Shown: positions 1 to 64,000 of the stretch, piece by piece | How the letters are laid out: every line of letters begins with the position of its first letter | Position numbering within the stretch: position 1 is the first letter of the stretch | NCBI GenBank assembly: GCA_035542215.1 | Contig: DATKLW010000033.1 | Location: 15,651 to 79,650, forward strand | DNA from: Thermoanaerobaculia bacterium | GTDB lineage: Bacteria; Acidobacteriota; Thermoanaerobaculia; UBA5066 | Reading direction: 5' to 3' | DNA length: 64,000 nucleotides | Notes under the pieces: generated by a model | What the model was told of the DNA's origin: nothing | What the model saw: only the letters and a program-made list of their open reading frames with translations | The model's database searches: none | Program-made: the position numbers and the translations under genes

Positions 1-739
1 ACCACGCGACCGTGGACGGCCCCGTCCCGAGCCGGAGCGAAAGGAACTGCGCGAACGTGGACTCGAAGTTCGCGAAGGCGGTCGTCGTCACGAAGGACAG
101 GAGCATGAGGGCGCCGATCTCCGGCCGCCGGAGCGCCTTGAAGAGCGAACCCGCCGAGAAGAGCGGCGCGGACGGAGCGACCATGTCCACGGGCCGCGTC
201 TCGGGGAGGCGGAGGAACGCCCAGAGGCAGGCGATTGCCGAGAGCGCAGCCGCGAAAAGGCCCGGCGCGGACTCGCCGAGGTGCACGGAGAAGCCGCCGA
301 TCGCGGGCCCGAAGATGAAGCCGAGGCCGAACGCGATCCCGACCATCGCCATCCCGCGCGTCCGCTCGGACGGCGCCGTCGAGTCGGCGATGACGGCCTG
401 CGCGGTCCCGATGTTCCCGCCCGTCGCGCCCGGGAGGAGGCGCGCGGCGAAAAGCATCGGGAGGGAGCGCGCGAACGCGAAGAGGAGGTAGCCGACGACC
501 GTCCCGAGGAGGGAGAAGATGATCACGGGGCGCCGTCCGTACCGGTCCGAGAGGCGGCCGAGAAGCGGGCCGGCGATGAACTGCATCGCCGAGTAGCTCG
601 ACATCAGGAGCCCGAACGCGAGCGCGGACGGGTGGTACTTCTCGGCGTAGAGCGGCAACAGGGGGATCACGATCCCGAAGCCGAGGAGGTCGATGAAGAC
701 CGTCAGGAAGACGATCCTCAGGATGGAGCGATTCTTCAG
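1..739 (-). CDS. MFS transporter (Tet/TCR-like major facilitator), partial; C-terminal part lies beyond window start
   Basis: Minus-strand translation reads (M)KNRSILRIVFLTVFIDLLGFGIVIPLLPLYAEKY...GRLSDRYGRRPVIIFSLLGT...VIADSTAPSERTRGMAMVGIAFGLGFIFGPAIGG, a typical 12-TM MFS N-terminal half. The homology-supported N-terminus sits at a CTG (737-739) overlapping the erpA stop. There is no in-frame ATG/GTG/TTG. Confidence 0.7.
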   Translation of the reverse strand, partial: MKNRSILRIVFLTVFIDLLGFGIVIPLLPLYAEKYHPSALAFGLLMSSYSAMQFIAGPLLGRLSDRYGRRPVIIFSLLGTVVGYLLFAFARSLPMLFAARLLPGATGGNIGTAQAVIADSTAPSERTRGMAMVGIAFGLGFIFGPAIGGFSVHLGESAPGLFAAALSAIACLWAFLRLPETRPVDMVAPSAPLFSAGSLFKALRRPEIGALMLLSFVTTTAFANFESTFAQFLSLRLGTGPSTVAW

Positions 740-1107
740 CTGAAGGATTTTCCGCAGCCGCAGCCGGACGTCGCGTTCGGATTCTCGACCGCGAAGCCGG
801 CGCCGCGCATGTCCTCGACGAAGTCCACGGTGGAGCCGTGGAGCTTGAGCGCGCTCGCCGGATCGACGACGACCTCGATGTCTTTCACGGCGAGGACGTG
901 GTCCGTCGGCCGCTTGTCGTCGAACGTGAACCCGTACTGGAAACCGGAGCAGCCGCCGCCCTGGATGAAGACCCGGAGCGGCTTGTTCGCGGCGTCGGGC
1001 ATCTTCGAGGCGAATTCCTTCACCTTCGAGACGGCGCGATCCGTCACGCTGAGGACGAAGACGGAAGGGGACGTGACCTGCGTGGCGGTCTCGGGAGCGC
1101 TGGACAT
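736..1107 (-). CDS. erpA: HesB/IscA-family iron-sulfur cluster insertion protein (ErpA-like)
   Basis: 123 aa; motifs FIQGGGCSGFQYGFTFDD and NPNATSGCGCGKSFS align closely with E. coli ErpA/IscA. Confidence 0.85.
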   Translation of the reverse strand: MSSAPETATQVTSPSVFVLSVTDRAVSKVKEFASKMPDAANKPLRVFIQGGGCSGFQYGFTFDDKRPTDHVLAVKDIEVVVDPASALKLHGSTVDFVEDMRGAGFAVENPNATSGCGCGKSFS

Positions 1108-1244
1108 TGACGAACCTCCATCGGCGCGCGCGCCGCCTGCGGAATATGGCCGCGAACGCCCGCGGAAGTCAAACGAGGCGGGCGGGTTGTCGAATTCCCC
1201 CGGCGGTGAAAAACCCCACCATCTAGTGGCCTCTTAATGTAAAA

Positions 1245-1260
1245 ACACTATCCCTTGCGT
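1245..1260 (+). promoter_or_regulatory. Possible NrdR-box-like element upstream of nrdJ
   Basis: ACACTATCCCTTGCGT matches 11/16 positions of the NrdR box consensus acaCwAtATaTwGtgt. It lies just upstream of the putative -35. No second box and no nrdR gene in window. Confidence 0.2.
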
Positions 1261-1267
1261 TTTCCCC

Positions 1268-1296
1268 TTGAAATTCGGTCTCAGCAGCACTACCTT
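1268..1296 (+). promoter_or_regulatory. Putative sigma70-type promoter of nrdJ (TTGAAA-17nt-TACCTT)
   Basis: -35 TTGAAA at 1268-1273, 17-nt spacer, -10 TACCTT at 1291-1296. This would give a ~140-nt leader. Confidence 0.3.
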
Positions 1297-1440
1297 GTCC
1301 GACAGACCTGAATCGACCCCGGCGATCGCGAACAGTCGTCCTCTCCGGTCAGACGAAGGGCTACGGGTGCCGCCGGGTGGCGGCAAAAACAGGACAAACC
1401 GCTCACGTCATCAGAAGGTGAGAGGGAGGCGTTTCCGTCC

Positions 1441-4359
1441 ATGAGCAACATGAACACGCGCGAGACGAAGGCCGGAGCGAAGACGGAAACGACGAGCGGC
1501 CCCACCCCGCGGCCGGGCGCCCGTGGGCTCACGTTCCGGCGCCTTTACACGGACGGCGTGACGCCCCCCTGGGACGCGATCGAGTGGGAGCTCCGGACGG
1601 CCGCGATCACGAACGAGAAGGGCGAGGTCTTCTTCGAGCAGAAGGACGTCGAGGTCCCGAAGGCCTGGTCGATGACGGCGACGAACATCGTCGCGCAGAA
1701 GTACTTCTCCGGGAAGCCGGGCACGCCGCAGCGCGAGCGCTCCGTCCGCCAGCTCATCGGCCGCGTCGTCGAGACGATCACGGGCTTCGGGGTCAAGGGC
1801 GGCTACTTCCGCACGGGCGCCGACCGCGACGCTTTCTCCGACGAGCTCGCGCACATCCTCGTGAACCAGGTCGCGAGCTTCAACTCGCCCGTCTGGTTCA
1901 ACGTCGGCGTCGAGCCGAAGCCGCAGGCCTCCGCCTGTTTCATCAACTCGGTCGGCGACTCGATGTCCTCGATCCTCGACCTCGCGAAGACCGAGGGGAT
2001 GCTCTTCAAGTTCGGCTCGGGCACGGGCTCGAACCTTTCCTCGCTGCGCTCCTCGACCGAGTCCCTCTCCTCGGGCGGCATCGCGTCCGGCCCCGTGTCC
2101 TTCATGAAGGGCTTCGACAGCTTCGCGGGCGCGATCAAGTCGGGCGGCAAGACGCGCCGCGCCGCCAAGATGGTGATCCTCAACGTCGACCACCCCGACA
2201 TCGAGGAATTCATCCTCTGCAAGGAGAAGGAAGAGAAGAAAGCCTGGGACCTCATCGACGCCGGCTGGGACGGCTCGTTCAACGGGGAGGTCTACAGCAA
2301 CATCGCCTTCCAGAACGCGAACCACTCGGTTCGCGTCACGGACGAGTTCATGAGCGCCGCCGAGACCGGCGGCACGCACACGACGAAGGCCGTCACGACG
2401 GGCGAGCCGATGGGGACGTTCGACGCGAAGTCGCTCCTCGTGAAGATGGCCGAGTCCGCCTGGGTCTGCGGCGACCCCGGCATGCAATACGACACGCTCA
2501 TCAACAAGTGGAACCCGTGCAAGACGACGCACCGGATCAATGCGTCGAACCCGTGCTCGGAGTACATGTTCATCGACGACTCCGCCTGCAACCTCGCGTC
2601 GCTGAACCTCATGAAGTTCGCGCTGGAAGACGGCGGCTTCGACGTCGAGAAGTTCGCGCACGCGGTGGACGTCGTCTTCGCGGCGCAGGAGATGCTCGTC
2701 TCCGAGGCGTCCTACCCGACGCCCGCGATCGAGCGGAACTCGCACGACTTTCGCCCGATCGGCCTCGGCTACGCGAACCTCGGCGCGCTCCTCATGTTCA
2801 ACGGCCTCCCGTACGACAGCGACGAGGGCCGCCACTACGCGGCCGCGGTCACGAGCCTCATGCACGGGCAGGCCTACCTGACGTCCTCGAAGATCGCCTC
2901 CGAGATGGGGCCGTTCGCGATGTACCCGCCGAACCGCGACGCGTTCCTCGAGGTCATCTCGATGCACCGCGACGCGGCGTACGCGGTCGCGAGGCCGGGC
3001 GTCCCGAAAGAGCTCTGGGAGGCGCAGCGCGCCGTGTGGGACCTCACGCTCGAGTCCGGGCGCCAGCACGGCTACCGCAACGCGCAGGCGACCGTCCTCG
3101 CGCCCACCGGCACGATCGGCTTCATGATGGACTGCGACACGACGGGCGTGGAGCCGGACCTCGCTCTCGTGAAGTACAAGAAGCTCGTCGGCGGCGGCAC
3201 GATCAAGATCGTCAATCAGACCGTCCCGCACGCCCTGACGCGCCTCGGCTATTCGGACGCCGAGATGCACGCGATCGTCCGCCACATCGACGAGAAGGGC
3301 ACGATCGAAGGCGCCCCGGGCCTGAAGAGCGAGCACCTCCCCGTCTTCGACTGCGCGTTCAAGGCGCTCGGCGGCACGCGCTCAATCGCGCCGATGGGCC
3401 ACGTCCGGATGATGTCGGCCGTGCAGCCCTTCCTCTCGGGCGCGATCAGCAAGACCGTCAACATGCCGAACGACGCGACGGTCGAGGAGATCGCCGACGT
3501 CTACATGCAGGGCTGGAAGCTCGGGCTGAAGGCGATCGCGATCTATCGCGACGGCTGCAAGCGCACGCAGCCGCTGAACACGTCGGCCTCGAAGAACGAC
3601 GACTCCGTGAAGGGCACGCGCGACGCGCGCGGCAACACGATCGCGCCGGCCGCCGCGGCCGCCGTCGCGCCCGCCCTGCGCCGGCACAAGCTGCCCGACG
3701 AGCGCCGCGCGATCACGCACAAGTTCTCGGTCGCGGGGCACGAGGGATACGTCACGGTCGGGCTCTACGAGGACGGGATGCCGGGAGAGATCTTCCTCAC
3801 GATGGCGAAGGAAGGCTCGACGATCTCCGGCCTCATGGACGCCTTCGCGACCGCAATCTCGCTGACGCTCCAGTACGGGGTGCCGCTCGAGGCGCTCGTC
3901 GAGAAGTTCAGCCACATGCGCTTCGAGCCGGCGGGCTACACGAAGAACCCCGAGATCCCGATCGCGAAGAGCCTCGTCGACTACATCTTCCGCTGGCTCG
4001 CGTCGAAGTTCCTGACCGCGGACCTCAAGGAGAAGGTCGGGATCATCTCGCGCGAGGAGCCCGGCCCCGCGACGCGGCCGCCCTCGCTCACGTCGTCGGC
4101 GACGCTCACGGCGGTCTCGGAAGCGGCGGCCGGCCCCATCGCCGCCGCGTTCCAGGCGATCGCCGCGATCAAGGGCGGGGCCGCGGAAACGGCCGAGGCG
4201 CGGCCGATCGGCTTCGCCGCGCCCGCGGTCTCCGCGTCGCGCCTCACGTTCGAGAACAGCGCCGACGCCCCGAGCTGCCACGAGTGCGGGAGCCTCATGG
4301 TCCGGAGCGGCGCCTGCTACAAGTGCCTGAACTGCGGGTCGACGAGCGGCTGCAGCTGA
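1441..4359 (+). CDS. nrdJ: Class II (adenosylcobalamin-dependent) ribonucleoside-diphosphate reductase NrdJ
   Basis: 972 aa; long RNR catalytic core (…SACFINSV…, …NPCSEYMF…). C-terminal Cys-rich Zn-ribbon tail CHECGSLMVRSGACYKCLNCG typical of NrdJ. Confidence 0.95.
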   Translation: MSNMNTRETKAGAKTETTSGPTPRPGARGLTFRRLYTDGVTPPWDAIEWELRTAAITNEKGEVFFEQKDVEVPKAWSMTATNIVAQKYFSGKPGTPQRERSVRQLIGRVVETITGFGVKGGYFRTGADRDAFSDELAHILVNQVASFNSPVWFNVGVEPKPQASACFINSVGDSMSSILDLAKTEGMLFKFGSGTGSNLSSLRSSTESLSSGGIASGPVSFMKGFDSFAGAIKSGGKTRRAAKMVILNVDHPDIEEFILCKEKEEKKAWDLIDAGWDGSFNGEVYSNIAFQNANHSVRVTDEFMSAAETGGTHTTKAVTTGEPMGTFDAKSLLVKMAESAWVCGDPGMQYDTLINKWNPCKTTHRINASNPCSEYMFIDDSACNLASLNLMKFALEDGGFDVEKFAHAVDVVFAAQEMLVSEASYPTPAIERNSHDFRPIGLGYANLGALLMFNGLPYDSDEGRHYAAAVTSLMHGQAYLTSSKIASEMGPFAMYPPNRDAFLEVISMHRDAAYAVARPGVPKELWEAQRAVWDLTLESGRQHGYRNAQATVLAPTGTIGFMMDCDTTGVEPDLALVKYKKLVGGGTIKIVNQTVPHALTRLGYSDAEMHAIVRHIDEKGTIEGAPGLKSEHLPVFDCAFKALGGTRSIAPMGHVRMMSAVQPFLSGAISKTVNMPNDATVEEIADVYMQGWKLGLKAIAIYRDGCKRTQPLNTSASKNDDSVKGTRDARGNTIAPAAAAAVAPALRRHKLPDERRAITHKFSVAGHEGYVTVGLYEDGMPGEIFLTMAKEGSTISGLMDAFATAISLTLQYGVPLEALVEKFSHMRFEPAGYTKNPEIPIAKSLVDYIFRWLASKFLTADLKEKVGIISREEPGPATRPPSLTSSATLTAVSEAAAGPIAAAFQAIAAIKGGAAETAEARPIGFAAPAVSASRLTFENSADAPSCHECGSLMVRSGACYKCLNCGSTSGCS

Positions 4360-4371
4360 CCCGAGGCCCGC

Positions 4372-6018
4372 TCAGCGTCCGAAAAGCCGCGTCCGAAGCG
4401 CTTCGAAAAGGCCGCATCGGCGGAGCACGATCTCGCTCGGGCCCGGAGGCGGCCGAACGAGGATCGTGCCGCCCTCCGTCGTCTCGACGCGGCCCCCGCG
4501 CCCGGCGCTGACGGCGAGGAAGGGGCTCGCGAACCAGTTGACGACGAGAACGGCGTCCGGATCCGAATCGACGGCGAGGCGGATCTCCGGCACGTCCTCG
4601 AGTCCGGAGAGCGCCGCACGGGGGCTCGCCTCCCGGATCACGCAGCCCGCCGGCTCGAAGAGCGGCCGCGGCTCGGGCGGGGGCGCGCCCCGCGGCCGGA
4701 ACGCGTCGCTGTGCCGCGTGGCGGAGAGGCGCGCCGGCGTGAGGCTCGCGGCAATCTCGTCCGCCGCGATGAGCCGGGGCGGCGGCGGCCGCCCGACGCC
4801 GTACCAGACCTGGAAGAGCACGGCGGCGAGCAGCGCGGCGTGAAGTCCGCGCCTCACGGCGGCGCTCGGCGAGCTCGCGGCGAGGAGATCGATCGAGAGG
4901 CACAGGAGGACGATCGAAACCGCCGTCGAAAACGTGAGCAGACGCCACGGAAACTGGACGAACTGCAAGGGTGGCGCGAGGCGGTAGAGCGGCGCCGAGA
5001 CCGGCGACTCGAGGACGGCGTAGAGAGCCGCCGCGCCGAGCGCGAGAAACCACGCGGGGCCCGTTTCGCGGAGGCGGCTCGTCGGGAGGCGGCGGCACAC
5101 GGCGAGCGCGGCCACCGCGGCGCAGCAGACGATCGCGAGGGAGTTGAAGCCGCGCCCGATCTCGACCGAATAGCCGGCCGTGCTCGACGTCCAGCCGCCG
5201 ACGCGGTCGTACAGCATGTCCGCGAACGGCACGAAGTTCCGGAAGACGGCGAACTGCCCCGACCGGAAGACGTCGAGATCCGCGTCCGCGCCGAAGACCC
5301 GGATCCCGGCGAGGAACGGCCCCGCGACGACGGCGACGACGAGCGCGGCCTGGCCGAGCGCGGGAAGCGCCCGCGCCCGCCCCTGGCGGAACGCGAGAGC
5401 GCCCGCGAAGGCGAGGAGGACGAACCCCGACGCGAAAAGAAAGATCACGGAGTGCGCGAAGAAGAGGAGGGCGAGAACGGCGCCGAGCGCCCAGCCGGCC
5501 CGCGAACGCCCCGCGACGACGCCGAGCGCGGCGTCGAAGAGCCACGGGACGAGCATGAACGCCGCGAACTCCGCGAACGCTCCCCGGACGACCCAGTCCG
5601 TGTAGGCGTAGTTGGAGAAGACGAAAAGGAGCGCGCCGCACGTCGCCGGGAACGAAGCGAGCCCCGCGGCGCGGAGGGTCCGGCGCATTCCGAGCGCGCC
5701 GGCGAAGAGAAGGAGCAGGATCGCGGCGCGGACGCCGGCGAGCGTCGAGCCCGTCGCGAGCGCGAGGCCGCCCGCGAGGGTATTGAAGAGCCGGTGGTAG
5801 AAGAACGGGAAGGGCGAGCCATGGCCGTTCTCGGCGAGGGGCGTCCAGAGCGGGAGGAGGCTCCCTTCCGCGAACGCGCGGCGGAAGATTTCGACCCGTT
5901 GAAAGCAGGCGACGCGGTCGTGGTTCTCCGGCCAGCCGGGAAGGACGAACACGGGGGCACAGGCCGCGACGCAAGCGAGGAAAAGCAGGACGAAAGGGCC
6001 CGCGCGGCGGGGAGACAT
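4372..6018 (-). CDS. Polytopic membrane protein, probable GT-C-type glycosyltransferase (PTPS-related/YfhO-like)
   Basis: 548 aa, more than 10 predicted TM helices. N-terminal region LLPLWTPLAENGHGSPFPFFYHRLF resembles PTPS-related membrane glycosyltransferase-like proteins. It is the first of three tandem paralogous membrane genes on the minus strand. Confidence 0.55.
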   Translation of the reverse strand: MSPRRAGPFVLLFLACVAACAPVFVLPGWPENHDRVACFQRVEIFRRAFAEGSLLPLWTPLAENGHGSPFPFFYHRLFNTLAGGLALATGSTLAGVRAAILLLLFAGALGMRRTLRAAGLASFPATCGALLFVFSNYAYTDWVVRGAFAEFAAFMLVPWLFDAALGVVAGRSRAGWALGAVLALLFFAHSVIFLFASGFVLLAFAGALAFRQGRARALPALGQAALVVAVVAGPFLAGIRVFGADADLDVFRSGQFAVFRNFVPFADMLYDRVGGWTSSTAGYSVEIGRGFNSLAIVCCAAVAALAVCRRLPTSRLRETGPAWFLALGAAALYAVLESPVSAPLYRLAPPLQFVQFPWRLLTFSTAVSIVLLCLSIDLLAASSPSAAVRRGLHAALLAAVLFQVWYGVGRPPPPRLIAADEIAASLTPARLSATRHSDAFRPRGAPPPEPRPLFEPAGCVIREASPRAALSGLEDVPEIRLAVDSDPDAVLVVNWFASPFLAVSAGRGGRVETTEGGTILVRPPPGPSEIVLRRCGLFEALRTRLFGR

Positions 6019-6027
6019 CGACGAAGT

Positions 6028-7764
6028 CTAGCGAGACGGCCCGCAGCGGGCCGCGAAGACCGAACCCTCGGGCGTGCCCGGAAAGCCCAGCCTCACGGTA
6101 TACAGGCCCCGCGGCGGACGCGACGTGACGATCCAGTCGAACTCGGCGCACGCGCCCGTGTCCGGCGCCCGCATGGGAAGAAGCTCGAGCGGGCTGAGCG
6201 GCCGGGTTGCATCTACCGGAAACGCGACGAGGAAGGGAGAATCCTCCCGCGCGAGGATGCCCGGGTCGACCGCCACGCGCTGCCGCCCCACCGAGGACGC
6301 GAACGCGCCTGCGGCGGCGGCCCGCTGGCCGAAGCGCGGGGCCGTCGGGCTCAAGAGGCCCCAGCGCAGGAAACGCGTGGTGTCGCAGAGACCAGACGCG
6401 ACCACGACGACGAGAGGCAGGGCCGCTCGCGCGAGAGACGGCGGGGCGCGGAGCGCGAGAGCGTCGAGGCCGGCCGCCGCGAGAGGCAGGGCGAGCGCGA
6501 GCGCGAGGCCCGCGCGGTACCCGTTCGGAGCCTCCAGCGGAGACGACAGGACGCCTCCGGCGAGCGACCCCGCGAGGACCGCGAGGAGGAGGCCCCTCTC
6601 CCGGCTCCAGGCGGCGGCGAGACCGGCAGGAAGAAGCGCCGCGACGAACGCGTTGAACGGCGGCGTGTCCCCCTCGCCGTGGCGCGTGTTCCGGTCCCAG
6701 GCGAAGGAGAGCAGGCCGACGTAGTCCGCGGCGTTCTCCGCGACGCTCCATGCGACCTCCGACGGGCTGCCCCGGAGCCGGATGGCGGCGGCCCGTCCGC
6801 CGAGAGCGTCCGGCCGCCGGACGTACACGAGCGCGAGGAAGAGAGCCGGCAGCGCGAGCCCCGCGGCGAAGGCGCCGAACGCGCGGGCTTGGCGGCGGAG
6901 AAGGAAGGACCCGAACAGGAAGACGGCGAGCGCGCCCACCGCGGGGATCGAACCGACGTACGTGTGGAGCGAGAGGCCCGCGAGGAGTCCGCAGGCGAGA
7001 AGAGGCCCGGCTCTCCCGGAGTCCCGCGCGGCCGCGGCGCGCTCGAGAGAGAGCACGACGAGAAGGACCATCATCTGCTGGTCCCAGCCCCAGCGCGCCT
7101 GGACGAGAAGCGGAAACGCGGTCGCCGCGAAGACACCGGCGATGAGCGCGGCGCGCGGCGGGGCGAGGCGGCGAGTCAGGAGAAAGAGGGCGAGCGGGAT
7201 GAGCGCGCCGGGCAGGGCGGACAGCAGGGCGTAGGCGAGCTGGCGGTCGGGGGCCAGCACGAGAAGCACCCTCGCGACGTCCAGCATCCCGCCGAAGAGG
7301 AGGATGTTCGAGGGGCCGAACGGGGCGGGGGCGAGCGACACGGCCTCCCACGGCCACAGGAAGCGACCGGCGGAGGCCGCATCGTGGAGGGCGTGCACGC
7401 CGTCGGTCCAGGGGGCTCCGGGCAATTCGCGCCAGAACGCGCCGCGGAGGGCGACGGACAGAGCGACCACGAGAATTGCGGGGCCGAAGACACCGGCGCG
7501 GGGAGAGTCGCCGGCTGCGGGCCGCCGGAGCGCGAGGACCGGGGCGGCGAACGCGAGGGCGAGGAAGAGACCGAAGGCGACGAGCGCGAGCAACGTCGCC
7601 GCGGTGACCGGCCAGACGGAGTCGACCGGGAGGAAGTAGCCCGGCGGGTAGCCGAGAAGCCGCTGCCGGAGCCAGGCGGCGCCGGCGGCCGCCGCCGCCG
7701 CGAGCCCCAGGGCCTCGCCATGCCCCCGCGGTCTCACGGACTGCCACGAGAAGCGGCCGGCCAT
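6028..7764 (-). CDS. GT-C family membrane glycosyltransferase (ArnT/PMT_2-like, GT39/GT83)
   Basis: 578 aa, multi-TM N-terminal half with periplasmic loop motifs typical of ArnT/dolichyl-phosphate-mannose mannosyltransferase-like enzymes. Confidence 0.6.
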   Translation of the reverse strand: MAGRFSWQSVRPRGHGEALGLAAAAAAGAAWLRQRLLGYPPGYFLPVDSVWPVTAATLLALVAFGLFLALAFAAPVLALRRPAAGDSPRAGVFGPAILVVALSVALRGAFWRELPGAPWTDGVHALHDAASAGRFLWPWEAVSLAPAPFGPSNILLFGGMLDVARVLLVLAPDRQLAYALLSALPGALIPLALFLLTRRLAPPRAALIAGVFAATAFPLLVQARWGWDQQMMVLLVVLSLERAAAARDSGRAGPLLACGLLAGLSLHTYVGSIPAVGALAVFLFGSFLLRRQARAFGAFAAGLALPALFLALVYVRRPDALGGRAAAIRLRGSPSEVAWSVAENAADYVGLLSFAWDRNTRHGEGDTPPFNAFVAALLPAGLAAAWSRERGLLLAVLAGSLAGGVLSSPLEAPNGYRAGLALALALPLAAAGLDALALRAPPSLARAALPLVVVVASGLCDTTRFLRWGLLSPTAPRFGQRAAAAGAFASSVGRQRVAVDPGILAREDSPFLVAFPVDATRPLSPLELLPMRAPDTGACAEFDWIVTSRPPRGLYTVRLGFPGTPEGSVFAARCGPSR

Positions 7765-7770
7765 TGGAGC

Positions 7771-9369
7771 TCAGAGCGACATCGGCGACCAGAGTCGCCA
7801 CATGTTGCTGCGCAGGGTCGGGGGGCGGGCCGGCCCTGTACGCCGGTACTCGGTGAACGCGTCGGTTCGCGCGACGCGGACGAGACCGGCGCGCGCTTCC
7901 CAGCCGTCAAAGTCCGGGTCGCGCTCGACGAGGACGACGTCGGGCGCGAACCCCTCGAGCGGGATCTCGGCGTCGGAGGGCGCCCCCTCTCTCTTCGTCA
8001 CGAGATAGACTTTTTCGATCCGGCTCCAGCAGAAGTACTTCACGACGTCGCGCCCGTTGCGCGCGACGAGGAGGACGCGCGCGCCGCCGGCGGTCAGGTC
8101 GCGGGTGCGCTCGGCCATCGCGGTCACCGACTTGTGGAAATAATGGGCGGCGACGTCCGACCGGCCGAACGTCACGACCCAAGCCCGCGCCTGAAGCGCG
8201 AGCGAGAGGGCGAAGAGCGCCGCGAGCGGGATCGCGAGCCGGGGCGCGCGAGAGAGAAGCGCGTCGCAGCCGAGCGCGGTGAAGACGAGCCAGGCGGGGA
8301 GGAGGATCAGGAGGCGCGTGAGGCTCGGACCGTAGAGGCCGAGGAGCACGCAGCCCGAGAGCCACGCGACGAAGAGGAACGAGAGCGCCTGGGGCTCTTT
8401 CCCGCGCCGCCACGCGAAAAGGCCGAGGAGCGCGAACGGCCCGGCGATGAGGTCGAACGGATCGAGGCCGCTCGCCGTCAGGGCGACGCCCGTCACGTCG
8501 AAGACGTGACTGGATCCCAGCCACACGCGGTAGCGGTCCGGATAGGCGAACGGCATGAGAAACGTCGCGAGGACGTTTCCGATCTTCTCGAACGGCGTGC
8601 CGCGCGAAACGTAGTAGCCCCGGTCGAGGAGGGCGCCGGGCGCGCGGAGGAGAAGGAGAAGGTTCGGGATCGAGAAGAGCGCGAAGCCGAGGACGACGCG
8701 CCGCGCCTCGCGGCGCAGGGCGGGGCGCGTCCCGACCGTGCGGCGCCAGCGCAGCGCGAAGTGGAGCGCCCAGGCGATCGGAAGGAGGCGGCACGCCGAG
8801 TACGCGTAAACGCCCAGCGCGAAGAGCGCGCCGGCGGCGAACGGACGGTCGGCGACGCCGGTCTCTCTCCGGTCGTCGAGCAGGAAGCATGCGCCGAGAA
8901 GGACGAGCGGAGCGGCGATCGCCCTCAGGCCGACCTCGCCGGAGTGGAAGAGCCAGAGAGAGGACGCGGGAACGAGGAGCGCGATCCCGACGGGGAGCGT
9001 CGGCCGGATACGCCGGAGGAGGGCCGCGACGAGAACGAGCGTGCCGGCGGCCGCGAGGATGCTCGGGACGAGGAAGGACGTCCGCGTCGGGCCGAAGACC
9101 GCGACCGCGGCGCCGGTCAGGTAGAGCCAGAGCGTCTCGGCGGACGGGCCGATCGAGACCGTCAGGACCTCGAAGCGGCGCAGGAGAACGAGCCGGAGCC
9201 CGCGCAGCGCCTCGATGACCGGATCCGCCGCGACGCCGGGAGGGACGCGCCCGGCCGCGAGAGCGAGGAGACCGAGGTAAGCCGCGGCGCCGGATCCGAT
9301 GAGGGCGGCGCTCCGGGCGGAGGTCTTCCGCCCCGGAGCGAGGGGCGCACTCTCCTTCTGCGTCCGCAT
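7771..9369 (-). CDS. GT-C family membrane glycosyltransferase (ArnT/PMT_2-like)
   Basis: 532 aa, multi-TM; shares architecture with the upstream paralogue. C-terminal soluble domain. Confidence 0.6.
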   Translation of the reverse strand: MRTQKESAPLAPGRKTSARSAALIGSGAAAYLGLLALAAGRVPPGVAADPVIEALRGLRLVLLRRFEVLTVSIGPSAETLWLYLTGAAVAVFGPTRTSFLVPSILAAAGTLVLVAALLRRIRPTLPVGIALLVPASSLWLFHSGEVGLRAIAAPLVLLGACFLLDDRRETGVADRPFAAGALFALGVYAYSACRLLPIAWALHFALRWRRTVGTRPALRREARRVVLGFALFSIPNLLLLLRAPGALLDRGYYVSRGTPFEKIGNVLATFLMPFAYPDRYRVWLGSSHVFDVTGVALTASGLDPFDLIAGPFALLGLFAWRRGKEPQALSFLFVAWLSGCVLLGLYGPSLTRLLILLPAWLVFTALGCDALLSRAPRLAIPLAALFALSLALQARAWVVTFGRSDVAAHYFHKSVTAMAERTRDLTAGGARVLLVARNGRDVVKYFCWSRIEKVYLVTKREGAPSDAEIPLEGFAPDVVLVERDPDFDGWEARAGLVRVARTDAFTEYRRTGPARPPTLRSNMWRLWSPMSL

Positions 9370-9536
9370 TTGCCGATTCTAGAAGCGGTCGCGCCGCGAG
9401 CCTCCCGGGTGGTCCGGGCGCGCGAGAAGCGCGTCTTTTGGGCCTCCGGACGCATTCCTCCAGTCTTCGGACGCAATCGGCATGGTTCAAATGAGGGATG
9501 GACGAGCCCCGAGGCAGGCCCGGACACTGACCGTGG

Positions 9537-11174
9537 ATGACTCTCTCGCGCATCCCCTTCCATCGGCGCCTCGGCTTCAAGATCACGGCAACGGCGGCCG
9601 CGGCGATCCTCGTCCCCGTCGCGTTCGTCGCGGCGCTGACGATCCGCGCCCAGCACGAGGAGCTCGTCGCGCGGGCGCAGGGGAGCGCTTCGATCCTCTC
9701 CGAAACCGTGCGCAGCGCGACGCACGACTTCATGCTTCGGAACCAGCGCGAAGATGCGTACCGGATCGTCGAGATCGTCGGTCACGAGAGCCTCCGCAAG
9801 GACAGCTCGATCGAGAGCGTCCGGATCTTCAACAAGCGCGGCTCGACCGTGTACTCGACGGACCGGTCCGAGATCGGGCGGATCGCGGACAAGAGCGCGG
9901 GCGCGTGCGCGCCGTGTCACGGGGGGCCGGGAGCGCCCGTCACGAACCCGGATCCCGCGACGCGCAGCCGCATCACCACGGTCGGGGACCACCGCGTCCT
10001 GTCGTTCGTGACGCCGATCTACAACGAGAAGGACTGCGCGGTGGCGGGCTGCCACGCCTCCCCAAAGGACCAGCGCGTCCTCGGCCTCCTCGACGTCGCG
10101 CTCTCCCTGCGCGACGTCGACGACCGGCGCTCGGCCGCGACGTGGCGCATCGTCGGGTTGTCGCTCGTCGCGCTCGTGCTGCTCACGGCGCTCGTCTCGG
10201 CCATCGTCCGCCTTCTCGTCGTGCGGCCCGTTTCGGACATGCTCGCGGCGACGCGGGACCTCGCGGAAGGCCACACGGCCGCGCCGCTCGCGATCCGCAC
10301 CGAGGACGAGCTCGGACGGCTGGGGCATTCGTTCAACGAGATGAACGCGTCGCTCCGGCGGGCACGCGCCGAGCTGGAAGAGGCGGCGGAGAACCTCGAG
10401 CAACAGGTCGAGGACCGCACGGCCGCCCTTCAGCATGCTCAGGAGGCGCTCGTGCAATCCGAGAAGCTCGCCTCGCTCGGCACGCTGTCGGCGTCGATCG
10501 CGCACGAGATCAACAACCCGCTCGCGGGGGTCCTGACCTTCGCGCGCCTCATGTCGCGCACGCTCGAGGCCGGCGAGGTGAACGAGGACGCCCGCGCCGC
10601 GTGCCTGAAGAACCTCGGCCTCATCCAGCGCGAGACCGAGCGCTGCACGCGGATCGTGCGCAGCCTCCTCGACTTCGCGCGAGCCCGGCCGATCGAGCTC
10701 CTCTCCGTCGACGCCGTCGCGGCTCTCGAGGAGGCGCTCTCTCTCACGCAGCACAAGCTGCAGCTTCAGCAGGTCGTCCTGACCCGGGCGTTCGACGGGC
10801 CGGCCGTCGTGCGCGGCGACTTCGGCCAGCTGCGGCAGGTCTTCGTGAACCTGATCCTGAACGCGTGCGACGCGATGCCGGAGGGCGGGACGCTTGCCGT
10901 GACCTCGAAGAGGGTGGAGGACGGCCAGGCCGTGGAAATCGCGATCGCCGACACGGGCGCGGGCATCGCGCCGGAGCACCTGTCGAGGATCTTCGACCCG
11001 TTCTTCACGACGAAACCGATGGGGACGGGTCTCGGCCTCTCGGTCGTCTACGGCGTCGTGGAGAAGCACGGCGGGTCGATGAAGGTGCAGAGCCGTCGCG
11101 GCGAAGGCACGACGATGACGGTGCGGTTGCCGCTTGCCGGGAAGGCGGCGGCGCCGGCGGGCGCCGCCGTGTGA
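9537..11174 (+). CDS. Sensor histidine kinase (TM1, periplasmic domain with c-type haem motifs, TM2, HAMP, HisKA, HATPase_c)
   Basis: 545 aa. Two TM helices flank a ~155-aa periplasmic domain containing CAPCH (CXXCH) and CAVAGCH (CX4CH). Then HAMP, an H-box SIAHEINNPL and G1/G2 boxes. Confidence 0.85.
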   Translation: MTLSRIPFHRRLGFKITATAAAAILVPVAFVAALTIRAQHEELVARAQGSASILSETVRSATHDFMLRNQREDAYRIVEIVGHESLRKDSSIESVRIFNKRGSTVYSTDRSEIGRIADKSAGACAPCHGGPGAPVTNPDPATRSRITTVGDHRVLSFVTPIYNEKDCAVAGCHASPKDQRVLGLLDVALSLRDVDDRRSAATWRIVGLSLVALVLLTALVSAIVRLLVVRPVSDMLAATRDLAEGHTAAPLAIRTEDELGRLGHSFNEMNASLRRARAELEEAAENLEQQVEDRTAALQHAQEALVQSEKLASLGTLSASIAHEINNPLAGVLTFARLMSRTLEAGEVNEDARAACLKNLGLIQRETERCTRIVRSLLDFARARPIELLSVDAVAALEEALSLTQHKLQLQQVVLTRAFDGPAVVRGDFGQLRQVFVNLILNACDAMPEGGTLAVTSKRVEDGQAVEIAIADTGAGIAPEHLSRIFDPFFTTKPMGTGLGLSVVYGVVEKHGGSMKVQSRRGEGTTMTVRLPLAGKAAAPAGAAV

Positions 11175-11722
11175 GCGAGGTCCTTCTCCTGTGGATCGGG
11201 CGGACGGACTCCGCGCCGGAGATCCTCGAAGGCGTGCGGCGGAGCGTCGCGCGCGAGTTCGACCTCGCGGCCCGCGTCCGGCTCGCCCAGGAGAGGCCCG
11301 TCGCCGCGTTCGACGCGCGGCGCGGCCAGCACTCCTCCACGCGGATCCTCGCCTGGCTGCAGGACCGGCACGACGGGGCGCACCGCATCCTGGGCGTCAC
11401 GGACGCGGACCTCTTCATTCCGGTTCTGACGTTCGTCTTCGGCGAGGCACAGCTCAACGGCCGCGCGGCCGTGGTCTCGACGGCCCGCCTCGGCGACACG
11501 CCCCTGATCCCCGGAGAGGCGGCGCGGATCGCGCTGCGCCTCCAGAAGGAAGCCGTGCACGAGCTCGGTCACACGTTCGGGCTCCTGCACTGCCCCGATT
11601 CGCGCTGTGCGATGGCGCGCTCGCCGAGCCTGCGCCACGTCGACGCGAAGTCCCCCGCCCTTTGCCGCGCCTGCCGCGCCCGCAGCCGCGAACTCTCGGA
11701 AAACGGAGATCCCCATGAGTAA
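11171..11722 (+). CDS. Archaemetzincin-like zinc metalloprotease (peptidase M54 family)
   Basis: GTG start overlaps the kinase stop (GTGTGA). The motif HELGHTFGLLHCPDSRCAMA...CRAC equals HEXXHXXGXXHCX4CXM-X17-CXXC, diagnostic of archaemetzincins. The 3' end overlaps the response-regulator start by 8 nt. Confidence 0.75.
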   Translation: MSEVLLLWIGRTDSAPEILEGVRRSVAREFDLAARVRLAQERPVAAFDARRGQHSSTRILAWLQDRHDGAHRILGVTDADLFIPVLTFVFGEAQLNGRAAVVSTARLGDTPLIPGEAARIALRLQKEAVHELGHTFGLLHCPDSRCAMARSPSLRHVDAKSPALCRACRARSRELSENGDPHE

Positions 11723-13109
11723 GAAAAGCACGCGAATCCTGATCGTCGACGACGAGGAGATCATCCGGGAGTCCCTCTCGGGCTGGCTCGGCAAGGACGG
11801 CTACACGATCGGGACGGCGCCGGACGGCCTTTCCGCGCTCCGGATGATGGAAGAGGGCTCGTGGTCGATCCTCCTCGCGGACCTCAAGATGCCCGGCATC
11901 GACGGGCTCGAGCTCCTCCGGCGCGTCAAGGCGAAGTGGCCGGACACCTCGGTCCTCATCATGACGGCCTTCGCCACGGTCGACACGGCCGTGAACGCGA
12001 TGAAGTCCGGCGCGTTCGACTACGTCGTCAAGCCCTTCGACCCGGAAGAGGTCAGCCTCGTCGTCGAGAAGATCGTCGCGCAGCAGGCCCTCGTCCGCGA
12101 GAACGTGATCCTCCGGAAGGCGCTCAAGAAGGAGTACGTTTTCCACGACTTCGTCACGAAGAGTCCGGCCCTCCTCGCGACGCTCGAGCTCGCGAAGACG
12201 GCCGCCCACAGCCCGTCGACGATCCTCGTCCTTGGGGAGAGCGGCACGGGCAAGGAGGTCCTCGCGCGGGCGATCCACGCCGAGAGTCCGCGCGGCGGCA
12301 AGCCGTTCGTCGCGATGTCGTGCGCGGCGCTCACGGAGACGCTCCTCGAGTCCGAGCTCTTCGGCTACGAGAAGGGAGCCTTCACGGGCGCGAACGGCCG
12401 GCGGGAAGGGAAATTCGAAGCCGCGAGCGGAGGGACGCTGTTCCTGGACGAGATCGGCGACATCAGCGCGAAGCTCCAGCTCGACCTCCTGAGGGTCCTG
12501 GAGGAGCGCCGCGTCACGCGCGTGGGCGGCACGGAGTCGCTGCCCGTCGACGTGCGGATCATCGCGGCGACGAACCGGGACCTGAGACGCGCGGTGGAGG
12601 AAGAGCGTTTCCGGCAGGACCTCTATTACCGGCTGAACGTCATCACGATCACGCTCCTCCCGCTGCGCGAGCGCAAGGAGGACATCCCGCTTCTCGTCGA
12701 GCGCCTGCTCGAGCAGCTCGGCTCCGAGCTCAAGCGCCCCGTCGAAGGCGTCTCGCCCGAAGCGATGGCGATCCTCCTCGCGCACGCGTGGCCCGGCAAC
12801 GTCCGCGAGCTGCGCAATGTCCTCGAGCGTGCGATCGTCGTTTCGGACGCGCCGATCCTCGAGGCCCGGCACCTCGGCCTGAACCTCCAGGAGGGCGTGG
12901 GAGCGAGGCCGATGCCGGAGCATCCGGCGTCCCTCGAGGAGATCGAGCGCCAGTACATCGGGAGCGTCCTGAAACTGAGCGGCGGCAACGTCACGCAGGC
13001 GGCCCGCATCCTCGACATCGACCGGGTGACCCTCTACGCCAAAATTCGCAAGTACGGGCTGAAACGCGCAGAGGGCGGGGAGTTCGAACCCTCAACGCCG
13101 AGCCGATGA
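11715..13109 (+). CDS. Sigma54-dependent response regulator (NtrC family: REC, AAA+ sigma54 activator, HTH)
   Basis: MSKKSTRILIVDDEE...LLADLKMPG receiver; GESGTGKE Walker A; GAFTGA motif; C-terminal Fis-type HTH. Start ATG at 11715 with a GGAGA RBS. Confidence 0.9.
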   Translation: MSKKSTRILIVDDEEIIRESLSGWLGKDGYTIGTAPDGLSALRMMEEGSWSILLADLKMPGIDGLELLRRVKAKWPDTSVLIMTAFATVDTAVNAMKSGAFDYVVKPFDPEEVSLVVEKIVAQQALVRENVILRKALKKEYVFHDFVTKSPALLATLELAKTAAHSPSTILVLGESGTGKEVLARAIHAESPRGGKPFVAMSCAALTETLLESELFGYEKGAFTGANGRREGKFEAASGGTLFLDEIGDISAKLQLDLLRVLEERRVTRVGGTESLPVDVRIIAATNRDLRRAVEEERFRQDLYYRLNVITITLLPLRERKEDIPLLVERLLEQLGSELKRPVEGVSPEAMAILLAHAWPGNVRELRNVLERAIVVSDAPILEARHLGLNLQEGVGARPMPEHPASLEEIERQYIGSVLKLSGGNVTQAARILDIDRVTLYAKIRKYGLKRAEGGEFEPSTPSR

Positions 13110-13137
13110 GAATCACAATCCCCCGTAGAGAAAACGA

Positions 13138-13170
13138 ACGCGCGGACCACCGCGCGTTTTCGCTTTCTGG
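13138..13170 (+). terminator. Rho-independent terminator downstream of response regulator
   Basis: Hairpin AACGCGCGG-ACCA-CCGCGCGTT followed by TTTCGCTTTC. Confidence 0.5.
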
Positions 13171-13225
13171 TCCATAAACAGTTCTTCCCTCACAAGTTAA
13201 GGTCTGAAGCGGCCCGCGTCCGCGC

Positions 13226-13242
13226 GTGGCCTGGTCCTTGCG
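13226..13242 (+). promoter_or_regulatory. Sigma54 (-24/-12) promoter
   Basis: TGGCCTGGTCCTTGC: GG and GC separated by exactly 10 nt (TGGC-N7-TTGC), matching consensus TGGCAC-N5-TTGC. The predicted TSS is ~3-5 nt before ATG 13257. It lies directly downstream of the sigma54 activator gene. Confidence 0.6.
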
Positions 13243-13256
13243 CTACCAGAAGTGCC

Positions 13257-13508
13257 ATGTTGACCGAAACCACGACCACCTGCCCATGGCTGAAACAAGT
13301 GGTGATGCTCTACTGCGACGCCTGCCCCACCAAGAAGATGGTGCCGCGTGACCAGCTCGTGTCCCAGGGCCCTTGCCTGGCCGGCTCCTTCAAGGAGTGC
13401 GCGATGTACCGCGAGATGGCCCAGAGGCTCGGGGCCGGCGCCGACGACAGGGTTGTGAATACGGAGGCGAGCCGCGAGGCCGCTTCCGGGAGGGAGGTCC
13501 CGTCATGA
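13257..13508 (+). CDS. Small Cys-rich hypothetical protein (83 aa)
   Basis: ORF has 5 Cys (CPW...YCDAC...GPC...EC). It is the first ORF after the sigma54 promoter and would be near-leaderless. No homology recognised. Confidence 0.35.
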   Translation: MLTETTTTCPWLKQVVMLYCDACPTKKMVPRDQLVSQGPCLAGSFKECAMYREMAQRLGAGADDRVVNTEASREAASGREVPS

Positions 13509-13588
13509 TCGCCACCATCCCGCTCGCCCTTCTCGCCGTTCTGACGCTCCTTGCGCTGGCCCATCAGAGCCGGGTCCGTCCGTCCTGA
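13505..13588 (+). CDS. 27-aa hydrophobic single-TM micropeptide
   Basis: Strong SD GGGAGGGAGG 8 nt upstream of ATG; MIATIPLALLAVLTLLALAHQSRVRPS. Sits immediately 5' of the Fe-S subunit gene. Confidence 0.4.
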   Translation: MIATIPLALLAVLTLLALAHQSRVRPS

Positions 13589-13601
13589 GGAGAAGAACGC
13601 A

Positions 13602-14510
13602 ATGACTCTCAACCGCCGCAACCTGTTCAGGATCGCCGGCGCTGCGGGCGCGGCCACGGTCGCGGGCCGTGCGCTTTCGTCGGCGATGACACCGGGCGCC
13701 CCAAAGACCACCGCCAATGCGGTCCTGGTGGACACGACGCGCTGCGTCGGCTGTCGCGCCTGCGAGGCCGCCTGCTCCGAGGCAAACCAGCTCGCCGAGC
13801 CCGAGAAGCCCGGCGACGCCGCCGTGTTCGCGTCGCGCCGCCGGACGGGCCCCACGAGCTTCACGGTCGTGAACAAGTCGACCGAGAAGAGCCCGAATGG
13901 AGAGGACCGCTACGCGAAGATGCAGTGCATGCACTGCGTGTCGCCCGCGTGCGCGTCCGGCTGCGTCGTCGGAGCGCTCGAGAAGACGCCGGCGGGCCCG
14001 GTCGTCTACCACGCGGGCCAGTGCATCGGCTGCCGGTACTGCATGATCGCGTGCCCGTTCTCGGTCCCGAAATACGAATACGCGAAGGCCGCCCCGCTCG
14101 TGAAGAAGTGCACCTTCTGCGCCGAGCGCCAGGGCCAGGGCCTTCCGCCCGCGTGCACGGAGGCCTGCCCTTCGGGCGCGCTCCTGTTCGGCAAGCGGGC
14201 CGACCTCCTCGAGGAAGCGAGGACCCGCATCTACCAGAACCCGACGCGGTACACGCACGAGATCTACGGCGAGGACGAAGCCGGGGGAACGAGCTGGCTC
14301 TACCTCTCGGACGTCCCGTTCACGAGCCTCGCCCTCCCCGGCGAAATCGAGAAGAGGTCGTACCCGGAGCTCGCGGAAGGCGCGCTCTCGGCGGTCCCCC
14401 TCGTCGCGACCCTGTGGCCGCCCCTCCTCATGGGCCTCTACACCTTCAGCAAGCGGCGCCACGACGTCGCGGAAGAAGGAAACGGGCGCAAAGGAGACGG
14501 TCATGAGTAA
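13602..14510 (+). CDS. Tat-exported 4Fe-4S ferredoxin-type electron-transfer subunit (HybA/NrfC/DsrO-like) with C-terminal TM anchor
   Basis: Twin-arginine signal MTLNRRNLFRIAGAAGAATVAG. Four Cys clusters CVGCRACEAAC, CMHCVSPACASGC, CIGCRYCMIACP and CTFCAERQ...CTEACP. C-terminal hydrophobic helix; RBS GAGGAGAAG. Confidence 0.85.
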   Translation: MTLNRRNLFRIAGAAGAATVAGRALSSAMTPGAPKTTANAVLVDTTRCVGCRACEAACSEANQLAEPEKPGDAAVFASRRRTGPTSFTVVNKSTEKSPNGEDRYAKMQCMHCVSPACASGCVVGALEKTPAGPVVYHAGQCIGCRYCMIACPFSVPKYEYAKAAPLVKKCTFCAERQGQGLPPACTEACPSGALLFGKRADLLEEARTRIYQNPTRYTHEIYGEDEAGGTSWLYLSDVPFTSLALPGEIEKRSYPELAEGALSAVPLVATLWPPLLMGLYTFSKRRHDVAEEGNGRKGDGHE

Positions 14511-15747
14511 CGTGATGAGCGACGGCCTGAACCGCCCGGTCCCCTTCCCCGCGTTCGTTCTGGACAAGATCTGCCTCGGAATGCCCGCGAAGACCTACGC
14601 GAAGAGCCTCCTGACGAAGACGAACGCGATCTACGCCGCCATCCTCGCGATCGGCCTCCCCACTCTCGCCTACCGCTACTGGAAGGGAATGGGCGCCGTG
14701 AGCAACCTCTCCCAGACGAACCCGTGGGGCATCTGGGTCGGCATCAACATCATCTGCGGCATCGCGCTCGCGGCCGGCGGCTACACGGTGGCCGCGACCG
14801 TCTACGTCTTCGGCCTCGAGCAGTACCGGCCGATCCTGAGGCCCGCGATCCTGACGGGGTTCCTCGGCTACGTCTGCGCGATCAGCGGCCTCATCGTCGA
14901 GCTCGGCCAGCCGTGGCGGCTTCCCTACCAGCTCTTCCTGACGCCGGGCACGACCGCCGTCATGTTCGAAGTCGGCATGTGCGCGTTCGCCTACCTGATC
15001 GTCCTCGGTCTCGAGATGCTTCCCGCGGGACTCGAGTGGCTCGGACTCGCCCGCGCCCGCCGCATCATGGGAACGCTCACGATCGGGATCGTCGTCCTCG
15101 GCATCACGCTCTCGACGCTCCACCAGGCCTCGCTCGGCGCCTTCTTCCTCATGGTGCCGGGCAAGCTCCACCCGCTCTGGTACTCGCCGTATCTCCACGT
15201 CTTCTTCTTCATCTCCTCGATCTCCGCGGGAATCGGGATGATCATCTTCGAGAGCACGGTCTCGCGCCGCGCGTTCCGCGACGAGCTCGACCCCGAGGCG
15301 CCCGTCGACCTCGACGCGCTGCAGCTCGGCCTCGCCAAGGGCGGCGCGGTCGTCCTCTTCGCGACCTTCTTCATCCGCCTCCAGGGCCTCGTCGTCTCCG
15401 GGCGGTGGGACCTCCTGTTCACGGGCTGGGGCGCCTGGTTCGCGCTCGAGCTCGTCGGCTTCATCCTCTTGCCGTCGCTCCTCTTCGCGTTCGCCGTCCG
15501 CACGCAGAGCGTCACGCTCACGCGCGCGGCCGCCGTCATGGCGGTTCTCGGCGTCGTCCTGAACCGCATCAACGTGTCCCTCATCGCCTACAACTGGAAC
15601 GTCCCCGCCTCGGACCGGTACGTCCCGTCGATGGGCGAGATCGTCCTCACGATCCTGCTCCTCACGTGCGGCGTTCTCGCCTTCCGCTGGATCGTCAACC
15701 GCATGCCCGTCCTTCGCGAGCATCCGGATTGGCGCGGCAGCCACTGA
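14503..15747 (+). CDS. NrfD/PsrC/HybB/DsrP-family polytopic membrane quinone-interacting subunit
   Basis: 414 aa, ~10 TM helices, NrfD-family sequence character. Start overlaps the Fe-S gene stop (ATGAGTAA). Confidence 0.85.
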   Translation: MSNVMSDGLNRPVPFPAFVLDKICLGMPAKTYAKSLLTKTNAIYAAILAIGLPTLAYRYWKGMGAVSNLSQTNPWGIWVGINIICGIALAAGGYTVAATVYVFGLEQYRPILRPAILTGFLGYVCAISGLIVELGQPWRLPYQLFLTPGTTAVMFEVGMCAFAYLIVLGLEMLPAGLEWLGLARARRIMGTLTIGIVVLGITLSTLHQASLGAFFLMVPGKLHPLWYSPYLHVFFFISSISAGIGMIIFESTVSRRAFRDELDPEAPVDLDALQLGLAKGGAVVLFATFFIRLQGLVVSGRWDLLFTGWGAWFALELVGFILLPSLLFAFAVRTQSVTLTRAAAVMAVLGVVLNRINVSLIAYNWNVPASDRYVPSMGEIVLTILLLTCGVLAFRWIVNRMPVLREHPDWRGSH

Positions 15748-15763
15748 GAAGAAAGAGAAGAAC

Positions 15764-16429
15764 ATGCACGCGAACGACCTCCTCAGCCCGCACGCAACCA
15801 AGGCCATCGAGTACGTGCTCGCGGTCTCGTATCTCCTGCTCTTCATCCCCTTCTGGCGCTTCGTGAACGGCGCCACCGCCGCGGAGTCCCTCGCGTTCTC
15901 GTGGTTCCAGGTCCCGGCGAACGTCCACCTGCACCGCGGCCACTCCTGGGCGAAGACGTTCGGGGGCGCGGTGGCGGTCGGTCTCGACGACTTCGCGCAC
16001 AAGATGATCGGCCCGCTCGATTCCGTCCAGTTCCCCGCGGTCGGCTCCGCCCTCCGGCAGGGGCAGAAGGCCTTCTCGGTCGTCGCGGACGGCAAGTCCT
16101 TCGACGTCCTCTCACCGGTCGACGGCAACGTCGTCGCGCTGAACGAATTCGTCCGCGCCCATCCGTCCGACGCGGTCCGCGACCCTTACGGCACGGGCTG
16201 GCTTCTCAAGGTCGAGCCCCGCTGGCTCACGGCAAACCTCAAGAACCTCGTCTCCGGCGACGGGGCCCGCCGCTTCCTCGACGCGGCCGCCCAGGTGCTC
16301 GCCGGCCGCATGAGCCCCGAGCTCGGCATCGTCCTCCAGGATGGCGGCACGCCGGTTCACGGAATCGCCCGCGAGATCGACCCCGCGAACTGGGACTCTC
16401 TGGTCCGGACGTCTCTCAAGGGCGAGTGA
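15764..16429 (+). CDS. Membrane-anchored glycine-cleavage H-protein-like (lipoyl-carrier fold) protein, lipoyl-Lys position conserved
   Basis: N-terminal TM helix. Soluble domain aligns with E. coli GcvH: HSW (HEW), AVGLDDFA (VGITEHA), ADGKSFDVLSPVDGNVVALN ([21 protein letters not shown]; K aligned) and DPYGTGWLLKVEP (EPYAGGWIFKIK). Confidence 0.7.
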   Translation: MHANDLLSPHATKAIEYVLAVSYLLLFIPFWRFVNGATAAESLAFSWFQVPANVHLHRGHSWAKTFGGAVAVGLDDFAHKMIGPLDSVQFPAVGSALRQGQKAFSVVADGKSFDVLSPVDGNVVALNEFVRAHPSDAVRDPYGTGWLLKVEPRWLTANLKNLVSGDGARRFLDAAAQVLAGRMSPELGIVLQDGGTPVHGIAREIDPANWDSLVRTSLKGE

Positions 16430-16439
16430 GGAGTCCGCG

Positions 16440-16790
16440 ATGAACACACGCCTCCGCTTCCTCGCGGCGACTTTCCTCCTCTCCCTTTCCGCGACGCTGC
16501 TCGCGGGGGCGCTCCCGAACCTCCCGAAGGACATCGCGTTCCCCCAGGGCGACGGCAGCCCGGGAGTCGTGATCTTCCGGCACGAAGATCACATCGATGC
16601 CTCGCAGCCGGACTGCACGATCTGCCACCCGAAACTCTTCTCCATCGTCAAACGCACCGCCTCTTCGGCCGCCCCCGCCGCGATCCGCCACGCCGAGATG
16701 GAAAAGGGCAAGAGCTGTGGCTCCTGCCACGACGGCAAGACCGCTCACGGGCTCTGGGACGACTGCGGAACGTGCCACAAGGCAAGGTGA
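16440..16790 (+). CDS. Trihaem c-type cytochrome, cytochrome c7 (PpcA)-like
   Basis: Signal peptide plus three CXXCH (CTICH, CGSCH, CGTCH). FRHEDHIDASQPDCTICH parallels PpcA FPHKAHQKAVPDCKKCH. Confidence 0.8.
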   Translation: MNTRLRFLAATFLLSLSATLLAGALPNLPKDIAFPQGDGSPGVVIFRHEDHIDASQPDCTICHPKLFSIVKRTASSAAPAAIRHAEMEKGKSCGSCHDGKTAHGLWDDCGTCHKAR

Positions 16791-16798
16791 GGTGACCC

Positions 16799-17497
16799 AT
16801 GACGCCTCTCGAATTCCTCCAGCTCGCCGGCATCTTCCTCGCGGGCCTCGTCGTACGGCTCCTCGCGTTCCTGCTCGTGCTCGCGGTCTGCACGCTGCCG
16901 ATCATCGCCGTCTGGGCGTTGTGGACCGCGTGGCAGAAGCTCCGTGACCGGCGCATCGGCCTCGTCGACCTCGCCGGGCTCGAGCTCGCCGAGGCGCACC
17001 ATTACGCGCCGGGCCACACGTGGCTCGCGCGCAAGGGCCGCGGCACCGTCCGCGTCGGACTCGACGAGATCGCGGGGCGGCTCCTCCACGCGCCCACGAG
17101 CGTCTCGCTCCCGCGGCCGGGAACCGTCCTCGCCGCCGGCCTCCCCGCCGCGACCGTGAACTGCGGCGGCCGCTCGGCCTCGATCACGGCTCCGGTGTCG
17201 GGCACCGTCGTCGCGATCAACCAGGCGGTCCAGCGCGATCCCTCGATCCTCGAGGACTCGCGCTACCGGAACGGCTGGCTCTTCTCGATGAAGCCCGCGA
17301 CGGCCTCGTTCCTCACGCTTCCGACGGGACCCGCCGCGCGCGCGTGGTTCCGGGACGAGACGGCGCGCTTCTCGCACGCGCTCGAGACCGAGCTCGGCCT
17401 CCTCGCTGCCGACGGCGGAGAGCTCGTCGTCGAGGCGCCCGCTCTCCTCTCCGAGGAGAAGTGGCAGCACCTCGTCGGGGAGTTCCTGAAGGGCTGA
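16799..17497 (+). CDS. Membrane-anchored GcvH-like protein (two N-terminal TM helices), lipoyl-Lys replaced by Gly
   Basis: GHTWLARKGRGTVRVGLDEIAG and DSRYRNGWLFSMKP match the GcvH fold. The position of the lipoyl-Lys aligns to NCGGRSASITAPVSG, with no Lys. Confidence 0.65.
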   Translation: MTPLEFLQLAGIFLAGLVVRLLAFLLVLAVCTLPIIAVWALWTAWQKLRDRRIGLVDLAGLELAEAHHYAPGHTWLARKGRGTVRVGLDEIAGRLLHAPTSVSLPRPGTVLAAGLPAATVNCGGRSASITAPVSGTVVAINQAVQRDPSILEDSRYRNGWLFSMKPATASFLTLPTGPAARAWFRDETARFSHALETELGLLAADGGELVVEAPALLSEEKWQHLVGEFLKG

Positions 17498-17520
17498 ACG
17501 GCGAGGCGGACACCGGCGAC

Positions 17521-17553
17521 GCGCGGGGCGGTTCGTCCGCCCCGCGTTTTCGT
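17521..17553. terminator. Bidirectional Rho-independent terminator between convergent genes
   Basis: GCGGGGCGG-TTCG-TCCGCCCCGC hairpin followed by GTTTTCG; A-rich on the opposite strand. Confidence 0.55.
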
Positions 17554-17562
17554 CTCAGAGGG

Positions 17563-18018
17563 TCAGCGCTTGCCGAAGAGCTTGTCGAAAGCGGACCGGG
17601 CGCCGTCGGGCGTGTCCGCGGCTTTCGCGCCGGTCAGGTCCATGCTCACGACGGGCGCATAGAGCGCGCATTCGTTCGCCTTCGACTTTGCGGCGATCGG
17701 CGCCGGGATCGGCTGGCGGCACTGCCAGCGCGCGGCCCCGTCGAAGTGGCGGCACTGGCTGCAGGCGTGGAGGGCGGCGCCGCACTTGCGGCACGCCGAG
17801 CCGATCGCCACCTCGGCGTCGTTCTTTTCGCCGCAGACCTTGCACCGGAAGACCTCGTCGCGGTGGGGGTCGGCCCCGCGGCCGCGGGGAGCGCCCTCCA
17901 GACGAGCCGGGCGGTCGGGAAAGAAGCCGCCGCCCCCGCCGGACGTTCCCGTGCCGCCGGTCCGGGCGCCGTCCTGATAGCCCTTCGAGCGGTACTTGCG
18001 ATCCGACATCTGCGTCAT
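17563..18018 (-). CDS. Hypothetical Cys-rich (double zinc-ribbon-like) protein
   Basis: 151 aa MTQMSDRKYRSKGYQ...CKVCGEK...CRKCG...CSQCRH...C. Only the C-terminal 151 aa of the 408-aa track ORF is plausible. Confidence 0.5.
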   Translation of the reverse strand: MTQMSDRKYRSKGYQDGARTGGTGTSGGGGGFFPDRPARLEGAPRGRGADPHRDEVFRCKVCGEKNDAEVAIGSACRKCGAALHACSQCRHFDGAARWQCRQPIPAPIAAKSKANECALYAPVVSMDLTGAKAADTPDGARSAFDKLFGKR

Positions 18019-18064
18019 TCTACGGTCCGCGGCCGGGGCCGTAGAATGCCGCCCGGGGACTGAC

Positions 18065-18427
18065 ATGAGATTTCTCCTCCGGATCCTCGTGAACGCGGCG
18101 GCCCTGTGGGTCGCGGCGTCGTTCGTGAGCGGCATCCACGCGGGCGGCCCCGGGTCCATCCTCGCGGTCGCCGTCGTCTTCGGCCTCGTGAACGCGTTCG
18201 TCCGTCCCCTGCTGAAACTCCTGAGCTGTCCCGTCATCCTCCTGACGCTCGGCCTCTTCACGCTCGTCATCAACGCCCTCATGCTCATGCTCACGGCGTG
18301 GGTCGGAGCCCAGTTCGGGATCGACTTCAAGGTGGCCGGGTTCTGGCCGGCGGCCTTCCTCGGCGCCTTGATCGTCTCCATCGTCTCGACGGTCCTGTCC
18401 TGGCTCATTCCGGACACGGCCTCCTGA
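18065..18427 (+). CDS. Phage-holin-4_2/DUF360-family small membrane protein
   Basis: MRFLLRILVNAAALWVAASFV...FVRPLLKLLSCPVILLTLGLFTLVINALMLMLTAWV; four TM helices, typical of this family. Confidence 0.6.
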   Translation: MRFLLRILVNAAALWVAASFVSGIHAGGPGSILAVAVVFGLVNAFVRPLLKLLSCPVILLTLGLFTLVINALMLMLTAWVGAQFGIDFKVAGFWPAAFLGALIVSIVSTVLSWLIPDTAS

Positions 18428-18454
18428 AGCGCTTTTCCAAAGGAGTTTTCTTTC

Positions 18455-19312
18455 ATGCGTGTTCCGGTCTGCCTGATGGCTCTCTCCGTCCTCGCCGGCT
18501 GCGCGAAGCAGCCCGCCGCGCCGGCCACGAAGCCCGAGGTTCCCGCGGCTTCCGCCTCCGCCTCCGCGTCCGGCGTCGTGCCCGCCGCGCCGGCCCCGCA
18601 GATGGTCACCGTCTCCGGCGCGATTCTCGAGACGATGGACGCGTCCGAGTACACGTACCTGCGCCTCAAGACCTCGAGCGGCGAGGTCTGGGCCGCCGTG
18701 AGCAAGACGAAAGTCAAAAAGGGTGACACGGTCACGGTCACGAACGCGATGGTGATGGACGGATTCCAGAGCAAAACGCTCAACCGCACGTTCGATCACA
18801 TCCTCTTCGGCGTCCTCGAAGGCCCCGGCGGCGCGTCGCCCGCCGCGGGCACGGCCACCGGCGCGCCCGCCGCCGCTCTTCCGATGGTGTCCGACCACCC
18901 GCCCACGGCGGGGACGACCGGCGGCGAGACCCCGCAGCAGATGGCCGCTCAGCACGGCCAGGCCGCGGGAGGTCCGGCCGACGCACCCGACGTGAAGGTT
19001 CCGAAGGCGGAAGGCGCGAACGCGAAAACGGTCGCCGAGCTTTACGCGCAGCGCACCGCGCTCAAGGGCACCGAAGTCACGGTTCAGGCGAAGGTCGTCA
19101 AGGTCACGTCCGGCGTGATGGGCCGGAACTGGCTCCACGTGCGCGACGGCTCGGGCTCGAAGACCACGAAGACCAACGACCTCACGGTGACGAGCGCGGC
19201 GACGGCGAAGGTGGGCGACGTCGTGACCGTAACCGGCCTCGTCTCGGTCGACAAGGACTTCGGCGCGGGCTACGCCTATCCCGTCATCATTGAGAGCGCG
19301 AAGCTGAAATAG
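18455..19312 (+). CDS. Lipoprotein with two tandem OB-fold (BOF/YgiW-like) domains
   Basis: Lipobox LAGC. Two internally similar ~90-aa repeats (VTVSGAILE...TKVKKGDTVTV and VTVQAKVVKV...AKVGDVVTVTG) separated by a Gly/Ala/Pro-rich linker. Confidence 0.5.
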   Translation: MRVPVCLMALSVLAGCAKQPAAPATKPEVPAASASASASGVVPAAPAPQMVTVSGAILETMDASEYTYLRLKTSSGEVWAAVSKTKVKKGDTVTVTNAMVMDGFQSKTLNRTFDHILFGVLEGPGGASPAAGTATGAPAAALPMVSDHPPTAGTTGGETPQQMAAQHGQAAGGPADAPDVKVPKAEGANAKTVAELYAQRTALKGTEVTVQAKVVKVTSGVMGRNWLHVRDGSGSKTTKTNDLTVTSAATAKVGDVVTVTGLVSVDKDFGAGYAYPVIIESAKLK

Positions 19313-19385
19313 CGCCCGCGCCGAGGAGCGGCCCCGAGCACGGCCCGGGGCCCGCGCTTGACGGACGGGGTAATCTCTTCGACTC

Positions 19386-19466
19386 GTGAACGCGCCCAAC
19401 ACCTTCGCCCTTTTCGCCGTTGCCGGGTATTTCTATACGCCGGCGAGGAGGGGCGCCGCCACGTAG
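19386..19466 (+). CDS. Candidate aromatic-amino-acid attenuator leader peptide (26 aa, GTG start)
   Basis: VNAPNTFALFAVAGYFYTPARRGAAT*: 3 Phe and 2 Tyr including a consecutive Y-F-Y run. Immediately upstream of a strong terminator and of the PDT-DAHPS-CM gene. Confidence 0.35.
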   Translation: MNAPNTFALFAVAGYFYTPARRGAAT

Positions 19467-19490
19467 GCGACACCAACCCCGGGTGACTCC

Positions 19491-19535
19491 CGAGGCCCCC
19501 CTCCGAGACGACGGAGGGGGGCCTTTTTCTTTTCG
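19491..19535 (+). terminator. Rho-independent terminator/attenuator upstream of pheA-aro fusion gene
   Basis: GGCCCCCCTCCG-AGACGAC-GGAGGGGGGCC followed by TTTTTCTTTTC. The leader segment GAGGAGGGG (19445-19453) is complementary to CCCCTCC in the 5' arm, a possible antiterminator. Confidence 0.55.
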
Positions 19536-19553
19536 CTTCGAAGGAGGCTTCCC

Positions 19554-21440
19554 ATGGACGGATCGAACACCGGCGGCCCAACCGACGTCCCGACGCCGCG
19601 CGCCGGCTACCAGGGCGAGCCGGGCTCGTTTTCCGCGCGCGCGGCCGCGCGCGCCGGCCGGCCGCTCGCGTACGCGACGTTCGACCGCCTCCTCCGCGCG
19701 CTCCTCGCGGGCGACGTGGACGTCGCGGTCCTCCCCGCCGCGACGCACGGCGCGGGGCCCGTCGTCGAGCCGCTCGAAGCGCTCGCCCGCGCCCTCGAGG
19801 CCGGCGGAGTTCCGCTCGAAGTGCGCGACGAGATCGCGATCCCCGTCCGCCTCGTCCTCGCGGCGCCCTCCGGCGTCGCCGAGGAGAGCGTGAGGGAAAT
19901 CCACTCGCAGCCGCCGGTGCTCCGTCAATGCGCGCGCCTTCTCGCGCGGCGCGACGCCGTGCCCGTCGAGACGCACGACACGGCATTCGCCGCCCGGCGC
20001 GTCGCCGAGCTCGGCGGCGCGCGTGCGGCCGTCTGTTCGGAGGAGGCCGCGCTGGAGGCCGGCCTCGTCGTTCTCGAAGAGGACGTGTCCGACGTGAAAC
20101 CGAACGCGACGCGCTTCTGGACCGTCGCGCGCCGCTCGGACGCCGAACCGACCGTCCGGGCGCTCTTCTTCTCGGGGGCACGTCTCGCCGCGGCCCTCCA
20201 CGACGCCGGCGCGGAGATCCTCATGCTCGCCGGGCGGCCTGGCGCGGCCGTCGGCGGGTTCGCAACCGTCGCCGCCGCCTCGCTCGCGAAGGCCGCGGGA
20301 CTCGTGGCGACGTCGGGCGAGACGCTCGTCTGGCTCGGCCCGGCGCCCGACCACGTTCCTCCGCCGCGCCTCAGGGACGCCCCGAGGGCGACGGAAGTCC
20401 GCGCGGCCACGGTCGTCACGGCCGGCGCGTTCGCGGTCGGGGGCGGGAAGCGCGCGGTCATCGCGGGCCCGTGCGCGGTCGAATCGCCCGAGCAGGTGAT
20501 GCGCCTTGCGAAAGCGGTCGCGCGCGCCGGCGCCACCGCGCTCCGGGGAGGAGTCTTCAAGCCGCGGACGTCGCCGTCCGCGTTCCAGGGGCACGGCCTC
20601 GAGGCGCTCCGCTGGCTGAAGGACGCGGGCGACGCGGTGGGCCTGCCGATCGTCACGGAGGTCATGGCCCCCGCGCAGGTGGAGCCGGTTGCGCGCCTCG
20701 CGGACGTTCTCCAGATCGGCGCGCGCAACTGCCAGAACTACGACCTCCTGAAGGAGGCCGGCGCCGCCGGTCGCCCCGTGATGCTCAAGCGCGGCTTCGG
20801 GACGACAGTCGAGGAATGGCTCAGCGCGGCCGAGTACATTCTCGCCGCGGGCTGCGAGGGCGTCCTCCTCTGCGAGCGCGGCATCCGGACGTTCGAGCGT
20901 TCGACGCGCGGCACGCTCGACCTCGGCGGCCTTCTCGCGGCGCGGTCCCTCACGCACCTGCCGCTCCTCGCGGACCCGTCGCACGCCGCGGGCCGCAAGG
21001 AGCTCGTCCCCGGCCTCGCGCGCGCCGCGTGGGGCGCGGGCGTCGACGGACTCATGATCGAGGTCCACGACGCGCCCGAGTCCGCGCTGTGCGACGGGCC
21101 CCAGGCGCTGCTGCCCGAAGACCTCGAAATGCTCCTCGACGAGTTCGGGCTCCTGCCGGGGCGCACGGGCTCCGTCGAACGCGTGCGGCGCGCGATCGAC
21201 GCCGTGGACTCTTCGATCGCGGCCCTCGCGGCCCGAAGGCTCGAGCTCTGCCGCCGCGTCGCGGAGGTCAAGAAGGCCACGGGCCGCCCCGTCCGGGACG
21301 AGGCCCGGGAAGCCACCGTGCGCGCGCGCTTCGCCGAGAGCCTCGGGAAGGACGCGACGAAAGCGTCCGGCCTCGCGGACGCGCTCATCGCGCTCGGACT
21401 CGAGGCCGAGGGCTGGGAGGGGGACGCTACTCGCCGATGA
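19554..21440 (+). CDS. Trifunctional fusion: prephenate dehydratase (N) - DAHP synthase type I-beta (middle) - AroQ chorismate mutase (C)
   Basis: N-terminal [11 protein letters not shown] and TRF motif (PDT). Middle [15 protein letters not shown]...[11 protein letters not shown]...[14 protein letters not shown] (KDSA-like DAHPS). C-terminal [30 protein letters not shown] (AroQ CM). RBS GAAGGAGG. Confidence 0.85.
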
Positions 21441-21842
21441 TCTTGATGAGGATCCTCTTCGGTCGGCGTCCGTCCCACTCGCCGTAGAAGATCCGCTCCC
21501 ACGTCCCGAAGTCGAGGCGGCCGTTCGTGATCGCGACGACCGCCTCGCGGCCCATGAGCTGTCTCTTGACGTGCGCGTCCGCGTTGTCCTCACCCGTGTC
21601 GTTGTGCCGCCACTGCTTCACGGGTTCGTGCGGGACGAGGGCCTCGAAGAAGCGCTCGTAGTCCGCGTGGAGGCCCCGCTCGTCGTCGTTCACGAAGACG
21701 GACGCCGTGATGTGCATCGGGTTCACGAGGCAGAGGCCTTCCTTGACGCCGCTCTCCTTCACGGCGGCCTCGACCTCGGGCGTGATGTTCACGAAGCCGA
21801 TGCGGGCCGGGACGTTCAGCGTGAGGACCTTTCGGTGGGATT

Positions 21843-21846
<4 letters not shown>
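21427..21846 (-). CDS. YjbQ/UPF0047 family protein (secondary thiamine-phosphate synthase-like)
   Basis: 139 aa; [18 protein letters not shown]...[18 protein letters not shown]...[10 protein letters not shown] is characteristic. Confidence 0.85.
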
Positions 21847-24005
<2,159 letters not shown>

Positions 24006-24040
24006 GGTGGAGAGATCTTACGCGGCTACACTCCCCGGCC

Positions 24041-24862
24041 GTGACGACACCCGCCGCCGCTTCCCCCGTCCTCGCCGTTCTGGACGTCGGGTTTCACCGC
24101 CATCCGGACCTCACGGCAAGGCGGGTCCTCGCCTGCGTGGACGCCACCTCTCGCCGCGTCGTCCCGTTCCGGTACGGGGCGAGGGGGACGGAGGCCGAGC
24201 ACGGCACGCGCACGATGCTCCTCGCGGCCGGGAGCGGCCGGGCGAGCGGACTCGTTTCCCCGGCGCCTCGCGCGAAGGTCGTGCTCGTGAAGGTCGGCGA
24301 AGGCGGGCGTGTCCCGCGCGCGGCGATCGTGCGCGCGTACCGCTGGCTCGCGACCCACGGGCCGGCCCTCGGCGTCCGTGTCGCGCTCTGTCCGTTCGGA
24401 GACGACGCCGAGGTCCGCGGGGAGAGGAGCGAGGTGACGGGCCTGGTCGCCGAGCTCGCCGCGCACGGCATCCTCGTCGTCGCGGCGGCGGGCTGGGACC
24501 GCGCGAACGAGGTGGTCTCCCCGGCGCGCGCGAGGGACGCGATCGCCGTCGGCGGCTGGGACGTCGCGGAGAGCCGTCCCGCGCGGGGACCCCGCGTCGG
24601 CGATGTCGGGGGCGTCCTGAAGCCGGACCTCCTCGCCCCGTCGGTCCCGCTGGAGGTGCCGTGTCTCCGCGGCAGCCGGATGCACGAACGGGCAGGCGGG
24701 ACGTCCTTCGCGGCCTCCCTCGTGGCCGGGGCCGCCCTCAGGATCCTCGAGAAGGAGCCGGGGCTCGCGAAGGACGGCGTCCTCGCCCGGCTCACGAGCC
24801 TCGCGCGCCCCGTCCCGGGCCAGCCCCCGCTCCTCCCTCTCCGGGCGCTCCGGCGCGGCTGA
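24041..24862 (+). CDS. Subtilisin-like (S8) serine peptidase, short form
   Basis: Asp (AVLDVG), His (HGTR) and Ser (GTSFAAS) triad in subtilase order; 273 aa. Confidence 0.55.
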   Translation: MTTPAAASPVLAVLDVGFHRHPDLTARRVLACVDATSRRVVPFRYGARGTEAEHGTRTMLLAAGSGRASGLVSPAPRAKVVLVKVGEGGRVPRAAIVRAYRWLATHGPALGVRVALCPFGDDAEVRGERSEVTGLVAELAAHGILVVAAAGWDRANEVVSPARARDAIAVGGWDVAESRPARGPRVGDVGGVLKPDLLAPSVPLEVPCLRGSRMHERAGGTSFAASLVAGAALRILEKEPGLAKDGVLARLTSLARPVPGQPPLLPLRALRRG

Positions 24863-24875
24863 CCCCCCCGGATTT

Positions 24876-24895
24876 CAGGAATTTCGAGGTTCCTG
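24876..24895 (+). promoter_or_regulatory. Palindrome CAGGAA-N8-TTCCTG upstream of fur-family gene (possible autoregulatory operator)
   Basis: Perfect 6-bp inverted arms 65 bp upstream of the Fur-family start. Unlike the AT-rich canonical Fur box. Confidence 0.2.
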
Positions 24896-24960
24896 CGTCT
24901 GGACTCAGATGCAACTGCACCATTCCAATCGCGCGCCGGGGAGGGCATCGTCTCTCCACC

Positions 24961-25440
24961 ATGAGCGGAAACACCGACGAACGCCGCGTTTTCGACGAGT
25001 TCCTGAAGCGCAAGGGCCTGAAGGTCACGCGCGAGAGAACGGCCGTCTTCGATGAGATCTTCTCGACGCACCGGCATTTCGATGCCGACGACCTCGTGAG
25101 CCGCATGCGCGAGCGCGGCACGAAGATCAGCCGGGCGACGATCTACCGCACGCTCGAGCTGCTCTACGGCTGCGGCCTCGTGGGGCGCGTCCGCCTGAAC
25201 GAGGAGAAGTACCGCTACGAGCGGCTCCGCAAGGGCGAGCACCACGACCACCTCGTCTGCACGAACTGCGGCAAGGTCGTCGAATTCATCGACGGCGCCA
25301 TCGAGAAGCGCCAGGACGCGGTCTGCAAGGAGCACGACTTCGTCGCGACCTCGCACTCGCACCAGATCTGGGGGCTCTGCGGGGCCTGCCGGAAGGTCGC
25401 GCTGAAGGCTCCGGGCCGGGCCACCGTCACCGCCGCTTAA
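24961..25440 (+). CDS. Fur-family metalloregulator (Fur/Zur/PerR type)
   Basis: DNA-binding helix ISRATIYRTLELL; metal site HHDHLVCTNCGKV...C..C. Confidence 0.85.
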   Translation: MSGNTDERRVFDEFLKRKGLKVTRERTAVFDEIFSTHRHFDADDLVSRMRERGTKISRATIYRTLELLYGCGLVGRVRLNEEKYRYERLRKGEHHDHLVCTNCGKVVEFIDGAIEKRQDAVCKEHDFVATSHSHQIWGLCGACRKVALKAPGRATVTAA

Positions 25441-25450
25441 GATCCGGGGC

Positions 25451-26872
25451 GTGCCCGTCGCCGTCGTCTGGCTGCGGCGGAACCTCCGCCTCGACGACAA
25501 CCGTGTCCTCGACGCGGCCCTCAGGGCCGCGGACGCGGTCGTCTTGGTCTTCGTCCTCGACGGCCACTACCTGACCGAGGACTTCTCTCCGCCGCGCCTC
25601 GCGTTCCTCGCGGAGTCCCTCGCGGAGCTCGAATCGGCTCTCGCCGCGAAGGGCGGCCGGCTCGTCGTGCGCAACGGCCCGGCGGGCGCTGCCCTGGCGG
25701 CGCTCTGCCGCGAGACGGGCGCGGATGCGGTTTTCACGCACGCGGACCACGAGCCCCACGGCGCCGCGCTCCTCGGCGAGGCGCGGCGCGCGCTCGCGGC
25801 GCAGGGGACGTCCCTCCATGCCGTCGAGGATCTGCTCCTCCTCCCGCCGGGAGAGATCGCGACGCGAGAAGGCCGGCCGTTCACCGTTTACACGCCCTTC
25901 TCGCGCCGCTGGCTCGAGGCCGACAAACCGGCCCCCGCTCCGGAGCCCGCACGCGTCCCCTCGCCCCCCGCCGTGCTCTCCCCTGGGTTTCCGTCGGTTC
26001 CGCTCGGGAAGGTGCGCGGATTCCGCGAGACGGGCGCGCCGCGCAACCCGCGGGGCGGAGCGGCCGCCGCTCGGCACGCGTGGGACGCGTTCCGCGCCTC
26101 CGCGCTCGAGCGCTACTCGGGAGACCGCGACCGGCCGGACCTCCCCGGGACGTCTCGCCTGTCGCCGCACCTGCGATTCGGGACGATCGGCGTGCGCCGC
26201 GTTCTCGCGGAAGCGCGCGCGGCCTGGCGGGACGCCGCTCCCCCCGGGAAAAGGGGGATCGAAGCGTTCGTGAAGGAGCTCTGCTGGCGCGAGTTCTACG
26301 CGGGAATTCTCCACGCGTTTCCGCGTGTCCTGACCGAGAACTTCCGCAGGGACTTCGACGCGTTTCCGTGGGTCTCCGGCGACGAGGCCGAACGGCGATT
26401 CTCGGCATGGGCCGCGGGCCGCACGGGGGTCCCGATCGTGGACGCCGGGATGCGCCAGCTCCTCGCCGAGGGCTGGATGCACAACCGCGTGCGGATGATC
26501 GTCGCGTCGTTTCTGACGAAAGACCTCCTCCTGGACTGGCGGAGGGGAGAGGCGTTCTTCCGCCGGCACCTCGCGGACGGCGACCCGGCCTCGAACAACG
26601 GCGGCTGGCAGTGGGCCGCGGGATCGGGCACCGACGCGCAGCCGTTCTTCCGGATCTTCAATCCCGTCCTGCAGGGGCGGACGTTCGACCCGGACGGGGC
26701 GTACGTGAAGCGCTGGGTGCCGGAGCTCGCGGGCGTCGCGGCGCGCGCGGCGGACCTCCACGCGCCGTGGACGCTCTCGCCGCCGCCGCGGGACTACCCC
26801 GCTCCGGTCGTGGACCACGCGGAGGCGCGCAAGGCGGCCCTCGCCGCGTTTGAGTCCATGAAGAAGGGGTGA
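25451..26872 (+). CDS. phr: Deoxyribodipyrimidine photolyase / cryptochrome-family flavoprotein
   Basis: 473 aa; N-terminal photolyase domain VVWLRRNLRLDDN and FAD-binding domain WREFY...NNGGWQWAAG. Confidence 0.9.
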   Translation: MPVAVVWLRRNLRLDDNRVLDAALRAADAVVLVFVLDGHYLTEDFSPPRLAFLAESLAELESALAAKGGRLVVRNGPAGAALAALCRETGADAVFTHADHEPHGAALLGEARRALAAQGTSLHAVEDLLLLPPGEIATREGRPFTVYTPFSRRWLEADKPAPAPEPARVPSPPAVLSPGFPSVPLGKVRGFRETGAPRNPRGGAAAARHAWDAFRASALERYSGDRDRPDLPGTSRLSPHLRFGTIGVRRVLAEARAAWRDAAPPGKRGIEAFVKELCWREFYAGILHAFPRVLTENFRRDFDAFPWVSGDEAERRFSAWAAGRTGVPIVDAGMRQLLAEGWMHNRVRMIVASFLTKDLLLDWRRGEAFFRRHLADGDPASNNGGWQWAAGSGTDAQPFFRIFNPVLQGRTFDPDGAYVKRWVPELAGVAARAADLHAPWTLSPPPRDYPAPVVDHAEARKAALAAFESMKKG

Positions 26873-26879
26873 GGGCGGC

Positions 26880-29009
26880 CTACGGCGCCGGCGGCGCCCC
26901 GGTCTCGAGGTGCCGGATCTGCGTGTCGAGCGGGAGGCCGTAGAGCGCGGCGTAAGCCCCTTGAAAATACAGGACGCGCTTGACGTAAACGCGCGTTTCG
27001 GCGATCGGGATCGACTCGAGAAACTCGTCGGACGGCAGCGTGCCCGCCGTTTTCTTCCACGAGCGCACGCGTCCCGGCCCCGCGTTGTACGCCGCGACGG
27101 CGGACGCCGTGTCGCCGTGGAACTCGTCGAGGAGGTCCCGCAGGTAGGACGCGCCGAGCCGGACGTTCTCGCCGGGGTCCCTGAGGTCTGGCCGCCCCTT
27201 GCCGCCGTTCTCGCGGCGGAAGAGGGTGCGGCCCGTCGCGGGCATCACCTGCATGAGGCCGAGCGCGCCCGCCTTCGAGCGGATGTCGGCCGTGAAGACG
27301 CTTTCCTGCCGGATGACGCCGAAGAGAAGCGACACGGGGACGCCTGCCCGCAGCGCCTCGGCCTCGACGAGGGCCGCGTGGGCGAACGGGTAGAAGGCGC
27401 GCCGCGCGTCGGCGGGCACGGCGCCTTCCTCGGGTGTGCCGAGCTCGGGATAGCGGCGCTTCAGAAGTGAGGCCGCGCGGCGGTAGTCGCCTGTGCCGGC
27501 GGCGACGCGCGCGGCGAACACGGGATCGAGCGTCGATTCGAGCTCGGCCGCATCGCCGGCGAGGTCCGGGAAACCGCAGAGCATGAACTCGCGCGACGGG
27601 GCGAGCGGAGTCTCGCTCTCGGCCGGCGCGTCGCCGGCCGCGGCGGGCGCGGGCGGGGCGACGGACATGCCGAGAGCCGCGGCGGCCCAGCGCGCGTAGA
27701 GGTCGGGCGCGGCGCCGGGAACGAGGTTCGCATAGAGGGCGCGCGCGCCGGGCCCGTCGCCGACGCGCTCTTTAGATCGCGCGGCCCAGTACGTCGCGCG
27801 CCGCCGGACGTTCACGTCGCGCCAGAGCGCGGCCTGCTCCTCGAACGCGCGCCCCGCCTCCGAAAAGCGGCCGGCGGTGTAGAGGTCGAACGCGGCGCGG
27901 AACGACTCGGCGGCGCCCGCGTCGTTTCCCGGGTCGATCTCGAGGAGACGCGGGAGAAGGCTCTTCACCTCTTCGGCGCGGTCCGCGCGAAGGGCGAGCC
28001 GGACACCGCTCTCGAGGACGCGCCGGCGGTCCTCGTCGGCAAGCGCCCGCGCGAGAAGGGCCGGGAGGTCGGCGAGGCGCGCGTCGGCGCGCGCGCGCTG
28101 CGCGGGCGAGAGCGCCGGCGGGGCCTTCGCCGGTGCCGGTTTCTTGCCCCGCCGCCGGCGCGCGCGGCGGGCCGGAGCCGGTGCGAGGGCGCGCGCTTCG
28201 GCGAGCCACGTGAGCGCGGCGCGGTGCGCCACCTCCGGATCGGTGATCCCGTCGGGCGGCGGAAGCGCGAGGAGCCGCTGCGCGTCCCTCGGGCTGCCGG
28301 CCGAAAGCCAGGCCTCCGCGGCAACGGTTCGGACGCCGGCGGGAGGCGCGACGCCGAGCGACTTGAGAAGCGCAGCGGCCTGCTTCGGATCGCGCGCGGC
28401 GACCGCCCGCGCCCGGGCCGCGCGGGCCGCGGCGGGCGCGGTTTTCGCGGCCGCGTCGAGCTCCGCGCGGTCGACGTCGTCGAAGAGGTCGGACGCGCGC
28501 TCGGGCGCGTCCGGCCAGTTTCCGACGAGTGCGGCGAGCGTCCGCCTCCCGGCCTCGCGCGACTCCGCCGCCCGCGCGAGGGAGAGAGCGCGCGCGATCG
28601 AGGCGCGGGCGAGGCGGGGATCGGGCTCGGGGCGCGCGAGAAGCGCCTCGCGCACCGCACGCCTTTCGGCCGCCGTCGAGGCGAGGCGCGCGGCCTCGCC
28701 GAGAGCTTCGCGGGCGAGCACCTCGCTCACCGAGGACGCATACGCGAGGAGCGCGGGGACGGACGTCTTCTTCGCGGCGAGACCGGCGGAAAGCCCGATC
28801 CACGGCGCGAGGCCGGGCAGACCCAGCGGCGCGCCGTCGAGCCCGGCGACGAGCGCCGGGGCCGTGCCGTCACCGCGCGCAAGAGCAGCCGCGGCGGACG
28901 CGAAACCCCGCCGCAGGGCGGGCAGGCGCGGGGCGTCCGGCGCGGGAGCGTCCGGCGGCGGGCCGGGCGCGGCGAGGGCCGCGAGGAGCGCGGCGGCGGC
29001 GAGTCTCAG
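26880..29009 (-). CDS. Soluble lytic murein transglycosylase (Slt family); N-terminus probably extends to a CTG-initiated signal peptide
   Basis: SLT domain (...ESVFTADIRSKAGALGLMQVMPATG...YNAGPGRV). The track ORF starts at GTG 28730. The reading frame stays open upstream and encodes a signal-peptide-like (M)RLAAAALLAALAAPG with no canonical start. Confidence 0.75.
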   Translation of the reverse strand: MRLAAAALLAALAAPGPPPDAPAPDAPRLPALRRGFASAAAALARGDGTAPALVAGLDGAPLGLPGLAPWIGLSAGLAAKKTSVPALLAYASSVSEVLAREALGEAARLASTAAERRAVREALLARPEPDPRLARASIARALSLARAAESREAGRRTLAALVGNWPDAPERASDLFDDVDRAELDAAAKTAPAAARAARARAVAARDPKQAAALLKSLGVAPPAGVRTVAAEAWLSAGSPRDAQRLLALPPPDGITDPEVAHRAALTWLAEARALAPAPARRARRRRGKKPAPAKAPPALSPAQRARADARLADLPALLARALADEDRRRVLESGVRLALRADRAEEVKSLLPRLLEIDPGNDAGAAESFRAAFDLYTAGRFSEAGRAFEEQAALWRDVNVRRRATYWAARSKERVGDGPGARALYANLVPGAAPDLYARWAAAALGMSVAPPAPAAAGDAPAESETPLAPSREFMLCGFPDLAGDAAELESTLDPVFAARVAAGTGDYRRAASLLKRRYPELGTPEEGAVPADARRAFYPFAHAALVEAEALRAGVPVSLLFGVIRQESVFTADIRSKAGALGLMQVMPATGRTLFRRENGGKGRPDLRDPGENVRLGASYLRDLLDEFHGDTASAVAAYNAGPGRVRSWKKTAGTLPSDEFLESIPIAETRVYVKRVLYFQGAYAALYGLPLDTQIRHLETGAPPAP

Positions 29010-29019
29010 GGAAGCCCGC

Positions 29020-30702
29020 TCAGCCCATCGATCCGAGCGACTCGGCGCGCCCGTCCGCGAGGATCCGGACGAGCTCGTCCCGGAAGAAGTCGTTCTCGCG
29101 GCGGATGTGCTCCGGCGTGCGTTCGTCGTAGACCTGCCGGCTCCGCTCGATGTCGTCCTTCAGGCGCTCGTAGAGGTCGCCCGCGGCGCGGCCTTCGTCG
29201 ACCTTCTTCTCGTTGTAGAGCTTGATCTCGGAGATCAGGAGGCGGGCGAGGCGGCGCGCGTCGTCGAGCGAGCGCTGCGGGCCGTCGGCCACGCCCGCGC
29301 GGCCGCGCGGGACGAAACCGGAGATCGGACGGACGGCGGCGTCCTTCGGCGGGAGCACCGCCGAGACGCCCGTGCGCGGCGCCGGCTTCTGCGCCGTGAC
29401 GTCCTCGGCGCCGGGCGCCGAGCTGCGCAGAGCCGCGCTGGAGGCGCGGAGCGCCTCGAAGGCGCCCGTGAAGTCGCCCGTCGACGCGCCCGAAAGAGGC
29501 GACGGAATGCCGGATTTCGAGCGCACGGCGGCGGGCGGCGGCGTGATCGACGGGTACGAAGGCGATGCCGCGGGCGCCTGCATCGGCGGGGGCGGCGGCG
29601 CCCCGATGGCGGGGATCGCGCTCGTGAGGCCGGGGTCCGAGAACATGTGGCGCGGCGCCGGAATCGCGCGCTTGCCCGACTCTTCGATCGCGCGCAGGGC
29701 CTCACGCGCGTCGGTGGGTCGCGGATGCGGCGGCGCGGGAGCGGAAAGAGGCGGGGGCGGAGGCACGGGCATGGCGACGGTCGCGCCGGGCGGCACCGGC
29801 GGCGCGGCGACGGTCGCAGCGGGCGGCGCCATCGAGAGCGAATCGAGGTCCGGCGGCGCGGGCGCAGGCGCGGCGATCGTGGCGCCGGGCTGGATGCGCT
29901 CGAAGCGGGCGATCTGCTCTCCGGTGGGGGTGAGCGTCGGGGACGGGATCTTCTTGCGCGCGGCGAGCAGGTCGACGGCGAGTCCCGTCACGAACGTGAG
30001 GACCTCGATCGCGGCCTCGTTCAGGCGGCCGTCGTCGCCCGGCAGCTCGTCCGCGCAGACGAGCCCGGCCAGGCGGTCGCGGATGACCATCGGAACGAGG
30101 AGCGTCCGGGCGGGGGCGGGGCCCGAGAGCGCGCGGCGGAGCGGCGAGCCTTCGTCGGGCGGCTCGGCGAGCATCGAGCGCTGGCCTTTCAGAACGCCGG
30201 CGACGAACGGGTCATCCTCGGTCGAGAGATCCACGGAACGGACCGCCTCGTCGCGGCCGCCCGTCGCGTCGTACCCGACGGCCTTCCAGCCCGTGAGACG
30301 CTCGTTGCGCAGGACGAGGAGCGCCACACGCGAGGCGTGCGCCTGCGTCTGCGCGAGGAAGCGCGAGAGAACGTCGACCTGGGTGCGCGCGGATTCGACG
30401 GCCGCGAACGAGCCGCGGACGACCGTCCAGTCCGCCTGCGCGGGCGCCGTCGGCGCGGCAGGAGCCGGGACCCGGGGCGCGGAAGACGAAGCGGGCGCGG
30501 CGTCCTCGAGCATGAGGGCGACGAGGTCCTCGGGAAACAGCGGCTTGGCCTGCGCGGGGATCTTCTCGGACAGGGCGGCGAGGAGCGCCTCGATGTCCCG
30601 GCGTGCGTCGACGAGGCCCGATTTCCACGTCGCGAGGTGGTCCTCGAGGTGCGTGGACAGCGATTCGATCAACCGGCGTGTCGCAGCGGGATCCACCGAC
30701 AT
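29020..30702 (-). CDS. GAF-domain protein with long Pro-rich linker and conserved C-terminal helical domain
   Basis: Central GAF-like region (VALLVLRNERLTGWKAVGYD...LLVPMVIRDRLAGLV), ~150-aa Pro/Ala-rich segment, C-terminal LLISEIKLYNEKKVDEGRAAGDLYERLKDDIERSRQVYDER. Confidence 0.5.
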   Translation of the reverse strand: MSVDPAATRRLIESLSTHLEDHLATWKSGLVDARRDIEALLAALSEKIPAQAKPLFPEDLVALMLEDAAPASSSAPRVPAPAAPTAPAQADWTVVRGSFAAVESARTQVDVLSRFLAQTQAHASRVALLVLRNERLTGWKAVGYDATGGRDEAVRSVDLSTEDDPFVAGVLKGQRSMLAEPPDEGSPLRRALSGPAPARTLLVPMVIRDRLAGLVCADELPGDDGRLNEAAIEVLTFVTGLAVDLLAARKKIPSPTLTPTGEQIARFERIQPGATIAAPAPAPPDLDSLSMAPPAATVAAPPVPPGATVAMPVPPPPPLSAPAPPHPRPTDAREALRAIEESGKRAIPAPRHMFSDPGLTSAIPAIGAPPPPPMQAPAASPSYPSITPPPAAVRSKSGIPSPLSGASTGDFTGAFEALRASSAALRSSAPGAEDVTAQKPAPRTGVSAVLPPKDAAVRPISGFVPRGRAGVADGPQRSLDDARRLARLLISEIKLYNEKKVDEGRAAGDLYERLKDDIERSRQVYDERTPEHIRRENDFFRDELVRILADGRAESLGSMG

Positions 30703-30797
30703 ACTTCTCCTGACGGCGCCATTCCCGGGCCCATGCGGCGTCGTATCCCGCCATTATATTCAAGCGGAACGACTTGGGCCGGTCCTCATCGCCCGGA

Positions 30798-30826
30798 TTG
30801 ACGGACGGCGCCCCGGCGCTTAGCAT
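30798..30826 (+). promoter_or_regulatory. Sigma70-type promoter for rpsU operon (TTGACG-17nt-TAGCAT)
   Basis: -35 TTGACG at 30798-30803, 17-nt spacer, -10 TAGCAT at 30821-30826, ~65 nt upstream of rpsU. Confidence 0.5.
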
Positions 30827-30893
30827 GTGGGGTTTGCCCGCGTCCGGAGCTCGTGTCCGGACCAGTCGGGGCGCGGAAGGAGGGATTCCAGAA

Positions 30894-31100
30894 GTGCCGC
30901 TGATCCACGTCAAAGAGGACGAGTCGTTCGAGAACGCCCTGCGCCGGTTCAAGCGCAAGTGCGAGAAGTCCGGCATCCTCTCCGAGCTCAAGAAGCGTCA
31001 GCACTACGAGAAGCCCTCGGCCAAGCGGAAACGCAAGGCCATCGCCGCCCGCAAGAAGATGCTCCGCAAACTCGCCGAAGAGCGCCGCACCGGGATGTAA
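30894..31100 (+). CDS. rpsU: 30S ribosomal protein S21
   Basis: (M)[47 protein letters not shown]; GTG start with an AGGAGGG RBS. Confidence 0.9.
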
Positions 31101-31111
31101 ATTCCCGGTCC

Positions 31112-33520
31112 GTGTCCTCCTCCCAGGCTCACTCCGAACTCGACTGGCCCGGCGTGCTTCGGCTCGCCGGGCGCTTTTGTTCTTCGGAGCGCGGCCGGTC
31201 CCGCCTTCTCGGCACGGCGCCGTCCGCCGACGCGTTCGAGGTCGCCCGGCGTCTCGGCGTCACGCGCGACCTGCAGCGCCGCCGCGCCGTGCGTCCCGCG
31301 ATCGCGCTCGCGGGAGTGGACGAGGGCGCGCCGCTCGTCGCGCGCCTCGGGCCCGCGAACCGCGCGCTCAGCCCCGAGGACCTTCTCGACCTCTTCCTCC
31401 TCGTCGAGCGCGCCGAGGGCGCGCGCGTCGCGGTCCCCGTCGAGGACGCCGAGCTTCCCGACCTGACGGAGCTCCTGCGCCCTCTTGCGTCCTTCGAGGA
31501 CCTCCTCGCCGAGCGCGAGCCGACGTTCGAATCCGACGGGCGCATCAAGGACACGGCCTCCGCGCGTCTCTACGCGCTGCGTGCCGCGATCCACCGCCTC
31601 CGCCGCGAGGTCGTGCGGAAGCTCGACGAGCTCGCGCGCCTCCAGGGCGACGCGCTCTCCGGCGGCTACGTGACGGAGAAGGGCGGGCGCTACTGCCTGC
31701 CCGTGCGGTCGGACCGGCGCGAGGCCGTGCAGGGTCTCGTGCACGAGAAGTCGGGCTCGGGCCAGACGTTCTTCGTCGAGCCGCTCGCCGTCGTCGAGGA
31801 CAACAACGCGCTCGCCGAGGCGCTCGAGGAAGAGCGCGAGGAGGTGCACCGGATCCTCGTCGCGCTGACGGCGCGGTTCTCGCAGCGGAGGCCCGAGCTC
31901 CTCGTCGCCGTCGAGGTCCTCGCGGAGCTCGACGCCGCGCAGGCGCGGGCCGAGTTTTCGTCCGCGACGGGCGGCGTCTTCCCGGAGTTCGGCGACCGTC
32001 TCGTCCTCAAGGCCGCGCGCCACCCGCTCCTCGACAAGCGCCTCGCCCAGCTGCGCGCCGAAGTCTTCGGCGAGGACGAGGCGCGGCACTCCGACGCGGT
32101 GCCGCTCGACCTCGACCTGCCCGAGGGCGTGCGGACGCTGCTCCTCTCGGGACCGAACGCGGGCGGCAAGAGCGTCGCGATGAAGACGGCCGGGCTCTTC
32201 TCGCTCCTCGCCCAGTCGGGCTTCGCGATCCCGGCCGCCGCGGGCTCGACTCTTCCGGTTTTCGACGCCGTCCTCGTCGTCGCCGGCGACGCGCAGGATC
32301 TCCTCGGCGACCTCTCGTCCTTCGCGGCCGCGATGACGCGCACGGCGCGGGTCCTCGCCTCGGCAACGCCGCGGAGCCTCGTCCTCCTCGACGAGCTCGG
32401 GAGCGGCACGGACCCCGACGAGGGAGCGGCGCTCGCGATCGCCGTCCTCCAGGAAGACCTTGCGCGCGCGGGCTTCACGATCGCCACGACGCACCTCTCC
32501 GCGGTCAAGGAGTGGGCGCAGGACCGGCCCGGCGTTCTCTCGGCCGCGATGGAGTTCGACGAAAAGGCGGGCCGGCCGACGTTCCACGTGAGGCCGGGCG
32601 CGTCGGGGCGGTCGCGCGCCCTCGCGGTCGCCGAGCGCGCGGGCCTTCCCGCCCGCGTCCTCTCGGCGGCGAAGGCGAGACTCGGCGACAAGTGGATGGC
32701 CGCCGACGCCGCGCTCCAGCGCCTCGAGTCCGAGACGCGCCGCGCGCGCGAGGAAGCCGACGCCGCGCGGACGGCGGGCCTGAAGGCCCAGGCGCGCCTT
32801 GCGGATCTCGAGAAAGAGCGCGCCGCGCTCGCCCTCGAGCGCGCGAAGGTCAAGGAGAAGGCGAAGGAGCAGATCGAGAAGGCGCTCCTTGCGCTCCGCG
32901 AGAAGACGCGCCAGGAGCTCGAGCGGATGCGCGAGGACCTCAAGGCGGGCCGCAGCGTCTCGCGGGGCGCGCTCATGACGGTCACGCAGAGCGCGCGCGA
33001 GGCGGCGCTCGGCCTCTTCGGCGAAGAGGAGCCCGAGACGCCGTCCGGGCCCGTGGCCCCGGGCATGGAGGTGAAGGTCGCGCCGTTCGGAACCGTCGGG
33101 AGGCTCCTGACGCTCGGGCCGCGCGGCGAGGCCGAGGTCGAGATCAAGGGCAAGCGGATGCGCGTGGACGTGAGGTCGCTCTCGCCCGCCGCGAGCGCCG
33201 CCGTCAGGCCGAAGAGCGCTCCCGCGCCGGCCGCCCGCCCGTCCGACCTCTCGCCGGCCTCCCCCGCCGTCGTCGCGACCGCCGAGCTCGTCCTCGTCGG
33301 CCAGCGCGTGGACGCCGCGCTTCCGCTCGTCGAGCGCGCGATCAACGACGCGCTCCTCTCGGGCAAGGGAGCGCTGCGCCTCGTCCACGGGCACGGAACG
33401 GGCCGCCTCGCGGCCGCCGTGCGCGAGTTCCTGACGACGCACCCGGGCGTCGCATCCTTCCGATACGCGGACGCGGCCGAAGGCGGCCCTGCCGTCACGA
33501 TCGCGAGGCTCGATGTCTGA
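31112..33520 (+). CDS. mutS2: Endonuclease MutS2 (MutS domain plus C-terminal Smr)
   Basis: Walker A LLSGPNAGGKS, LDELGSGTDPDEG, C-terminal Smr-like domain (LVHGHGTGRL). GTG start. The track ORF has a spurious N-terminal extension. Confidence 0.85.
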   Translation: MSSSQAHSELDWPGVLRLAGRFCSSERGRSRLLGTAPSADAFEVARRLGVTRDLQRRRAVRPAIALAGVDEGAPLVARLGPANRALSPEDLLDLFLLVERAEGARVAVPVEDAELPDLTELLRPLASFEDLLAEREPTFESDGRIKDTASARLYALRAAIHRLRREVVRKLDELARLQGDALSGGYVTEKGGRYCLPVRSDRREAVQGLVHEKSGSGQTFFVEPLAVVEDNNALAEALEEEREEVHRILVALTARFSQRRPELLVAVEVLAELDAAQARAEFSSATGGVFPEFGDRLVLKAARHPLLDKRLAQLRAEVFGEDEARHSDAVPLDLDLPEGVRTLLLSGPNAGGKSVAMKTAGLFSLLAQSGFAIPAAAGSTLPVFDAVLVVAGDAQDLLGDLSSFAAAMTRTARVLASATPRSLVLLDELGSGTDPDEGAALAIAVLQEDLARAGFTIATTHLSAVKEWAQDRPGVLSAAMEFDEKAGRPTFHVRPGASGRSRALAVAERAGLPARVLSAAKARLGDKWMAADAALQRLESETRRAREEADAARTAGLKAQARLADLEKERAALALERAKVKEKAKEQIEKALLALREKTRQELERMREDLKAGRSVSRGALMTVTQSAREAALGLFGEEEPETPSGPVAPGMEVKVAPFGTVGRLLTLGPRGEAEVEIKGKRMRVDVRSLSPAASAAVRPKSAPAPAARPSDLSPASPAVVATAELVLVGQRVDAALPLVERAINDALLSGKGALRLVHGHGTGRLAAAVREFLTTHPGVASFRYADAAEGGPAVTIARLDV

Positions 33521-35336
33521 CCAGCAGTACGACATCAACGACGACGTCAAGCGCGAGGTCCTGAACGCGACGGACCTCGTCGCGTTGATCGGCGCCTCGA
33601 CCTCGCTCAAGAAGATGGGGAAGTCGTGGAAGGGCCTGTGTCCTTTCCACGGCGAGAAGTCGGCGTCCTTCTACGTCCACCCGGACAAGGGCTTCTATTA
33701 CTGCTTCGGCTGCGGAGCGAAGGGCGACGCGATCACGTTCGTGCGCGAGACCGAGCGCATGGACTTCCCGGAGGCCGTCGCCTACCTCGCGCGGCTCGCG
33801 GGCGTGACGCTCCCCGTGCGCCGCAGCGGGACCCGGGCCGACCGCGGGCGCGACTCGCGCGCCTCCGAGGCGCTCGCGGCGGCGGCCGCGTTCTTCCGCG
33901 CGGGCCTCGGGTCGCACCCCGCCGCGCGCGCGCTTCTCGAAAAGCGCGGCCTCACGCCCGAGGAGGGCGCGGCGTTCGGGTTCGGCGCGGCGGCGGACTC
34001 GTGGGACGCGCTCAAGGGCGCCCTCGGCGCCCGCTTCACGGAAGAGGCGCTCGTGGACGCCGGCCTCCTCCAGAAGAACCCCGAGACGGGCCGCGTCTAC
34101 GACCGCTTCCGCAACCGCCTCACGGTCGAGATCCGCGACCCGCGCGGGGAAGTTCTCGGCTTCGGCGCCCGCGCCTTCGGAGACGAACAGCCCAAGTACC
34201 TGAACTCGCCCGAGACGGCGCGTTTCTCGAAAGGCAAGCTCCTCTACGGCCTCGATCGCGCGCGCGACGCGATCCGCAAGGAAGACGCCGTCCTCCTCGT
34301 CGAGGGCTACTTCGACCGCATCGCGTGCGAGCGCGCCGGCCTCGCGTGGGCGGTCGCCTCGATGGGCACCGCGCTCACGCCCGCGCAGGCCGACCTCCTC
34401 TCCCGCCACGCGGCGACCGTGGTCGTGGCGTACGACGGCGATCCCCCCGGCGTCGCCGCGGCGTACAAGGCCTTCCCGCTTCTCCTCGCCCGCGGCGCGA
34501 ACGTGAAGCTCCTCGCGCTGCCGGACGGGCACGACCCCGACTCGTTCCTGGCTGCGCACGGCGCCGACGCGCTCCGGTCGGAGGTTGCAGCGGCGCGGCC
34601 GCTCCTGGACGCGCTCCTCGCCGGAGTCCCCCCTGCCGGAAGCGACCCCGTCGAGCGGGCGGCGAAGCTGCGCGAGGCGGTCGAGATCCTCTCGGCGGCT
34701 CCGGATCCCGTCCTCCGAAACGAGTTCCTGACGGGTCTCGCCCGGGGAGCGGGCGTCCCCCTCGCGGTCCTCTCGAAGGGAGGGCCGGCGGCCGAGGGGA
34801 AGAAAGCCGCCCCCCCGGCGGTTAGGAAGGACCCGGTGGCGCCACCTCAGGACCTGCCGGAACAGGAGGCCAGGGTACTTTCCGCCATCCTCTCCGACTG
34901 GCCTGATAGCGCACCCCTCGTGGGGCGGATTCCGGCCGAGCTTTTCGCACATCCGACTGCCCGGGAAGTCTTTATTGCCGTGAAAGAGTTTGCGTCTCAG
35001 CCGGGAACCCTTGATTTTTCGTCACTTACGACCCATCTTGGGGCGGATGCAGGGCCCGTGGCCGCCCAGCTCCTCCTCCGGGAGAGCAATCCGAGGGCGG
35101 AAAGTGGAATCGCGGCGGGCTCGGAGGGGCTCAGCCGCATCCATATCCCGTTGATGCAGTTGAAGATACGTCTGCTGGAGGAGACGGCACGCAATCTCCA
35201 GCCCGAGATCCAGAACGCTTCCTCCGCCGGAGACCAGAAGGCGGGCGAAGCCGCGACGAGACGGAAACAGGAACTGGCCGAGGAAATCCGCCGCCTCAAG
35301 GCGGAACTCAAAGCCGAGACGCAGAGACGAATCTGA
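33513..35336 (+). CDS. dnaG: DNA primase
   Basis: Zinc-binding CPFHGEKSASFYVHPDKGFYYCFGCGAKGD, TOPRIM domain; overlaps the mutS2 stop. Confidence 0.9.
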   Translation: MSDQQYDINDDVKREVLNATDLVALIGASTSLKKMGKSWKGLCPFHGEKSASFYVHPDKGFYYCFGCGAKGDAITFVRETERMDFPEAVAYLARLAGVTLPVRRSGTRADRGRDSRASEALAAAAAFFRAGLGSHPAARALLEKRGLTPEEGAAFGFGAAADSWDALKGALGARFTEEALVDAGLLQKNPETGRVYDRFRNRLTVEIRDPRGEVLGFGARAFGDEQPKYLNSPETARFSKGKLLYGLDRARDAIRKEDAVLLVEGYFDRIACERAGLAWAVASMGTALTPAQADLLSRHAATVVVAYDGDPPGVAAAYKAFPLLLARGANVKLLALPDGHDPDSFLAAHGADALRSEVAAARPLLDALLAGVPPAGSDPVERAAKLREAVEILSAAPDPVLRNEFLTGLARGAGVPLAVLSKGGPAAEGKKAAPPAVRKDPVAPPQDLPEQEARVLSAILSDWPDSAPLVGRIPAELFAHPTAREVFIAVKEFASQPGTLDFSSLTTHLGADAGPVAAQLLLRESNPRAESGIAAGSEGLSRIHIPLMQLKIRLLEETARNLQPEIQNASSAGDQKAGEAATRRKQELAEEIRRLKAELKAETQRRI

Positions 35337-35380
35337 GCACGGCGCCCGGGGAACCGGGCGCTTAGGGAAGTGAGACACCG

Positions 35381-37132
35381 GTGACCGTAGAAGAAAAACA
35401 CCCCGAAGTCCGGACGCTGATCAACCTCGGCAAGGAGCGCGGGTATCTCCTGTACGACGAGATCTACCAGGCGCTGCCCGAGGAGCTCGCGAACGCTCCC
35501 GAGGAGCTCGACGAGATCTACATCCGCTTCGGCGACTTCGGCATCGAGGTCGTCGACGTCCCCGAGAAGGCGACGAAAAAGGCGGCGGCGCCCGGCACCG
35601 AGACGACGGTCCCCGATCCGGCCACGGTCGAGAAGACGAACGACCCCGTCCGCATGTACCTGCGCGAGATGGGCACGGTGAAGCTCCTGGACCGGGAAGG
35701 CGAGGTCTCGATCGCGCGGCGCATCGAGAACGGCGAGGCGAAGATCTACCGCGCGCTTTCCACGAACCGCGTCGTGCTCGAGGAGATCCTCCGGATCGTC
35801 GAGCAGGCCAAGAAAGACAAGAACGTCGCGCGCGGATTCCTCGAGTTCGCGGCGGCGGCCCTCGAGGATGCCGACGAGATCGACCCGCGCACGGCGCACC
35901 GGATCGAGGGGATCCTCGGACACTTCAAGAAGATCGCGAAGATCGACGGCGAGCTGCGCAAGCTGGCCGACAAGAAGAAGCCCGCGCCGAAGCCGAAGAA
36001 GCTCACGGTCAAGGCGTTCGCGCAGTCCCGGGCGCAGCACAAGGCGGGAGGCAAACCGGTCCCGCCGACGAAGCCCGTCCCCGTCGTCGACCCGGCGATC
36101 GACCGCCGCATCTCCGAGATCGCGCGCCTGATCCACGCGATCGACTTCACGCCCGCGACGCTCCTCCGGATGGTGAACATCCTCCGGGACATCGACCGGC
36201 AGTTCGCGATGCCCGAGGCCACGATCCGGCAGGATCTCGCGAACATCAAGAAGGAGAAGAACGAGGTCCGCCGCGACTTCTACAAGCGCCGCGTCTCCAA
36301 GTACCGCCAGATGCTCAAGGACCTCGAGGAGAAGTACGGCGTCTCGCACGACGAGATCAAGAAGACGATGCGGCAGATCCGCGAGGGCGAGGACGAGGCC
36401 GACCAGGCCAAGCAGGAGCTCATCGTCGCGAACCTGCGCCTCGTCGTCTCGATCGCGAAGAAGTACACGAACCGCGGCCTCCAGTTCCTCGACCTCATCC
36501 AGGAAGGGAACATCGGCCTCATGAAGGCCGTCGAGAAGTTCGAGTACCGCCGGGGCTACAAGTTCTCGACGTACGCGACGTGGTGGATCCGCCAGGCGAT
36601 TACGCGCGCGATCGCGGACCAGGCGCGCACGATCCGGATCCCGGTCCACATGATCGAGACGATCAACAAGCTCACGCGCACGCAGCGCTCCCTCGTCCAG
36701 GAGTTCGGCCGCGAGCCGACCGCCGAGGAGATCGCCAAGCGCATGGACATGCCGGCCTCGAAGGTCCGCAAGATCATGAAGATCGCGCAGGAGCCGATCT
36801 CGCTCGAGACGCCCATCGGCGAGGAGGAGGATTCGCACCTCGGCGACTTCATCGAGGACCGCCAGGTCATCTCGCCGATCGACGCCGTGATCGTCGCGAA
36901 CCTCAAGGAGCAGACGCGCCGGACGCTCAAGACGCTCACGCCGCGCGAGGAGCAGGTGCTCCGCATGCGGTTCGGCGTCGGCGACGGCTCCGAGCACACG
37001 CTCGAGGAAGTCGGCAAGAGCTTCAACGTCACGCGCGAACGCATCCGGCAGATCGAGAGCAAGGCGCTCCGGAAGCTCCGGCACCCGTCCCGGGCCAAGA
37101 AGCTCCGGCCGTTCGTGGACGTCGGGCAGTAA
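35381..37132 (+). CDS. rpoD: RNA polymerase sigma factor RpoD (sigma70)
   Basis: Regions 1.1 to 4 incl. [14 protein letters not shown] and [18 protein letters not shown]; GTG start. Confidence 0.95.
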
Positions 37133-37176
37133 CGCCCGTCGTTCCGCGCCGTGTTATCCTTCGAATTCGGCCGTCG

Positions 37177-37252
37177 GGGTCCGTAGCTCAGCGGTCAGAG
37201 CCACCGGCTCATAACCGGCGGGTCCCTGGTTCGAATCCAGGCGGACCCACCA
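37177..37252 (+). tRNA. tRNA with CAU anticodon (elongator tRNA-Met; tRNA-Ile2 not excluded)
   Basis: 76 nt: acceptor GGGTCCG/CGGACCC, D-arm GCTCAGCGGTCAGAGC, anticodon loop CTCATAA, T-arm CCTGGTTCGAATCCAGG, 3' ACCA encoded. G1-C72 paired, so not an initiator. Confidence 0.85.
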
Positions 37253-37342
37253 GGTCGGCGGCAGAGGGAGATCGACAATCCGGGCGCGACGAATTCATTC
37301 CGATCCCGCGGGCGCTTCCGAGCGCCGGGGGTTCGTCCAGGC

Positions 37343-37370
37343 GGGCGCCGTCGAGCGCCCGTTTTTCGTT
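37343..37370 (+). terminator. Rho-independent terminator after tRNA
   Basis: GGGCGC-CGTCGA-GCGCCC followed by GTTTTTCGTTTT. Confidence 0.55.
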
Positions 37371-37420
37371 TTCAGGGGCCTTTTCTTCGTGACATCACCA
37401 CGAGAGATGGGAGCGAGACG

Positions 37421-38155
37421 TTGAGCACGGGCACCACGGGGGCGTTGGACAGGCTGTTTCTTCTCCAGGAAGTTCTCATCGAGGTCCACCAGAAAATCGA
37501 GAAACGGGCGAAGACGCCCGAGCACCTCGCGCACGTCGAGGCCGCGTATCGGGAGGCGCGCGCGCAGCGCGAGGAGAACGAAAAGACGCTGGCCCGGGCC
37601 GGGGAGCGCAGGAAAGCTCTCGAAGGCGAGATCCTGGACCTGAACGAGAAGCTCAAGAAATACCAGACTCAGCTCCAGTCCGTGAAGACGAACCGCGAGT
37701 ACGGCGCCCTCCTGAACGAGCTCGACGTCGTGAAGCGCGACGTGAGGACACGCGAAGACGAGATCCTCGCGCTCGAGGAGACCTCGGCGGCCGCCGCCGC
37801 GGAGCTCGAGCGCCGCAACGAGGCCTTCCCCGCCGAGGAAGCGGGCTACGAAGAGCAGATGAAGGAGTGGCGCGCCGAGCAGGCGCTCCTCACCGACGAG
37901 ATCGCGAAGGCCGAGGCGCAGGCGAAGGCGCTCCGCGAGGAGCTCGACCACCGGCTCCTCTCGACGTTCGACCGGCTCTCCCGAGTCCGCGCGGGGATCG
38001 CGGTCGCGAAGGTCGACATGGTGGGCACGCAGACCGCGGCCTGCTCGGCCTGCCACGTGCGGCTCCGGCCGCAGCTCCTCTCGGACCTGCGCCTCGGGCG
38101 CGAGACCGTGACCTGCGAGAGCTGCAAGCGCATCCTCTACTGGGCGGGCGCATGA
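37421..38155 (+). CDS. DUF164-type C4 zinc-ribbon coiled-coil protein
   Basis: Long coiled-coil followed by CSACHVRL...CESCKRILY zinc ribbon; TTG start per track. Confidence 0.65.
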   Translation: MSTGTTGALDRLFLLQEVLIEVHQKIEKRAKTPEHLAHVEAAYREARAQREENEKTLARAGERRKALEGEILDLNEKLKKYQTQLQSVKTNREYGALLNELDVVKRDVRTREDEILALEETSAAAAAELERRNEAFPAEEAGYEEQMKEWRAEQALLTDEIAKAEAQAKALREELDHRLLSTFDRLSRVRAGIAVAKVDMVGTQTAACSACHVRLRPQLLSDLRLGRETVTCESCKRILYWAGA

Positions 38156-38619
38156 CGGCCGCGGGGCGACGCGCGGGCGGCGCCGCTCCCGCTCCCGCCG
38201 CCGCTCCCCTCGTCCTCTACTTCGACGGGGCCTCGAGAGGGAACCCCGGGCCGTCCGCGTACGGCGTGTGGTCGCCCTCGGGCCTCGAGGCGTCCGCGGC
38301 CCTCGGAACGACGACGAACAACGTCGCCGAGTGGCGCGGCTTCCTCGCCGCGCTGGACCTCGCGATGGCGTCGGGCGCCGAGGACGTCGAGATCCGCGCG
38401 GACAGCCAGCTCGTGCTCCGCCAGTTCTCCGGTGAGTACCGGATGAAGGCGCCGCACCTCGCGGCATACCTGACGGAGGCGCGGGCCAAGGCGCGAAAAC
38501 TGCGCCGGCTGCGCGTTCTTCACGTGCCGCGCGCGGAGAACCACGAGGCGGACGCCCTCGCGAACCGCGCCCTCGACGCCGAGGCGCGGCGCGCCCGGGG
38601 GCACCGGACGCTCGCGTGA
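38152..38619 (+). CDS. rnhA: Ribonuclease HI
   Basis: LVLYFDGASRGNPGPSAYG...NNVAEWRGFL...HEADALAN catalytic DEDD-like motifs. ATG overlaps upstream stop. Confidence 0.85.
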   Translation: MTAAGRRAGGAAPAPAAAPLVLYFDGASRGNPGPSAYGVWSPSGLEASAALGTTTNNVAEWRGFLAALDLAMASGAEDVEIRADSQLVLRQFSGEYRMKAPHLAAYLTEARAKARKLRRLRVLHVPRAENHEADALANRALDAEARRARGHRTLA

Positions 38620-39290
38620 CCCGGGCGGCGGAGATCGCGCAGCGCGTGGCGGACGTCCGCGGCCGGATCGCCCAGGCCGAGCGCCGCGCCGGACGCGCGC
38701 CCGGCTCGGTCACCCTCGTCGCCGTCGGGAAGACGTACCCGCTCGACGACCTCCTCGCCGCCCAGGCCGCGGGCGTCGCGGCCTTCGGTGAGAACCGGGT
38801 CCAGGAAGCGGAGACGAAGTTTCCGTTCCTCGCGCCCGGCTCCGCGGCGCACCTGATCGGTCCGATCCAGTCGAACAAGGCGAACCGCGCCGCGAAAGTC
38901 GCGTCCGTCGTCCAGACGCTCGACTCCGAGGACCTCGCGCGCCGGATCGACCGTGCCGCCGCGGCGCTCGGGAAACGGCTCGGCGCTTTCGTGCAGGTGC
39001 GCCTCGGCGGCGAGGCGACGAAGTCGGGCGTCGAGCCCGGCGAGGCGGCCGGCCTCGTGGACGCCGTGCGGAGCCTCCCGAACCTCGACCTCGCCGGCCT
39101 CATGGCGATCCCGCCGCCCGGCGACACGCGCCCGCACTTCGCCGCGCTTCGGACGCTCGCGGAGTCGCTCGGCCTTTCCGGCCTCTCGATGGGGATGAGC
39201 GACGACTTCGAGGTCGCGATCGAGGAAGGGGCGACGCACGTTCGGGTAGGCAGCGCGATTTTCGGAGAGAGAAGAAAAGTCTTCGTCTAA
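38616..39290 (+). CDS. yggS: YggS-family pyridoxal-phosphate homeostasis protein
   Basis: VTLVAVGKTYP (PLP Lys), GENRVQE and IGPIQSNK motifs. Confidence 0.85.
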   Translation: MTRAAEIAQRVADVRGRIAQAERRAGRAPGSVTLVAVGKTYPLDDLLAAQAAGVAAFGENRVQEAETKFPFLAPGSAAHLIGPIQSNKANRAAKVASVVQTLDSEDLARRIDRAAAALGKRLGAFVQVRLGGEATKSGVEPGEAAGLVDAVRSLPNLDLAGLMAIPPPGDTRPHFAALRTLAESLGLSGLSMGMSDDFEVAIEEGATHVRVGSAIFGERRKVFV

Positions 39291-39300
39291 TCTCTCTCTC

Positions 39301-39972
39301 GTGAGTTCGCGTTACCAGATGCGCTTCGCGACGCCCCCGGGCTGGCGCCGGATTCCGCCCGTCACGCGCGCGCTCCTCGTCCTCGTCGTCGCCGGCTACC
39401 TCCTGACGCTCGCGGCTCCCGCCGCCGCGTTCTGGCTCGTCCTCTCGCCGGGCGACGTCCTCGCGGGACAGGTCTGGAGGCTCCTGACGTACGCCGTCGT
39501 GAACGGGTCCATCGGGGCCGTCCTCGTCGATCTCCTCCTGCTGTGGCAGCTGGGCAGCGAGATGGAGCCGCGGTGGGGATCGCGGCGGTTCGGGGCTTTC
39601 CTCGGGGTATCCACGCTTCTCGCGGGAGCGCTCGGGCTCCTCGTCGGGGGAGGAGCCGGCCTCGCGCCGACGGTTCTCGCGCTGATCTTCGCGTGGATGC
39701 TCGAGGGGCCTTCGCAGAGTCTCCTCTTCTTCGGAGTCTTCCCGATGACGAGGCTCGCCTTTGCCGCGCTCGCCTTCGTGCTCGTGGTCTTTTCCGAGCT
39801 CGAGGCGACGCGGTCTCCCCTTCGCCTTCTCTTCGTCCTCGGCGGGCTGCCGGTCGCGTGGCTCTTCGTGCGCGGTCCGCGCGGCGGTCCGCGCTTCCCG
39901 CGGATGCGGAATCCCTTCCGCCGACGGCGCTTCACCGTCGTCGGACCCGGGCGCGACTACCGGGTGCATTAG
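39301..39972 (+). CDS. Rhomboid-family-like membrane protein (active-site GxSG not evident)
   Basis: 6 TM; QVWRLLTYAVVNGS resembles the rhomboid WR motif. The expected GxSG is GGGAG here, so possibly inactive. Confidence 0.45.
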   Translation: MSSRYQMRFATPPGWRRIPPVTRALLVLVVAGYLLTLAAPAAAFWLVLSPGDVLAGQVWRLLTYAVVNGSIGAVLVDLLLLWQLGSEMEPRWGSRRFGAFLGVSTLLAGALGLLVGGGAGLAPTVLALIFAWMLEGPSQSLLFFGVFPMTRLAFAALAFVLVVFSELEATRSPLRLLFVLGGLPVAWLFVRGPRGGPRFPRMRNPFRRRRFTVVGPGRDYRVH

Positions 39973-40001
39973 GTTGACTACAAAGGCTTTATAATCCGGA
40001 A

Positions 40002-40523
40002 ATGCGCCCCACCATCAGCTCTCTCGAGATCCGCAAGAGACAGTTTCCGAAGCGCTTCCGCGGCGTCGACCCGGCCGAGGTCTCGCAGTTCCTCGAGGCT
40101 CTCGCGGAGGACTTCGAGGAGATGTCCCGCGAGATCGACGAGCTCGAGCGCGAGAACGCCCGGCTCAGGGACGAGAACGGCCGCCATCGCGAGACCGAGG
40201 TCACGCTCAAGGAGACGCTCCTCCTCGCCCAGCGCTCGGCCGACAGCCTCCGCGAGACGAGCGAGAAGGACGCCGGCCGCATCGTCGGCGAGGCTGAGAC
40301 GAAGGCCGACAAGATGGTCCAGCAGGCGCTCGACCGGATGGCGGAGACCGAGAAGAAGATCCGCGAGCTCCGCATGGAGCGCCGCAACTTCCACATCAAG
40401 TTCCAGGGGATGCTCGACCTCTTCCAGCAGGTCCTGAAGTTCGACAAGGAAGAGGACGAGATGGAGGCCTCGATCTCCGTCCACCGCCCGAAGCGCAAGG
40501 AAAGGGAAGGAGAGGCCGGCTGA
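40002..40523 (+). CDS. divIVA: DivIVA-domain protein
   Basis: N-terminal LEIRKRQFPKRFRGVDPAEVSQFLE lipid-binding/crossed-loop motif followed by coiled coil. Confidence 0.8.
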   Translation: MRPTISSLEIRKRQFPKRFRGVDPAEVSQFLEALAEDFEEMSREIDELERENARLRDENGRHRETEVTLKETLLLAQRSADSLRETSEKDAGRIVGEAETKADKMVQQALDRMAETEKKIRELRMERRNFHIKFQGMLDLFQQVLKFDKEEDEMEASISVHRPKRKEREGEAG

Positions 40524-41800
40524 CGTCCGTCCTGACGGTCCGGCACCTCGCGGAGCTCGCGACGCCGGAAGGGACCGCAGCCCGCGGCGGCGCCGCGCAG
40601 GGCGCGATCCGGCGCGTGACGGATGCGGCGCTGCGCTTCGAGGACGGGCGCATCGCGTTCGCCGGCACGGACACCGAGTTCGTCCGCCGTTTCGGCGAAT
40701 CGCCGGTGCCGGGCGAGACGATCCTCGACGGGCGCGGCAAGACGGCCGTTCCCGGTTTCGTCGACGCGCACACGCATCTCCCGTGGGACGGCTTTCGCGA
40801 GGACGAGTTCAACCGGCGCCTCAAGGGCGAGACGTACGCCGGAATCGCGGCATCGGGCGGCGGCATCGTCGCGACGGTCGCCTCGACGCGCGCCGCCCCG
40901 GTCGAGACGCTCGCCGCCAACGTCAGGGAGCGGCTCGACCGGATGCTCGCCCACGGGACGACGTTCTGCGAAGCGAAGACGGGCTACGGCCTCGACCTCG
41001 CGAACGAGAGGAAGCAGCTCGCCGCGATCCTCGTGGGCGCGAAGGGCCACGCCGTCGGCGTCGCGCCCACGGCGCTGCCCGCGCACGAGCTCCCGCCCGA
41101 GAGGCGCGGATCGGACGCGCTCCGGCGCCGTTACGTCGACGAATGCGTGAAGGAGATCCTCCCGGCGCTCGCGGAAGACGGCGCCCGCTTCGCGGACGTC
41201 TTCTGCGAAGAGGGCGTCTTCTCCCTCGCCGAGTCGGCCGAGATCCTCGAGACGGGGAAGTCCCTCGGCCTCGTCCCGCGCGTCCACGCCGACGAGCTCA
41301 CGCCGCTCGGCGGCGCCTCGCTCGCGGCGCGCGTCGGCGCCGCATCGGCCGACCACCTCCTCTATGCGACGGACGATGGCATCTCCGATATGGCGGAGGC
41401 CGGCGTCGTCGCGACGCTCCTCCCAGGCACGTCCGTCTTCCTGCGCATGAACCGTTACGCGCCGGCGCGGAAGATGATCGCCGCGGGCGTGCCGGTCGCG
41501 CTCGGGACGGACTGCAACCCCGGGTCGTCGTACACGGAGTCGCTGCCCGCTGTTGCGTTCCTCGCGTCCGTCGGAATGGGGCTCACGGTGGAAGAGACGC
41601 TCACCGCGATGACGCTGAACGCAGCGGCCTCGCTCGGCGAGGGCGCACGCCGCGGCACGCTCGAGGCCGGAAAGGCCGGCGACGCGGTCCTCCTCGACGG
41701 CCCGTCCCTCGAGCACCTCGTCTACCACTGGGGCGTCAACCTCGTGGCGGACGTCGTCGCGGCCGGCCGCCACGTCGTGCGCCGCGGCCTGCTACGCTGA
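40523..41800 (+). CDS. hutI: Imidazolonepropionase
   Basis: VPGFVDAHTHL, metal-binding His/Asp. The tracked GTG at 40616 truncates ~30 conserved N-terminal residues (VLTVRHLAELATPEG...). The upstream frame is open only from CTG 40520/40532, overlapping the divIVA stop. Confidence 0.8.
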   Translation, partial: TSVLTVRHLAELATPEGTAARGGAAQGAIRRVTDAALRFEDGRIAFAGTDTEFVRRFGESPVPGETILDGRGKTAVPGFVDAHTHLPWDGFREDEFNRRLKGETYAGIAASGGGIVATVASTRAAPVETLAANVRERLDRMLAHGTTFCEAKTGYGLDLANERKQLAAILVGAKGHAVGVAPTALPAHELPPERRGSDALRRRYVDECVKEILPALAEDGARFADVFCEEGVFSLAESAEILETGKSLGLVPRVHADELTPLGGASLAARVGAASADHLLYATDDGISDMAEAGVVATLLPGTSVFLRMNRYAPARKMIAAGVPVALGTDCNPGSSYTESLPAVAFLASVGMGLTVEETLTAMTLNAAASLGEGARRGTLEAGKAGDAVLLDGPSLEHLVYHWGVNLVADVVAAGRHVVRRGLLR

Positions 41801-41804
41801 GGGC

Positions 41805-42443
41805 ATGAGCCGCCTCGCCTCCCTTTCCATCGAAGACTTCGCCGCCGCCCTCGCCTCCGACAGTCCCGCCCCCGGCGGCGGCTCGGCCGCGGCCGCCGGC
41901 GGGGCGAACGGCGCGGGCCTCCTCGCGATGGTCGTCCGCCTGACGCTCGGCAAGGAGAAGTACAAGGCCGCGTGGGAGGAGCTCGCCCCGCTCGTCGACC
42001 GGCTGGACGGCGCGCGCAAGCGCCTCCTCGAGCTGATCGACGAGGACACGAAGGCCTTCGACGGGATCCTCGCCGCCCGGCGGCTTCCGAAGGAGACGGA
42101 CGCGGACAAGGCCGCGCGCCAGAAAGCGATCGACGCCGCGAACATCCTCGCGACGACGGTGCCGATGCAGACCGCGTTCTTCGCGCACGAGGCGCTGAAG
42201 GCGGCGCCGCTCGTCCTCGAGAAGGGCAACCCGAACTGCGCGTCGGACGCGTGGGCCGGCGCGCTCGCGGCGTGGGCGGCCGTCCTCGCCGCGCTCGCGA
42301 ACGTCAGGATCAACCTGCCCGGCGTTTCGGACGCCGATCTTGCGCGCGGTTTCCGCGAGGACGCGGACCTGATGGAGAAGACGGCCGGCGAAACGCTCGA
42401 GAAGGCCCGCACGCTCGCCCGCGCAAGCGGCCTCGCCTCCTGA
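41805..42443 (+). CDS. Formiminotransferase-cyclodeaminase C-terminal-domain (cyclodeaminase/cyclohydrolase) family protein
   Basis: 212 aa, all-helical FTCD_C-like (…SPAPGGGSAAAAGGANGAGLLAMVVRLT…). Adjacent to hutI, consistent with formimino-THF handling. Confidence 0.7.
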   Translation: MSRLASLSIEDFAAALASDSPAPGGGSAAAAGGANGAGLLAMVVRLTLGKEKYKAAWEELAPLVDRLDGARKRLLELIDEDTKAFDGILAARRLPKETDADKAARQKAIDAANILATTVPMQTAFFAHEALKAAPLVLEKGNPNCASDAWAGALAAWAAVLAALANVRINLPGVSDADLARGFREDADLMEKTAGETLEKARTLARASGLAS

Positions 42444-42447
42444 CGGT

Positions 42448-43560
42448 TCAGCCCGCGCGCCGCTCCTCGAGCCAGTCCGCGAAGCGGTCGCGCGACCATG
42501 TGTTCACGACGCGCTCGGCGGGGACGCCCGCGAGGCGCGCGACGGCGAGGCCGTAGTCGAGGAACGACAGGTGCGCCGCGGCGTGCGCGTCGCTCGAGAT
42601 CGAGAACAGGCAGCCGGCGGCCGCGGCGAGCCGCGCGAGCGTGGGCGGAAGGTCGAGGCGCTCGGGGCAGCCGTTCAGCTCGATCGCGACGCCGAGCCCG
42701 GCGGCGCGCTCGAAGACGCGCGGCCAATCGGCGCGCACGCCGCTCCGGAGGTCGTAGAGGCGGCCCTTCGGGTGGCCGAGGACGGCGACGCCCGGCGTTT
42801 CGATCGCGCGGACGAGGCGCGCGGTCTGGTCGCGCCCGCTCCGGAGGTCCGTGTGGACGGACGCGACGACGGCGTCGAGCTCGGGGACGGTTTTCGGCGT
42901 GACGTCGAGCGAGCCGTCCTCCGCGATGTTCGCCTCGGCCCCCACGAACATCTCGAACATGCCCGCGCGCGTGTTCAGGGCGTCCACCTCGCGCCGCTGA
43001 GCCCGGAAGTCGGCGGGGAAGAGACCTCCCGCCACCGCGCAGTCACGCGCGTGGTCCGTCAGCAGGGCGTACGAGTCGCCGCGGGCCTCGAGCGCGCGGT
43101 GGAGCGCGCCGAGCGCCATCCGGCCGTCCGAGCGGTCCGTGTGCAGGTGCGCGTCGCCGCGCAGGTCCGCGTGCGAGATCCCGCCCGGCGCCGACAGGAT
43201 TCGGTCGACGTCGGCGCGCGAGAGGAAGTCCGCTTTCCGGTGCGCGGCGGGGTCGGCGCGGTCCAGCATCGCCGCGAGCGCGTCGCCGACGTTCTCGTCC
43301 GAGCCGCAGGCGAGGAAGGACGCGATCGCGTCGGCGGCCCGGGGCGACACGCCCGGCAGCGCGCCGACCGAGATCCGCCGCCCGAAGAGATCCGCGTCCA
43401 GCTGCCTGAGAGTCCGCGCCGCGGCGCGGTACTCGGCGGCCCCGCGGCTCAACGGGTCCTCGGCGGCGGCCAGCGCGAGAAGCGCGGACGCGACCCGGCC
43501 ATTCGTCACCGGAGGCGCCGCGGGAAGGGAAGAGCCGGAGGGAGACGGGAGAGCCGACAT
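42448..43560 (-). CDS. PHP-domain phosphoesterase with N-terminal HhH/PolX-thumb-like region (PolX C-terminal-like, no polymerase domain)
   Basis: GDAHLHTDRSDG and VLGHPKGRL, SISSDAHA PHP motifs. N-terminal ~120 aa resembles a PolX HhH region. Confidence 0.6.
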   Translation of the reverse strand: MSALPSPSGSSLPAAPPVTNGRVASALLALAAAEDPLSRGAAEYRAAARTLRQLDADLFGRRISVGALPGVSPRAADAIASFLACGSDENVGDALAAMLDRADPAAHRKADFLSRADVDRILSAPGGISHADLRGDAHLHTDRSDGRMALGALHRALEARGDSYALLTDHARDCAVAGGLFPADFRAQRREVDALNTRAGMFEMFVGAEANIAEDGSLDVTPKTVPELDAVVASVHTDLRSGRDQTARLVRAIETPGVAVLGHPKGRLYDLRSGVRADWPRVFERAAGLGVAIELNGCPERLDLPPTLARLAAAAGCLFSISSDAHAAAHLSFLDYGLAVARLAGVPAERVVNTWSRDRFADWLEERRAG

Positions 43561-43608
43561 CGCGCCTCGCCCCGATTCTACGTGCGCCGCGGATTAGACT
43601 CGCCCGCG

Positions 43609-46365
43609 ATGGCGAACCCCGAGAAGCCCACGCTCGCGCTGATCGACGCGTCCAACTATCTCTATCGCGCGTTTTACGCGATCCGCGGCCTCACCGGCCC
43701 CGGCGGCAGGCCGACGAACGCGGTCTACGGCTTCCTGAACATGTGGCGGAAGTACGTCGCGGACCGCAAGCCCGCGGCCGTCGCCGTGTGCTTCGACCGG
43801 TACGAGAAGACGTTCCGCGAGGAGCTGGACGCCGCGTACAAGGCGCAGCGCCAGGCCATGCCGGACGACCTCGTCCCGCAGATCGAGGACGCCAAGCGCC
43901 TCTGCCGCCTCCTCGGCCTCGCCGTCCTCGAGGAGCCGGGCTTCGAGGCCGACGACCTCATCGGCTCGATCGCGGTCGTCGCGAAGGAGGCCGGCTTCCG
44001 CGCCGAGATCTGCTCGGCGGACAAGGATCTCTTCCAGCTCGTGGCGGACCCGGACGTCGCGGTCTTCCACCCGGTCAAGGACCTCCTCCTCGACGAGGCG
44101 GGCGTCCTCGACTTCTTCGGCGTCAAGCCGTCGCAGGTCATCGACGTCCTCGCCCTCATGGGCGACTCGTCCGACAACATCCCGGGCGTCAAGGGCATCG
44201 GCGAGAAGACGGCCAAGGAGCTCGTCGGGACGTTCGGCTCTCTCGACGCCGTGTACGAGCGGCTGAACGAAGTCAAAGGGAAGAAGAGAGATCTCCTGGA
44301 AGGTGGAAGAGAGGACGCCCTGCGCTCGCGGGTTCTCGCGACCGTGCGCTGCGACCGCCCGCTCCCGGCCCCGAAGGACCGTCTCCTCGAGCATTTCCGA
44401 ATCCGTCCGGTCGAAGGTCAGGCCGTGAAGGAGCTCGCGGCGTTCTACGACGAGATGGGGTTCGGGAAGTTCAAGAAGGAGCTCGTCGAATCAGCCGGAC
44501 CGGCGAAGGGCCCTGCGGGAAAGGCGATGGCGTCTCCCGAGCCCTCGACCCTCTCACTTTTCGAAGAATCCCCCTCCTCGGACGCGTCTCGGGAGGGCCT
44601 GCGGTGGATCGCGGACGTCGCCGGCCTCGACGCGCTCGTTGCCGCGGCCGTGAAGGCGGGCCGGGCGTCCGTCCACGTCGAATGCGGGCCCGGTGCGCCG
44701 TGGCCCGCGCCGCCGCTCGCCGCCGCGGTCGCGGTCCCCGGCGGTGAGAGCGCCGCCTTCGCGCTCGACGCCTCCGGAGCGAAGGCGCTCGCGGCGCTCT
44801 TCGCAAAGGTCCCCGTCGTCGCGCACGACGCCAAGCGCCTCTTCCTCGCCGCCGACGCGCTCGGGATCGCGCCGCCCGCGCGCTATTTCGACACGATGCT
44901 CGCGAGCTACGTCGTGGCGCCGGGCATCCACGCGCACGACCTCGCGGGCGACGCGCGCGGCGTCCTTCAGCTCCCGCCGGAGAGCGTCCCGTCCGCGAAG
45001 GACCTGAACGGCGGCGAAGCGTCGTCCGCCGCGACGCTGGCCACCGAGGAGGGCCGCCGCTACCTCGCGCCGCGCGTGCTCCTGCCGCTCGCGCTCGCCG
45101 ACGCGCTCGCTCCGCGGCTCCGGGAGGGCTCGCCGCTCCTGCGCGTCCTCGAGGAGATCGAGGTCCCGCTCGTCCCGGTTCTCGCGCGGATGGAAAAGGC
45201 GGGAATCGCCGTGGATCGCGGCGTCCTCCTTGGCCTCTCGAAGGAGTTCGATTCCCGCCTCGCGGCGCTCGAGGCGAAAATCCACGAGGCGGCCGGGGAG
45301 CCGTTCAACATCGGGTCCCCGCTCCAGCTCGGCCGCGTCCTCTTCGAGAAGCTCGCCTACCCGGCGGGGAAGAAGACCGCGAAGACCAAGTCGTACGCGA
45401 CGGGGTCCGACGTCCTCGAGGAGCTCGCCGCGCTCTCGAGCGGACCCGTGCCGGCTCTCGTCCTCGAGTGGCGCGAGATCTCGAAGCTCAAGGGCACGTA
45501 CGTCGATGCATTGCCTGCCTGTCTCGCCTCGGACGGCCGCATCCACACGCGGTACGACCAGGCCGTCGCCGCGACGGGCCGCCTCTCCTCGAACGCGCCG
45601 AACCTCCAGAACATCCCCGTGCGGACGGAGGCCGGCCGCTCGATCCGCCGCGCCTTCGTCGCCGCGCCGGGGACGAAGCTCGTCGCCGCGGACTACTCGC
45701 AGATCGAGCTCCGGATCCTCGCGCACCTCTCCGGCGACGAGGCGCTGATCGACGTCTTCCGGCGCGGCGAGGACATCCACCGCGCGACCGCCGCGAAGAT
45801 CTTCGGGATCGACCCCGCGCTCGTCACGCCGGATCAGCGCCGCGGCGCCAAAACGATCAACTTCGGCGTCCTGTACGGGATGGGGCCGTTCGCGCTCGCG
45901 GCGCAGCTCGGCGTCCCGCGCGCGGAGGCGAAGGAGTTCATCGCGGCCTATTTCGACAGGTTCCCGAAGATCCGGGCGTGCCTCGACGCGATCCTCGAGA
46001 AGGCGCGGGCGACGGGAGGGACCGAGACGATCTTCGGGCGCGTGCGCCCGATCCCCGGCCTCCACGACCGCAACCACAACGTGCGCGCGAACGCCGAGCG
46101 CATGGCGATGAACGCGCCCTTCCAGGGCTCGGCGGCCGATCTCATCAAGATCGCGATGCTCGCGCTCGACAAGGCGCTCGCGGACGAGCTTCCCGGCGTC
46201 CGGCTCCTCCTGCAGGTCCACGACGAGCTCGTCCTCGAGGCGCCGGCGGCGCTCGTGGAGAAGGCGGCGGCCGTCGCGCGGCGCACGATGGAAGGCGCCG
46301 CGAGCCTGAGCGTGCCGCTCACGGTGGACGTGGGAACCGGTCTCAACTGGGCGGAAGCAAAGTAG
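43609..46365 (+). CDS. polA: DNA polymerase I
   Basis: 5'-3' exonuclease N-terminus (LIDASNYLYRAFYA...), polymerase motifs A (DYSQIELRILAH), B (RRGAKTINFGVLYG) and C (LQVHDELVLE). The track ORF has a spurious N-terminal extension. Confidence 0.9.
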   Translation: MANPEKPTLALIDASNYLYRAFYAIRGLTGPGGRPTNAVYGFLNMWRKYVADRKPAAVAVCFDRYEKTFREELDAAYKAQRQAMPDDLVPQIEDAKRLCRLLGLAVLEEPGFEADDLIGSIAVVAKEAGFRAEICSADKDLFQLVADPDVAVFHPVKDLLLDEAGVLDFFGVKPSQVIDVLALMGDSSDNIPGVKGIGEKTAKELVGTFGSLDAVYERLNEVKGKKRDLLEGGREDALRSRVLATVRCDRPLPAPKDRLLEHFRIRPVEGQAVKELAAFYDEMGFGKFKKELVESAGPAKGPAGKAMASPEPSTLSLFEESPSSDASREGLRWIADVAGLDALVAAAVKAGRASVHVECGPGAPWPAPPLAAAVAVPGGESAAFALDASGAKALAALFAKVPVVAHDAKRLFLAADALGIAPPARYFDTMLASYVVAPGIHAHDLAGDARGVLQLPPESVPSAKDLNGGEASSAATLATEEGRRYLAPRVLLPLALADALAPRLREGSPLLRVLEEIEVPLVPVLARMEKAGIAVDRGVLLGLSKEFDSRLAALEAKIHEAAGEPFNIGSPLQLGRVLFEKLAYPAGKKTAKTKSYATGSDVLEELAALSSGPVPALVLEWREISKLKGTYVDALPACLASDGRIHTRYDQAVAATGRLSSNAPNLQNIPVRTEAGRSIRRAFVAAPGTKLVAADYSQIELRILAHLSGDEALIDVFRRGEDIHRATAAKIFGIDPALVTPDQRRGAKTINFGVLYGMGPFALAAQLGVPRAEAKEFIAAYFDRFPKIRACLDAILEKARATGGTETIFGRVRPIPGLHDRNHNVRANAERMAMNAPFQGSAADLIKIAMLALDKALADELPGVRLLLQVHDELVLEAPAALVEKAAAVARRTMEGAASLSVPLTVDVGTGLNWAEAK

Positions 46366-46393
46366 GAACCCGGCAAGGCCCTAGAATCGGTCC

Positions 46394-47278
46394 ATGCGGA
46401 GGCTCTGCGGGATCCTCGTCGCGGCGGCCGCCCTCGCCGCAAGCGGTGCGCTGCACGCGCAGGCGCCGGCGCTGAAGCCCGTGGAGGTTCTGCCCGACCC
46501 GGTGCGCCCGGCTCTCGCCGAGATCGCCTACTCCCATCCCCTGTTCGTTCCTCTCGACGAGCCGCCGAAGGTCGTCGCGCGACTCAACCCGGCCGACCTC
46601 GAAGTGCGCGTCCCGCTCGCCCTCGCCGTTCGCGTCCTCGAGACCGGGAAGGTGAGCGAGATCGCCGCGGTGGAGCCTCCCCTCAAAGCGTTCACGACGC
46701 CGCTCCCGACGCTCGCCCCGAAGTGGCGCTACGTGCCGCCGACGAAGGGCGGGCGGCCCGTCGCCACGTGGGCGACGCAGATCCTCGAATTGAACGTCTC
46801 TCTCGAGAAGGGCGTCTTCAGCGCGTTTGCGCTCGACCCGCTCAAGAAGGACGACCCTCTCGCGAAGGTCTTCCGCGAGAGTGCCGGCGACGCCTGGATG
46901 GCGCGGTATCCGGCCGCGATCGACCCGAAGGACGAAGGGGCCGTCTCCGTGGAGGAGCTCGACGCGCTCCCCGCCGCCGAGAAGACGCCGTGGAGCTTCG
47001 ACGCGACGCGCCAGCGCACCCGGGTGACCGCTCTCGTCGAAATCTCGGACCAGGGCGGCGTCTCCCGGATCCTCGCGACGGGCGACGCCGAGCCCCTCCT
47101 CGTGCGCTGGCTGAAGGAGAGCGCCGCGAAGTGGAAGTTCACCCCCGGCAAGGCGGGCGGCAAGCCCGTGGCCTCGTGGATGACGCTCGACGCGACGCTG
47201 GACTACACGATCGACTCGGCGAAGAAGAAAGCCGAGCGCAGCCTGAAGAAGAACCTGCGCTCTATTCCACCTTCCTGA
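46394..47278 (+). CDS. Secreted protein with two TonB C-terminal-like domains
   Basis: Signal peptide. Two repeats ending ...KWRYVPPTKGGRPVATWATQIL and ...KWKFTPGKAGGKPVASWMTLDATLDY, as in TonB_C. Confidence 0.5.
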   Translation: MRRLCGILVAAAALAASGALHAQAPALKPVEVLPDPVRPALAEIAYSHPLFVPLDEPPKVVARLNPADLEVRVPLALAVRVLETGKVSEIAAVEPPLKAFTTPLPTLAPKWRYVPPTKGGRPVATWATQILELNVSLEKGVFSAFALDPLKKDDPLAKVFRESAGDAWMARYPAAIDPKDEGAVSVEELDALPAAEKTPWSFDATRQRTRVTALVEISDQGGVSRILATGDAEPLLVRWLKESAAKWKFTPGKAGGKPVASWMTLDATLDYTIDSAKKKAERSLKKNLRSIPPS

Positions 47279-49205
47279 GATCGCCGAGCCGGCGGGTCTT
47301 CTTCCGCGAATCGAAGTACTCGAGGAGCGGAATGAGCGTCTTGCGCGTCAGGCCGAGGAGGTCGCGGAAGCCCGCGACCGCGAGCGTCTGGCCCTTGACG
47401 CTCTCGAGCTTCGCCTCGGCGGCCGCCGCGACGTCCCGGTGCACGACGAGGTCGGGCGAGAGCCGAACGAGGAGACCCGACTTCACGAGGTGCGAGACGA
47501 GGCCGTCCACCACCTGCGGCTTCGTGCCGAGAAGCCGGGCCGCGTCGACGCCCTTCGGCGGCTCGAATCCGGCCTTGCGGTAGAGCTCCTCGAGCTTCGC
47601 CGCGAACGACGCGGCGTCGCCCGAGAGGTCGGCCGCCTTGGCTCCGGGCGGCACGACGCGGTCTCCCTCGAGCGCGATCGCGCGGCCGGCCGCGAGCGTC
47701 GCGAGCCAGCCGTCGGCCGCGGCGGGGGAGACGCCCTTGACGAGACGCGCGAGAAACTCGCCTTTTCCGAGCGCGGCGGCGCCGGAGGCCGCCTTTCTCC
47801 GCTCGGCGAAGAGCGCGGCCGCGCGAGTGGCGAGGTGCGCCGCGACGGACGCGTGCGCGAAGAGCGCGGGCGAGATCTTGAGCGCGCGGCCGGAGCCCGC
47901 GAGCGCCTCGAGAAGGTTCGCCGCGGCCGCCGACGCGAGCCCGAGGCGTGCGCCGAGACGCGCGGCCGATAGGCCCGCCGGGCCGGCCTCGAGGAGGAAG
48001 AGGTCGGTCAGAGCCTGCTCGTCGCCCTGAGAAAGGACCGACAGGACCGAAGAGAGCGCGGCATCCGCGCCGGCGCGGCGCCTCAGCCGGGGGCGGCCCG
48101 CGTCGAGGACGCGCCCGCCTCCGAGCGTCGCGGCCGGAGACGGGCGCCGGAGGATGAAGCGGTCGCCGGGGCGGGCCGCGACCTTCGACTCGAGGAGGAT
48201 CTGCGCGAACGCCGTTTCCCCTGGCGCGAACGCACGGGCCGCCGGTTCACCCGCATCCGCACGGGCCGCCGGTCCGGCCGAGACCAGGGACAGCCGGCCC
48301 GCAACGTCCGCGGTCCCGAGGTGCACGCGCACGCGGGCGCCGTCGGGCAGCGGCGCCCCGAGGCCGGGGAGGACCGCGACCTCGGCGGTCAAAACGGAGG
48401 ACGCATCCATCGCGCTTCGCGGGACGAGCGCCTGCCCCCGCTTGAGCTGCGAGCGGTCGACGCCCGCAAGGTTGAGGCTCGTGCGCTCGCCCGTGAACGC
48501 CTCGCGCCGCTCCTCGCCGTGGACTTCGACGCGCCGGACGCGAACGTCGAGCGCCTCGGGCAGGAGCGTGAGCGCGTCCTCGGCCGCGATGCGGCCCGCG
48601 TCGAGCGTTCCCGTGACGACCGGCCCGAAGCCTTTCATCGTGAAGGCGCGGTCGAGGAAGAGGCGCGGCACCTTCCGCGAGCGGTCCTCGCGCACGACAC
48701 GGCGCGCGGCGGCGAGGAGCTCTTTCCTGAGGGCCTCCAGCCCTGCGCCCGACACCGCCGAGCACGCGACGATCGGCGCGTCCTGAAGGAACGAGCCCTT
48801 CACGAGCGCGCGGATCTCCTCCTCGACGAGCGCGCCGGTCTCCTCGTCCACGAGGTCGCACTTCGTCCGCGCGACGACGCCCGTCGAGACCCGGAGCAGC
48901 TTCAGGATGTCGAGGTGCTCTCTCGTCTGCGGCATCACGGAGTCGTCCGAGGCGACGGCGAAAAGGACGAGGTCCACGCCCTGCGCGCCCGCAACCATCG
49001 TCCGCACGAACTTCTCGTGCCCCGGCACGTCCACGAACGAGAACGTCGTCTCGTCCCAGGACGCGTGCGCGAAGCCGAGGTCGATCGTGATCCCGCGCGC
49101 CTTCTCCTCCGGCAGCCGGTCCGGGTCCGTGCCCGTCAGGGCGCGGACGAGAGCGCTCTTGCCGTGGTCGATGTGGCCGGCGGTGCCGACGAGGACGCGG
49201 CGCAT
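47262..49205 (-). CDS. selB: Selenocysteine-specific translation elongation factor SelB
   Basis: 647 aa; GTP-binding N-terminus VGTAGHIDHGKSAL...DVPGHEKF...TKCD; long C-terminal winged-helix extension typical of bacterial SelB. Confidence 0.9.
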   Translation of the reverse strand: MRRVLVGTAGHIDHGKSALVRALTGTDPDRLPEEKARGITIDLGFAHASWDETTFSFVDVPGHEKFVRTMVAGAQGVDLVLFAVASDDSVMPQTREHLDILKLLRVSTGVVARTKCDLVDEETGALVEEEIRALVKGSFLQDAPIVACSAVSGAGLEALRKELLAAARRVVREDRSRKVPRLFLDRAFTMKGFGPVVTGTLDAGRIAAEDALTLLPEALDVRVRRVEVHGEERREAFTGERTSLNLAGVDRSQLKRGQALVPRSAMDASSVLTAEVAVLPGLGAPLPDGARVRVHLGTADVAGRLSLVSAGPAARADAGEPAARAFAPGETAFAQILLESKVAARPGDRFILRRPSPAATLGGGRVLDAGRPRLRRRAGADAALSSVLSVLSQGDEQALTDLFLLEAGPAGLSAARLGARLGLASAAAANLLEALAGSGRALKISPALFAHASVAAHLATRAAALFAERRKAASGAAALGKGEFLARLVKGVSPAAADGWLATLAAGRAIALEGDRVVPPGAKAADLSGDAASFAAKLEELYRKAGFEPPKGVDAARLLGTKPQVVDGLVSHLVKSGLLVRLSPDLVVHRDVAAAAEAKLESVKGQTLAVAGFRDLLGLTRKTLIPLLEYFDSRKKTRRLGDLRKVE

Positions 49206-49214
49206 GGGCGCCGA

Positions 49215-49691
49215 TTATGGTCTGCGGGACGCTCCTCCCACCGCGAAGCCCGGCATGCGGGCGGCGGACCGGAACGCGGGCCTGCGCACCGCGCCTGCGG
49301 CCGGGCGGGACGTCGGATGCGCGCGGGGACTCACATGCGGGCGCGGCCGAGAAGCGCCGCCGATCCAGCCACCGGGCCACACGCCCCAGCCGGTGACGTA
49401 CGGTTCGGGCGTTTCGGGTCCGGGAACGACCTCGGGCTCGGGGGTCGTTTCCTCTTCCGCCCACGCGAACGCGGGGAAGCGCACGGGCGCGCGGGAAACC
49501 GTCGTCTCCGCCGCCGAGAACCCCCCGACGGCCTTGCGGCCCTCGCGGCGCTCGCGCGCGACGTCCGACAGCGTGCGCGGCGCGGCGCTGACCGGCGCGC
49601 CGGCGGCGCCCGTGAGCGTGACCTCGACGACGGGAGACGGGGCCGGCGAGGCGGTCTCGAGCGCGGCCAGGACTGCGAGGGCGATCAGCAT
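49215..49691 (-). CDS. Hypothetical signal-peptide protein (uncertain)
   Basis: Begins MLIALAVLAALETASPAPSP, acidic/Pro-rich middle. C-terminal third looks like GC-frame noise. Ends 10 nt before the selB start. Confidence 0.25.
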   Translation of the reverse strand: MLIALAVLAALETASPAPSPVVEVTLTGAAGAPVSAAPRTLSDVARERREGRKAVGGFSAAETTVSRAPVRFPAFAWAEEETTPEPEVVPGPETPEPYVTGWGVWPGGWIGGASRPRPHVSPRAHPTSRPAAGAVRRPAFRSAARMPGFAVGGASRRP

Positions 49692-49737
49692 GACGCGCCT
49701 CCCCGGATAGCTTAGTCCCGCCGGACCCGCCCCGTCG

Positions 49738-51429
49738 TCAGTATTCCGGCCCCTTGAAGATCGTCGACTTCTCGGCGTCGAGCGTCTCGCCCGCGAGCTT
49801 CGCGCGCACGTGCCGCGCGACGCGCAGGCCGTCGAGCGCCGCCGAGACGATGCCGCCCGCGAAGCCCGCGCCCTCGCCGGCGGGATAGAGGCCGCGAACG
49901 GACGGGCTCTCGCACCAGCCGTCGCGCTCGATCCTCACGGGCGACGACGTGCGCGACTCGGGCGCGAAGAGCACCGCTTCCTCCGAGATGAACCCCGGCA
50001 TCTTCCGGTCGAAGGCCCGGAGGCCGTCCGTGAGCGCCTCGAGGTACGGCTCGGGCAGGATCCCGTCGAACGGCACCGCGGTGACCCATGGCCCGTACGT
50101 CGTCTTCGGGAGCGGGCGCGGCGAGATGGGCCTCTCGCGGCTCTTCATGAAGTCCGTCACGCGCAGCGCGGGCGCCGCATACGTGCCGCCGGCGGCCGTG
50201 AAGGCGGCCGTTTCCACGCGGCGCTGCAGCTCGCGCCCGCGCAGGAGCGCGGGCCCGCCCATCGCGTCGAAGTCCTCGTCCTTCGTCTGGACGACGATTC
50301 CGGCGTTCGCGTACCCGGACGAGCGCTTGTAGCGCGACATCCCGTTCGTGACGACGCCGCCGGCCTCGGACGAGCACGCGATGACCTCGCCGCCGGGGCA
50401 CATGCAGAACGTGTAAATCCCGCGGCCGTTGGACGCGACGTGGGCCTGCTTGTAGTCCGCCGGCATGACGCCGCAATCGGTCGAGACCTGCGCATACTGG
50501 ATGAGGTCGACGGCGTCCTGCGGGTGCTCGATCCTGACGCCCATCGCGAAGTGCTTGCGCGTCATTGCGACGCCGCGCGCGAGGAGCATGTCCATCGTGT
50601 CGCGCGCGGAGTGGCCGAGCGCGAGGATCGCGACGTCCGCGGGGACCTCCTCCCCGGACTCGAGCTTCAGGCCCGCCAGCGCGCCGTCCCGCCGCGTGAG
50701 GAGGTCCGTGACCTTCGCGCGATAGCGGAGCGTCGCGCCGTGCTCGAGGAGGTGTTTGCGCACGTTGCGCAGGACGACGACGAGGCGGTCCGTGCCGATG
50801 TGGGGCTTGGCGTCCACGAGGATCGAATCCGGCGCTCCGAAGCGGTGGAACGTCTCGAGGATGACCTTGATCCTGTCGTGCTTCTTCCCGCACGTGAGCT
50901 TGCCGTCCGAGAACGTCCCCGCGCCGCCTTCCCCGAACTGGACGTTCGACTCGGGATCGAAGACTCCCGACGTCCAGAACTTCATGACCTTCCGGTAGCG
51001 GTCCTCGGCCGGGTCGCCGCGCTCGAGGATCGTGACCGGGATCCCGGCGTCCACGAGGGCGAGCGCCGCGAAGAGGCCCGCCGGACCCGTTCCGACGACG
51101 GCGACCTTCGCCTTCGTGTCCAGCTTCGGCAAAAGGAGGGCCGGCGCCGGAACGGGCTCGGCCGGCCCGAGCCGCAGCGGCGGCTCGGGCGCAAGGTCGA
51201 GCGGCGTCTCGGACGCGAACTCGACGGCGATCTCCCAGTAAAGGCTGGGCTTCTGGCGGGCGTCGAGCGAGCGGCGCACGAGCGCGAAGTCCGAGAGGCC
51301 GTCGCGGGGGATGCCGAGCAGCCGCGCAACCGTCGCGAGGTTCACGATCTTCGGGGCGCGCGCGCGCACGCCCGCGAGCCGGTAGCGGGGCACGGGCGTA
51401 TTGTGCGGCCGCGAGTCTCCGAAAGTCAT
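49738..51429 (-). CDS. FAD-dependent dehydrogenase (COG2509-type uncharacterised NAD(FAD)-utilising enzyme)
   Basis: Dinucleotide-binding VAVVGTGPAGLFAALAL; conserved FGEGGAGTFSDGKL, CMCPGGEV motifs. Start taken at internal Met (MTFGDSRPHN); the longer track ORF N-terminus is low-complexity. Confidence 0.75.
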   Translation of the reverse strand: MTFGDSRPHNTPVPRYRLAGVRARAPKIVNLATVARLLGIPRDGLSDFALVRRSLDARQKPSLYWEIAVEFASETPLDLAPEPPLRLGPAEPVPAPALLLPKLDTKAKVAVVGTGPAGLFAALALVDAGIPVTILERGDPAEDRYRKVMKFWTSGVFDPESNVQFGEGGAGTFSDGKLTCGKKHDRIKVILETFHRFGAPDSILVDAKPHIGTDRLVVVLRNVRKHLLEHGATLRYRAKVTDLLTRRDGALAGLKLESGEEVPADVAILALGHSARDTMDMLLARGVAMTRKHFAMGVRIEHPQDAVDLIQYAQVSTDCGVMPADYKQAHVASNGRGIYTFCMCPGGEVIACSSEAGGVVTNGMSRYKRSSGYANAGIVVQTKDEDFDAMGGPALLRGRELQRRVETAAFTAAGGTYAAPALRVTDFMKSRERPISPRPLPKTTYGPWVTAVPFDGILPEPYLEALTDGLRAFDRKMPGFISEEAVLFAPESRTSSPVRIERDGWCESPSVRGLYPAGEGAGFAGGIVSAALDGLRVARHVRAKLAGETLDAEKSTIFKGPEY

Positions 51430-51997
51430 GCACGGCCCGCGCGAAATCGAGACGAAATTCCGCGTCGCGGACCGATCCGCGCTCGAGTCCCGGCTGCGGG
51501 CGCTCGGCGCCGCGGGAGCGCCGCCCGAGGCCGAGTCGAACGTCCTCTTCGACGACGCGGCCCGTTCCCTCCGGGACTCGGGCTGCGCCCTGCGCGTGCG
51601 CACGGTCGCGGGGCGCGGCGTCCTCACGTTCAAGGGGCGGGCGGAGGTCGCCGCGGGCGTGAAGAGCCGCGTCGAGCTCGAGAGCGCCGTGGACGACCCG
51701 GGATCCGTGGCCGCCGTTCTCGAGGCGCTCGGCTACCGCGCGTGGTTCCGGTACGAGAAACGTCGCGCCACCTGGACCTTCGCGGATCCCTCGCGGCCGC
51801 TCGTCGTCGTGGACGAGACGCCGCTCGGGACGTTCGCCGAGATCGAAGGGCCCGATGCCGCGGTCCGGTCGCTCGCGAGAGAGCTGGGCGTCGCCGAGGC
51901 GGACTTCATCGCGGAGTCGTACATCGCGCTCTGGCTCTCGGCGCGCGAGCGGGACGCCTCCCTGCCGGCCGACATGGTGTTCCGGGTGGAGCCGTGA
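51428..51997 (+). CDS. CYTH-domain protein (class IV adenylate cyclase / triphosphatase fold)
   Basis: EIETKFRV...ALRVRTVAG...LTFKG...SRVELE beta-barrel CYTH signature. Confidence 0.7.
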   Translation: MHGPREIETKFRVADRSALESRLRALGAAGAPPEAESNVLFDDAARSLRDSGCALRVRTVAGRGVLTFKGRAEVAAGVKSRVELESAVDDPGSVAAVLEALGYRAWFRYEKRRATWTFADPSRPLVVVDETPLGTFAEIEGPDAAVRSLARELGVAEADFIAESYIALWLSARERDASLPADMVFRVEP

Positions 51998-52704
51998 TCG
52001 CGTTCGTCCTCGCCGCCGGCTTCGGCACGCGCTTCCGGCCCGCGACGCTCACGACGCCCAAGCCGCTCCTCCCGCTCGCGGGGCGGCCGATCCTCTTCCA
52101 CGTCTTCGACCACCTCCTCGGCCAGGGCGCGGACCGCTTCGTCGTCAACGCCCACCACCTCGCGCCCGTGCTGCGCGCCGCGGTCGGCGACGCGTACGCC
52201 GGCGTCCCCGTCGCGTGGTCCCTCGAGCCGGAGATCCTCGGGACGGCGGGCGGCATCCGCTGCGCCTTCGAGCGCGGCCTTCTCGGCGAGCATTTCGTCG
52301 TCGCGAACGCCGACGTCCTGACGACGCTCCCGCTCGGGCGGCTCCTCGCGGCGCGGCACGCGGCGGGAGTCGTCTCCGCGCTCGCCGTCCTCCCGAACGA
52401 AAACCCCGATCGCGACACGCCGCTCTGGGGAACGCCGGCCGGCCGTCTCGCCGCCGTCGGCGGCCCGAGGCCCGCCGGAGCCACCGGACCGTGGCTCTTC
52501 ACGGGCCTTCAGGCGGCGAAGGACGCGCTCGTCCCGCGGATCCCGGAAGGCTTCGCAGAGCTCGCGAAGGACGTCCTCGCTCCCTCGGCGGCGGCCGGGG
52601 ACGGCGCGTTCGCGCTCGTCCCGTACGCCGCCTCCGACGGCCTGTGGTTCGACCTCGGGACGCCCGAGCGCCTCGCGGCGGCCGAAGCCGCGCTCGCGCG
52701 CTAG
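51994..52704 (+). CDS. Nucleotidyltransferase (NDP-sugar pyrophosphorylase-like, MobA-like NTP transferase fold)
   Basis: (M)IAFVLAAGFGTRFRPATLTTPKPLLPLAG; GTG start overlapping the CYTH stop. Confidence 0.75.
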   Translation: MIAFVLAAGFGTRFRPATLTTPKPLLPLAGRPILFHVFDHLLGQGADRFVVNAHHLAPVLRAAVGDAYAGVPVAWSLEPEILGTAGGIRCAFERGLLGEHFVVANADVLTTLPLGRLLAARHAAGVVSALAVLPNENPDRDTPLWGTPAGRLAAVGGPRPAGATGPWLFTGLQAAKDALVPRIPEGFAELAKDVLAPSAAAGDGAFALVPYAASDGLWFDLGTPERLAAAEAALAR

Positions 52705-53246
52705 AGACTCCTGCGGAGAGCGAGGAGCGCGGCCGCGGCGAGAAGCAGCGCGGTCGCGGCGAGGCCCCGCGCCGAAAGCGCAGGAATTTCCAATGTCTGG
52801 GCGGACACGGAACCGGCGCTCGTGAAGCGGTTGGGCGCCGTCGGCGCGCTGCACGTCGAGTTCGCGCAGGACGCTTCCTCGCCCGAAGCGATGCTCACCG
52901 TGCCGCCGACGTTCGTGAGAGCCGAGCCGAAGAAGAGCGCGAAGGCGCGGGTGCCCGTCAGGTCAGCGGCGTTCGAGGCGGCCGTGAGCACGGAGTCGTT
53001 CGACGGAGCAAACCCCGGCGACACGTACACCAGCGTCGCGCCGGTGAGGATGACGCTGCCCGGCGTCGTCGTGATGTTCACGGAGCTGTACGTGTTCGTG
53101 TCGGCGTCGTAGGCGAACGAGCCCGAAGCCGTGCCGCCGTCCGTGAACGTGACCCCCTGCAGGGTCCACGTCACGGGAATCGCCGAGGCGGCGGCGGACG
53201 TCAGGCCGAGGGCGAGGACGAGGGAGGCGAGGACGGCTCTGCGCAC
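52701..53246 (-). CDS. Secreted Thr/Ser-rich protein with PEP-CTERM-like C-terminal sorting signal
   Basis: Signal peptide. C-terminus EIPALSARGLAATALLLAAAALLALRRSL (Pro-containing motif, hydrophobic helix, basic tail). Confidence 0.45.
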   Translation of the reverse strand: MRRAVLASLVLALGLTSAAASAIPVTWTLQGVTFTDGGTASGSFAYDADTNTYSSVNITTTPGSVILTGATLVYVSPGFAPSNDSVLTAASNAADLTGTRAFALFFGSALTNVGGTVSIASGEEASCANSTCSAPTAPNRFTSAGSVSAQTLEIPALSARGLAATALLLAAAALLALRRSL

Positions 53247-53304
53247 ATCAAGCTCCTTTCGACGCGAGTTCCCGAGAGGATGACGAAGTATACGAAACTC
53301 ATCC

Positions 53305-53904
53305 TCACCACCGCGCGATCCACTTCAGCTTCTTGCCGTGCCACGTCCAGATCTGGATCTTCGCGTTCGCGGGCGTCACGCGGACGGCGGCCTGCCGGCT
53401 CCTGCGGTTCGAGAGGTACACGGTGCCGGGCGAGGCGTGGCCGACCGGCGAGAACGAGCAGATGTTCGAATTCCCGAAGCGGATCGGGTCCGAGAGGTTC
53501 CCGATCGCGGCGCCGCCGGGGTCCGGGCCGGTCATCCCGGGCACGAATGAGAAGTTCACGCCGGGGTAGCGGCTCCCGAGCCAGTACGGCCCGGCGACGA
53601 GCTTGTCGATCCCCTTCTTGATGTCGGCGGTCGTGACGCCGTTTCCGTTCCCGTCCTGGTAGACGGTCAGGACGAGGTCGCCCGCGTTCGCGACCCATTT
53701 CACGCCCACCTCGGCACCCTGGAAGACGGCGCGCGCGCGGGCGGTCTGGAGGATGGCGGCCACCTCGCGCGAGGCGGTGCCGAGCGACTCCTCCGCGAGG
53801 ATCCCGGAGAGCGCCGGGACGCTCATCGCGAAGATCAGGCCGAGGATGGCGAGGACGGCGGTGAGCTCAGCGAGGGTATGTCCGCGAATCGACCCTGGAT
53901 GCAT
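53305..53904 (-). CDS. Type IV pilin-like / T2SS pseudopilin (GspH/FimT-like) with prepilin N-terminal methylation motif
   Basis: MHPGSIRGHTLAELTAVLAILGLIFAMSVP: a class III signal with G|HTLAEL. The 429-aa track ORF is a fusion artefact. Confidence 0.7.
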   Translation of the reverse strand: MHPGSIRGHTLAELTAVLAILGLIFAMSVPALSGILAEESLGTASREVAAILQTARARAVFQGAEVGVKWVANAGDLVLTVYQDGNGNGVTTADIKKGIDKLVAGPYWLGSRYPGVNFSFVPGMTGPDPGGAAIGNLSDPIRFGNSNICSFSPVGHASPGTVYLSNRRSRQAAVRVTPANAKIQIWTWHGKKLKWIARW

Positions 53905-53992
53905 GCAACCTCCTTGAGGGTTGAGGAGGGGGGACGGCGCGGCGCCGTTCGCTCGTGCGGTTCGCCGCGCCGTCCCGGGGGGTGGGAGGGCG

Positions 53993-54436
53993 TCAGGCCT
54001 TGACCTTCGCGGTCTTCGAGGCCTTTGCCCCTGCGGAAGCGGTCTTGGCAGGCTTGGCGGCCTTGGCGGGTTTCGTAGCCGCCTTCGCGCGCATGCCCTT
54101 CGAAGACACTTTCTCGACGAGCGTCGTCGGGCCGGAGACCGTGACGTACGGCTTGAGCGTCGTGAAGAACTTCTCGCCCACGCCCTTGACCTGCATGAGG
54201 TCCTCGGGACGCTTGAAGGCGCCGTGCTGCGTGCGGTGCTCGACGATGCGGTCGGCGAGCTTCGCGCCGACGCGCGGCAGACGCGCGATCTCGGCGCTCG
54301 TGGCCTGGTTGATGTTGACGACCTTGTGCGAGAGCGGCGCCTCGCCCTCGGCCACGGCCGGGTGGGACGCAAGCCCCGAGAGCGACAGGCCGAGGACGGG
54401 GACGACGAGAGCGCGGACGATCGGACGGAGAGACAT
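53993..54436 (-). CDS. comEA: ComEA-family helix-hairpin-helix DNA-binding protein
   Basis: Signal peptide; INQATSAEIARLPRVGAKLADRIVEHRTQHGAFKRPEDLMQVKGVGEK; Lys/Ala-rich tail. Confidence 0.8.
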   Translation of the reverse strand: MSLRPIVRALVVPVLGLSLSGLASHPAVAEGEAPLSHKVVNINQATSAEIARLPRVGAKLADRIVEHRTQHGAFKRPEDLMQVKGVGEKFFTTLKPYVTVSGPTTLVEKVSSKGMRAKAATKPAKAAKPAKTASAGAKASKTAKVKA

Positions 54437-54680
54437 CGAATGCTCCTTTCGTTTCGTGTTTCGTTGTTCGGGGGATGGGCAAAGAGAGGGGAACGTGAAC
54501 GGGATTCGGGGGTGTTCCTTCCGCTTCGTCCCGGCGCGTCCGGGTGCGCGTTCGGTCTCAGCTCATCCATCGCCTCCGGCCCCTGCGGCTGCACGGGCGG
54601 TGCCGCGCGGCGCGGCCGAAGCGCAACGAACTGGCGCAGAAGAACTTCTTCTTAGAAAGGGTCCGCGGGCAGCGCCGGAG

Positions 54681-54702
54681 CGCGACAAGCAAACCTGTCG
54701 CG
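54681..54702. repeat. 22-bp inverted repeat CGCGACA-N8-TGTCGCG (copy 1), candidate operator
   Basis: CGCGACAAGCAAACCTGTCGCG; perfect 7-bp arms. Confidence 0.45.
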
Positions 54703-54771
54703 CGGGCCGGCTGCCTTGCCCTATTCCCTTCTAAGAAAATCTCTTCTCTTCTCCCGCACGAAAAGGGAAGC

Positions 54772-54793
54772 CGCGACAGGAAAACCTGTCGTG
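54772..54793. repeat. 22-bp inverted repeat CGCGACA-N8-TGTCGTG (copy 2), candidate operator 16 bp upstream of ubiX start
   Basis: CGCGACAGGAAAACCTGTCGTG; 91 bp downstream of copy 1. Confidence 0.45.
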
Positions 54794-54808
54794 GTGGACA
54801 ATCGGGCG

Positions 54809-55450
54809 ATGACGCGGCGCGCCGGCGGACCGAACGACCTCATCCTCGGAATCTCCGGGGCCAGCGGCTCGCGCCTCGCCCTGCGCGCCCTCAGGCTCTT
54901 CTCGGCGTCGCCCGACGTCGAGCGCCTCCACGTCGTCGTCTCCCCGCGCGCCCTCGTCGTCGCGCGCGACGAGCTGGACGCCTCGATCACGTCCGCCGAC
55001 TCCTTCCTTGGCGCGGCGGAGATCGGCGCCGACGCGCGCGACAAGCTCGTCCTCCACTCCGAGAGCGCGATCGACGCCCCGATCTCGTCCGGCTCGTACA
55101 GGACGCGCGGCATGGCCGTCCTGCCGTGCTCGGCGGGCACGCTCGCGGCGATCGCGCACGGCACGTCGCGCGGCCTCCTCCAGCGCGCGGCCGACGTCTG
55201 CCTCAAGGAGCGGCGGCGCCTCGTCCTCGGCCTGCGCGAGACGCCGCTCTCGCTCGTCCACGCCGAGAACATCCTCGCGGCCACGCGCGCGGGCGCGATC
55301 GTCGCGCCGCCCGTCCCGGCGTTCTACGCGGCGCGGACGGCCGAGGAGATGCTCGACGCTTACCTCGAGCGCGTCGCGGACCTCCTCGACGTGAAGGTCG
55401 ACACCGCCGGCTTCCGCTGGACGGGCGTCCGCTCACCCGCCCGCACGTGA
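54809..55450 (+). CDS. ubiX: Flavin prenyltransferase UbiX/Pad1 family
   Basis: LILGISGASGS...MAVLPCSAGTLAAIAHG...LVLGLRETPL motifs. Confidence 0.85.
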   Translation: MTRRAGGPNDLILGISGASGSRLALRALRLFSASPDVERLHVVVSPRALVVARDELDASITSADSFLGAAEIGADARDKLVLHSESAIDAPISSGSYRTRGMAVLPCSAGTLAAIAHGTSRGLLQRAADVCLKERRRLVLGLRETPLSLVHAENILAATRAGAIVAPPVPAFYAARTAEEMLDAYLERVADLLDVKVDTAGFRWTGVRSPART

Positions 55451-56292
55451 AGCGCTACCTCTCCCTCGTCACGTTCGCGCACACGATCTTCGCCCTCCCG
55501 TTCGCGCTCCTTTCGGCCGTCCTCGCCGCGCGCGGCGTCCCGCCGCTCCCGACGCTCGCCTGGATCCTCGTCGCGATGGTGGGTGCGCGCTCGGCCGCGA
55601 TGGCGTTCAACCGCATCGCGGACCGCGACGTCGACGCCGTGAACCCCCGCACGAAAGGCCGCGACATCCCGGCGGGCCGCGTTTCCGTCGCGGAGGCTTC
55701 GGTCTTCTGCGCGCTCTCGGCCGCGGTCTTCGTCTTTGCCGCCTCGCGGCTCAATCCGCTCTGCCTCGCGCTCAGTCCCGTCGCGCTCGCCGTCGTCCTC
55801 GGGTACTCGTACGCCAAGCGCGTGACTGCGCTCGCGCACCTTCTCCTCGGCCTCGGCCTCGCGATCGCGCCCGTCGGCGCCTGGATCGCCGTCACGGGCG
55901 CCTTCGCCCTTCCCCCGGTCGTCCTCGGCCTCTCTGTCCTCTTCTGGGTAGCGGGGTTCGACGTCATCTACAGCCTCCAGGACGAGGCCTTCGACCGCGA
56001 GCACGGCCTTTTCTCCATCCCGGCGCGGCTCGGGGCCCGCCGGGCGCTGAACGTCTCGACGGCCTTCCACGCGCTCTCCCTCGCCCTCCTTTACGCCGTC
56101 TTCACCCTCGTGAACGGCGGCGTTCCCTTCGGGCTCGGCGTCGTCCTCGCGGGGGCGTTCCTCGTCCGCCAGCACGTCCTCGTCAAGCCGGGCGATCTTT
56201 CCCGGGTGAACGGGGCGTTCTTCACGGCGAACGGCTGGCTGTCGGTGGCCGTCTTCGCCTGCGGGGCGGCCGACGTCTTCCTCCGCCGGTAG
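55447..56292 (+). CDS. UbiA-family aromatic prenyltransferase (4-hydroxybenzoate polyprenyltransferase / MqnP-like)
   Basis: 8-9 TM; Asp-rich motifs NRIADRDVDAVNPRT and DVIYSLQDEAFD. GTG start overlaps the ubiX stop. Confidence 0.8.
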   Translation: MKRYLSLVTFAHTIFALPFALLSAVLAARGVPPLPTLAWILVAMVGARSAAMAFNRIADRDVDAVNPRTKGRDIPAGRVSVAEASVFCALSAAVFVFAASRLNPLCLALSPVALAVVLGYSYAKRVTALAHLLLGLGLAIAPVGAWIAVTGAFALPPVVLGLSVLFWVAGFDVIYSLQDEAFDREHGLFSIPARLGARRALNVSTAFHALSLALLYAVFTLVNGGVPFGLGVVLAGAFLVRQHVLVKPGDLSRVNGAFFTANGWLSVAVFACGAADVFLRR

Positions 56293-56319
56293 GCTCCCGG
56301 CCCGGTAAACTCGCCTCCC

Positions 56320-56982
56320 GTGCCCGCCCCCACACCGAAGGAATTTCCGCTTCGCCACATCGCGATCGAAGGCCCGATCGGCGTGGGGAAGACGTCGCTC
56401 GTCGGCCTCCTCGCGAAGCGTTTCAGCGGCACGCAGATCCTCGAGGACGTCACGAACCCGTTCCTCGCGGACTTCTACGCGGGAAAGAAAGGCGCGGCGT
56501 TCCAGACGCAGATGTACTTCCTCCTGTCGCGCTACCAGCAGCAGCAGGAGATCGCACAGATCGACCTCTTCCGGAACCTCGTCGTCGCCGACTACACGTT
56601 CGCGAAGGACAAGATCTTCGCGTACCTCACGCTGAACGACGCCGAGATCGCGATCTACGACAAGGTCTACGCGACGCTCGCCGCGAACGTCCCGCGCCCG
56701 GACATCGTCGTCCACCTCACCGCGTCCGTCGAGACGTGCCTTTCGCGGATCAAGAAGCGCGGCCGGGCGTTCGAGAAGGGGATCTCGGCCGAGTACCTCA
56801 AGTCCCTCGTCGAGGCCTACAACTACTTCTTCTACCACTACCGCGACGGCCCGCTCCTCGTCGTCGAGACGAACGACATCGACTTCGTCGAGAGGAAGGG
56901 CGACCTCGACGACCTCATCGCGCAGATCACGCGCCCGTTCCGGGGCACGCAGATCTACGTCCCGCGCGGCTCGAAGAAGTAG
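56320..56982 (+). CDS. Deoxynucleoside kinase (dGK/dCK family)
   Basis: P-loop IAIEGPIGVGKTS, ...ERS/DR motifs, LID region RIKKRGRAFE. Confidence 0.85.
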   Translation: MPAPTPKEFPLRHIAIEGPIGVGKTSLVGLLAKRFSGTQILEDVTNPFLADFYAGKKGAAFQTQMYFLLSRYQQQQEIAQIDLFRNLVVADYTFAKDKIFAYLTLNDAEIAIYDKVYATLAANVPRPDIVVHLTASVETCLSRIKKRGRAFEKGISAEYLKSLVEAYNYFFYHYRDGPLLVVETNDIDFVERKGDLDDLIAQITRPFRGTQIYVPRGSKK

Positions 56983-56985
56983 CCG

Positions 56986-57374
56986 TGGGCGCCGTCGAGC
57001 GGCTGCGCGAGCTTGGCGCGGGGCGCGAGATCCTCGGCGACGCCGCGCCGCGCGAAGAGGACGGCCTGCGCATCTCGCCCCGGAACGCGGACCTCTCGCC
57101 GGACGAGCGGCGCGCGGCGCCGGCCGTCTTCCGCGCACTTCTCGCCGGCCAGCTTCTCTGCGGCCTCGGAGAGAGGAAATCGGCGAAAGTCCTCAAGGCG
57201 GTGCGCCGGGCGCTCGAGATGGAGCCCGGCCTGGCCGTCGAAGCCGTCGACGTCGTCGAGACCGGATCCCTCCGTTCTGTCGAGAAAATCAACGGACCGG
57301 CCATCCTGATCGTGGGCGCCTGGGCGGGGTCGACTCTCCTCGCCGACAGCGTCCGCCTCGAGGCAACTCGTTGA
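56986..57374 (+). CDS. Hypothetical protein
   Basis: 129-aa ORF with GTG start after the kinase stop. No recognisable motif; decent coding-like composition. Confidence 0.3.
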
Positions 57375-57702
57375 TACTACGTCGCAAATTCTTTTTCGCT
57401 TGCTTTTGCTGATTCTTTCGATTCTCATTCCATCAACAAACAGCCCCGGAGAGCCAAAAGGGTCAGCCCCAACAGTCTTCGAAGGCCGTGTAATTCTTTC
57501 GTCGGATCGAGTTCGACCAGGAGGCGTGACCCATTTCCAGCCCCGGGGGCACAAGCAGGGAAAAAGCCCCGTCCTCCCTACCCGAACTCTCCGCCCGGCT
57601 CCTCTCGCCAGTTCCCGGCGGCCGCCGCTCGATGGTGAGCGTCGACCGTCTTTTCCAACCCTCGGTTTCCGGTGAGACCGGCAAACCTTCTCTGGAGTTC
57701 TG

Positions 57703-57990
57703 ATGTACACGGACAAGACCATCTCCTGCATCGACTGCGGCGCTCCCTTCATCTTCTCGGCGAACGAACAGGAGTTCTACGCTCAGAAAGGCTTCTCCAA
57801 CGAGCCCAAGAGGTGCAAGAACTGCCGCGACAAGCGCAAGGCCGGCGGCTTCGGCGAGGGCGGCGCGCGCCAGCTCTACAACGTGACGTGTGACGCCTGC
57901 GGCAAGACCACGCAGGTTCCGTTCAACCCCACGAACGGCAAGCCGGTTTACTGCCGCGACTGCTACCGCGAGCGGCGGCCCGCCCGATAG
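57703..57990 (+). CDS. Small CxxC-x17-CxxC zinc-ribbon protein
   Basis: MYTDKTISCIDCGAPFIFSANEQEFYAQKGFSNEPKRCKNCRDKRK...CDACGKTTQVPFNPTNGKPVYCRDCY; duplicated zinc ribbon. Confidence 0.6.
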   Translation: MYTDKTISCIDCGAPFIFSANEQEFYAQKGFSNEPKRCKNCRDKRKAGGFGEGGARQLYNVTCDACGKTTQVPFNPTNGKPVYCRDCYRERRPAR

Positions 57991-57995
57991 GGGGT

Positions 57996-58026
57996 CTGGG
58001 GGAAAGGGTTGGACCCTTTCCCCCAG
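57996..58026 (+). terminator. Strong 13-bp hairpin downstream of zinc-ribbon gene (no U-tract)
   Basis: CTGGGGGAAAGGG-TTGGA-CCCTTTCCCCCAG. Confidence 0.35.
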
Positions 58027-58079
58027 CCAATAATCCAGTCGGGTGAGCGCGGGCGACCCCCTGTTAGAGTCGCCCTCTC

Positions 58080-59264
58080 ATGAGCGACTCCCCGAAGAAG
58101 CCCGGTTTCGCGACGACGTGCATTCACGCGGGGCAGGAGCCCGAGCCTGCCACGGGCGCGGTCACGGTCCCGATCTTCCAGACATCGACGTACGTCCAGG
58201 AGGCGTTCGGCAAGCCGCGCGGCGGCTACGAGTACGCGCGGACGAAGAACCCGACGCGCCTCGCGCTGGAGAAGCAGCTCGCCGCGCTCGAGGGCGGCGC
58301 CGTGGCCCACGCCTTCGCCTCGGGCATGGCCGCCGAGACGACGCTCATGCTCTCGTTCGTGGCGGCGGGGGACCACGTCCTCGTCAGCCGCAACACGTAC
58401 GGCGGAACGTACCGCTTTTTCTCGAAGATCCTCGCGAACTTCGGCGTCACGTTCGACTACGTCGACACGACGGACGCCGAGGCCGTGCGCAAGGCCGTCA
58501 CGCCCGCCACGCGGATGCTCTTCGTCGAGACGCCCACGAACCCGACGATGGAGATCGCCGACCTCAAGGCGCTCGCGGACGTCGCGCGGGCCGAGGGGCA
58601 GCGCATCGGGGCGAAGATCCGCGTCGTCGTGGACAACACGTTCGCGACCCCGTTCTTCCAGAAGCCGCTCGCGCTCGGCTGCGACGCCGTCGTCCACTCC
58701 ACGACGAAGTACCTCAACGGCCACTCCGACTCGGTGGGCGGCGCCGTCGTCTGCGCGGACGCGAAGGACGGCGAGAAGATCGGCTTCGCGCAGAACGCCG
58801 CCGGCGGCATCCTTTCGCCGTTCGACTCCTTCCTCGTCTCGCGAGGCATCAAGACGCTGCCCGTGAGGATGAAGGCTCACGACGCGAACGGCCGCGCCGT
58901 GGCCGCGTGGCTCGCGCGCCACCCGAAGGTCCTCAAGGTCTTCTACCCGGGCCTGCCCGCGCACCCCGGCCACGCGATCGCGTCGCGTCAGATGACCGGC
59001 TTCGGCGGCATGATCTCGTTCGACCTCGGCTCGGAGGCCGCGGCCCGGCGCCTTCTCGACCGCGTCGTCGTCTGCTCTCTCGGCGAGTCGCTCGGCGGCG
59101 TCGAGAGCCTCATCTCGCATCCGGCCACGATGACCCACGCGAGCGTCGAGCCCGACGAGCGGCTCCGCCGCGGCATCACGCCGGGGCTCGTGCGCGTTTC
59201 GGTCGGGATCGAGGACGTCGAGGACATCCTCGCGGATCTCGAGAACGCTCTCGCGGGCGTCTGA
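58080..59264 (+). CDS. Cystathionine gamma-synthase/beta-lyase family PLP enzyme (O-succinylhomoserine (thiol)-lyase-like)
   Basis: Cys/Met-metabolism PLP fold; PLP-Lys motif TKYLNGHSDSVGG; 394 aa. Confidence 0.85.
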   Translation: MSDSPKKPGFATTCIHAGQEPEPATGAVTVPIFQTSTYVQEAFGKPRGGYEYARTKNPTRLALEKQLAALEGGAVAHAFASGMAAETTLMLSFVAAGDHVLVSRNTYGGTYRFFSKILANFGVTFDYVDTTDAEAVRKAVTPATRMLFVETPTNPTMEIADLKALADVARAEGQRIGAKIRVVVDNTFATPFFQKPLALGCDAVVHSTTKYLNGHSDSVGGAVVCADAKDGEKIGFAQNAAGGILSPFDSFLVSRGIKTLPVRMKAHDANGRAVAAWLARHPKVLKVFYPGLPAHPGHAIASRQMTGFGGMISFDLGSEAAARRLLDRVVVCSLGESLGGVESLISHPATMTHASVEPDERLRRGITPGLVRVSVGIEDVEDILADLENALAGV

Positions 59265-59265
59265 C

Positions 59266-59655
59266 CTAGTCGATCGTCGCTTCGCCGGACTCGTCGTCCT
59301 CGTCGTCGTCACTCGGGACGCCGGTCGACGATTCCGCCACCCAGGCGGCGAAGGCCGCGTCCACCTTCGACGCCGGGAGGCCGACGATCTCCGGCAGCTC
59401 GTACGCGTTCAGCTCCTTGATCGCGGCGCGCACGGCCTCGAAGTTCGCCTCGAGCGTCTTGATCAGGAGCAGGAACTCGCTGTCCTGCTGGACGCGCCCT
59501 TTCCACCGGAAAATCGAGCGCGCGACGGGCAGGACGTTCACACAGGCGGCGAGACGCCGCTGCACGAGCGCATGCGCGAGGTCCAGCGCCTGCTTCTCCG
59601 TGCTCACGGACGTCAGAACGGCGAGGAGATCGGGTGCGCGTGCCGCGGACTTCAT
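59266..59655 (-). CDS. cutA: Divalent-cation tolerance protein CutA
   Basis: 129 aa CutA1 fold sequence (…AACVNVLPVARSIFRWKGRVQQDSEFLLLIKT…) with acidic tail. Confidence 0.8.
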   Translation of the reverse strand: MKSAARAPDLLAVLTSVSTEKQALDLAHALVQRRLAACVNVLPVARSIFRWKGRVQQDSEFLLLIKTLEANFEAVRAAIKELNAYELPEIVGLPASKVDAAFAAWVAESSTGVPSDDDEDDESGEATID

Positions 59656-59754
59656 GCAGTGAAGTTAGGCGGCGGCCGCGAGGGCGTCAAGCGCCGCGTT
59701 TGCATCTAGAATCGAAGACCCAGCACGCCTTGCCCGGCTGAACGAAGGTGCGTC

Positions 59755-62751
59755 ATGAAGCTGTCGGGTCTTCCGAAGCGAACGATCGCTCTTCTCACCG
59801 TTCTCGCCGCCCTCGTCGCAGGCTCCGTCGCGTGGACGCTCGTCGTTCGCACGCGGACGAACCCCCCCGTTCCGGTCGAACGCAAGCTCATGGAGCAGCG
59901 GCCAAAGCCACTGGAGCCGGAAGTCCTGCGCATTCCTCCTCGCGAGATGCGCGCGATCGTCCGCAACGACGCGCTTCTGAAGCCGGATCGCCGCTTCGTC
60001 CTGGCGTTCGAGGACGTCGCGGCGCTCGAGGGCGCGCGTCCGGAAGCCGGCGCGACGTGCACGCCCCGGGACCGCCGCTGGACGATCGACGCGGGTGGCG
60101 GGATCCGAGCCGAGCTTTCCGACATCCCGGGTTTCTTCGAGACGCTGGATGCGCTGAGAACCGTGGCCGGCACGCGGGTACCGACCGGAGGGAAGAGGGT
60201 TCCGGAGCCCGAGCTGCGCCGGCTGCGGGCGCTCGCCTCCGACCCGTTCGAGGGCCGCCCGATGCGCGCGCTCCGGGAGATCGACGCGCGCTGGGAGGCC
60301 GGCTTCGATCGTCGCGAGCTTCTCGATCTCGCGTCCCTCGCGTTCGTGACGCTGGAGATCGCCACCATCGACGTCCTCGAGATGGGCGATGTCACCGGGG
60401 GTCGCGCCCTCGCGGTCCTCGCGCTCGCCGAAGCGGCAGGCAACACGCGGCTTCTCTCGCGCGAGGCGCTTCTCGCCCACGCCCTCGGGTACCCCGGGGA
60501 AGCGCGACGCTTTGCGCGGAGCCTCCCCCGGTCCGACGACCTTCGCCCGTTCCTCGTCGGGGACGACGCCGAGCTCAAGGCCTCGGCCGAAGGCGCCGCC
60601 TCGTCTCCCGTCCTGCGGTATCTGTACGCCGTCCCGCTCGCGCCGAAGACGGACGTCTCCGAAGTCCTTGACTGGCTGAGCAGCCACGGCGCTCCACGCG
60701 CCGACGATCCCGCCGTCATCATGGCGGCCCTTCGCGCGAAGGACGTCTTCGATCACAAGCTCCGGCTCAACTCGACGCTCATGATGGCGGGCTGGTCCGA
60801 GGCCGGTGGGAAGGACGTGCGGCCGGGCCGGGGGCTCCTCGCTTCCTTCGAACGCACGCTCGCGGCCCGAGGCCGCGAAAGAGGACCGTTCTTCGACGAA
60901 GCCGTGGCCGTCGCCCGGACCCGGGCCGTCTTCTACTCGGGGCTGTTCGGGGTCGGGAGCTTCTATCTCGACAGTCTTTCCTCGGGTCCCGCAGCCCAAC
61001 AGTTCATCGATTACCTGGAGGGAGCCGAGCCGGGCCCGGGGGCCGACTTTCAGCGCTGGTACCGCAACCTCGCCGCGGAGAAGAACGGAGCGATCAAGGC
61101 AGAGGCGCTCGTCGACGACCTGACGACTCTCAGGTTCCTGGGGCAGGCAGCCGTCCGTCGTACCGGGATGCGCCTTAAAGACGTGCTCTATGCGACCGCT
61201 CCGGCGCGACCGCGGGCCGCGGCCTCTCTCGAGCGCGTGCTCGACAGCCGCGCGGCGAACGACTTCGTCTTCAGCTCGTTTTGTAAGAACACCCTCATGC
61301 ACCCCGTGGCCTTCGAGCGCTACTACCGGTCATCGATGGACCGCGCTTCTCTCGAAAGTTCCGGCCCGGACGTCTGGTTCGCGTACCAGGCGCGGGACAC
61401 GGACGCTCTGAAGGTGATCGCGACGGACTCGGGCGCCAAGGCGTGGGAGCAGTTCAGCGCGATCGAATACCTCGATGCGCTCGATGCGATCGACGACGCG
61501 ACGACCCGCGCCCTGGTGCTCGGAGTTCTCTCGCGCAAACCCGACGACTCGGCAGCGACCTCATGTCTCTGGATGCTCCGAAAGAAAGGCTTTCTCGACG
61601 ACGCCGAGGCGTATCTCCGAAAGTGGCTCGCGGCCAACCCCGACGAGCACGTCCTGCGGCGCGCCCTGTACGCCGCGCGGCTCGAGCGCGTGCTCTTTCA
61701 GGGGGGGCGCTTCGACGAGGCCTGGAAAGTCATAGAACCCTATGTGTCGACCGGAATGGGCGACGCGGTCGAGTCGGGCGCCGAGGCCCTCGAGGGAGTG
61801 GGCCGCCACGAGGAGGCGCGCGCAATGTCCGCCGGCAGCGTGGAGCGATATCCCGACAACGGGATGACCCGTTCCGCGCATGCGCGGCTCCTCTGGAGAC
61901 AAGGACGCTACGACGACGCCCCTAAGGTTCTCCTCGACGCGCGACATCCGCTCAATCCGCACGAGTGGAGCGACGTCGTCGTGGGTGACTTCTACGACGT
62001 CTTCGGGAAGAAGGGACCGTCCGAAACGCGGGCGGCGTTCGAGGGGTTGATGCGCGCCGGCGTGAACCCCTGGTTCCTGTTCTCGTTCGCGGATCCCTTT
62101 GCCAAGGAAAAGCAATACGACACCGCGATCGAGCTCCTGGAGATGGTCGCCCGGTCGCACAACGAGCGGATCGACGGCAACCTCAACCTCTACCGCTACA
62201 GGGTCCGGCGCGACGGGCGCGAGGGCGCGAATCGGTGGTTCCAATCCGAGGTCGTCAGGAGCGCAAGCGCGTCTTGGGTCGGCCAGAAGGCGTTCGACCT
62301 GCACATGTTCGAGATCCTCTGGCTGCTGCCCGATTCCGGCGAGCACTGGATGCTCCGCGCGCAGGCGGCCGCCTTCGAAGGCGGCGCCGCCGAGGACCGG
62401 ACGCAGGCCCTCGTCGCGCATTTCCGCGATCCGAAGACCCGACCGATGGACGCGGTCGACGGCCTCTTCCTCCTTGGCCTCGAAACGGAGGACCACCTCT
62501 TCGAGAGCGCGACCGACGCCGGGCGCCGCTGCGACGTCGCTTTCGTGCTCGGTCTGAAAGCACTCGGCGGGAAGCGGCTCGAGGAGGGCTGCGACTGGCT
62601 GCGCATCTGCCTCCGGGCGGGCTCCTCGGCGCGACCCAGCTACAAGAACGCGCTCGGCCTTCTCCAGTTCTGGGACGTCCGCCGCTTCGGGCGCCGTCTC
62701 GACGCTTCGAAGTCAGGGGGCCCCGCTCAGCTTCCGCCCGAGGACGAATAG
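59755..62751 (+). CDS. Large (998 aa) N-terminally TM-anchored hypothetical protein with C-terminal TPR-like helical repeats
   Basis: Single N-terminal TM (IALLTVLAALVAGSVAWTLVV). No catalytic motifs recognised. C-terminal third has TPR-like repeats. Confidence 0.6.
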   Translation: MKLSGLPKRTIALLTVLAALVAGSVAWTLVVRTRTNPPVPVERKLMEQRPKPLEPEVLRIPPREMRAIVRNDALLKPDRRFVLAFEDVAALEGARPEAGATCTPRDRRWTIDAGGGIRAELSDIPGFFETLDALRTVAGTRVPTGGKRVPEPELRRLRALASDPFEGRPMRALREIDARWEAGFDRRELLDLASLAFVTLEIATIDVLEMGDVTGGRALAVLALAEAAGNTRLLSREALLAHALGYPGEARRFARSLPRSDDLRPFLVGDDAELKASAEGAASSPVLRYLYAVPLAPKTDVSEVLDWLSSHGAPRADDPAVIMAALRAKDVFDHKLRLNSTLMMAGWSEAGGKDVRPGRGLLASFERTLAARGRERGPFFDEAVAVARTRAVFYSGLFGVGSFYLDSLSSGPAAQQFIDYLEGAEPGPGADFQRWYRNLAAEKNGAIKAEALVDDLTTLRFLGQAAVRRTGMRLKDVLYATAPARPRAAASLERVLDSRAANDFVFSSFCKNTLMHPVAFERYYRSSMDRASLESSGPDVWFAYQARDTDALKVIATDSGAKAWEQFSAIEYLDALDAIDDATTRALVLGVLSRKPDDSAATSCLWMLRKKGFLDDAEAYLRKWLAANPDEHVLRRALYAARLERVLFQGGRFDEAWKVIEPYVSTGMGDAVESGAEALEGVGRHEEARAMSAGSVERYPDNGMTRSAHARLLWRQGRYDDAPKVLLDARHPLNPHEWSDVVVGDFYDVFGKKGPSETRAAFEGLMRAGVNPWFLFSFADPFAKEKQYDTAIELLEMVARSHNERIDGNLNLYRYRVRRDGREGANRWFQSEVVRSASASWVGQKAFDLHMFEILWLLPDSGEHWMLRAQAAAFEGGAAEDRTQALVAHFRDPKTRPMDAVDGLFLLGLETEDHLFESATDAGRRCDVAFVLGLKALGGKRLEEGCDWLRICLRAGSSARPSYKNALGLLQFWDVRRFGRRLDASKSGGPAQLPPEDE

Positions 62752-64000
62752 CGGCCAACCCGCGAGGAGGATCGCCGTCCCCGCGAGCGCGAGCGCGGGC
62801 TCCGTCACGGCGACGTGCGCCGCGACGGCTGCCAGGGCGAGGATGTAGAGCGCCGGCAGGACCGGGTAGAGCGGGATCCGGAACGCGCCCGCCCCCTCGC
62901 CGCGGCGCCGGAGGACGAAGAGCGTCGAGGCCACGACGACGAGCGTCACCATGTCCGTGAAGATGATGTAGCTCAGGAGCTTCTCGAACGACCCGAGGAC
63001 GAACGCGGGGATCAGCATCGTCGCGCCGAAGAGCGCGAGCCCGGCCGCCGACACCTGCGTCCTCGGGTCCACGCGCCGGAACGCGGCGGGGAGGACGCCG
63101 TCCTCGGCCATCGCGTGGTAGCTCCGCGGCATCTGGAGGACCGTGGCGTTCACGAAGCCGGCGGCCGACAGGAAGATCAGCGCCGAGACGACCGCCTCGC
63201 CCGTTCCGCCGAGGCTCGCCTTCGCGAGCGCGGCAGCGACGAGCGTCGAGCCCGCGACGCCGGCGACGCCGAGCGTCCGCACGTATGCGGCGTTGATCGC
63301 GAGGTAGAGGCCGGCGACCGCCAGCATTCCGGCCGTCACCGCCAGCGGAAAGCGCCGCCTCGCGTCCTTCACGTCGCCGCCCAGATTCATCGTCATGTGG
63401 TACCCGCCGTACGCGTAAAAGCACGGGATGAGCGCGGCCGCGAGGCCGGCCGGGGCGGCCGGGGGGACTGCGGACGCAGCGGCTCGCGGCGCGAGCGCGA
63501 ACGCGAGGCCGGCGAGGCCCGCGATCATCACGATCTTCGTCATCGAGAGGACGTTCTGCGCGCCCGCGCCCACGCGGATGCCGAGGGCGTTGAGCGCGAG
63601 GAGGACGGCCATGAGAAGGAGCGCGACGAGGAGGACGGCGTTTCCGCCGCGTTTCGAAGGCGGCAGCACGAGCCCGACGAGGTACTCGGCGCCGATGAAC
63701 GCGACGCCCGCCGCGCCCGCGCCCTGCATGAGCGTCTGCGCCCAGTTCAGCATGAAGGCGAGAACCGGCGAGTAGCAGTCGGCGACGACGCGGTAGTACC
63801 CGCCCGCGCGGGGATGCCGCGAGCCGATCTCCGCGAACGTCAGCGCCCCGACGAGGCTCACGAGCCCCGCGAGCGCCCACGCGAGGAGGAAGCGGCTCTC
63901 CGTGCCGGCGGCCTTCGCGACGATCGCGGGCGTCCGGAAGATCCCGATCCCCACGACGAGGCTCACGACCACCATCGCCGTGTCGAACGTCCCGAGCTTG
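62713..64000 (-). CDS. APC-family amino acid permease, 5' end beyond window
   Basis: 12-TM APC signature (…GIFRTPAIVAKAAGTESRFLLAWALAGLVSLVGALTFAEIGSRHPRAGGYY…). Start lies past coordinate 64000. Confidence 0.8.
   Translation of the reverse strand, partial: KLGTFDTAMVVVSLVVGIGIFRTPAIVAKAAGTESRFLLAWALAGLVSLVGALTFAEIGSRHPRAGGYYRVVADCYSPVLAFMLNWAQTLMQGAGAAGVAFIGAEYLVGLVLPPSKRGGNAVLLVALLLMAVLLALNALGIRVGAGAQNVLSMTKIVMIAGLAGLAFALAPRAAASAVPPAAPAGLAAALIPCFYAYGGYHMTMNLGGDVKDARRRFPLAVTAGMLAVAGLYLAINAAYVRTLGVAGVAGSTLVAAALAKASLGGTGEAVVSALIFLSAAGFVNATVLQMPRSYHAMAEDGVLPAAFRRVDPRTQVSAAGLALFGATMLIPAFVLGSFEKLLSYIIFTDMVTLVVVASTLFVLRRRGEGAGAFRIPLYPVLPALYILALAAVAAHVAVTEPALALAGTAILLAGWPLFVLGRKLSGAP

Follow-up and report, generated by a model that had tools for sequence, protein, structure and literature searches.

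Membrane-anchored GcvH-fold proteins lacking the canonical lipoyl-lysine, candidate accessory subunits of an HmcBC/HybAB-type respiratory complex

The window analysed here, a stretch of 64,000 nucleotides from a Thermoanaerobaculia bacterium, encodes two membrane-anchored paralogues of the GcvH fold (copy 1 and copy 2), neither of which has a lysine at the lipoylated position of glycine cleavage H proteins. We favour, with a probability of about 60%, the explanation that these non-lipoylated proteins serve as accessory subunits in a respiratory membrane complex that is of the HmcBC/HybAB type and under σ54 control. Their membership of such a complex is suggested by synteny and gene fusions. 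The argument draws on direct observations of the fold, the register of the lysine and its non-conservation, the operon structure, the synteny, the natural fusions and the charge bias around the anchors.

Copy 2 is the last gene of a single transcription unit in the window, running from a predicted σ54 promoter to a terminator-like hairpin (Table 1). In order, this operon encodes a small protein with four cysteines (the 4-Cys protein), a micro-peptide, an HmcB-like Fe-S protein, an HmcC-like NrfD protein, copy 1, a cytochrome c7 and copy 2. Of 35 related loci, 18 have the promoter motif TGGC-N7-TTGC at 22–34 nt 5′ of the leading gene, against an expectation of 0.028 per 225 nt. The HmcB-like protein matched the NCBIfam models of HmcB (NF045715; E = 1.3e-105, 352.9 bits, below the cut-off of 420) and of HybA (E = 7e-70, 235.6 bits, below the cut-off of 263), as well as Pfam Fer4_11 and TAT_signal, and its 16 cysteines, a number sufficient to hold four [4Fe-4S] clusters, do not vary among 59 orthologues. 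The HmcC-like protein, presumed to be the quinone-interacting subunit, scored 477.1 bits (E = 4e-143) with HmcC (NF045714) and 244 bits with HybB, short of the respective cut-offs of 550 and 450, and matched Pfam NrfD with an E-value of 1.8e-14. Together, the two form an NrfCD-type module, in which a four-cluster Tat ferredoxin adjoins a Pfam NrfD membrane protein. True membership of Hmc or Hyb was rejected, since none of these scores reaches its equivalog cut-off and the operon lacks the partner genes. The cytochrome c7 (Pfam Cytochrome_C7, E = 6e-15; NCBIfam nanowire_3heme, E = 2.8e-19) is optional, being present in 26 of 80 loci. The 4-Cys gene comes first in the operon in 32 of the 80 loci; profile searches of Pfam, NCBIfam and PDB with its product returned no match, and all homologues are labelled 'hypothetical protein'. 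The ATG of the micro-ORF overlaps the stop codon of the 4-Cys gene (ATGA). An equivalent hydrophobic ORF of 22–44 aa (22–29 aa in 19 cases) was found in 22 of 22 loci, as a raw count at this operon position. About 13 of the 22 start with MIA or MIL and those of Anaeromyxobacter type are quite different, so that support for the micro-ORF comes mainly from its position and from closely related loci.

Table 1. Features of the GcvH-like/HmcBC-like locus (coordinates refer to the window)
Feature	Coordinates	Strand	Description or basis
Sensor histidine kinase, periplasmic domain with CxxCH (CAPCH) and Cx4CH (CAVAGCH)	9537..11174	+	Pfam, motifs
Archaemetzincin-type (Peptidase_M54) zinc protease gene	11171..11722	+	Motif reading
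NtrC-type σ54-dependent response regulator	11715..13109	+	Pfam
σ54 -24/-12 promoter-like element TGGCCTGGTCCTTGCG	13227..13242	+	Direct sequence reading
Small cytoplasmic protein, four invariant Cys (C9, C20, C40, C48)	13257..13508	+	Alignment
Unannotated micro-ORF, 27 aa, one hydrophobic helix (MIATIPLALLAVLTLLALAHQSRVRPS)	13505..13588	+	ORF reading
Tat-exported HmcB/HybA-like Fe-S protein, 16 Cys, C-terminal membrane anchor	13602..14510	+	NCBIfam, Pfam
NrfD-family integral membrane subunit, HmcC/HybB-like	14503..15747	+	NCBIfam HmcC, Pfam NrfD
Copy 1, GcvH-fold protein	15764..16429	+	Single-pass anchor, GcvH-fold domain, C-terminal helical extension
Periplasmic trihaem cytochrome c7, signal peptide, three CxxCH	16437..16790	+	Pfam, NCBIfam
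Copy 2, GcvH-fold protein	16799..17497	+	Hydrophobic N-terminus, GcvH-fold domain, C-terminal extension as in copy 1
Intrinsic-terminator-like hairpin, 11 pairs (10 G-C), then T-rich tail	17521..17557	+	Operon end

The association of GcvH-like with HmcBC-like genes is widespread. A GcvH-like gene lies beside HmcB- or HmcC-like genes in 67 of 80 loci, which span Acidobacteriota, Anaeromyxobacter, Syntrophobacteraceae, Desulfarculales, Gemmatimonadota, Planctomycetota, Ignavibacteriota and Bacteroidota. The other 13 have no HmcBC-like gene at the threshold used; four of them are under 9 kb, and the set includes short contigs as well as second copies from genomes that also harbour a full cluster. 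Three of these HmcBC-less loci adjoin rubrerythrin-like ORFs, and inspection of the 13 revealed no other conserved partner. The family comprises 726 clusters at 50% identity (E up to 1e-30), with at least 574 loci in species-representative genomes.

Copy 1 (221 aa) and copy 2 (232 aa) both contain a hybrid barrel-sandwich domain of the GCV_H type with the HxW, PxSG and PYGxGW motifs. They scored 55.5 and 56.6 bits with the GcvH equivalog TIGR00527 (cut-off 115.85), 32.1 and 25.8 bits with the GcvH-like family NF045810 (cut-off 150) and 31.9 and 29.7 bits with TIGR03077, another GcvH-like family (cut-off 144), reaching none of the cut-offs. One orthologue, P0101, carries a PF28260 annotation. 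The anchor helix of copy 1 has invariant polar residues (K13, E16 and Y17) near its periplasmic end. Copy 2 begins with a hydrophobic helix or hairpin of about 45 residues containing an invariant R20; the AlphaFold model shows a continuous helix of 51 residues, which may pass the membrane once or twice. Both proteins end in a family-specific helical extension of about 65 residues with an invariant D-G-G loop and a Trp.

The operon is linked to a set of regulatory genes. In 53 of 80 loci, synteny with the operon extends to the sensor kinase (Pfam HAMP, HisKA and HATPase_c), and both of its Cys-His motifs are retained in about 50 co-located orthologues across phyla; it is probably a c-type haem redox sensor. 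The σ54 response regulator (Pfam Response_reg, Sigma54_activat, AAA_lid_14 and HTH_8) is syntenic in 54 of 80 loci. The Peptidase_M54 gene overlaps the stop codon of the kinase gene at one end and the start codon of the regulator gene at the other; its product displays the motif HELGHTFGLLHC-x4-CAM-x17-CxxC, and PF07998 is annotated at the equivalent position in L081 and L083. This linkage would suit a mainly signalling role, in which the GcvH-fold domains would signal or govern, in the cytoplasm, the state that the NrfD-type complex is in, for instance by interacting with the two-component system. GcvH-like domains fused to a receiver domain (P0353; L081:15700-16836) point in the same direction, one receiver-fused protein being membrane-anchored and located beside a second Fe-S/NrfD pair with its own kinase. 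However, this evidence consists of gene context and fusions; moreover, the GcvH-like genes lie inside the structural operon, 3′ of the Fe-S and NrfD genes and apart from the regulators, and the one to three paralogues per locus, with their conserved membrane helices, suggest stoichiometric subunits. We consider it rather unlikely that signalling is the main function. A signalling role overlaps with the accessory-subunit explanation, and the two are not mutually exclusive.

The four invariant cysteines of the 4-Cys protein raise another prospect, namely that this protein and the GcvH-fold domains provide a redox-active or thiol-based exit or entry point, with transmembrane transfer of reducing equivalents by the complex as in HmcEF or DsrMK. 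In six loci, a signal-less 4-Cys domain is fused to an anchor-less GcvH-like domain. Furthermore, a distant relative (P0348) combines three lysine-less GcvH-like domains with an FAD oxidase and an HdrD-like CCG Fe-S module, and the adjacency of some GcvH-like genes to rubrerythrin-like ORFs would fit such a function. Against it, the four cysteines could equally well hold a structural zinc, the GcvH-like domains have no predicted redox cofactor, and the operon has no gene resembling those of HmcE/HmcF or DsrM/DsrK. The HmcC-like protein has neither haem b ligand pairs nor other cofactor sites; as H207 and H223 are its only conserved histidines, a haem b wire through this subunit was rejected and it would provide no transmembrane electron wire. 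An exit or entry point of this kind seems unlikely to us.

We examined the register of the lysine in detail. In four solved H proteins whose sequences were aligned or inspected (E. coli, T. thermophilus, pea and M. tuberculosis), the proline of the P-[VI]-[SA]-G motif follows the lipoyl-lysine at a distance of eight residues. For K111 of copy 1, the distance to P118 is seven residues, and the canonical position is occupied by G110, while in copy 2 the canonical column holds G124, with R125 at +1. Direct BLASTP aligns the D-G-K-S of copy 1 with the G-G-R-S of copy 2 without gaps, and K111 shares a column with R125 both in this alignment and in MAFFT alignments with GcvH references. The modelled hairpin turn is formed by the two residues ahead of the K or R, D109-G110 in copy 1 and G123-G124 in copy 2. 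Across an alignment of 139 family members, drawn from 80 genome loci, the residue at the canonical position is mostly G (54), S (33), E (12) or A (11), with K in 3 members, and that at +1 is mostly R (73), K (31), Q (12) or H (5). K111 itself is conserved in 66% of 117 copy 1 orthologues, the remaining members, about a third, having R, Q, E, T or H, and in these orthologues the hairpin is among the least conserved portions of the GcvH-like domain. The orthologue of L003, which is 83% identical and has the operon in common, reads D-G-E-P at the hairpin, and further orthologues within the equivalent operon read G-G-Q-P or G-D-T-P; identity to copy 1 is 63–83% for the orthologues that share the operon and have K111 replaced. 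From these alignments lipoylation of copy 1 appears very unlikely, because close orthologues have E, Q or T in the K111 column. The original prediction, in which the modified lysine of copy 1 aligns and a glycine takes its place in copy 2, was right about the glycine (MAFFT and BLASTP); the lysine of copy 1 falls outside the hairpin-loop position, one residue off register, and the proposed split between a lipoylated carrier and a non-lipoylated paralogue is not supported, as this residue shares the column of R125 and is replaced in close relatives.

Were copy 1 nevertheless lipoylated, its dithiol arm would shuttle reducing equivalents on the cytoplasmic face, with copy 2 as a structural or regulatory paralogue. 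The lysine does lie beside the hairpin tip, phmmer pairs it with the lipoyl-lysine (solely by means of two indels), and the three relatives with K in the canonical column also speak for such a carrier, as does the nearest published idea that we found, the hypothesis, put forward for Act/LarG in Pelobacter, that an NrfD-type complex is connected with a lipoyl carrier in the cytoplasm (PMC3543383). However, in the E2 lipoyl domain of B. stearothermophilus pyruvate dehydrogenase, a lysine added beside the tip stayed unlipoylated, and exact placement at the hairpin tip was judged crucial, according to the account of Wallis and Perham (1994) given in PMC6270654; the rule derives from an E2 lipoyl domain, and H proteins and the ligases of the present host may differ. 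In addition, the operon contains no gene for a lipoyl ligase or a dihydrolipoamide dehydrogenase, and the HmcC-like protein offers no obvious electron route into the cytoplasm. A dedicated ligase in this lineage might conceivably modify K111. On register and conservation, and despite the gapped phmmer alignment, we rejected a lipoylated carrier as highly improbable.

The charges flanking the anchors are strongly asymmetric. For copy 1, the mean number of K+R was 0.47 on the N-side and 2.52 on the C-side in the 64 of about 117 members that passed the hydrophobicity cut-off, the copy 1 of the window falling below it and being left out. For the copy 2 family, the corresponding values were 0.01 and 4.33. 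Natural fusions agree with this bias. In P0341 and P0373, a signal peptide is followed by a tetrahaem cytochrome c, one helix of the copy 1 type (ATKxxEYL) and a GcvH-like domain, which is therefore on the opposite side of the membrane from the haems, and in P0313 copy 1 is followed by a second helix and then by cytochrome c7. Because of the flanking charges and of the natural fusion partners (periplasmic cytochromes, receiver domains, the 4-Cys protein), the GcvH-fold domains of both copies are predicted to be cytoplasmic. With periplasmic Fe-S and haem partners, the assembly would thus span the membrane. The fold, the N-terminal anchoring, the cytoplasmic domains and the membrane-spanning complex of the original prediction are all upheld, the topology now by family-wide charges and fusions instead of one sequence. 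Periplasmic GcvH-fold domains, acting as docking scaffolds for the Fe-S protein or the cytochrome, much as lipoyl-like domains do in periplasmic adaptors, are scarcely credible and were rejected, given the strong positive-inside bias, the lack of a signal-peptide n-region, and the cytochrome (across a single helix), receiver and signal-less 4-Cys fusions that place the domain in the cytoplasm.

In the accessory-subunit model that we prefer, the core would be made up of the Tat-exported periplasmic HmcB-like protein, with four [4Fe-4S] clusters, and the cofactor-less HmcC-like subunit of the NrfD family. Electrons would pass through this core between the quinone pool and carriers in the periplasm, in this case the trihaem cytochrome c7, the partners and the direction of the flow being ones that we infer. 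Copy 1 would make a single pass through the membrane, from an external N-terminus to an internal C-terminus, and copy 2 would enter the membrane by the longer hydrophobic N-terminal helix or hairpin, the anchor helices (K13, E16 and Y17 of copy 1; R20 of copy 2) presumably being packed on HmcC. The GcvH-fold domains and C-terminal extensions of both copies would sit in the cytoplasm, not as swinging-arm carriers but as a probable docking or regulatory platform on the membrane subunit, at which the co-transcribed 4-Cys protein may bind. More tentatively, the GcvH-fold domains without the lysine might, together with the micro-peptide and the 4-Cys protein, constitute a hitherto unrecognised cytoplasmic module of NrfD-type complexes that couples the redox state of periplasmic quinones and cytochromes to the cytoplasm. 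Such coupling could operate by gating of the NrfD proton/quinone pathway under two-component control, at which the receiver-domain fusions hint, or by a thiol/metal redox relay. If so, the H-protein fold would have been re-purposed in many phyla as a transmembrane coupling or signalling device of anaerobic respiration.

Complexes of the NrfD family (Nrf, Psr, Hmc, Qrc, Dsr, ACIII and Hyb) are central in anaerobic respiration, and the coupling of quinone chemistry to ion movement in these complexes is still debated. The present locus would represent a conserved and widespread NrfD-type variant in which the GcvH-fold subunits are membrane-anchored and lack cofactors, and which has a 4-Cys partner as well as a haem-motif sensor kinase and a σ54 regulator of its own. 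A full-text literature search returned no description of a module joining GcvH or glycine cleavage to NrfD-type or related complexes, and a 2021 review of NrfD mentions neither glycine nor GcvH. Copies 1 and 2 appear to be accessory components, cytoplasmic and hitherto undescribed, of a quinone-linked membrane complex of respiration that is widespread. In the source annotations, about half of the 240 matches listed are named 'glycine cleavage system protein H' or 'lipoate-binding protein', and such naming will inflate predictions of glycine cleavage or reductive glycine pathways for Acidobacteriota, Myxococcota and Desulfobacterota known from metagenome-assembled genomes. Anaeromyxobacter sp. 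PSR-1 and A. terrae are cultured organisms that carry the cluster, and the proposal could be tested in them.

Compared with known systems, copies 1 and 2 differ from GcvH (PF01597, TIGR00527) in several respects. GcvH has its lysine at the hairpin tip, where both copies lack it. It is a soluble protein of about 130 aa that works with GcvT and GcvP, whereas the copies have an N-terminal anchor and the C-terminal extension with its DGG loop, and are encoded, in the operon examined, next to Fe-S, NrfD and cytochrome c7 genes of a respiratory type. Their neighbours best match HmcB and HmcC of the Desulfovibrio Hmc complex (HmcABCDEF), followed by HybA and HybB of Hyd-2, with which they have in common the Tat signal, the 16 cysteines, the tail anchor, the NrfD fold and a periplasmic c-type cytochrome partner. 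Unlike Hmc, however, the operon lacks the 16-haem HmcA, the cytochrome b HmcE and the CCG protein HmcF, and unlike Hyd-2 it lacks the [NiFe] hydrogenase genes (hybO and hybC). Instead of these partners, it encodes the two GcvH-fold membrane proteins, the 4-Cys protein and the micro-peptide.

The cofactor-less barrel-sandwich-hybrid domains of NqrA and RnfC, from ion-translocating respiratory complexes, resemble copies 1 and 2 at the level of the fold only; both are large soluble subunits without an anchor helix of their own, and the complexes with which they are associated have no relation to the NrfD family. GcvH-like carriers of the LbpA/LarG type (sHdr sulfur oxidation; Act-LarG) have been proposed to function with membrane or Hdr-like redox systems and not in glycine cleavage. 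As far as is known, these carriers are soluble and depend on the canonical lipoyl-lysine, in contrast to copies 1 and 2, which lack this lysine and are membrane-anchored. Finally, CbcBA of Geobacter is an inner-membrane quinone oxidoreductase controlled by σ54 and BccR (bioRxiv 10.1101/2021.04.15.440034). Although it is built from a dihaem cytochrome b and a heptahaem cytochrome c, without an NrfD/Fe-S pair or GcvH-like subunits, it resembles the present system as an inner-membrane quinone-cytochrome c module with a σ54 promoter and a dedicated response regulator in metal-reducing bacteria.

The two GcvH-fold proteins, copy 1 and copy 2, are encoded at the end of a + strand operon in the window, whose G+C content is about 70%; among the matches listed, a Thermoanaerobaculia MAG (Acidobacteriota) comes closest, at 86% identity on the protein level. 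Both proteins match Pfam GCV_H above its gathering score of 22.2 (59.6 bits for copy 1 and 67.7 bits for copy 2) and solved H proteins with E ~1e-15, which confirms the relationship to GcvH put forward in the original prediction. The NCBIfam GcvH equivalog cut-off of 115.85 bits is reached by neither, each scoring about 56 bits, far under it. BLASTP aligns the copies with each other at 34% identity over 167 residues (E 7e-24). The aligned part takes in a C-terminal extension, some 65 residues long, which both copies have and canonical H proteins lack.

Features of the GcvH-like operon and of the regulatory genes 5' of it
Feature	Position	Strand	Evidence or remark
Histidine kinase	9537-11174	+	CxxCH + Cx4CH in periplasmic domain, residues ~124-163
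Archaemetzincin-type (Peptidase_M54) zinc protease	11171-11722	+	HExxHxxGxxxC-x4-CxM-x17-CxxC signature
σ54-type -24/-12 promoter-like element TGGCCTGGTCCTTGCG	13227-13242	+	Upstream of operon; sequence motif
83-aa small protein (4-Cys protein), first operon gene	13257-13508	+	Four invariant Cys, CP-x9-C-x19-C-x7-C
Unannotated 27-aa micro-ORF, single hydrophobic helix MIATIPLALLAVLTLLALAHQSRVRPS	13505-13588	+	ATG overlaps 4-Cys gene stop (ATGA)
Tat-exported Fe-S protein	Operon, after micro-ORF	+	16 Cys; best match HmcB, then HybA
NrfD-family membrane protein	Operon, after Fe-S gene	+	Best match HmcC, then HybB
Copy 1, 221 aa	15764-16429	+	ORF call, GCV_H match
Trihaem cytochrome c7, 117 aa	Between copy 1 and copy 2	+	Family matches
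Copy 2, 232 aa	16799-17497	+	ORF call, GCV_H match
Strong terminator-like hairpin	After copy 2	+	Closes operon

It had been proposed that copy 1 retains the lipoyl-lysine, that copy 2 has Gly at this position, and that the two are therefore a lipoylated and a non-lipoylated partner. In the H proteins of E. coli, T. thermophilus, pea and M. tuberculosis, the lipoyl-Lys lies at -8 from the Pro of P-[VI]-[SA]-G. The assignment for copy 2 is correct, its hairpin G-G-R-S-A-S-I-T-A-P having G124 at -8 and R125 at -7. The copy 1 hairpin, D-G-K-S-F-D-V-L-S-P, is shifted by one residue from what was claimed, with G110 at -8 and K111 at -7, opposite R125 both in MAFFT alignments with GcvH references and in the direct ungapped BLASTP alignment of the copies. 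Phmmer pairs the copy 1 Lys with the lipoyl-Lys only by opening one deletion and one insertion. In predicted models, the two-residue turn is formed by the pair preceding the basic residue, D109-G110 in copy 1 and G123-G124 in copy 2.

Conservation was then counted over 139 family members from 80 genomes (the best 80 of at least 574 loci). The canonical lysine column contains G in 54 members, S in 33, E in 12 and A in 11, with K in only 3, and the +1 column contains R in 73, K in 31, Q in 12 and H in 5. Since the +1 column is usually Arg, it cannot be a conserved lipoylation site. Among 117 full-length copy 1 orthologues, K111 is K in 66% and otherwise Q, R, E or T; orthologues from the same operon and class carry D-G-E-P (locus L003, 83% identical), G-G-Q-P or G-D-T-P. 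With 38-71% conservation, hairpin positions 105-116 belong to the domain's most variable stretches; near-invariant residues are H57, G59, H60, W62, D75, D76, F77, P118, G121, N127, D140-W146 and, in the C-terminal part, Q192-D-G-G195, W210 and R215. Judged from these alignments, conservation settles the lysine question against a lipoylation site at the +1 column; together with the register, it refutes the proposed split. As reviewed in PMC6270654, a Lys added beside the tip of the E2 lipoyl domain from B. stearothermophilus stayed unlipoylated (Wallis & Perham 1994), and exact placing at the turn tip was judged crucial. Because that test used an E2 lipoyl domain and not an H protein, modification of K111 is left with a small probability.

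The cytoplasmic location proposed for the GcvH-like domains is supported, as flanking charges and natural fusions agree. Mean K+R is 0.47 before and 2.52 after the anchor in the copy 1 family (64 of about 117 members with an anchor above the hydrophobicity cut-off, the window's copy 1 falling below it), and 0.01 and 4.33 in the copy 2 family; both families obey the positive-inside rule. The copy 2 anchor is a hydrophobic span of about 46 residues with an invariant R20, modelled by AlphaFold as one long helix; it may cross the membrane once or twice. In the related proteins P0341 and P0373, a signal peptide is followed by four CxxCH haem sites, then by one copy-1-type helix (ATK-x-x-EYL) and a GcvH-like domain. 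Attachment of c-type haem is periplasmic, which puts the GcvH-like domain in the cytoplasm and, for copy-1-type proteins, the N-terminus in the periplasm. In P0313, a basic stretch after copy 1 leads to a second hydrophobic helix and then to cytochrome c7. A receiver (REC) domain is fused to a lysine-less GcvH-like domain in P0353 and in related locus L081 (15700-16836). The L081 fusion has a membrane anchor; its neighbours are a second Fe-S/NrfD pair, a kinase of its own and a formate-dehydrogenase-like molybdoenzyme with FdhE. Six loci (L039, L046, L054, L065, L068 and L074) join the signal-less 4-Cys protein to a GcvH-like domain that has no anchor but keeps the C-terminal extension. These fusions support cytoplasmic domains independently of charge bias.

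The 4-Cys protein has no relative in Pfam, NCBIfam or PDB. A hydrophobic counterpart of the micro-ORF (22-44 aa) occupies the same position in 22 of 22 related loci checked, a count with no control region as baseline, and only the closer relatives show clear sequence similarity; by analogy with HmcD in Hmc, the micro-ORF product may serve the complex as a small subunit. Of 35 related loci, 18 have the motif TGGC-N7-TTGC 22-34 nt 5' of their first gene (0.028 expected by chance per 225 nt). Three genes 5' of the operon, with overlapping start and stop codons, encode the histidine kinase, the protease and an NtrC-type σ54 activator; the protease gene also lies between kinase and σ54 regulator in L081 and L083. 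Both kinase motifs are kept in about 50 orthologues across phyla, and the periplasmic region matches no Pfam sensor domain; its motifs suggest a dihaem c-type redox sensor. Downstream of the terminator are a PF04020 (Phage_holin_4_2 family) four-helix membrane protein (17996-18427, +) and a lipoprotein-like protein with weak OB-fold matches (18455-19312, +), syntenic with the operon only in Thermoanaerobaculia-type loci (L001-L008, L022).

Searching 1.84 billion representative proteins exhaustively with a profile gave 726 clusters at E up to 1e-30, and a profile scan with one genome per species gave at least 574 loci. In the best 80 of these loci, HmcB- or HmcC-like genes adjoin a GcvH-like gene in 67 and cytochrome c7 is optional (26/80). 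The gene order of the window is kept in Thermoanaerobaculia, other Acidobacteriota, Vicinamibacterales, Anaeromyxobacter (including cultured strains) and one Bacteroidales MAG; other orders, with one to three GcvH-like paralogues, occur in Syntrophobacteraceae, Desulfarculales, Deferrimicrobiaceae, Gemmatimonadota, Planctomycetota and Ignavibacteriota. In L024, L060 and L027, the last with the gene layout of L024, the GcvH-like genes do not adjoin HmcBC-like genes. A rubrerythrin-like ORF (…AFAGESQANRKYLAF…) lies near them in L024 (~9477-9977) and L060 (~3341-3871), which could be coincidence or hint at an oxidative stress link.

Neither the literature searched in full text nor a review of the NrfD family describes this module, and that literature contained no experimental study of any family member. 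The nearest idea found is the hypothesis that the Act complex of Pelobacter is linked to a soluble lipoyl carrier (PMC3543383). Many members are annotated 'glycine cleavage system protein H', a misleading name for these proteins. The GcvH-like gene module is real and widespread, and merits experimental study in Anaeromyxobacter.

We class the module as a variant, with no earlier description found, of an already known kind of complex. Its core would be a Tat-exported Fe-S protein and an NrfD-family protein, as in the Hmc, Hyb, Qrc, Psr and Nrf complexes, linking the quinone pool to periplasmic carriers such as cytochrome c7. The HmcC-like protein of the window has only two conserved His, so no electron route to the cytoplasm is seen; for this reason, the GcvH-fold proteins are read as probable cofactor-less accessory subunits. 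Their anchor helices would pack against the HmcC-like protein, with K13, E16 and Y17 at the periplasmic helix end, in the region of NrfD-type quinone sites. The cytoplasmic domains and DGG-loop extension would form a platform that binds the 4-Cys protein; receiver-domain fusions hint that this platform may also have a regulatory effect on the complex. A periplasmic haem-based redox sensor likely controls the operon through σ54, for which the Geobacter CbcBA/BccR system (bioRxiv 10.1101/2021.04.15.440034) is a useful functional parallel. P0348 (1391 aa) carries three tandem lysine-less GcvH-like domains in fusion with an FAD-linked oxidase, two CCG (HdrD-like) domains and a 4Fe-4S dicluster domain; from its predicted domains, this cytoplasmic redox enzyme also uses the H-protein fold for something other than a carrier. 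The cofactor-less barrel-sandwich domains of NqrA and RnfC provide a fold-level precedent for cofactor-less GcvH-fold subunits.

Follow-up and report, generated by a model that had tools for sequence, protein, structure and literature searches.

The window analysed here, a stretch of 64,000 nucleotides of contig DATKLW010000033.1 from a Thermoanaerobaculia bacterium, carries on its forward strand a gene (19554..21440) for a protein of 628 aa in which prephenate dehydratase (PDT), a type I DAHP synthase (DAHPS) and a type II chorismate mutase (CM) are fused. The Pfam domains PF00800 (PDT), PF00793 (DAHP_synth_1) and PF01817 (CM_2) were found in this order, confirming the PDT-DAHPS-CM identity proposed in an earlier sequence-only reading of the locus. 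The enzyme makes Phe, and its DAHPS and CM activities also serve Tyr. The fusion protein has more than 100 orthologous clusters, the named ones being from Thermoanaerobaculia/Acidobacteriota; it is flagged here as a widespread three-domain enzyme, on which our literature search returned no paper. The gene is preceded by a Shine-Dalgarno (SD) sequence, AGGAGG, at 19542-19547, with the ATG at 19554 (together 19542..19556, forward strand), and a GGAG or GAGG is present 3-14 nt ahead of the ATG in all orthologs.

Directly upstream of the fusion gene and on the same strand lies a small ORF (sORF; 19386..19466), in an arrangement common to 22 loci. In the window this leader unit is situated between two co-oriented genes, the upstream one of which has no U-run terminator of its own. 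The sORF is among the listed ORFs and had been picked out previously as an aromatic-rich leader of 26 aa; it starts with GTG, ends with TAG (19464-19466), comprises 26 codons and lacks an SD. Its peptide, V/M-NAPNTFALFAVAGYFYTPARRGAAT, contains three Phe (codons 7, 10 and 16) and two Tyr (codons 15 and 17), the consecutive YFY codons occupying 19428-19436. A longer leader ORF is blocked by an in-frame TAA at 19371-19373. An AGGAGG inside the leader was considered as an SD for a downstream start and was rejected, no start codon being found after it.

The leader is followed by an intrinsic terminator (19492..19533, forward strand; segments 3 and 4), which consists of a stem at 19492-19525 with TTTCTTTTCG on its 3' side, the U-run extending to 19533. 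The terminator scan gave a stem of 14 pairs (11 of them G-C) with a loop of 6 nt, and the energy calculated for the window was -32 kcal/mol. The strong terminator with U-run of the first reading, counted there as 12 pairs, is thus present with 14, and the 25 nt given as the gap between the leader stop and the stem agree with the coordinates. The number of terminator-like sites in the window as a whole was not above that in shuffled sequences.

Segment 2, the putative antiterminator strand GAGGAGGGGCGC (19445..19456, forward strand), has the core GGAGGGG (19447-19453) and lies within codons 20-24. The core is contained in GAGGAGGGG (19445-19453) and is complementary to CCCCTCC (19498-19504) in the 5' arm of the terminator, as had been noticed at the outset; in the window, this complementarity ranks in the top 1.6% of same-locus control segments. 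Segment 1 is the pyrimidine tract CGCCCUUUUCGCC (19406..19418), which overlaps Phe codons 7 and 10. Three small hairpins are predicted on the same strand: P1 (UUGCCGGGUAU-UUCU-AUACGCCGGCGA; 19420..19446), which holds the Tyr-Phe-Tyr codons, P2 (CGCC-ACGUA-GGCG; 19457..19469), with the stop codon in or beside its loop, and P3 (CGGG-UGACU-CCCG; 19480..19492), which abuts the base of the terminator inside a conserved ACCCGGG block.

Orthologous loci were obtained from a genome collection, from a metagenome scan with an alignment of the PDT domain and by exact look-ups of individual orthologs. In the genome collection, a scan with an alignment of the full-length protein was dominated by generic DAHP synthases and left only three orthologous loci that could be used, which is why the metagenome scan was restricted to the PDT domain. 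The leader unit was found in 22 of the 31 distinct orthologous loci with readable upstream DNA, the window included, and the leader-bearing orthologs share 64-95% protein identity. The 22 sORFs have 22-32 codons, with 3-8 Phe/Tyr codons, and each is followed by a terminator. Whereas the evidence within the window is modest, this recurrence upstream of 21 further orthologous genes is decisive; the possibility raised in the first reading that the leader might be unconserved or poor in aromatic codons in relatives was examined in this set, and both the leader and its aromatic codons are kept in the 22 loci.

The unit is absent from nine of the 31 loci (L082, L084-L086, L089, L091, L092, L096 and L164), one of which encodes a protein of 89% identity, and these absences count against the reading given below. 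In the loci without a leader the fusion gene directly follows its upstream neighbour; L082, L164 and L084-L086 have no space for any terminator, and the gap is only about 20 nt in four loci. Where present, the unit stands behind three different upstream contexts (an OB-fold-like gene, a PF04020 gene and a divergent gene), and its constancy in spite of these varied neighbours indicates that it belongs with the fusion gene. A covariance model of the leader (R1) confirmed both the presences and the absences among the orthologous loci, and gave neither a further copy in the window nor any in 96 loci of distant PDT/DAHPS homologs. When the whole window was searched with Rfam at gathering level, a tRNA was the sole match and none fell on the leader. 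The permissive local matches PyrG_leader, ctRNA, mir-9242 and Phe_leader were rejected, each involving the terminator hairpin alone.

Across the 22 sequences, 93% of the terminator cells are paired, with compensatory changes at the base and the top of the stem, and the covariation score of the terminator exceeds those of 500 out of 500 shuffles and of all slid registers. The hairpin and U-run are kept in nearly all leaders; the weak U-runs of L167 and L172 count against the reading. The antiterminator duplex is predicted in all 22 leaders, at energies of -15 to -29 kcal/mol; it spans 9-14 bp except in the divergent L087, where it has 6 bp, and the underlying complementarity ranks within the top 0-7% of control segments from the respective locus. 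Every leader has a GGAGGG-type motif 4-6 codons ahead of its stop, and the A of this motif falls on codon position 1, 2 or 3, varying by clade. Retention of the motif in all codon phases at a fixed distance from the stop points to selection on the RNA and its geometry, not on the peptide. With its A:U pair taken as anchor, position -3 is C:G in some clades and G:C in others, and in L003, L083, L095, L004 and L167 the UCCCC of the 5' arm is a match for the GGGG of the antiterminator and a mismatch for the 3' arm of its own stem. Neither the MAFFT nor the covariance-model-fitted alignment gave column-wise covariation of the antiterminator above that of shuffles, which counts against the reading. 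Its seven core pairs are invariant, as a three-strand constraint predicts, hence the lack of significance.

The small hairpins behave similarly. A hairpin occurs at the P1 position, with differing sequences, in nearly all orthologs, hairpins of 3-5 bp and differing sequence occur at the P2 position, and in other clades the 3' strand of P3 shares bases with the beginning of the terminator arm. Column-wise covariation of P1, P2 and P3 was likewise not above shuffles in the MAFFT and model-fitted alignments, and this too counts against the reading. The weak signal for these helices and the antiterminator is attributed to shifts in register and length between clades, the antiterminator core never varying. 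Pairing of ACCCGGG with the 5' arm of P1 was rejected, since it shows no covariation and is broken in L003 and L098.

Over the 22 leaders, Phe and Tyr make up 115 of the 555 codons in frame (20.7%), compared with 0.4% and 6.4% in the other two frames and 3.0% in the fusion proteins; Trp is encoded once in all leaders. The enrichment is about sevenfold, specific to the reading frame and seen in every clade, which largely answers the earlier caveat of a modest aromatic enrichment; a binomial value for it is not a true probability, given that the leaders are related sequences. Phe and Tyr but not Trp codons are what would fit an enzyme that makes Phe and shares its DAHPS and CM activities with Tyr. 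From clade to clade the Phe codons change position, as is expected of regulatory codons. TAT and TAC occur 33 and 11 times in the leaders versus 11 and 90 times in the enzyme genes; this preference for the rare Tyr codon could be a device for sensitivity, a consequence of P1, or both. Some features of the codon content count against the reading: the aromatic codons lie dispersed, never more than three in succession, there are only three of them in L099, L163 and L167, and L094 has no Phe codon.

The start codon is ATG in 13 leaders and GTG in nine, at a fixed place past a promoter-like motif; the GTG start, raised as a caveat in the first reading, does stand in the window and is largely explained by this comparison. 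In the UAG stop the T and A columns are nearly invariant. Start and UAG remain in frame through seven lengths (22, 24, 25, 26, 27, 28 and 32 codons), and in the absence of a translational constraint each length change would have kept the frame with a chance of one in three. The other two frames of the leader are also mostly free of stops in this G+C-rich DNA, so that an open frame by itself is no evidence of translation.

The promoter-like motif is TTGACG-N7-TAATCT in the window (19358..19376, forward strand), the TANNNT part being taken as a -10 box, and the GTG at 19386 lies 9 nt past it. Of the 22 leaders, 21 have TTGACR-N7-TANNNT, always with a spacer of 7 nt, and 189 kb of related DNA contained no other occurrence. 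The spacer is one helical turn too short for a sigma-70 -35/-10 pair, which counts against the reading; the normal 17-nt promoter spacing does occur elsewhere in the window. A regulator site is one possibility for TTGACR. Reading TTGACR as a -35 element with a -10 element 16-18 nt further on was rejected, because the hexamers found there (GACTCG, GCCTCG etc.) are neither -10-like nor conserved and because transcription would begin within the sORF. The leaders start 5-11 nt (mostly 10) past the TANNNT box; the gap is pyrimidine-rich and contains no SD. Such a short gap of this composition suggests leaderless or near-leaderless translation. The absence of a clear SD, also listed as a caveat beforehand, is real and fits a start at this distance from a -10-like box; the sequences suggest an mRNA that is leaderless or has a 5' UTR of 2-4 nt. 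The latter is what the prevailing 10-nt gap would leave, which counts against a strictly leaderless mRNA; the missing SD and the GTG of the window likewise count against the reading, as they weaken the case for initiation.

The whole leader folds better than all of 200 shuffled sequences (z = -4.06). Folding of the region, suggested in the first reading as a check, was carried out on the nascent RNA and with constraints representing a ribosome, and yielded the alternatives 1:2, 2:3 and 3:4. In the nascent RNA ahead of the terminator 5' arm, the MFE structure pairs segment 2 with the upstream pyrimidine tract in 21 of the 22 leaders. This predicted 1:2 pairing encloses P1, and the Phe codons overlap segment 1 in 18 leaders; P1 would then sit at the apex of the 1:2 structure, possibly as a pause hairpin. 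The 1:2 pairing is an addition to the first reading, which had 2:3 and 3:4 alone; these two alternatives are now predicted in all 22 leaders. With the ribosome footprint placed over most of the Phe/Tyr codons, the antiterminator forms in 22 of 22 leaders, and with the stop codon under the footprint it is reduced to 0 bp in 21 leaders and to 3 bp in L167. The last Phe/Tyr codon and the first antiterminator base are a median of 13 nt apart, which would place the latter just beyond a stalled ribosome, and segment 2 ends 0-9 nt ahead of the stop in 21 of the 22 leaders (18 nt in L087). When the 5' arm was included and no ribosome was present, the MFE structure was the antiterminator in half of the sequences, including that of the window, and this counts against the reading. 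Since the MFE is split between 1:2 and 2:3, thermodynamics alone leaves the default state unsettled.

The leader is very probably a classical ribosome-mediated transcription attenuator that works on the trpL/pheL principle, with the charging of tRNA-Phe and tRNA-Tyr as its signal and the PDT-DAHPS-CM gene as its target; the pheA/trp type of attenuation proposed from the letters of the window is in this respect supported by conservation, by codon statistics and by the predicted alternative folds. Transcription would start at or a few bases ahead of the GTG at 19386, and the 26-codon leader would be translated without a Shine-Dalgarno sequence. In the nascent RNA, segment 1 (19406-19418) is predicted to pair with GGAGGGGCG in segment 2, with P1 at the tip. 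When Phe and Tyr are ample, the ribosome would reach the UAG, 4-6 codons past GGAGGG, and cover segment 2, so that the terminator 3:4 (19492-19525) could form and transcription would end at about 19533. When charged Phe-tRNA or Tyr-tRNA is short, the ribosome would stall at the Phe/Tyr codons (codons 7-17) and break 1:2; segment 2 would be left free, since about 13 nt separate the last Tyr codon from the base at which its pairing begins, and could pair with the CCCCUCC of the terminator 5' arm, in which case no terminator would form and the enzyme gene would be transcribed. In the absence of translation, formation of 1:2 and then 3:4 would likewise terminate transcription.

The same leader might instead be a translation-independent RNA switch, a riboswitch or the target of an RNA-binding protein, that selects between antiterminator and terminator with the ORF being incidental. 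The conserved hairpins P1, P2 and P3 and the ACACCCGGG block, which have no obvious role in the ribosome model, would find a place in such a switch, and an open frame means little in G+C-rich DNA where an SD is also absent. It leaves unexplained, however, the frame-specific sevenfold enrichment of Phe/Tyr codons, the fixed distance of the start from the box with an in-frame UAG through seven lengths, and the constant 4-6 codons between GGAGGG and the stop; moreover, no Rfam family matches. We regard it as unlikely. A sensor role of the nascent peptide is slightly more doubtful still: free Phe/Tyr could make a C-terminal G-Y-x-Y-P-x-x-R-R-G stall the ribosome in the manner of TnaC, or the product could act alone as a micropeptide. 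The pattern G-Y-(F/S)-Y-(T)P ... R-R-G does recur in many of the peptides and an N-terminal M-N-A in about half of them. The R-R-G, however, becomes G-R-G, R-E-G, G-G-G, K-R-G, G-E-G or E-G-G while GGAGGG is kept in three codon phases, and the G-Y-x-Y-P codons form P1, the peptide turning into G-V-Y-S-P or G-A-Y-A-P where the P1 sequence changes. The peptide pattern is thus explained by constraints on the RNA.

That the unit exerts no control in cis, being an unregulated terminator of the upstream gene or a small sRNA gene in its own right, with a promoter, some 150 nt and a terminator, is suggested by its location between co-oriented genes behind a gene with no U-run terminator; a short terminated RNA, the expected product of such a gene, would be made by any attenuator too. 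The unit, however, always accompanies the fusion gene whatever the upstream neighbour, and in the nine loci that lack it the fusion gene comes directly after its neighbour, in some cases with no space for a terminator; the aromatic-codon signal, too, matches the function of the downstream gene. This makes a cis-inactive unit very improbable. Least probable of all is translational attenuation in the style of the mycobacterial polycysteine sORFs, in which the position of the ribosome would alter access to the ribosome-binding site (RBS) of the enzyme gene. The closest leaderless precedent acts in this way (bioRxiv 10.1101/834739), and the downstream GGAGG is a conceivable pairing partner for the CCUCC of the terminator 5' arm; on the other hand, a strong hairpin with U-run is kept in nearly all leaders, and the predicted folds leave the SD of the fusion gene, 12-30 nt past the terminator, unpaired.

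Read as a ribosome-mediated attenuator, the leader resembles pheL-pheA of the gamma-proteobacteria (RF01859 Phe_leader; PMC3082878), in which a short ORF with Phe codons and a terminator competing with an antiterminator precede a PDT-containing gene. The two show no homology of sequence or structure (14.6 bits against a gathering threshold of 55, E = 9.6, with the terminator part alone aligned). They also differ in the codons, which here are mixed, scattered Phe and Tyr codons as opposed to the run of Phe in pheL, in the length of the leader (26 codons and no SD here, 15 codons in pheL), and in the gene and host, PDT-DAHPS-CM in Acidobacteriota compared with CM-PDT there. With trpL of Escherichia coli it shares the predicted 1:2, 2:3 and 3:4 pairings, regulatory codons in segment 1, masking of segment 2 by a ribosome at the stop codon and 1:2 as the predicted default when untranslated; it is predicted to differ from trpL in having segment 2 wholly within the coding region, in the amino acids sensed and in being probably leaderless. 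The leader-peptide attenuators of Actinobacteria (PMC1262725) are similar in that the hosts have a high G+C content and the leaders were found by comparative genomics; they belong to another phylum and have no sequence similarity to the present leader, and that survey of Actinobacteria lists no such elements at Phe or Tyr genes. Translation without a ribosome-binding site has a counterpart in the ilvB leader of Corynebacterium, as cited in PMC10272879. The mycobacterial polycysteine systems (bioRxiv 10.1101/834739) similarly place, ahead of biosynthetic genes, an sORF enriched in codons for one end product as a ribosome-stalling sensor, leaderless there and probably so here; the mycobacterial ones unmask a downstream RBS, whereas the output here would be an intrinsic terminator.

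In the literature consulted, nearly all documented leader-peptide attenuators belong to Proteobacteria or Actinobacteria, the exceptions being a few from Firmicutes and Bacteroides (PMC2965389, PMC3082878); the reported pheL genes are gamma-proteobacterial, apart from a handful of possible ones in Bacteroides and Desulfobacterium (PMC3082878). A genome-wide study of terminators states that leader peptides were known only from Proteobacteria/Actinobacteria before its own hisS case in Firmicutes, and leaves the attenuators that it predicts in Acidobacteria almost all without annotation (PMC2965389). Our literature search found no leader-peptide attenuator from Thermoanaerobaculia/Acidobacteriota; the cross-phylum survey of Lopatovskaya et al. 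(2010) may touch on Acidobacteria. We put forward only tentatively, as less likely than not in its entirety, that these leaders are the first family of this kind described in Acidobacteriota, (near-)leaderless, with dual sensing of Phe and Tyr (the latter through the rare TAT) to match a trifunctional enzyme that feeds both, and driven from a fixed TTGACR-N7-TANNNT element where a second, protein-based control may act. Such a family would extend attenuation to a poorly studied class, mostly uncultured and from soil and sediment, would offer a testable handle on aromatic amino-acid regulation there, and would provide a useful new covariance model for annotation. If its mRNA is leaderless, it would also be an example of leaderless translation coupled to control by a terminator. 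A second candidate leaderless gene was observed on the minus strand of the window, where TTGACG-N17-TAACTT-N6-ATG (59690-59653) has the normal promoter spacing.

The enzyme regulated in the proposed attenuator, encoded at 19554-21440, is a three-domain fusion in the order PDT, DAHP synthase and chorismate mutase. Over 100 protein clusters drawn from metagenomes of Thermoanaerobaculia/Acidobacteriota share this conserved fusion; no paper describing the domain order turned up in a full-text literature search. The whole predicted Phe/Tyr leader-peptide unit is missing upstream of the fusion gene in nine orthologous loci (L082, L084, L085, L086, L089, L091, L092, L096 and L164), where an OB-fold-like upstream gene precedes or overlaps the fusion gene. 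The fusion protein of L082 is 89% identical to that of the window, yet L082 has no leader; loss (or gain) of the entire unit is therefore recent.

A promoter-like motif, TTGACR-N7-TANNNT, lies ahead of the leader at 19358-19376 and at the same position in 20 other loci. Its 7-nt spacer, one helical turn below the sigma-70 -35/-10 spacing, is invariant across all of these, and the motif was restricted to leaders when 189 kb of related DNA was scanned. Promoter-like pairs with the normal 17-nt spacing are present at other sites in the window. The TTGACR element may be a regulator site. Directly after the stop codon of the upstream gene, a G+C-rich hairpin region (GGCCCCG...CGGGGCC, 19313-19357) lacks a U-run and scored below threshold against Rfam BjrC68 (25.5 bits against 39).

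Two further elements occupy the interval that separates the antiterminator strand from the terminator (19457-19492). One is a short predicted hairpin whose loop contains the stop codon; the other is a conserved ACACCCGGG block that includes another short predicted hairpin. Neither is needed by a simple attenuator model, and column-wise covariation for the two hairpins did not exceed that of shuffles. Tyr codons in the leaders (19428-19436 in the window, together with all other leaders) favour the rare codon TAT (33 TAT to 11 TAC), whereas the enzyme genes favour TAC (90 TAC to 11 TAT). The leader preference could be a sensitivity device; alternatively, TAT could be imposed by the hairpin that holds these Tyr codons.

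The same architecture was found beside a distant PDT homolog (35% identity) on an unrelated metagenome contig, L119. At 1313-1470 of this locus, an sORF not homologous to the window-type leader, VTTSFDARLNFSYFSFSFSTAGGAGGATA, is followed by a 15-bp terminator, the 3' arm of which is repeated within the sORF as GGAGCGGG. The shared sORF-terminator arrangement has apparently evolved independently.

Elsewhere in the window, a canonical promoter, TTGACG-N17-TAACTT, was located on the minus strand (59690-59653), with the ATG of a 129-residue ORF (59655..59266, minus strand) just 6 nt beyond it. This ORF is a candidate leaderless gene and suggests that leaderless translation is in use in this organism. 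The sole gathering-level Rfam match in the whole window was a tRNA gene at 37177-37249.

Follow-up and report, generated by a model that had tools for sequence, protein, structure and literature searches.

Can one gene supply the entry enzyme of the aromatic pathway together with two enzymes of the phenylalanine branch and, if so, how would the resulting protein be controlled? The question was raised by a locus in a 64-kb stretch of DNA (the window, 64,000 nucleotides in full) from an uncultured soil acidobacterium, in which a single gene, as read from the letters, joins DAHP synthase (DAHPS, pathway entry) to prephenate dehydratase (PDT) and chorismate mutase (CM). The reading favoured here, at a probability of about 0.6, is that of a trifunctional enzyme with CM-mediated feedback of prephenate on DAHPS, end-product control having moved to transcription attenuation. 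The analysis itself gave the identity of the domains, the conservation of their catalytic residues, purifying selection on them, an ACT-like fold and the conservation and energetics of a leader; the enzyme activities (all three), the allostery and the attenuation mechanism are what we infer. The gene and its parts were placed as follows.

19540–19547, + strand: Shine-Dalgarno sequence of the main gene, GAAGGAGG (AGGAGG, 7 nt upstream of the ATG), read from the sequence
19554–21440, + strand: three-enzyme gene, 628 aa, PDT - ACT-like - DAHPS (I-beta) - CM (AroQ), from the ATG at 19554 to the stop codon ending at 21440
19596–20141, + strand: PDT catalytic domain, residues 15–196 (Pfam PF00800; TRF motif and the majority of hallmark residues retained)
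20157–20336, + strand: ACT-like beta-alpha-beta-beta-alpha-beta domain, residues 202–261, sequence-degenerate (AlphaFold2 model, Foldseek)
20337–20399, + strand: conserved Pro/Arg-rich linker, residues 262–282 (family alignment; low pLDDT; dN/dS 0.07)
20400–21146, + strand: type I-beta DAHPS, N-terminal beta-hairpin and TIM barrel, residues 283–531 (TIGR01361, PDB matches)
21165–21419, + strand: AroQ CM, residues 538–622 (Pfam CM_2; PDB 1ybz, 5mpv and 1ecm; AlphaFold2 helices)

A single polypeptide in the order PDT-DAHPS-CM had been proposed in an earlier note on this DNA and was borne out: one open reading frame for 628 aa was found, and in a domain HMM scan PDT, DAHPS and CM were each called by their own Pfam model above the gathering cutoff. 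The DAHPS core, which the same note had assigned to type I-beta, scored 252.1 bits against Pfam DAHP_synth_1 (PF00793; residues 292–526, E 6e-75, cutoff 25.5), lay above the cutoffs of TIGR01361 (DAHP_synth_Bsub; 350.7 vs 267.75) and NF006421 (374.4 vs 335), and matched PDB entries 1vs1, 1zco and 1rzm at E values of 1e-72 to 1e-88. Residues C307, H477, E503 and D514 and the stretch K336-P337-R338-T339-S340 were invariant in 24 family members; the former map onto the Thermotoga maritima metal ligands C102, H272, E298 and D309, which fall in an ungapped range of the alignment, and the latter, KPRT(S), is the phosphate-binding motif. This central domain would form DAHP from PEP and erythrose-4-phosphate.

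The CM was matched by Pfam CM_2 (PF01817) over residues 544–597 (48.5 bits, E 1e-12, gathering 27, profile positions 1–54 of 80), the NCBIfam equivalog-domain cutoffs being missed (best 46.6 vs 66.95), and its helices in the AlphaFold2 model (541–576, 583–597 and 601–618) are those of a three-helix protomer. The signature read earlier in this domain was seen as R545-x-x-I548-D549, R562 and K573. In the family alignment R545, R562, K573, R581, D582, R585, E586 and E619 were invariant; all up to E586 correspond, at identical spacing, to R11, R28, K39, R47-D48 and R51-E52 of the Escherichia coli enzyme (EcCM). E619 takes the position of EcCM Gln88, an assignment made by helix-3 periodicity, and Glu at this position may shift the pH profile of the mutase. 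Lys39 is essential in EcCM (PMC10520331). The C-terminal AroQ domain would be expected to convert chorismate to prephenate.

That the reading frame is an artefact of assembly or frameshift, joining a pheA gene to an adjacent aroA-aroQ, was weighed against the wider family. DAHPS genes of some other phyla do have an unfused CM-PDT gene just ahead of them (L019, L023, L039, L049 and L063), and Bacteroides has the operon order pheA > hisHb > aroA(I-beta)-aroQ (PMC1173090). The same tri-domain architecture, for which a search elsewhere had been suggested, was however recovered as an uninterrupted protein of 620–667 aa, 64–95% identical, in Thermoanaerobaculia/Acidobacteriota MAGs, where it makes up more than 110 clusters at 90% identity; these come from many independent assemblies, with contigs of 0.3–1.7 Mb among them. 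The linker between the domains is conserved (G262, P265, P271-R272, P277 and T280 invariant or nearly so in the family alignment), and every domain is under purifying selection, with dN/dS between the window gene and its homologue at L002 of 0.07 for PDT, 0.16 for the ACT-like domain, 0.07 for the linker, 0.08 for DAHPS and 0.02 for CM; the fusion is therefore not an artefact, an explanation that we regard as scarcely credible. The single split case looked at was a frameshift inside the same gene. Given the unfused CM-PDT/DAHPS neighbours and the Bacteroides operon order, the fusion may plausibly have evolved from neighbouring pheA and aroA-aroQ genes. That the few short DAHPS-CM relatives form a separate two-domain lineage was rejected, since in L001 the PDT part is encoded in a different frame. 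The census of PDT architectures was taken from an exhaustive profile search; a word-prefiltered homologue search with residues 1–290 had given 16 mostly fragmentary matches, probably owing to Ala-rich composition.

The N-terminal domain was matched by Pfam PDT over residues 18–194 (118.1 bits, E 5e-34, gathering 25.2, profile positions 2–179 of 181) and by the sequences of PDB entries 2qmx and 6vh5, and in the favoured reading it would convert prephenate to phenylpyruvate, committing it to Phe. It missed the NCBIfam cutoffs for full-length PDT equivalogs (PRK11899, 94.5 vs 359; PRK11898, 74 vs 219) because the catalytic domain is divergent and the ACT domain unrecognisable. The motif expected from the earlier reading, N184-x-T186-R187-F188, was present, and over 38 sampled family members its Thr-Arg-Phe part was kept at 100% (T186), 87% (R187) and 100% (F188). 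S118, Q125-C126 and D142-T143-A144 were retained as well, and of the 44 positions where canonical PDT catalytic domains agree in at least 75% of cases, 39 have the canonical residue; the departures were S27 to Gly, Glu to Val or Ala (63), His to Leu (100), His to Gln (119) and Ala to Cys (161), and position 64 was Asn in only 47% of the family. The TRF triad is critical for PDT catalysis (PMC13217925).

Three of these departures, the Glu of 'ENS' (63), the His at 100 and the change of 'SHPQ' to 'SQP' (119), replace conserved polar cleft residues family-wide, and the Pfam score (118 bits) lies well below the 173–192 bits of other fusions. These replacements, the missed equivalog cutoffs and the loss of the ACT ligand motifs described below would suit a PDT-ACT part that is no longer a dehydratase and serves DAHPS as a sensing domain for prephenate, phenylpyruvate or Phe, the protein being then bifunctional (DAHPS and CM). 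The Glu that corresponds to residue 63, on the other hand, is reportedly not required for catalysis in mutants of the E. coli P-protein, which counts against such a loss of function, as do the invariance or near-invariance of Thr-Arg-Phe and most other hallmark residues, a dN/dS of PDT equal to that of the DAHPS domain and the divergence ratio given next. Decay of the PDT was rejected on this low dN/dS and on rates of divergence: PDT diverged 1.84 times faster than DAHPS here, compared with 1.6–1.9 times in CM-PDT-DAHPS and 1.9–2.65 times in DAHPS-PDT fusions, and since this ratio matches that of other fusion families, including fusions with fully canonical PDTs, no special decay is indicated. 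A purely regulatory PDT also has in its favour an ACT-like fold directly N-terminal to the barrel, where other I-beta enzymes have the FXD regulatory domain, and a precedent in the N-terminal CM of the Bacillus/Geobacillus DAH7PS, which is mainly effector-binding (PMC8408635); on balance we consider it unlikely.

Still less probable, in our estimate, is an N-terminal domain that is catalytic and prefers arogenate (an arogenate or cyclohexadienyl dehydratase), Phe being then made by way of CM, a separate prephenate aminotransferase and the N-terminal domain. The altered cleft and ACT residues would in that case reflect a change of substrate, PDT and arogenate dehydratase (ADT) share fold and motifs and are indistinguishable by Pfam, and the determinants that separate them have been placed in the ACT domain (PMC13217925), the most altered part of this protein. 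No aminotransferase gene adjoins the three-enzyme gene, though, and the fusion with a prephenate-producing CM favours direct use of prephenate. Among the neighbouring genes no aromatic-pathway operon was seen, and within the 64-kb window there was no second copy of PDT, DAHPS or CM.

The segment between PDT and DAHPS (residues ~200–285), which the earlier note had suspected to be a degenerate ACT domain, was found to hold such a predicted fold at residues 202–261. AlphaFold2 gave beta-alpha-beta-beta-alpha-beta at a pLDDT of about 90, and in Foldseek the whole PDT+ACT crystal structures 6vh5, 2qmx and 3mwb aligned over ~278 columns of the 290-residue model. The GALV and ESRP motifs for the ligand are lost (GAL without its Leu; ESRP changed to (A/P)G-x-P or deleted); the 628-aa protein had no Pfam ACT match, and the module matched neither FXD nor ACT profiles. 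By hhalign the segment aligned to canonical PDT-ACT with a probability below 1%, and every pair compared (PDT-ACT, DAHPS FXD) stayed below 2%, the ACT-vs-FXD control included. The segment is thus assigned as the PDT's own ACT domain on predicted fold and position, not on sequence-level homology. With its fold kept and its canonical Phe-binding motifs lost, its present role is probably structural or in dimerisation, at the very place that the regulatory ferredoxin-like domain takes in I-beta DAHPS enzymes.

Where control by the end product may be exerted instead is indicated by a conserved leader, found in 11/14 family loci (19357–19536 in the window) and absent from one sub-clade (L001, L082 and L083). 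Its elements in the window were the following.

19357–19376, + strand: upstream box CTTGAC-N8-TA-N3-T, promoter-like with non-canonical spacing, ~10 nt before the start of the leader open reading frame
19386–19466, + strand: leader open reading frame of 26 codons, 3 for Phe and 2 for Tyr, beginning at a GTG: (M)NAPNTFALFAVAGYFYTPARRGAAT-stop (family conservation)
19423–19443, + strand: small hairpin holding Tyr-Phe-Tyr codons (19428–19436), folding in 5/5 leaders folded
19445–19453, + strand: G-tract GAGGAGGGG, proposed anti-terminator strand, complementary to the terminator 5' arm (duplex energy, MFE fold)
19492–19533, + strand: intrinsic-terminator-like hairpin GAGGCCCCCCTCCG-AGACGA-CGGAGGGGGGCCTT followed by TTTTTCTTTT (terminator scan, 14 pairs; ~20 nt before the start codon)

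In an alignment of eight leaders, C1-T2-T3-G4-A5-C6, T15-A16 and T20 of the upstream box were invariant, and no canonical sigma-70 promoter was called. The leader open reading frame has no Shine-Dalgarno sequence, begins ~10 nt after the TA-N3-T element and may be leaderless. Its equivalents in 11/14 loci have 22–32 codons with 3–7 Phe/Tyr/Trp, the column of the start and the position of the stop being conserved. Phe/Tyr/Trp make up 38/220 of the leader residues (17%) vs a background of 6.8% (binomial P ~1e-7, approximate since the sequences are related), a pattern repeated in three further loci. The stems of the small hairpin differ among the five leaders (CCGGCGTAT.., CGGATAC/GTATCCG, GCGGGT/GCCCGC and GGCGGCGT/ACGCCGTC).

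Between the end of the G-tract and the stop codon of the leader frame lie 10 nt in the window (8–13 nt in 8/8 leaders), and the tract falls inside the footprint of a ribosome at that codon. Its duplex with the terminator 5' arm amounts to -19 to -28 kcal/mol, and when the 3' arm was omitted this pairing was present in the MFE fold of 8/8 leaders. The terminator hairpin itself has an energy of -27 to -31 kcal/mol in 8/8 leaders, with one compensatory pair in L084 (TTC/GAA vs TCC/GGA) and weak T-tracts in two leaders, L085 and L086; it cannot serve a preceding gene as terminator, because the one in L086 runs in the opposite direction. The terminator motif occurred once in the 64-kb window. A metagenome scan with the hairpin motif gave at least 120 matches at a GC content of 28 to 79%, none of which, among the matches listed, adjoins a three-domain gene; the hairpin sequence by itself is generic.

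Together the leader frame, the G-tract and the strong terminator look, in their sequences, like a classical attenuator, and a Phe/Tyr-sensing leader probably switches the three-enzyme gene on and off. When Phe-tRNA or Tyr-tRNA is scarce, stalling of the ribosome would allow the G-tract to pair with the 5' arm of the terminator, and transcription would read through. As in E. coli pheL-pheA (Rfam Phe_leader), a short open reading frame enriched in regulatory codons and mutually exclusive anti-terminator and terminator pairings lie directly upstream of a Phe-pathway gene; unlike there, the codons are mixed Phe/Tyr(/Trp) with no run of Phe, and the host belongs to the Acidobacteriota. The leader resembles none of the Rfam leader families in sequence or covariance model: Rfam covariance models gave no known family in it, the best scores lying far below gathering (for example 27.3 vs 62) and belonging to unrelated families. 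No acidobacterial aromatic attenuator was found in the literature.

For the control of DAHPS by the attached domains, known fusions were compared. In the DAH7PS-CM proteins of Prevotella nigrescens (PniDAH7PS) and Porphyromonas gingivalis (PgiDAH7PS-CM) prephenate bound at the C-terminal CM inhibits DAH7PS and the two domains are interdependent (PMC8408635, PMC12202928), the inhibition in P. nigrescens being described in PMC8408635. The window protein has the same layout in its I-beta barrel (283–531) followed directly by the AroQ CM (538–622), and by analogy these enzymes are most likely the right working model for residues 283–622; it differs from them, two-domain proteins only, in an extra N-terminal PDT and ACT-like module of ~260 residues. 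Its CM, as in those enzymes, probably doubles as a prephenate-sensing allosteric site that throttles the barrel, and the fused PDT would consume the effector, so that entry flux would track the drain of prephenate into the Phe branch. Allosteric coupling of DAHPS to the Phe branch is, on this analogy, a reasonable hypothesis; inter-domain geometry is predicted without confidence in the whole-protein model (pTM 0.51).

The E. coli P-protein (PheA: AroQ CM - PDT - ACT) likewise combines CM and PDT with an ACT fold in a single polypeptide, and its TRF motif and catalytic Arg/Lys/Glu set of CM recur in the window protein, whose CM is however at the far C-terminus, separated from ACT by the DAHPS barrel, and which has lost the ACT GALV/ESRP motifs. 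All three enzyme modules are also united in CM-PDT-ACT-DAHPS proteins from MAGs of Acidobacteriota, Acidimicrobiia, Actinomycetota and Myxococcota (L007–L018, L020, L022, L024, L026 and L040), where an ACT fold again immediately precedes the barrel; among outside relatives the one nearest to the window PDT (38% identity) is of this type, in a member of Thermoanaerobaculia (L022). They differ in that the CM comes first, the PDT is canonical (173–192 bits) and the 'RPGAL' and 'ESRP' motifs of ACT are readable in their frames, with a Pfam ACT match for L017 only. An aroQ-pheA-aroA(I-beta) fusion in Shewanella oneidensis was noted by Song et al. 2005 (PMC1173090), who regarded its DAHPS part as a pseudogene. 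In Spirochaetota, FXD-DAHPS-PDT-ACT proteins also fuse DAHPS to PDT, the PDT being C-terminal to DAHPS, CM being absent and FXD recognisable as PF18152; these fusions and the T. maritima FL-DAH7PS share with the window protein a ferredoxin/ACT-like beta-alpha-beta-beta-alpha-beta module directly N-terminal to the I-beta barrel.

Of the novelty claimed earlier, the unprecedented joining of three enzymes did not hold, as CM-PDT-ACT-DAHPS exists; the PDT-first, CM-last order did, being found, among the loci sampled, only in the Thermoanaerobaculia/Acidobacteriota clade, and no paper describing PDT-DAHPS-CM was found in the literature. Judged by domain architecture, this order is a conserved variant of known fusions. 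On relocation of the CM from a CM-first protein vs descent from a DAHPS-CM ancestor, outside CMs scored uniformly weakly against the family CM HMM (18–34 bits).

A more elaborate arrangement, which we put forward tentatively and hold to be somewhat unlikely, would make PDT-ACT and CM both allosteric sensors on the DAHPS barrel, in a three-way reciprocal scheme where prephenate, made and consumed at opposite ends, sets entry; ACT would have been repurposed from Phe sensing to a barrel gate, and Phe/Tyr sensing handed to a previously undescribed acidobacterial leader-peptide attenuator. In this family, an ACT domain with its fold and without its ligand motifs, beside a putative transcriptional Phe/Tyr sensor, suggests that feedback control is shifting from protein to RNA.

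DAH7PS is the textbook case of allostery gained by modules bolted onto a TIM barrel, the additions characterised so far being a ferredoxin/ACT-like domain and a CM at either terminus; the present family adds an entire PDT-ACT enzyme at one end and retains a CM at the other. The practical value is modest, the hosts being uncultured soil Acidobacteriota and function being deduced throughout. PDT-DAHPS-CM, CM-PDT-ACT-DAHPS and FXD-DAHPS-PDT-ACT form a natural series on how domain order shapes allosteric wiring. One CM-PDT-ACT-DAHPS variant (L024) has an additional N-terminal class-IV aminotransferase.

The reading of window positions 19554-21440 as one polypeptide carrying prephenate dehydratase (PDT), type I-beta DAHP synthase (DAHPS) and AroQ chorismate mutase (CM), in that order, was borne out by a single 628-codon ORF on the + strand, preceded 7 nt 5' of its start by an AGGAGG ribosome-binding site. 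A domain HMM scan, proposed as a check in the earlier note, called all three domains above cutoff, the Pfam scores lying far over the gathering scores:

residues 18-194, PDT, 118 bits
residues 292-526, DAHP_synth_1, 252 bits
residues 544-597, CM_2, 48.5 bits

The NCBIfam I-beta model TIGR01361 scored 350.7 against a cutoff of 267.75. In a PDB sequence search the N-terminus resembled the prephenate dehydratases 2qmx and 6vh5, the middle part the I-beta DAHP synthases 1vs1, 1zco and 1rzm (E 1e-72 to 1e-88) and the C-terminus the AroQ mutases 1ybz, 5mpv and 1ecm. The same architecture was searched for elsewhere and found unbroken in >110 clusters (90% identity clustering; 620-667 aa, 64-95% identical) drawn from ENA, JGI, NCBI and Logan assemblies, with some contigs of 0.3-1.7 Mb; where named, the sources were Thermoanaerobaculia or Acidobacteriota MAGs, and the annotation was just '3-deoxy-7-phosphoheptulonate synthase'. 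The nearest species-level genome was an uncultured Acidobacteriota MAG (locus L002, 94% identity). Codon analysis against L002 (dS ~0.33, unsaturated) gave dN/dS of 0.07 for PDT, 0.16 for the ACT-like segment that follows it, 0.07 for the linker, 0.08 for DAHPS and 0.02 for CM; selection maintains each part of the gene. That the fusion is an artefact is hardly credible, given its recurrence intact in clusters from several assembly sources and the low dN/dS of all parts including the linker. A few shorter 'DAHPS-CM only' relatives were considered as a lineage of their own and rejected; the one examined, locus L001, has a PDT part directly upstream in another reading frame, and so reflects a frameshift of that assembly. 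A partial PDT-DAHPS protein match (P0121, 70% identical to the window N-terminus) carries the NCBI label 'Acidithiobacillales bacterium', a label that probably stems from misbinning or taxonomic misassignment and not from a real presence beyond Acidobacteriota.

Active-site residues were compared by alignment across the family with this domain order. DAHPS residues C307, H477, E503 and D514, which we take from an ungapped alignment to be the T. maritima DAHPS metal ligands, and the KPRTS motif were invariant. In the CM domain R545, R562, K573, R581-D582 and R585-E586 were all invariant and keep the spacing of R11, R28, K39, R47-D48 and R51-E52 of E. coli chorismate mutase (EcCM); an invariant E619 was placed at the EcCM Gln88 position by helix periodicity. 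Lys39 is an essential residue of EcCM (PMC10520331). For PDT, 38 family members were aligned with 96 canonical or otherwise-fused PDTs, and the canonical residue was kept at 39 of 44 catalytic-domain positions (those at least 75% conserved in the outside set), including N184-x-T186-R187-F188, S118, Q125-C126 and D142-T143-A144. The remaining five, three of them conserved polar residues, were systematically changed in the family:

residue 27, Ser to Gly
residue 63, Glu of 'ENS' to Val/Ala
residue 100, His to Leu
residue 119, 'SHPQ' to 'SQP'
residue 161, Ala to Cys

Residue 64, the Asn of 'ENS', is N, T or D. These altered residues raise possible decay or repurposing of the PDT module, and a PDT-ACT module acting as a non-catalytic sensor is an unlikely alternative; a PDT domain that is catalytic and prefers arogenate appears less likely again. 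Decay is argued against by the PDT/DAHPS divergence ratio, which at 1.84 in the family matches the 1.6-1.9× of CM-PDT-DAHPS fusions and the 1.9-2.65× of DAHPS-PDT fusions, the PDTs of both comparison sets being fully canonical. Judged from their residues, the three catalytic modules look intact and are under selection, and would be expected to carry the corresponding activities.

Residues 1-290 were modelled with AlphaFold2 (pLDDT 87.8). The model has a PDT catalytic domain of two lobes and, after it, a beta-alpha-beta-beta-alpha-beta unit (202-261); Foldseek aligned the model with whole PDT+ACT crystal structures (6vh5, 7am0, 2qmx, 3mwb) over ~278 columns (E ~1e-19, TM 0.65). The suggestion that residues ~200-285 might be a degenerate ACT domain was therefore right for fold and position, but the sequence is unrecognisable as ACT: a Pfam scan gave no ACT match in 202-261, hhalign against canonical PDT-ACT was not significant, and just ~1/4 of canonical PDTs aligned into the segment in an exhaustive profile search. 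The ligand motifs GALV and ESRP of PDT ACT domains, described as regulatory (PMC13217925), are lost; in the family GAL is without its Leu, and ESRP has become (A/P)G-x-P or is deleted in one sub-clade. Residues 262-282 form a conserved Pro/Arg-rich linker joining the ACT-like part to the DAHPS beta-hairpin and barrel. In the full-length model all three helices of the AroQ domain are present (541-618), with inter-domain geometry of low confidence (pTM 0.51).

We favour, at a probability of about 0.6, a trifunctional protein in which prephenate bound at the C-terminal CM would restrain the DAHPS barrel, by analogy with the Prevotella nigrescens enzyme PniDAH7PS, which also has a C-terminal CM. 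The fused PDT would use up this effector and so couple pathway entry to the Phe-branch drain, while the ACT-like domain would now be mainly architectural, occupying the place of the I-beta regulatory domain and perhaps pairing across subunits. End-product feedback would be exerted on transcription by a leader in the 240-nt gap 5' of the gene, with the following features:

19357-19376 (+), conserved CTTGAC-N8-TA-N3-T box
19386-19466 (+), leader ORF of 26 codons, (M)NAPNTFALFAVAGYFYTPARRGAAT
19423-19443 (+), small hairpin spanning Tyr-Phe-Tyr codons
19445-19453 (+), G-tract GAGGAGGGG
19492-19533 (+), 14-bp GC hairpin with T-tail, called independently by a terminator scan

This layout was kept in 11 of the 14 family loci examined, whose encoded proteins are only 64-94% identical to that of the window (window 19357-19536; equivalents at L002 5802-6000, L004 5760-5967, L005 5785-5994, L084-L087 ~1214-1500 and L208-L210 ~990-1200). 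The sub-clade L001, L082 and L083 is without the leader, and the three-domain gene there abuts the upstream gene. Leader ORFs have 22-32 codons with 3-7 Phe/Tyr/Trp each, and the peptides are 17% aromatic against a background of 6.8% (P ~1e-7, kinship of the sequences being ignored). At 72% GC, where stop codons seldom occur, an open frame alone means little, and what counts is that start column and stop position stay conserved in spite of indels. In every case the G-tract finishes 8-13 nt ahead of the leader stop, within the footprint of a terminating ribosome; its pairing with the terminator 5' arm (-19 to -28 kcal/mol; terminator -27 to -31 kcal/mol) was part of the MFE fold for each of the eight leaders analysed with the 3' arm withheld. 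Compensatory changes were found in the small hairpin and, in L084, also in the terminator. In L086 the gene upstream lies on the opposite strand, so the hairpin does not serve to terminate an upstream gene. The 64-kb window has a single copy of the terminator motif. The hairpin sequence on its own is generic in metagenomes, so the evidence is the combination of leader features; the Rfam families searched gave no match. In its sequence the leader looks like a classical leader-peptide attenuator sensing Phe-/Tyr-tRNA charging, and such predicted sensing suits a protein that acts in the common pathway, at the Phe/Tyr branch point and in the Phe branch. CTTGAC is invariant in the window and 10 other loci; TA-N3-T, a -10 pattern, comes just 7-8 nt after it, and the leader ORF starts ~10 nt further on without a Shine-Dalgarno sequence. 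A promoter scan called no sigma-70 promoter at the box, whose spacing misfits sigma-70; the box could serve as an operator, or as an atypical promoter giving a near-leaderless transcript. Between leader stop codon and terminator lies a conserved GCGACAC box (window 19466-19474, GGCGACACC; aligned in L002, L004, L005, L084 and L210).

For a census of domain arrangements one genome per species was scanned and the best 80 loci were classified by HMM (ACT* denotes the ACT-like fold without ligand motifs). DAHPS-PDT fusions were common, in three arrangements.

Arrangements among the best 80 loci
A: PDT-ACT*-DAHPS-CM; Thermoanaerobaculia / Acidobacteriota; 5 genomes
B: CM-PDT-ACT-DAHPS; Acidobacteriota, Acidimicrobiia, Actinomycetota, Myxococcota; ~17 genomes
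C: FXD-DAHPS-PDT-ACT; Spirochaetota and a partial Desulfosalsimonadaceae match (L073); ~14 genomes

The Acidobacteriota with B were Vicinamibacterales, Marinacidobacterales and one Thermoanaerobaculia MAG. The latter (L022) holds the closest outside relative of the window PDT (38% identity); the window DAHPS domain is 56-59% identical to B, C and stand-alone enzymes alike. Several other phyla have a separate CM-PDT gene directly upstream of a DAHPS gene. In Shewanella oneidensis aroQ-pheA is fused to an aroA(I-beta) 'pseudogene', and a Bacteroides operon has the order pheA > hisHb > aroA(I-beta)-aroQ > tyrA (Song et al. 2005, PMC1173090). The claim of an unprecedented three-enzyme fusion was overstated, since several phyla have these enzymes fused in a different order, one such case having been noted in 2005. 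A literature search found no published description of arrangement A, which is a distinct, conserved, uncharacterised variant; its own two features are the ACT domain without ligand motifs and the putative aromatic leader attenuator. It is of relevance mainly to students of how DAH7PS is allosterically controlled and how pathway regulation evolves. Enzymology of DAH7PS add-ons is confined to the FL/ACT domain and to CM at either the N- or the C-terminus (PMC8408635; PMC12202928). That one domain pair can occur in both orders has a precedent in the fusions CM-CDT and CDT-CM (PMC10520331). Arrangement C, which has no CM, appears to be frequent among Spirochaetota MAGs, including those of Treponemataceae and Sphaerochaetaceae (L021, L025, L027-L029, L033, L043, L045, L046, L051, L055, L057, L062). 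One genome counted under B, a Myxococcota MAG (L024, JBHJGZ010000003.1, 4954-8037), has a frame of 1028 aa stop to stop with class-IV aminotransferase as an extra N-terminal domain before CM, PDT, (ACT) and DAHPS, which would unite a candidate prephenate/aromatic aminotransferase with the three enzymes. Two loci show apparent redundancy, a CM-PDT-DAHPS gene being followed directly downstream by a second DAHPS and a CM-containing ORF (L008 4358-9792) or by a second, stand-alone PDT (L010 5344-9085).

The window gene lies outside any aromatic operon. Upstream come a Fer4/NrfD/GCV_H cluster and genes for a holin-like membrane protein and a lipoprotein; the downstream genes encode UPF0047/YjbQ, a Ser/Thr kinase, FUR and a photolyase. 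The conserved cluster (13551-17497, +) combines a 4Fe-4S dicluster protein with an NrfD-like membrane protein and a tandem pair of glycine-cleavage-H (lipoyl-type) domain proteins, and may be an uncharacterised membrane redox module; L001 461-4234 has the same gene order, with a cytochrome c7 between the members of the pair. YjbQ lies downstream and convergent in nearly all family loci. In the window (21427-24005, -) YjbQ (139 aa) and the TPR-repeat kinase (720 aa) are two genes with a 4-nt overlap, and in L001 (8180-10759, -) one 859-aa Pkinase+YjbQ product was called. The 478-aa ORF at 24004-25440 (+) matches FUR at residues 337-452 only, FUR in relatives L084, L208 and L209 being 156-165 aa; this ORF has probably been over-extended, as often happens in high-GC DNA, and its true start would lie far downstream.
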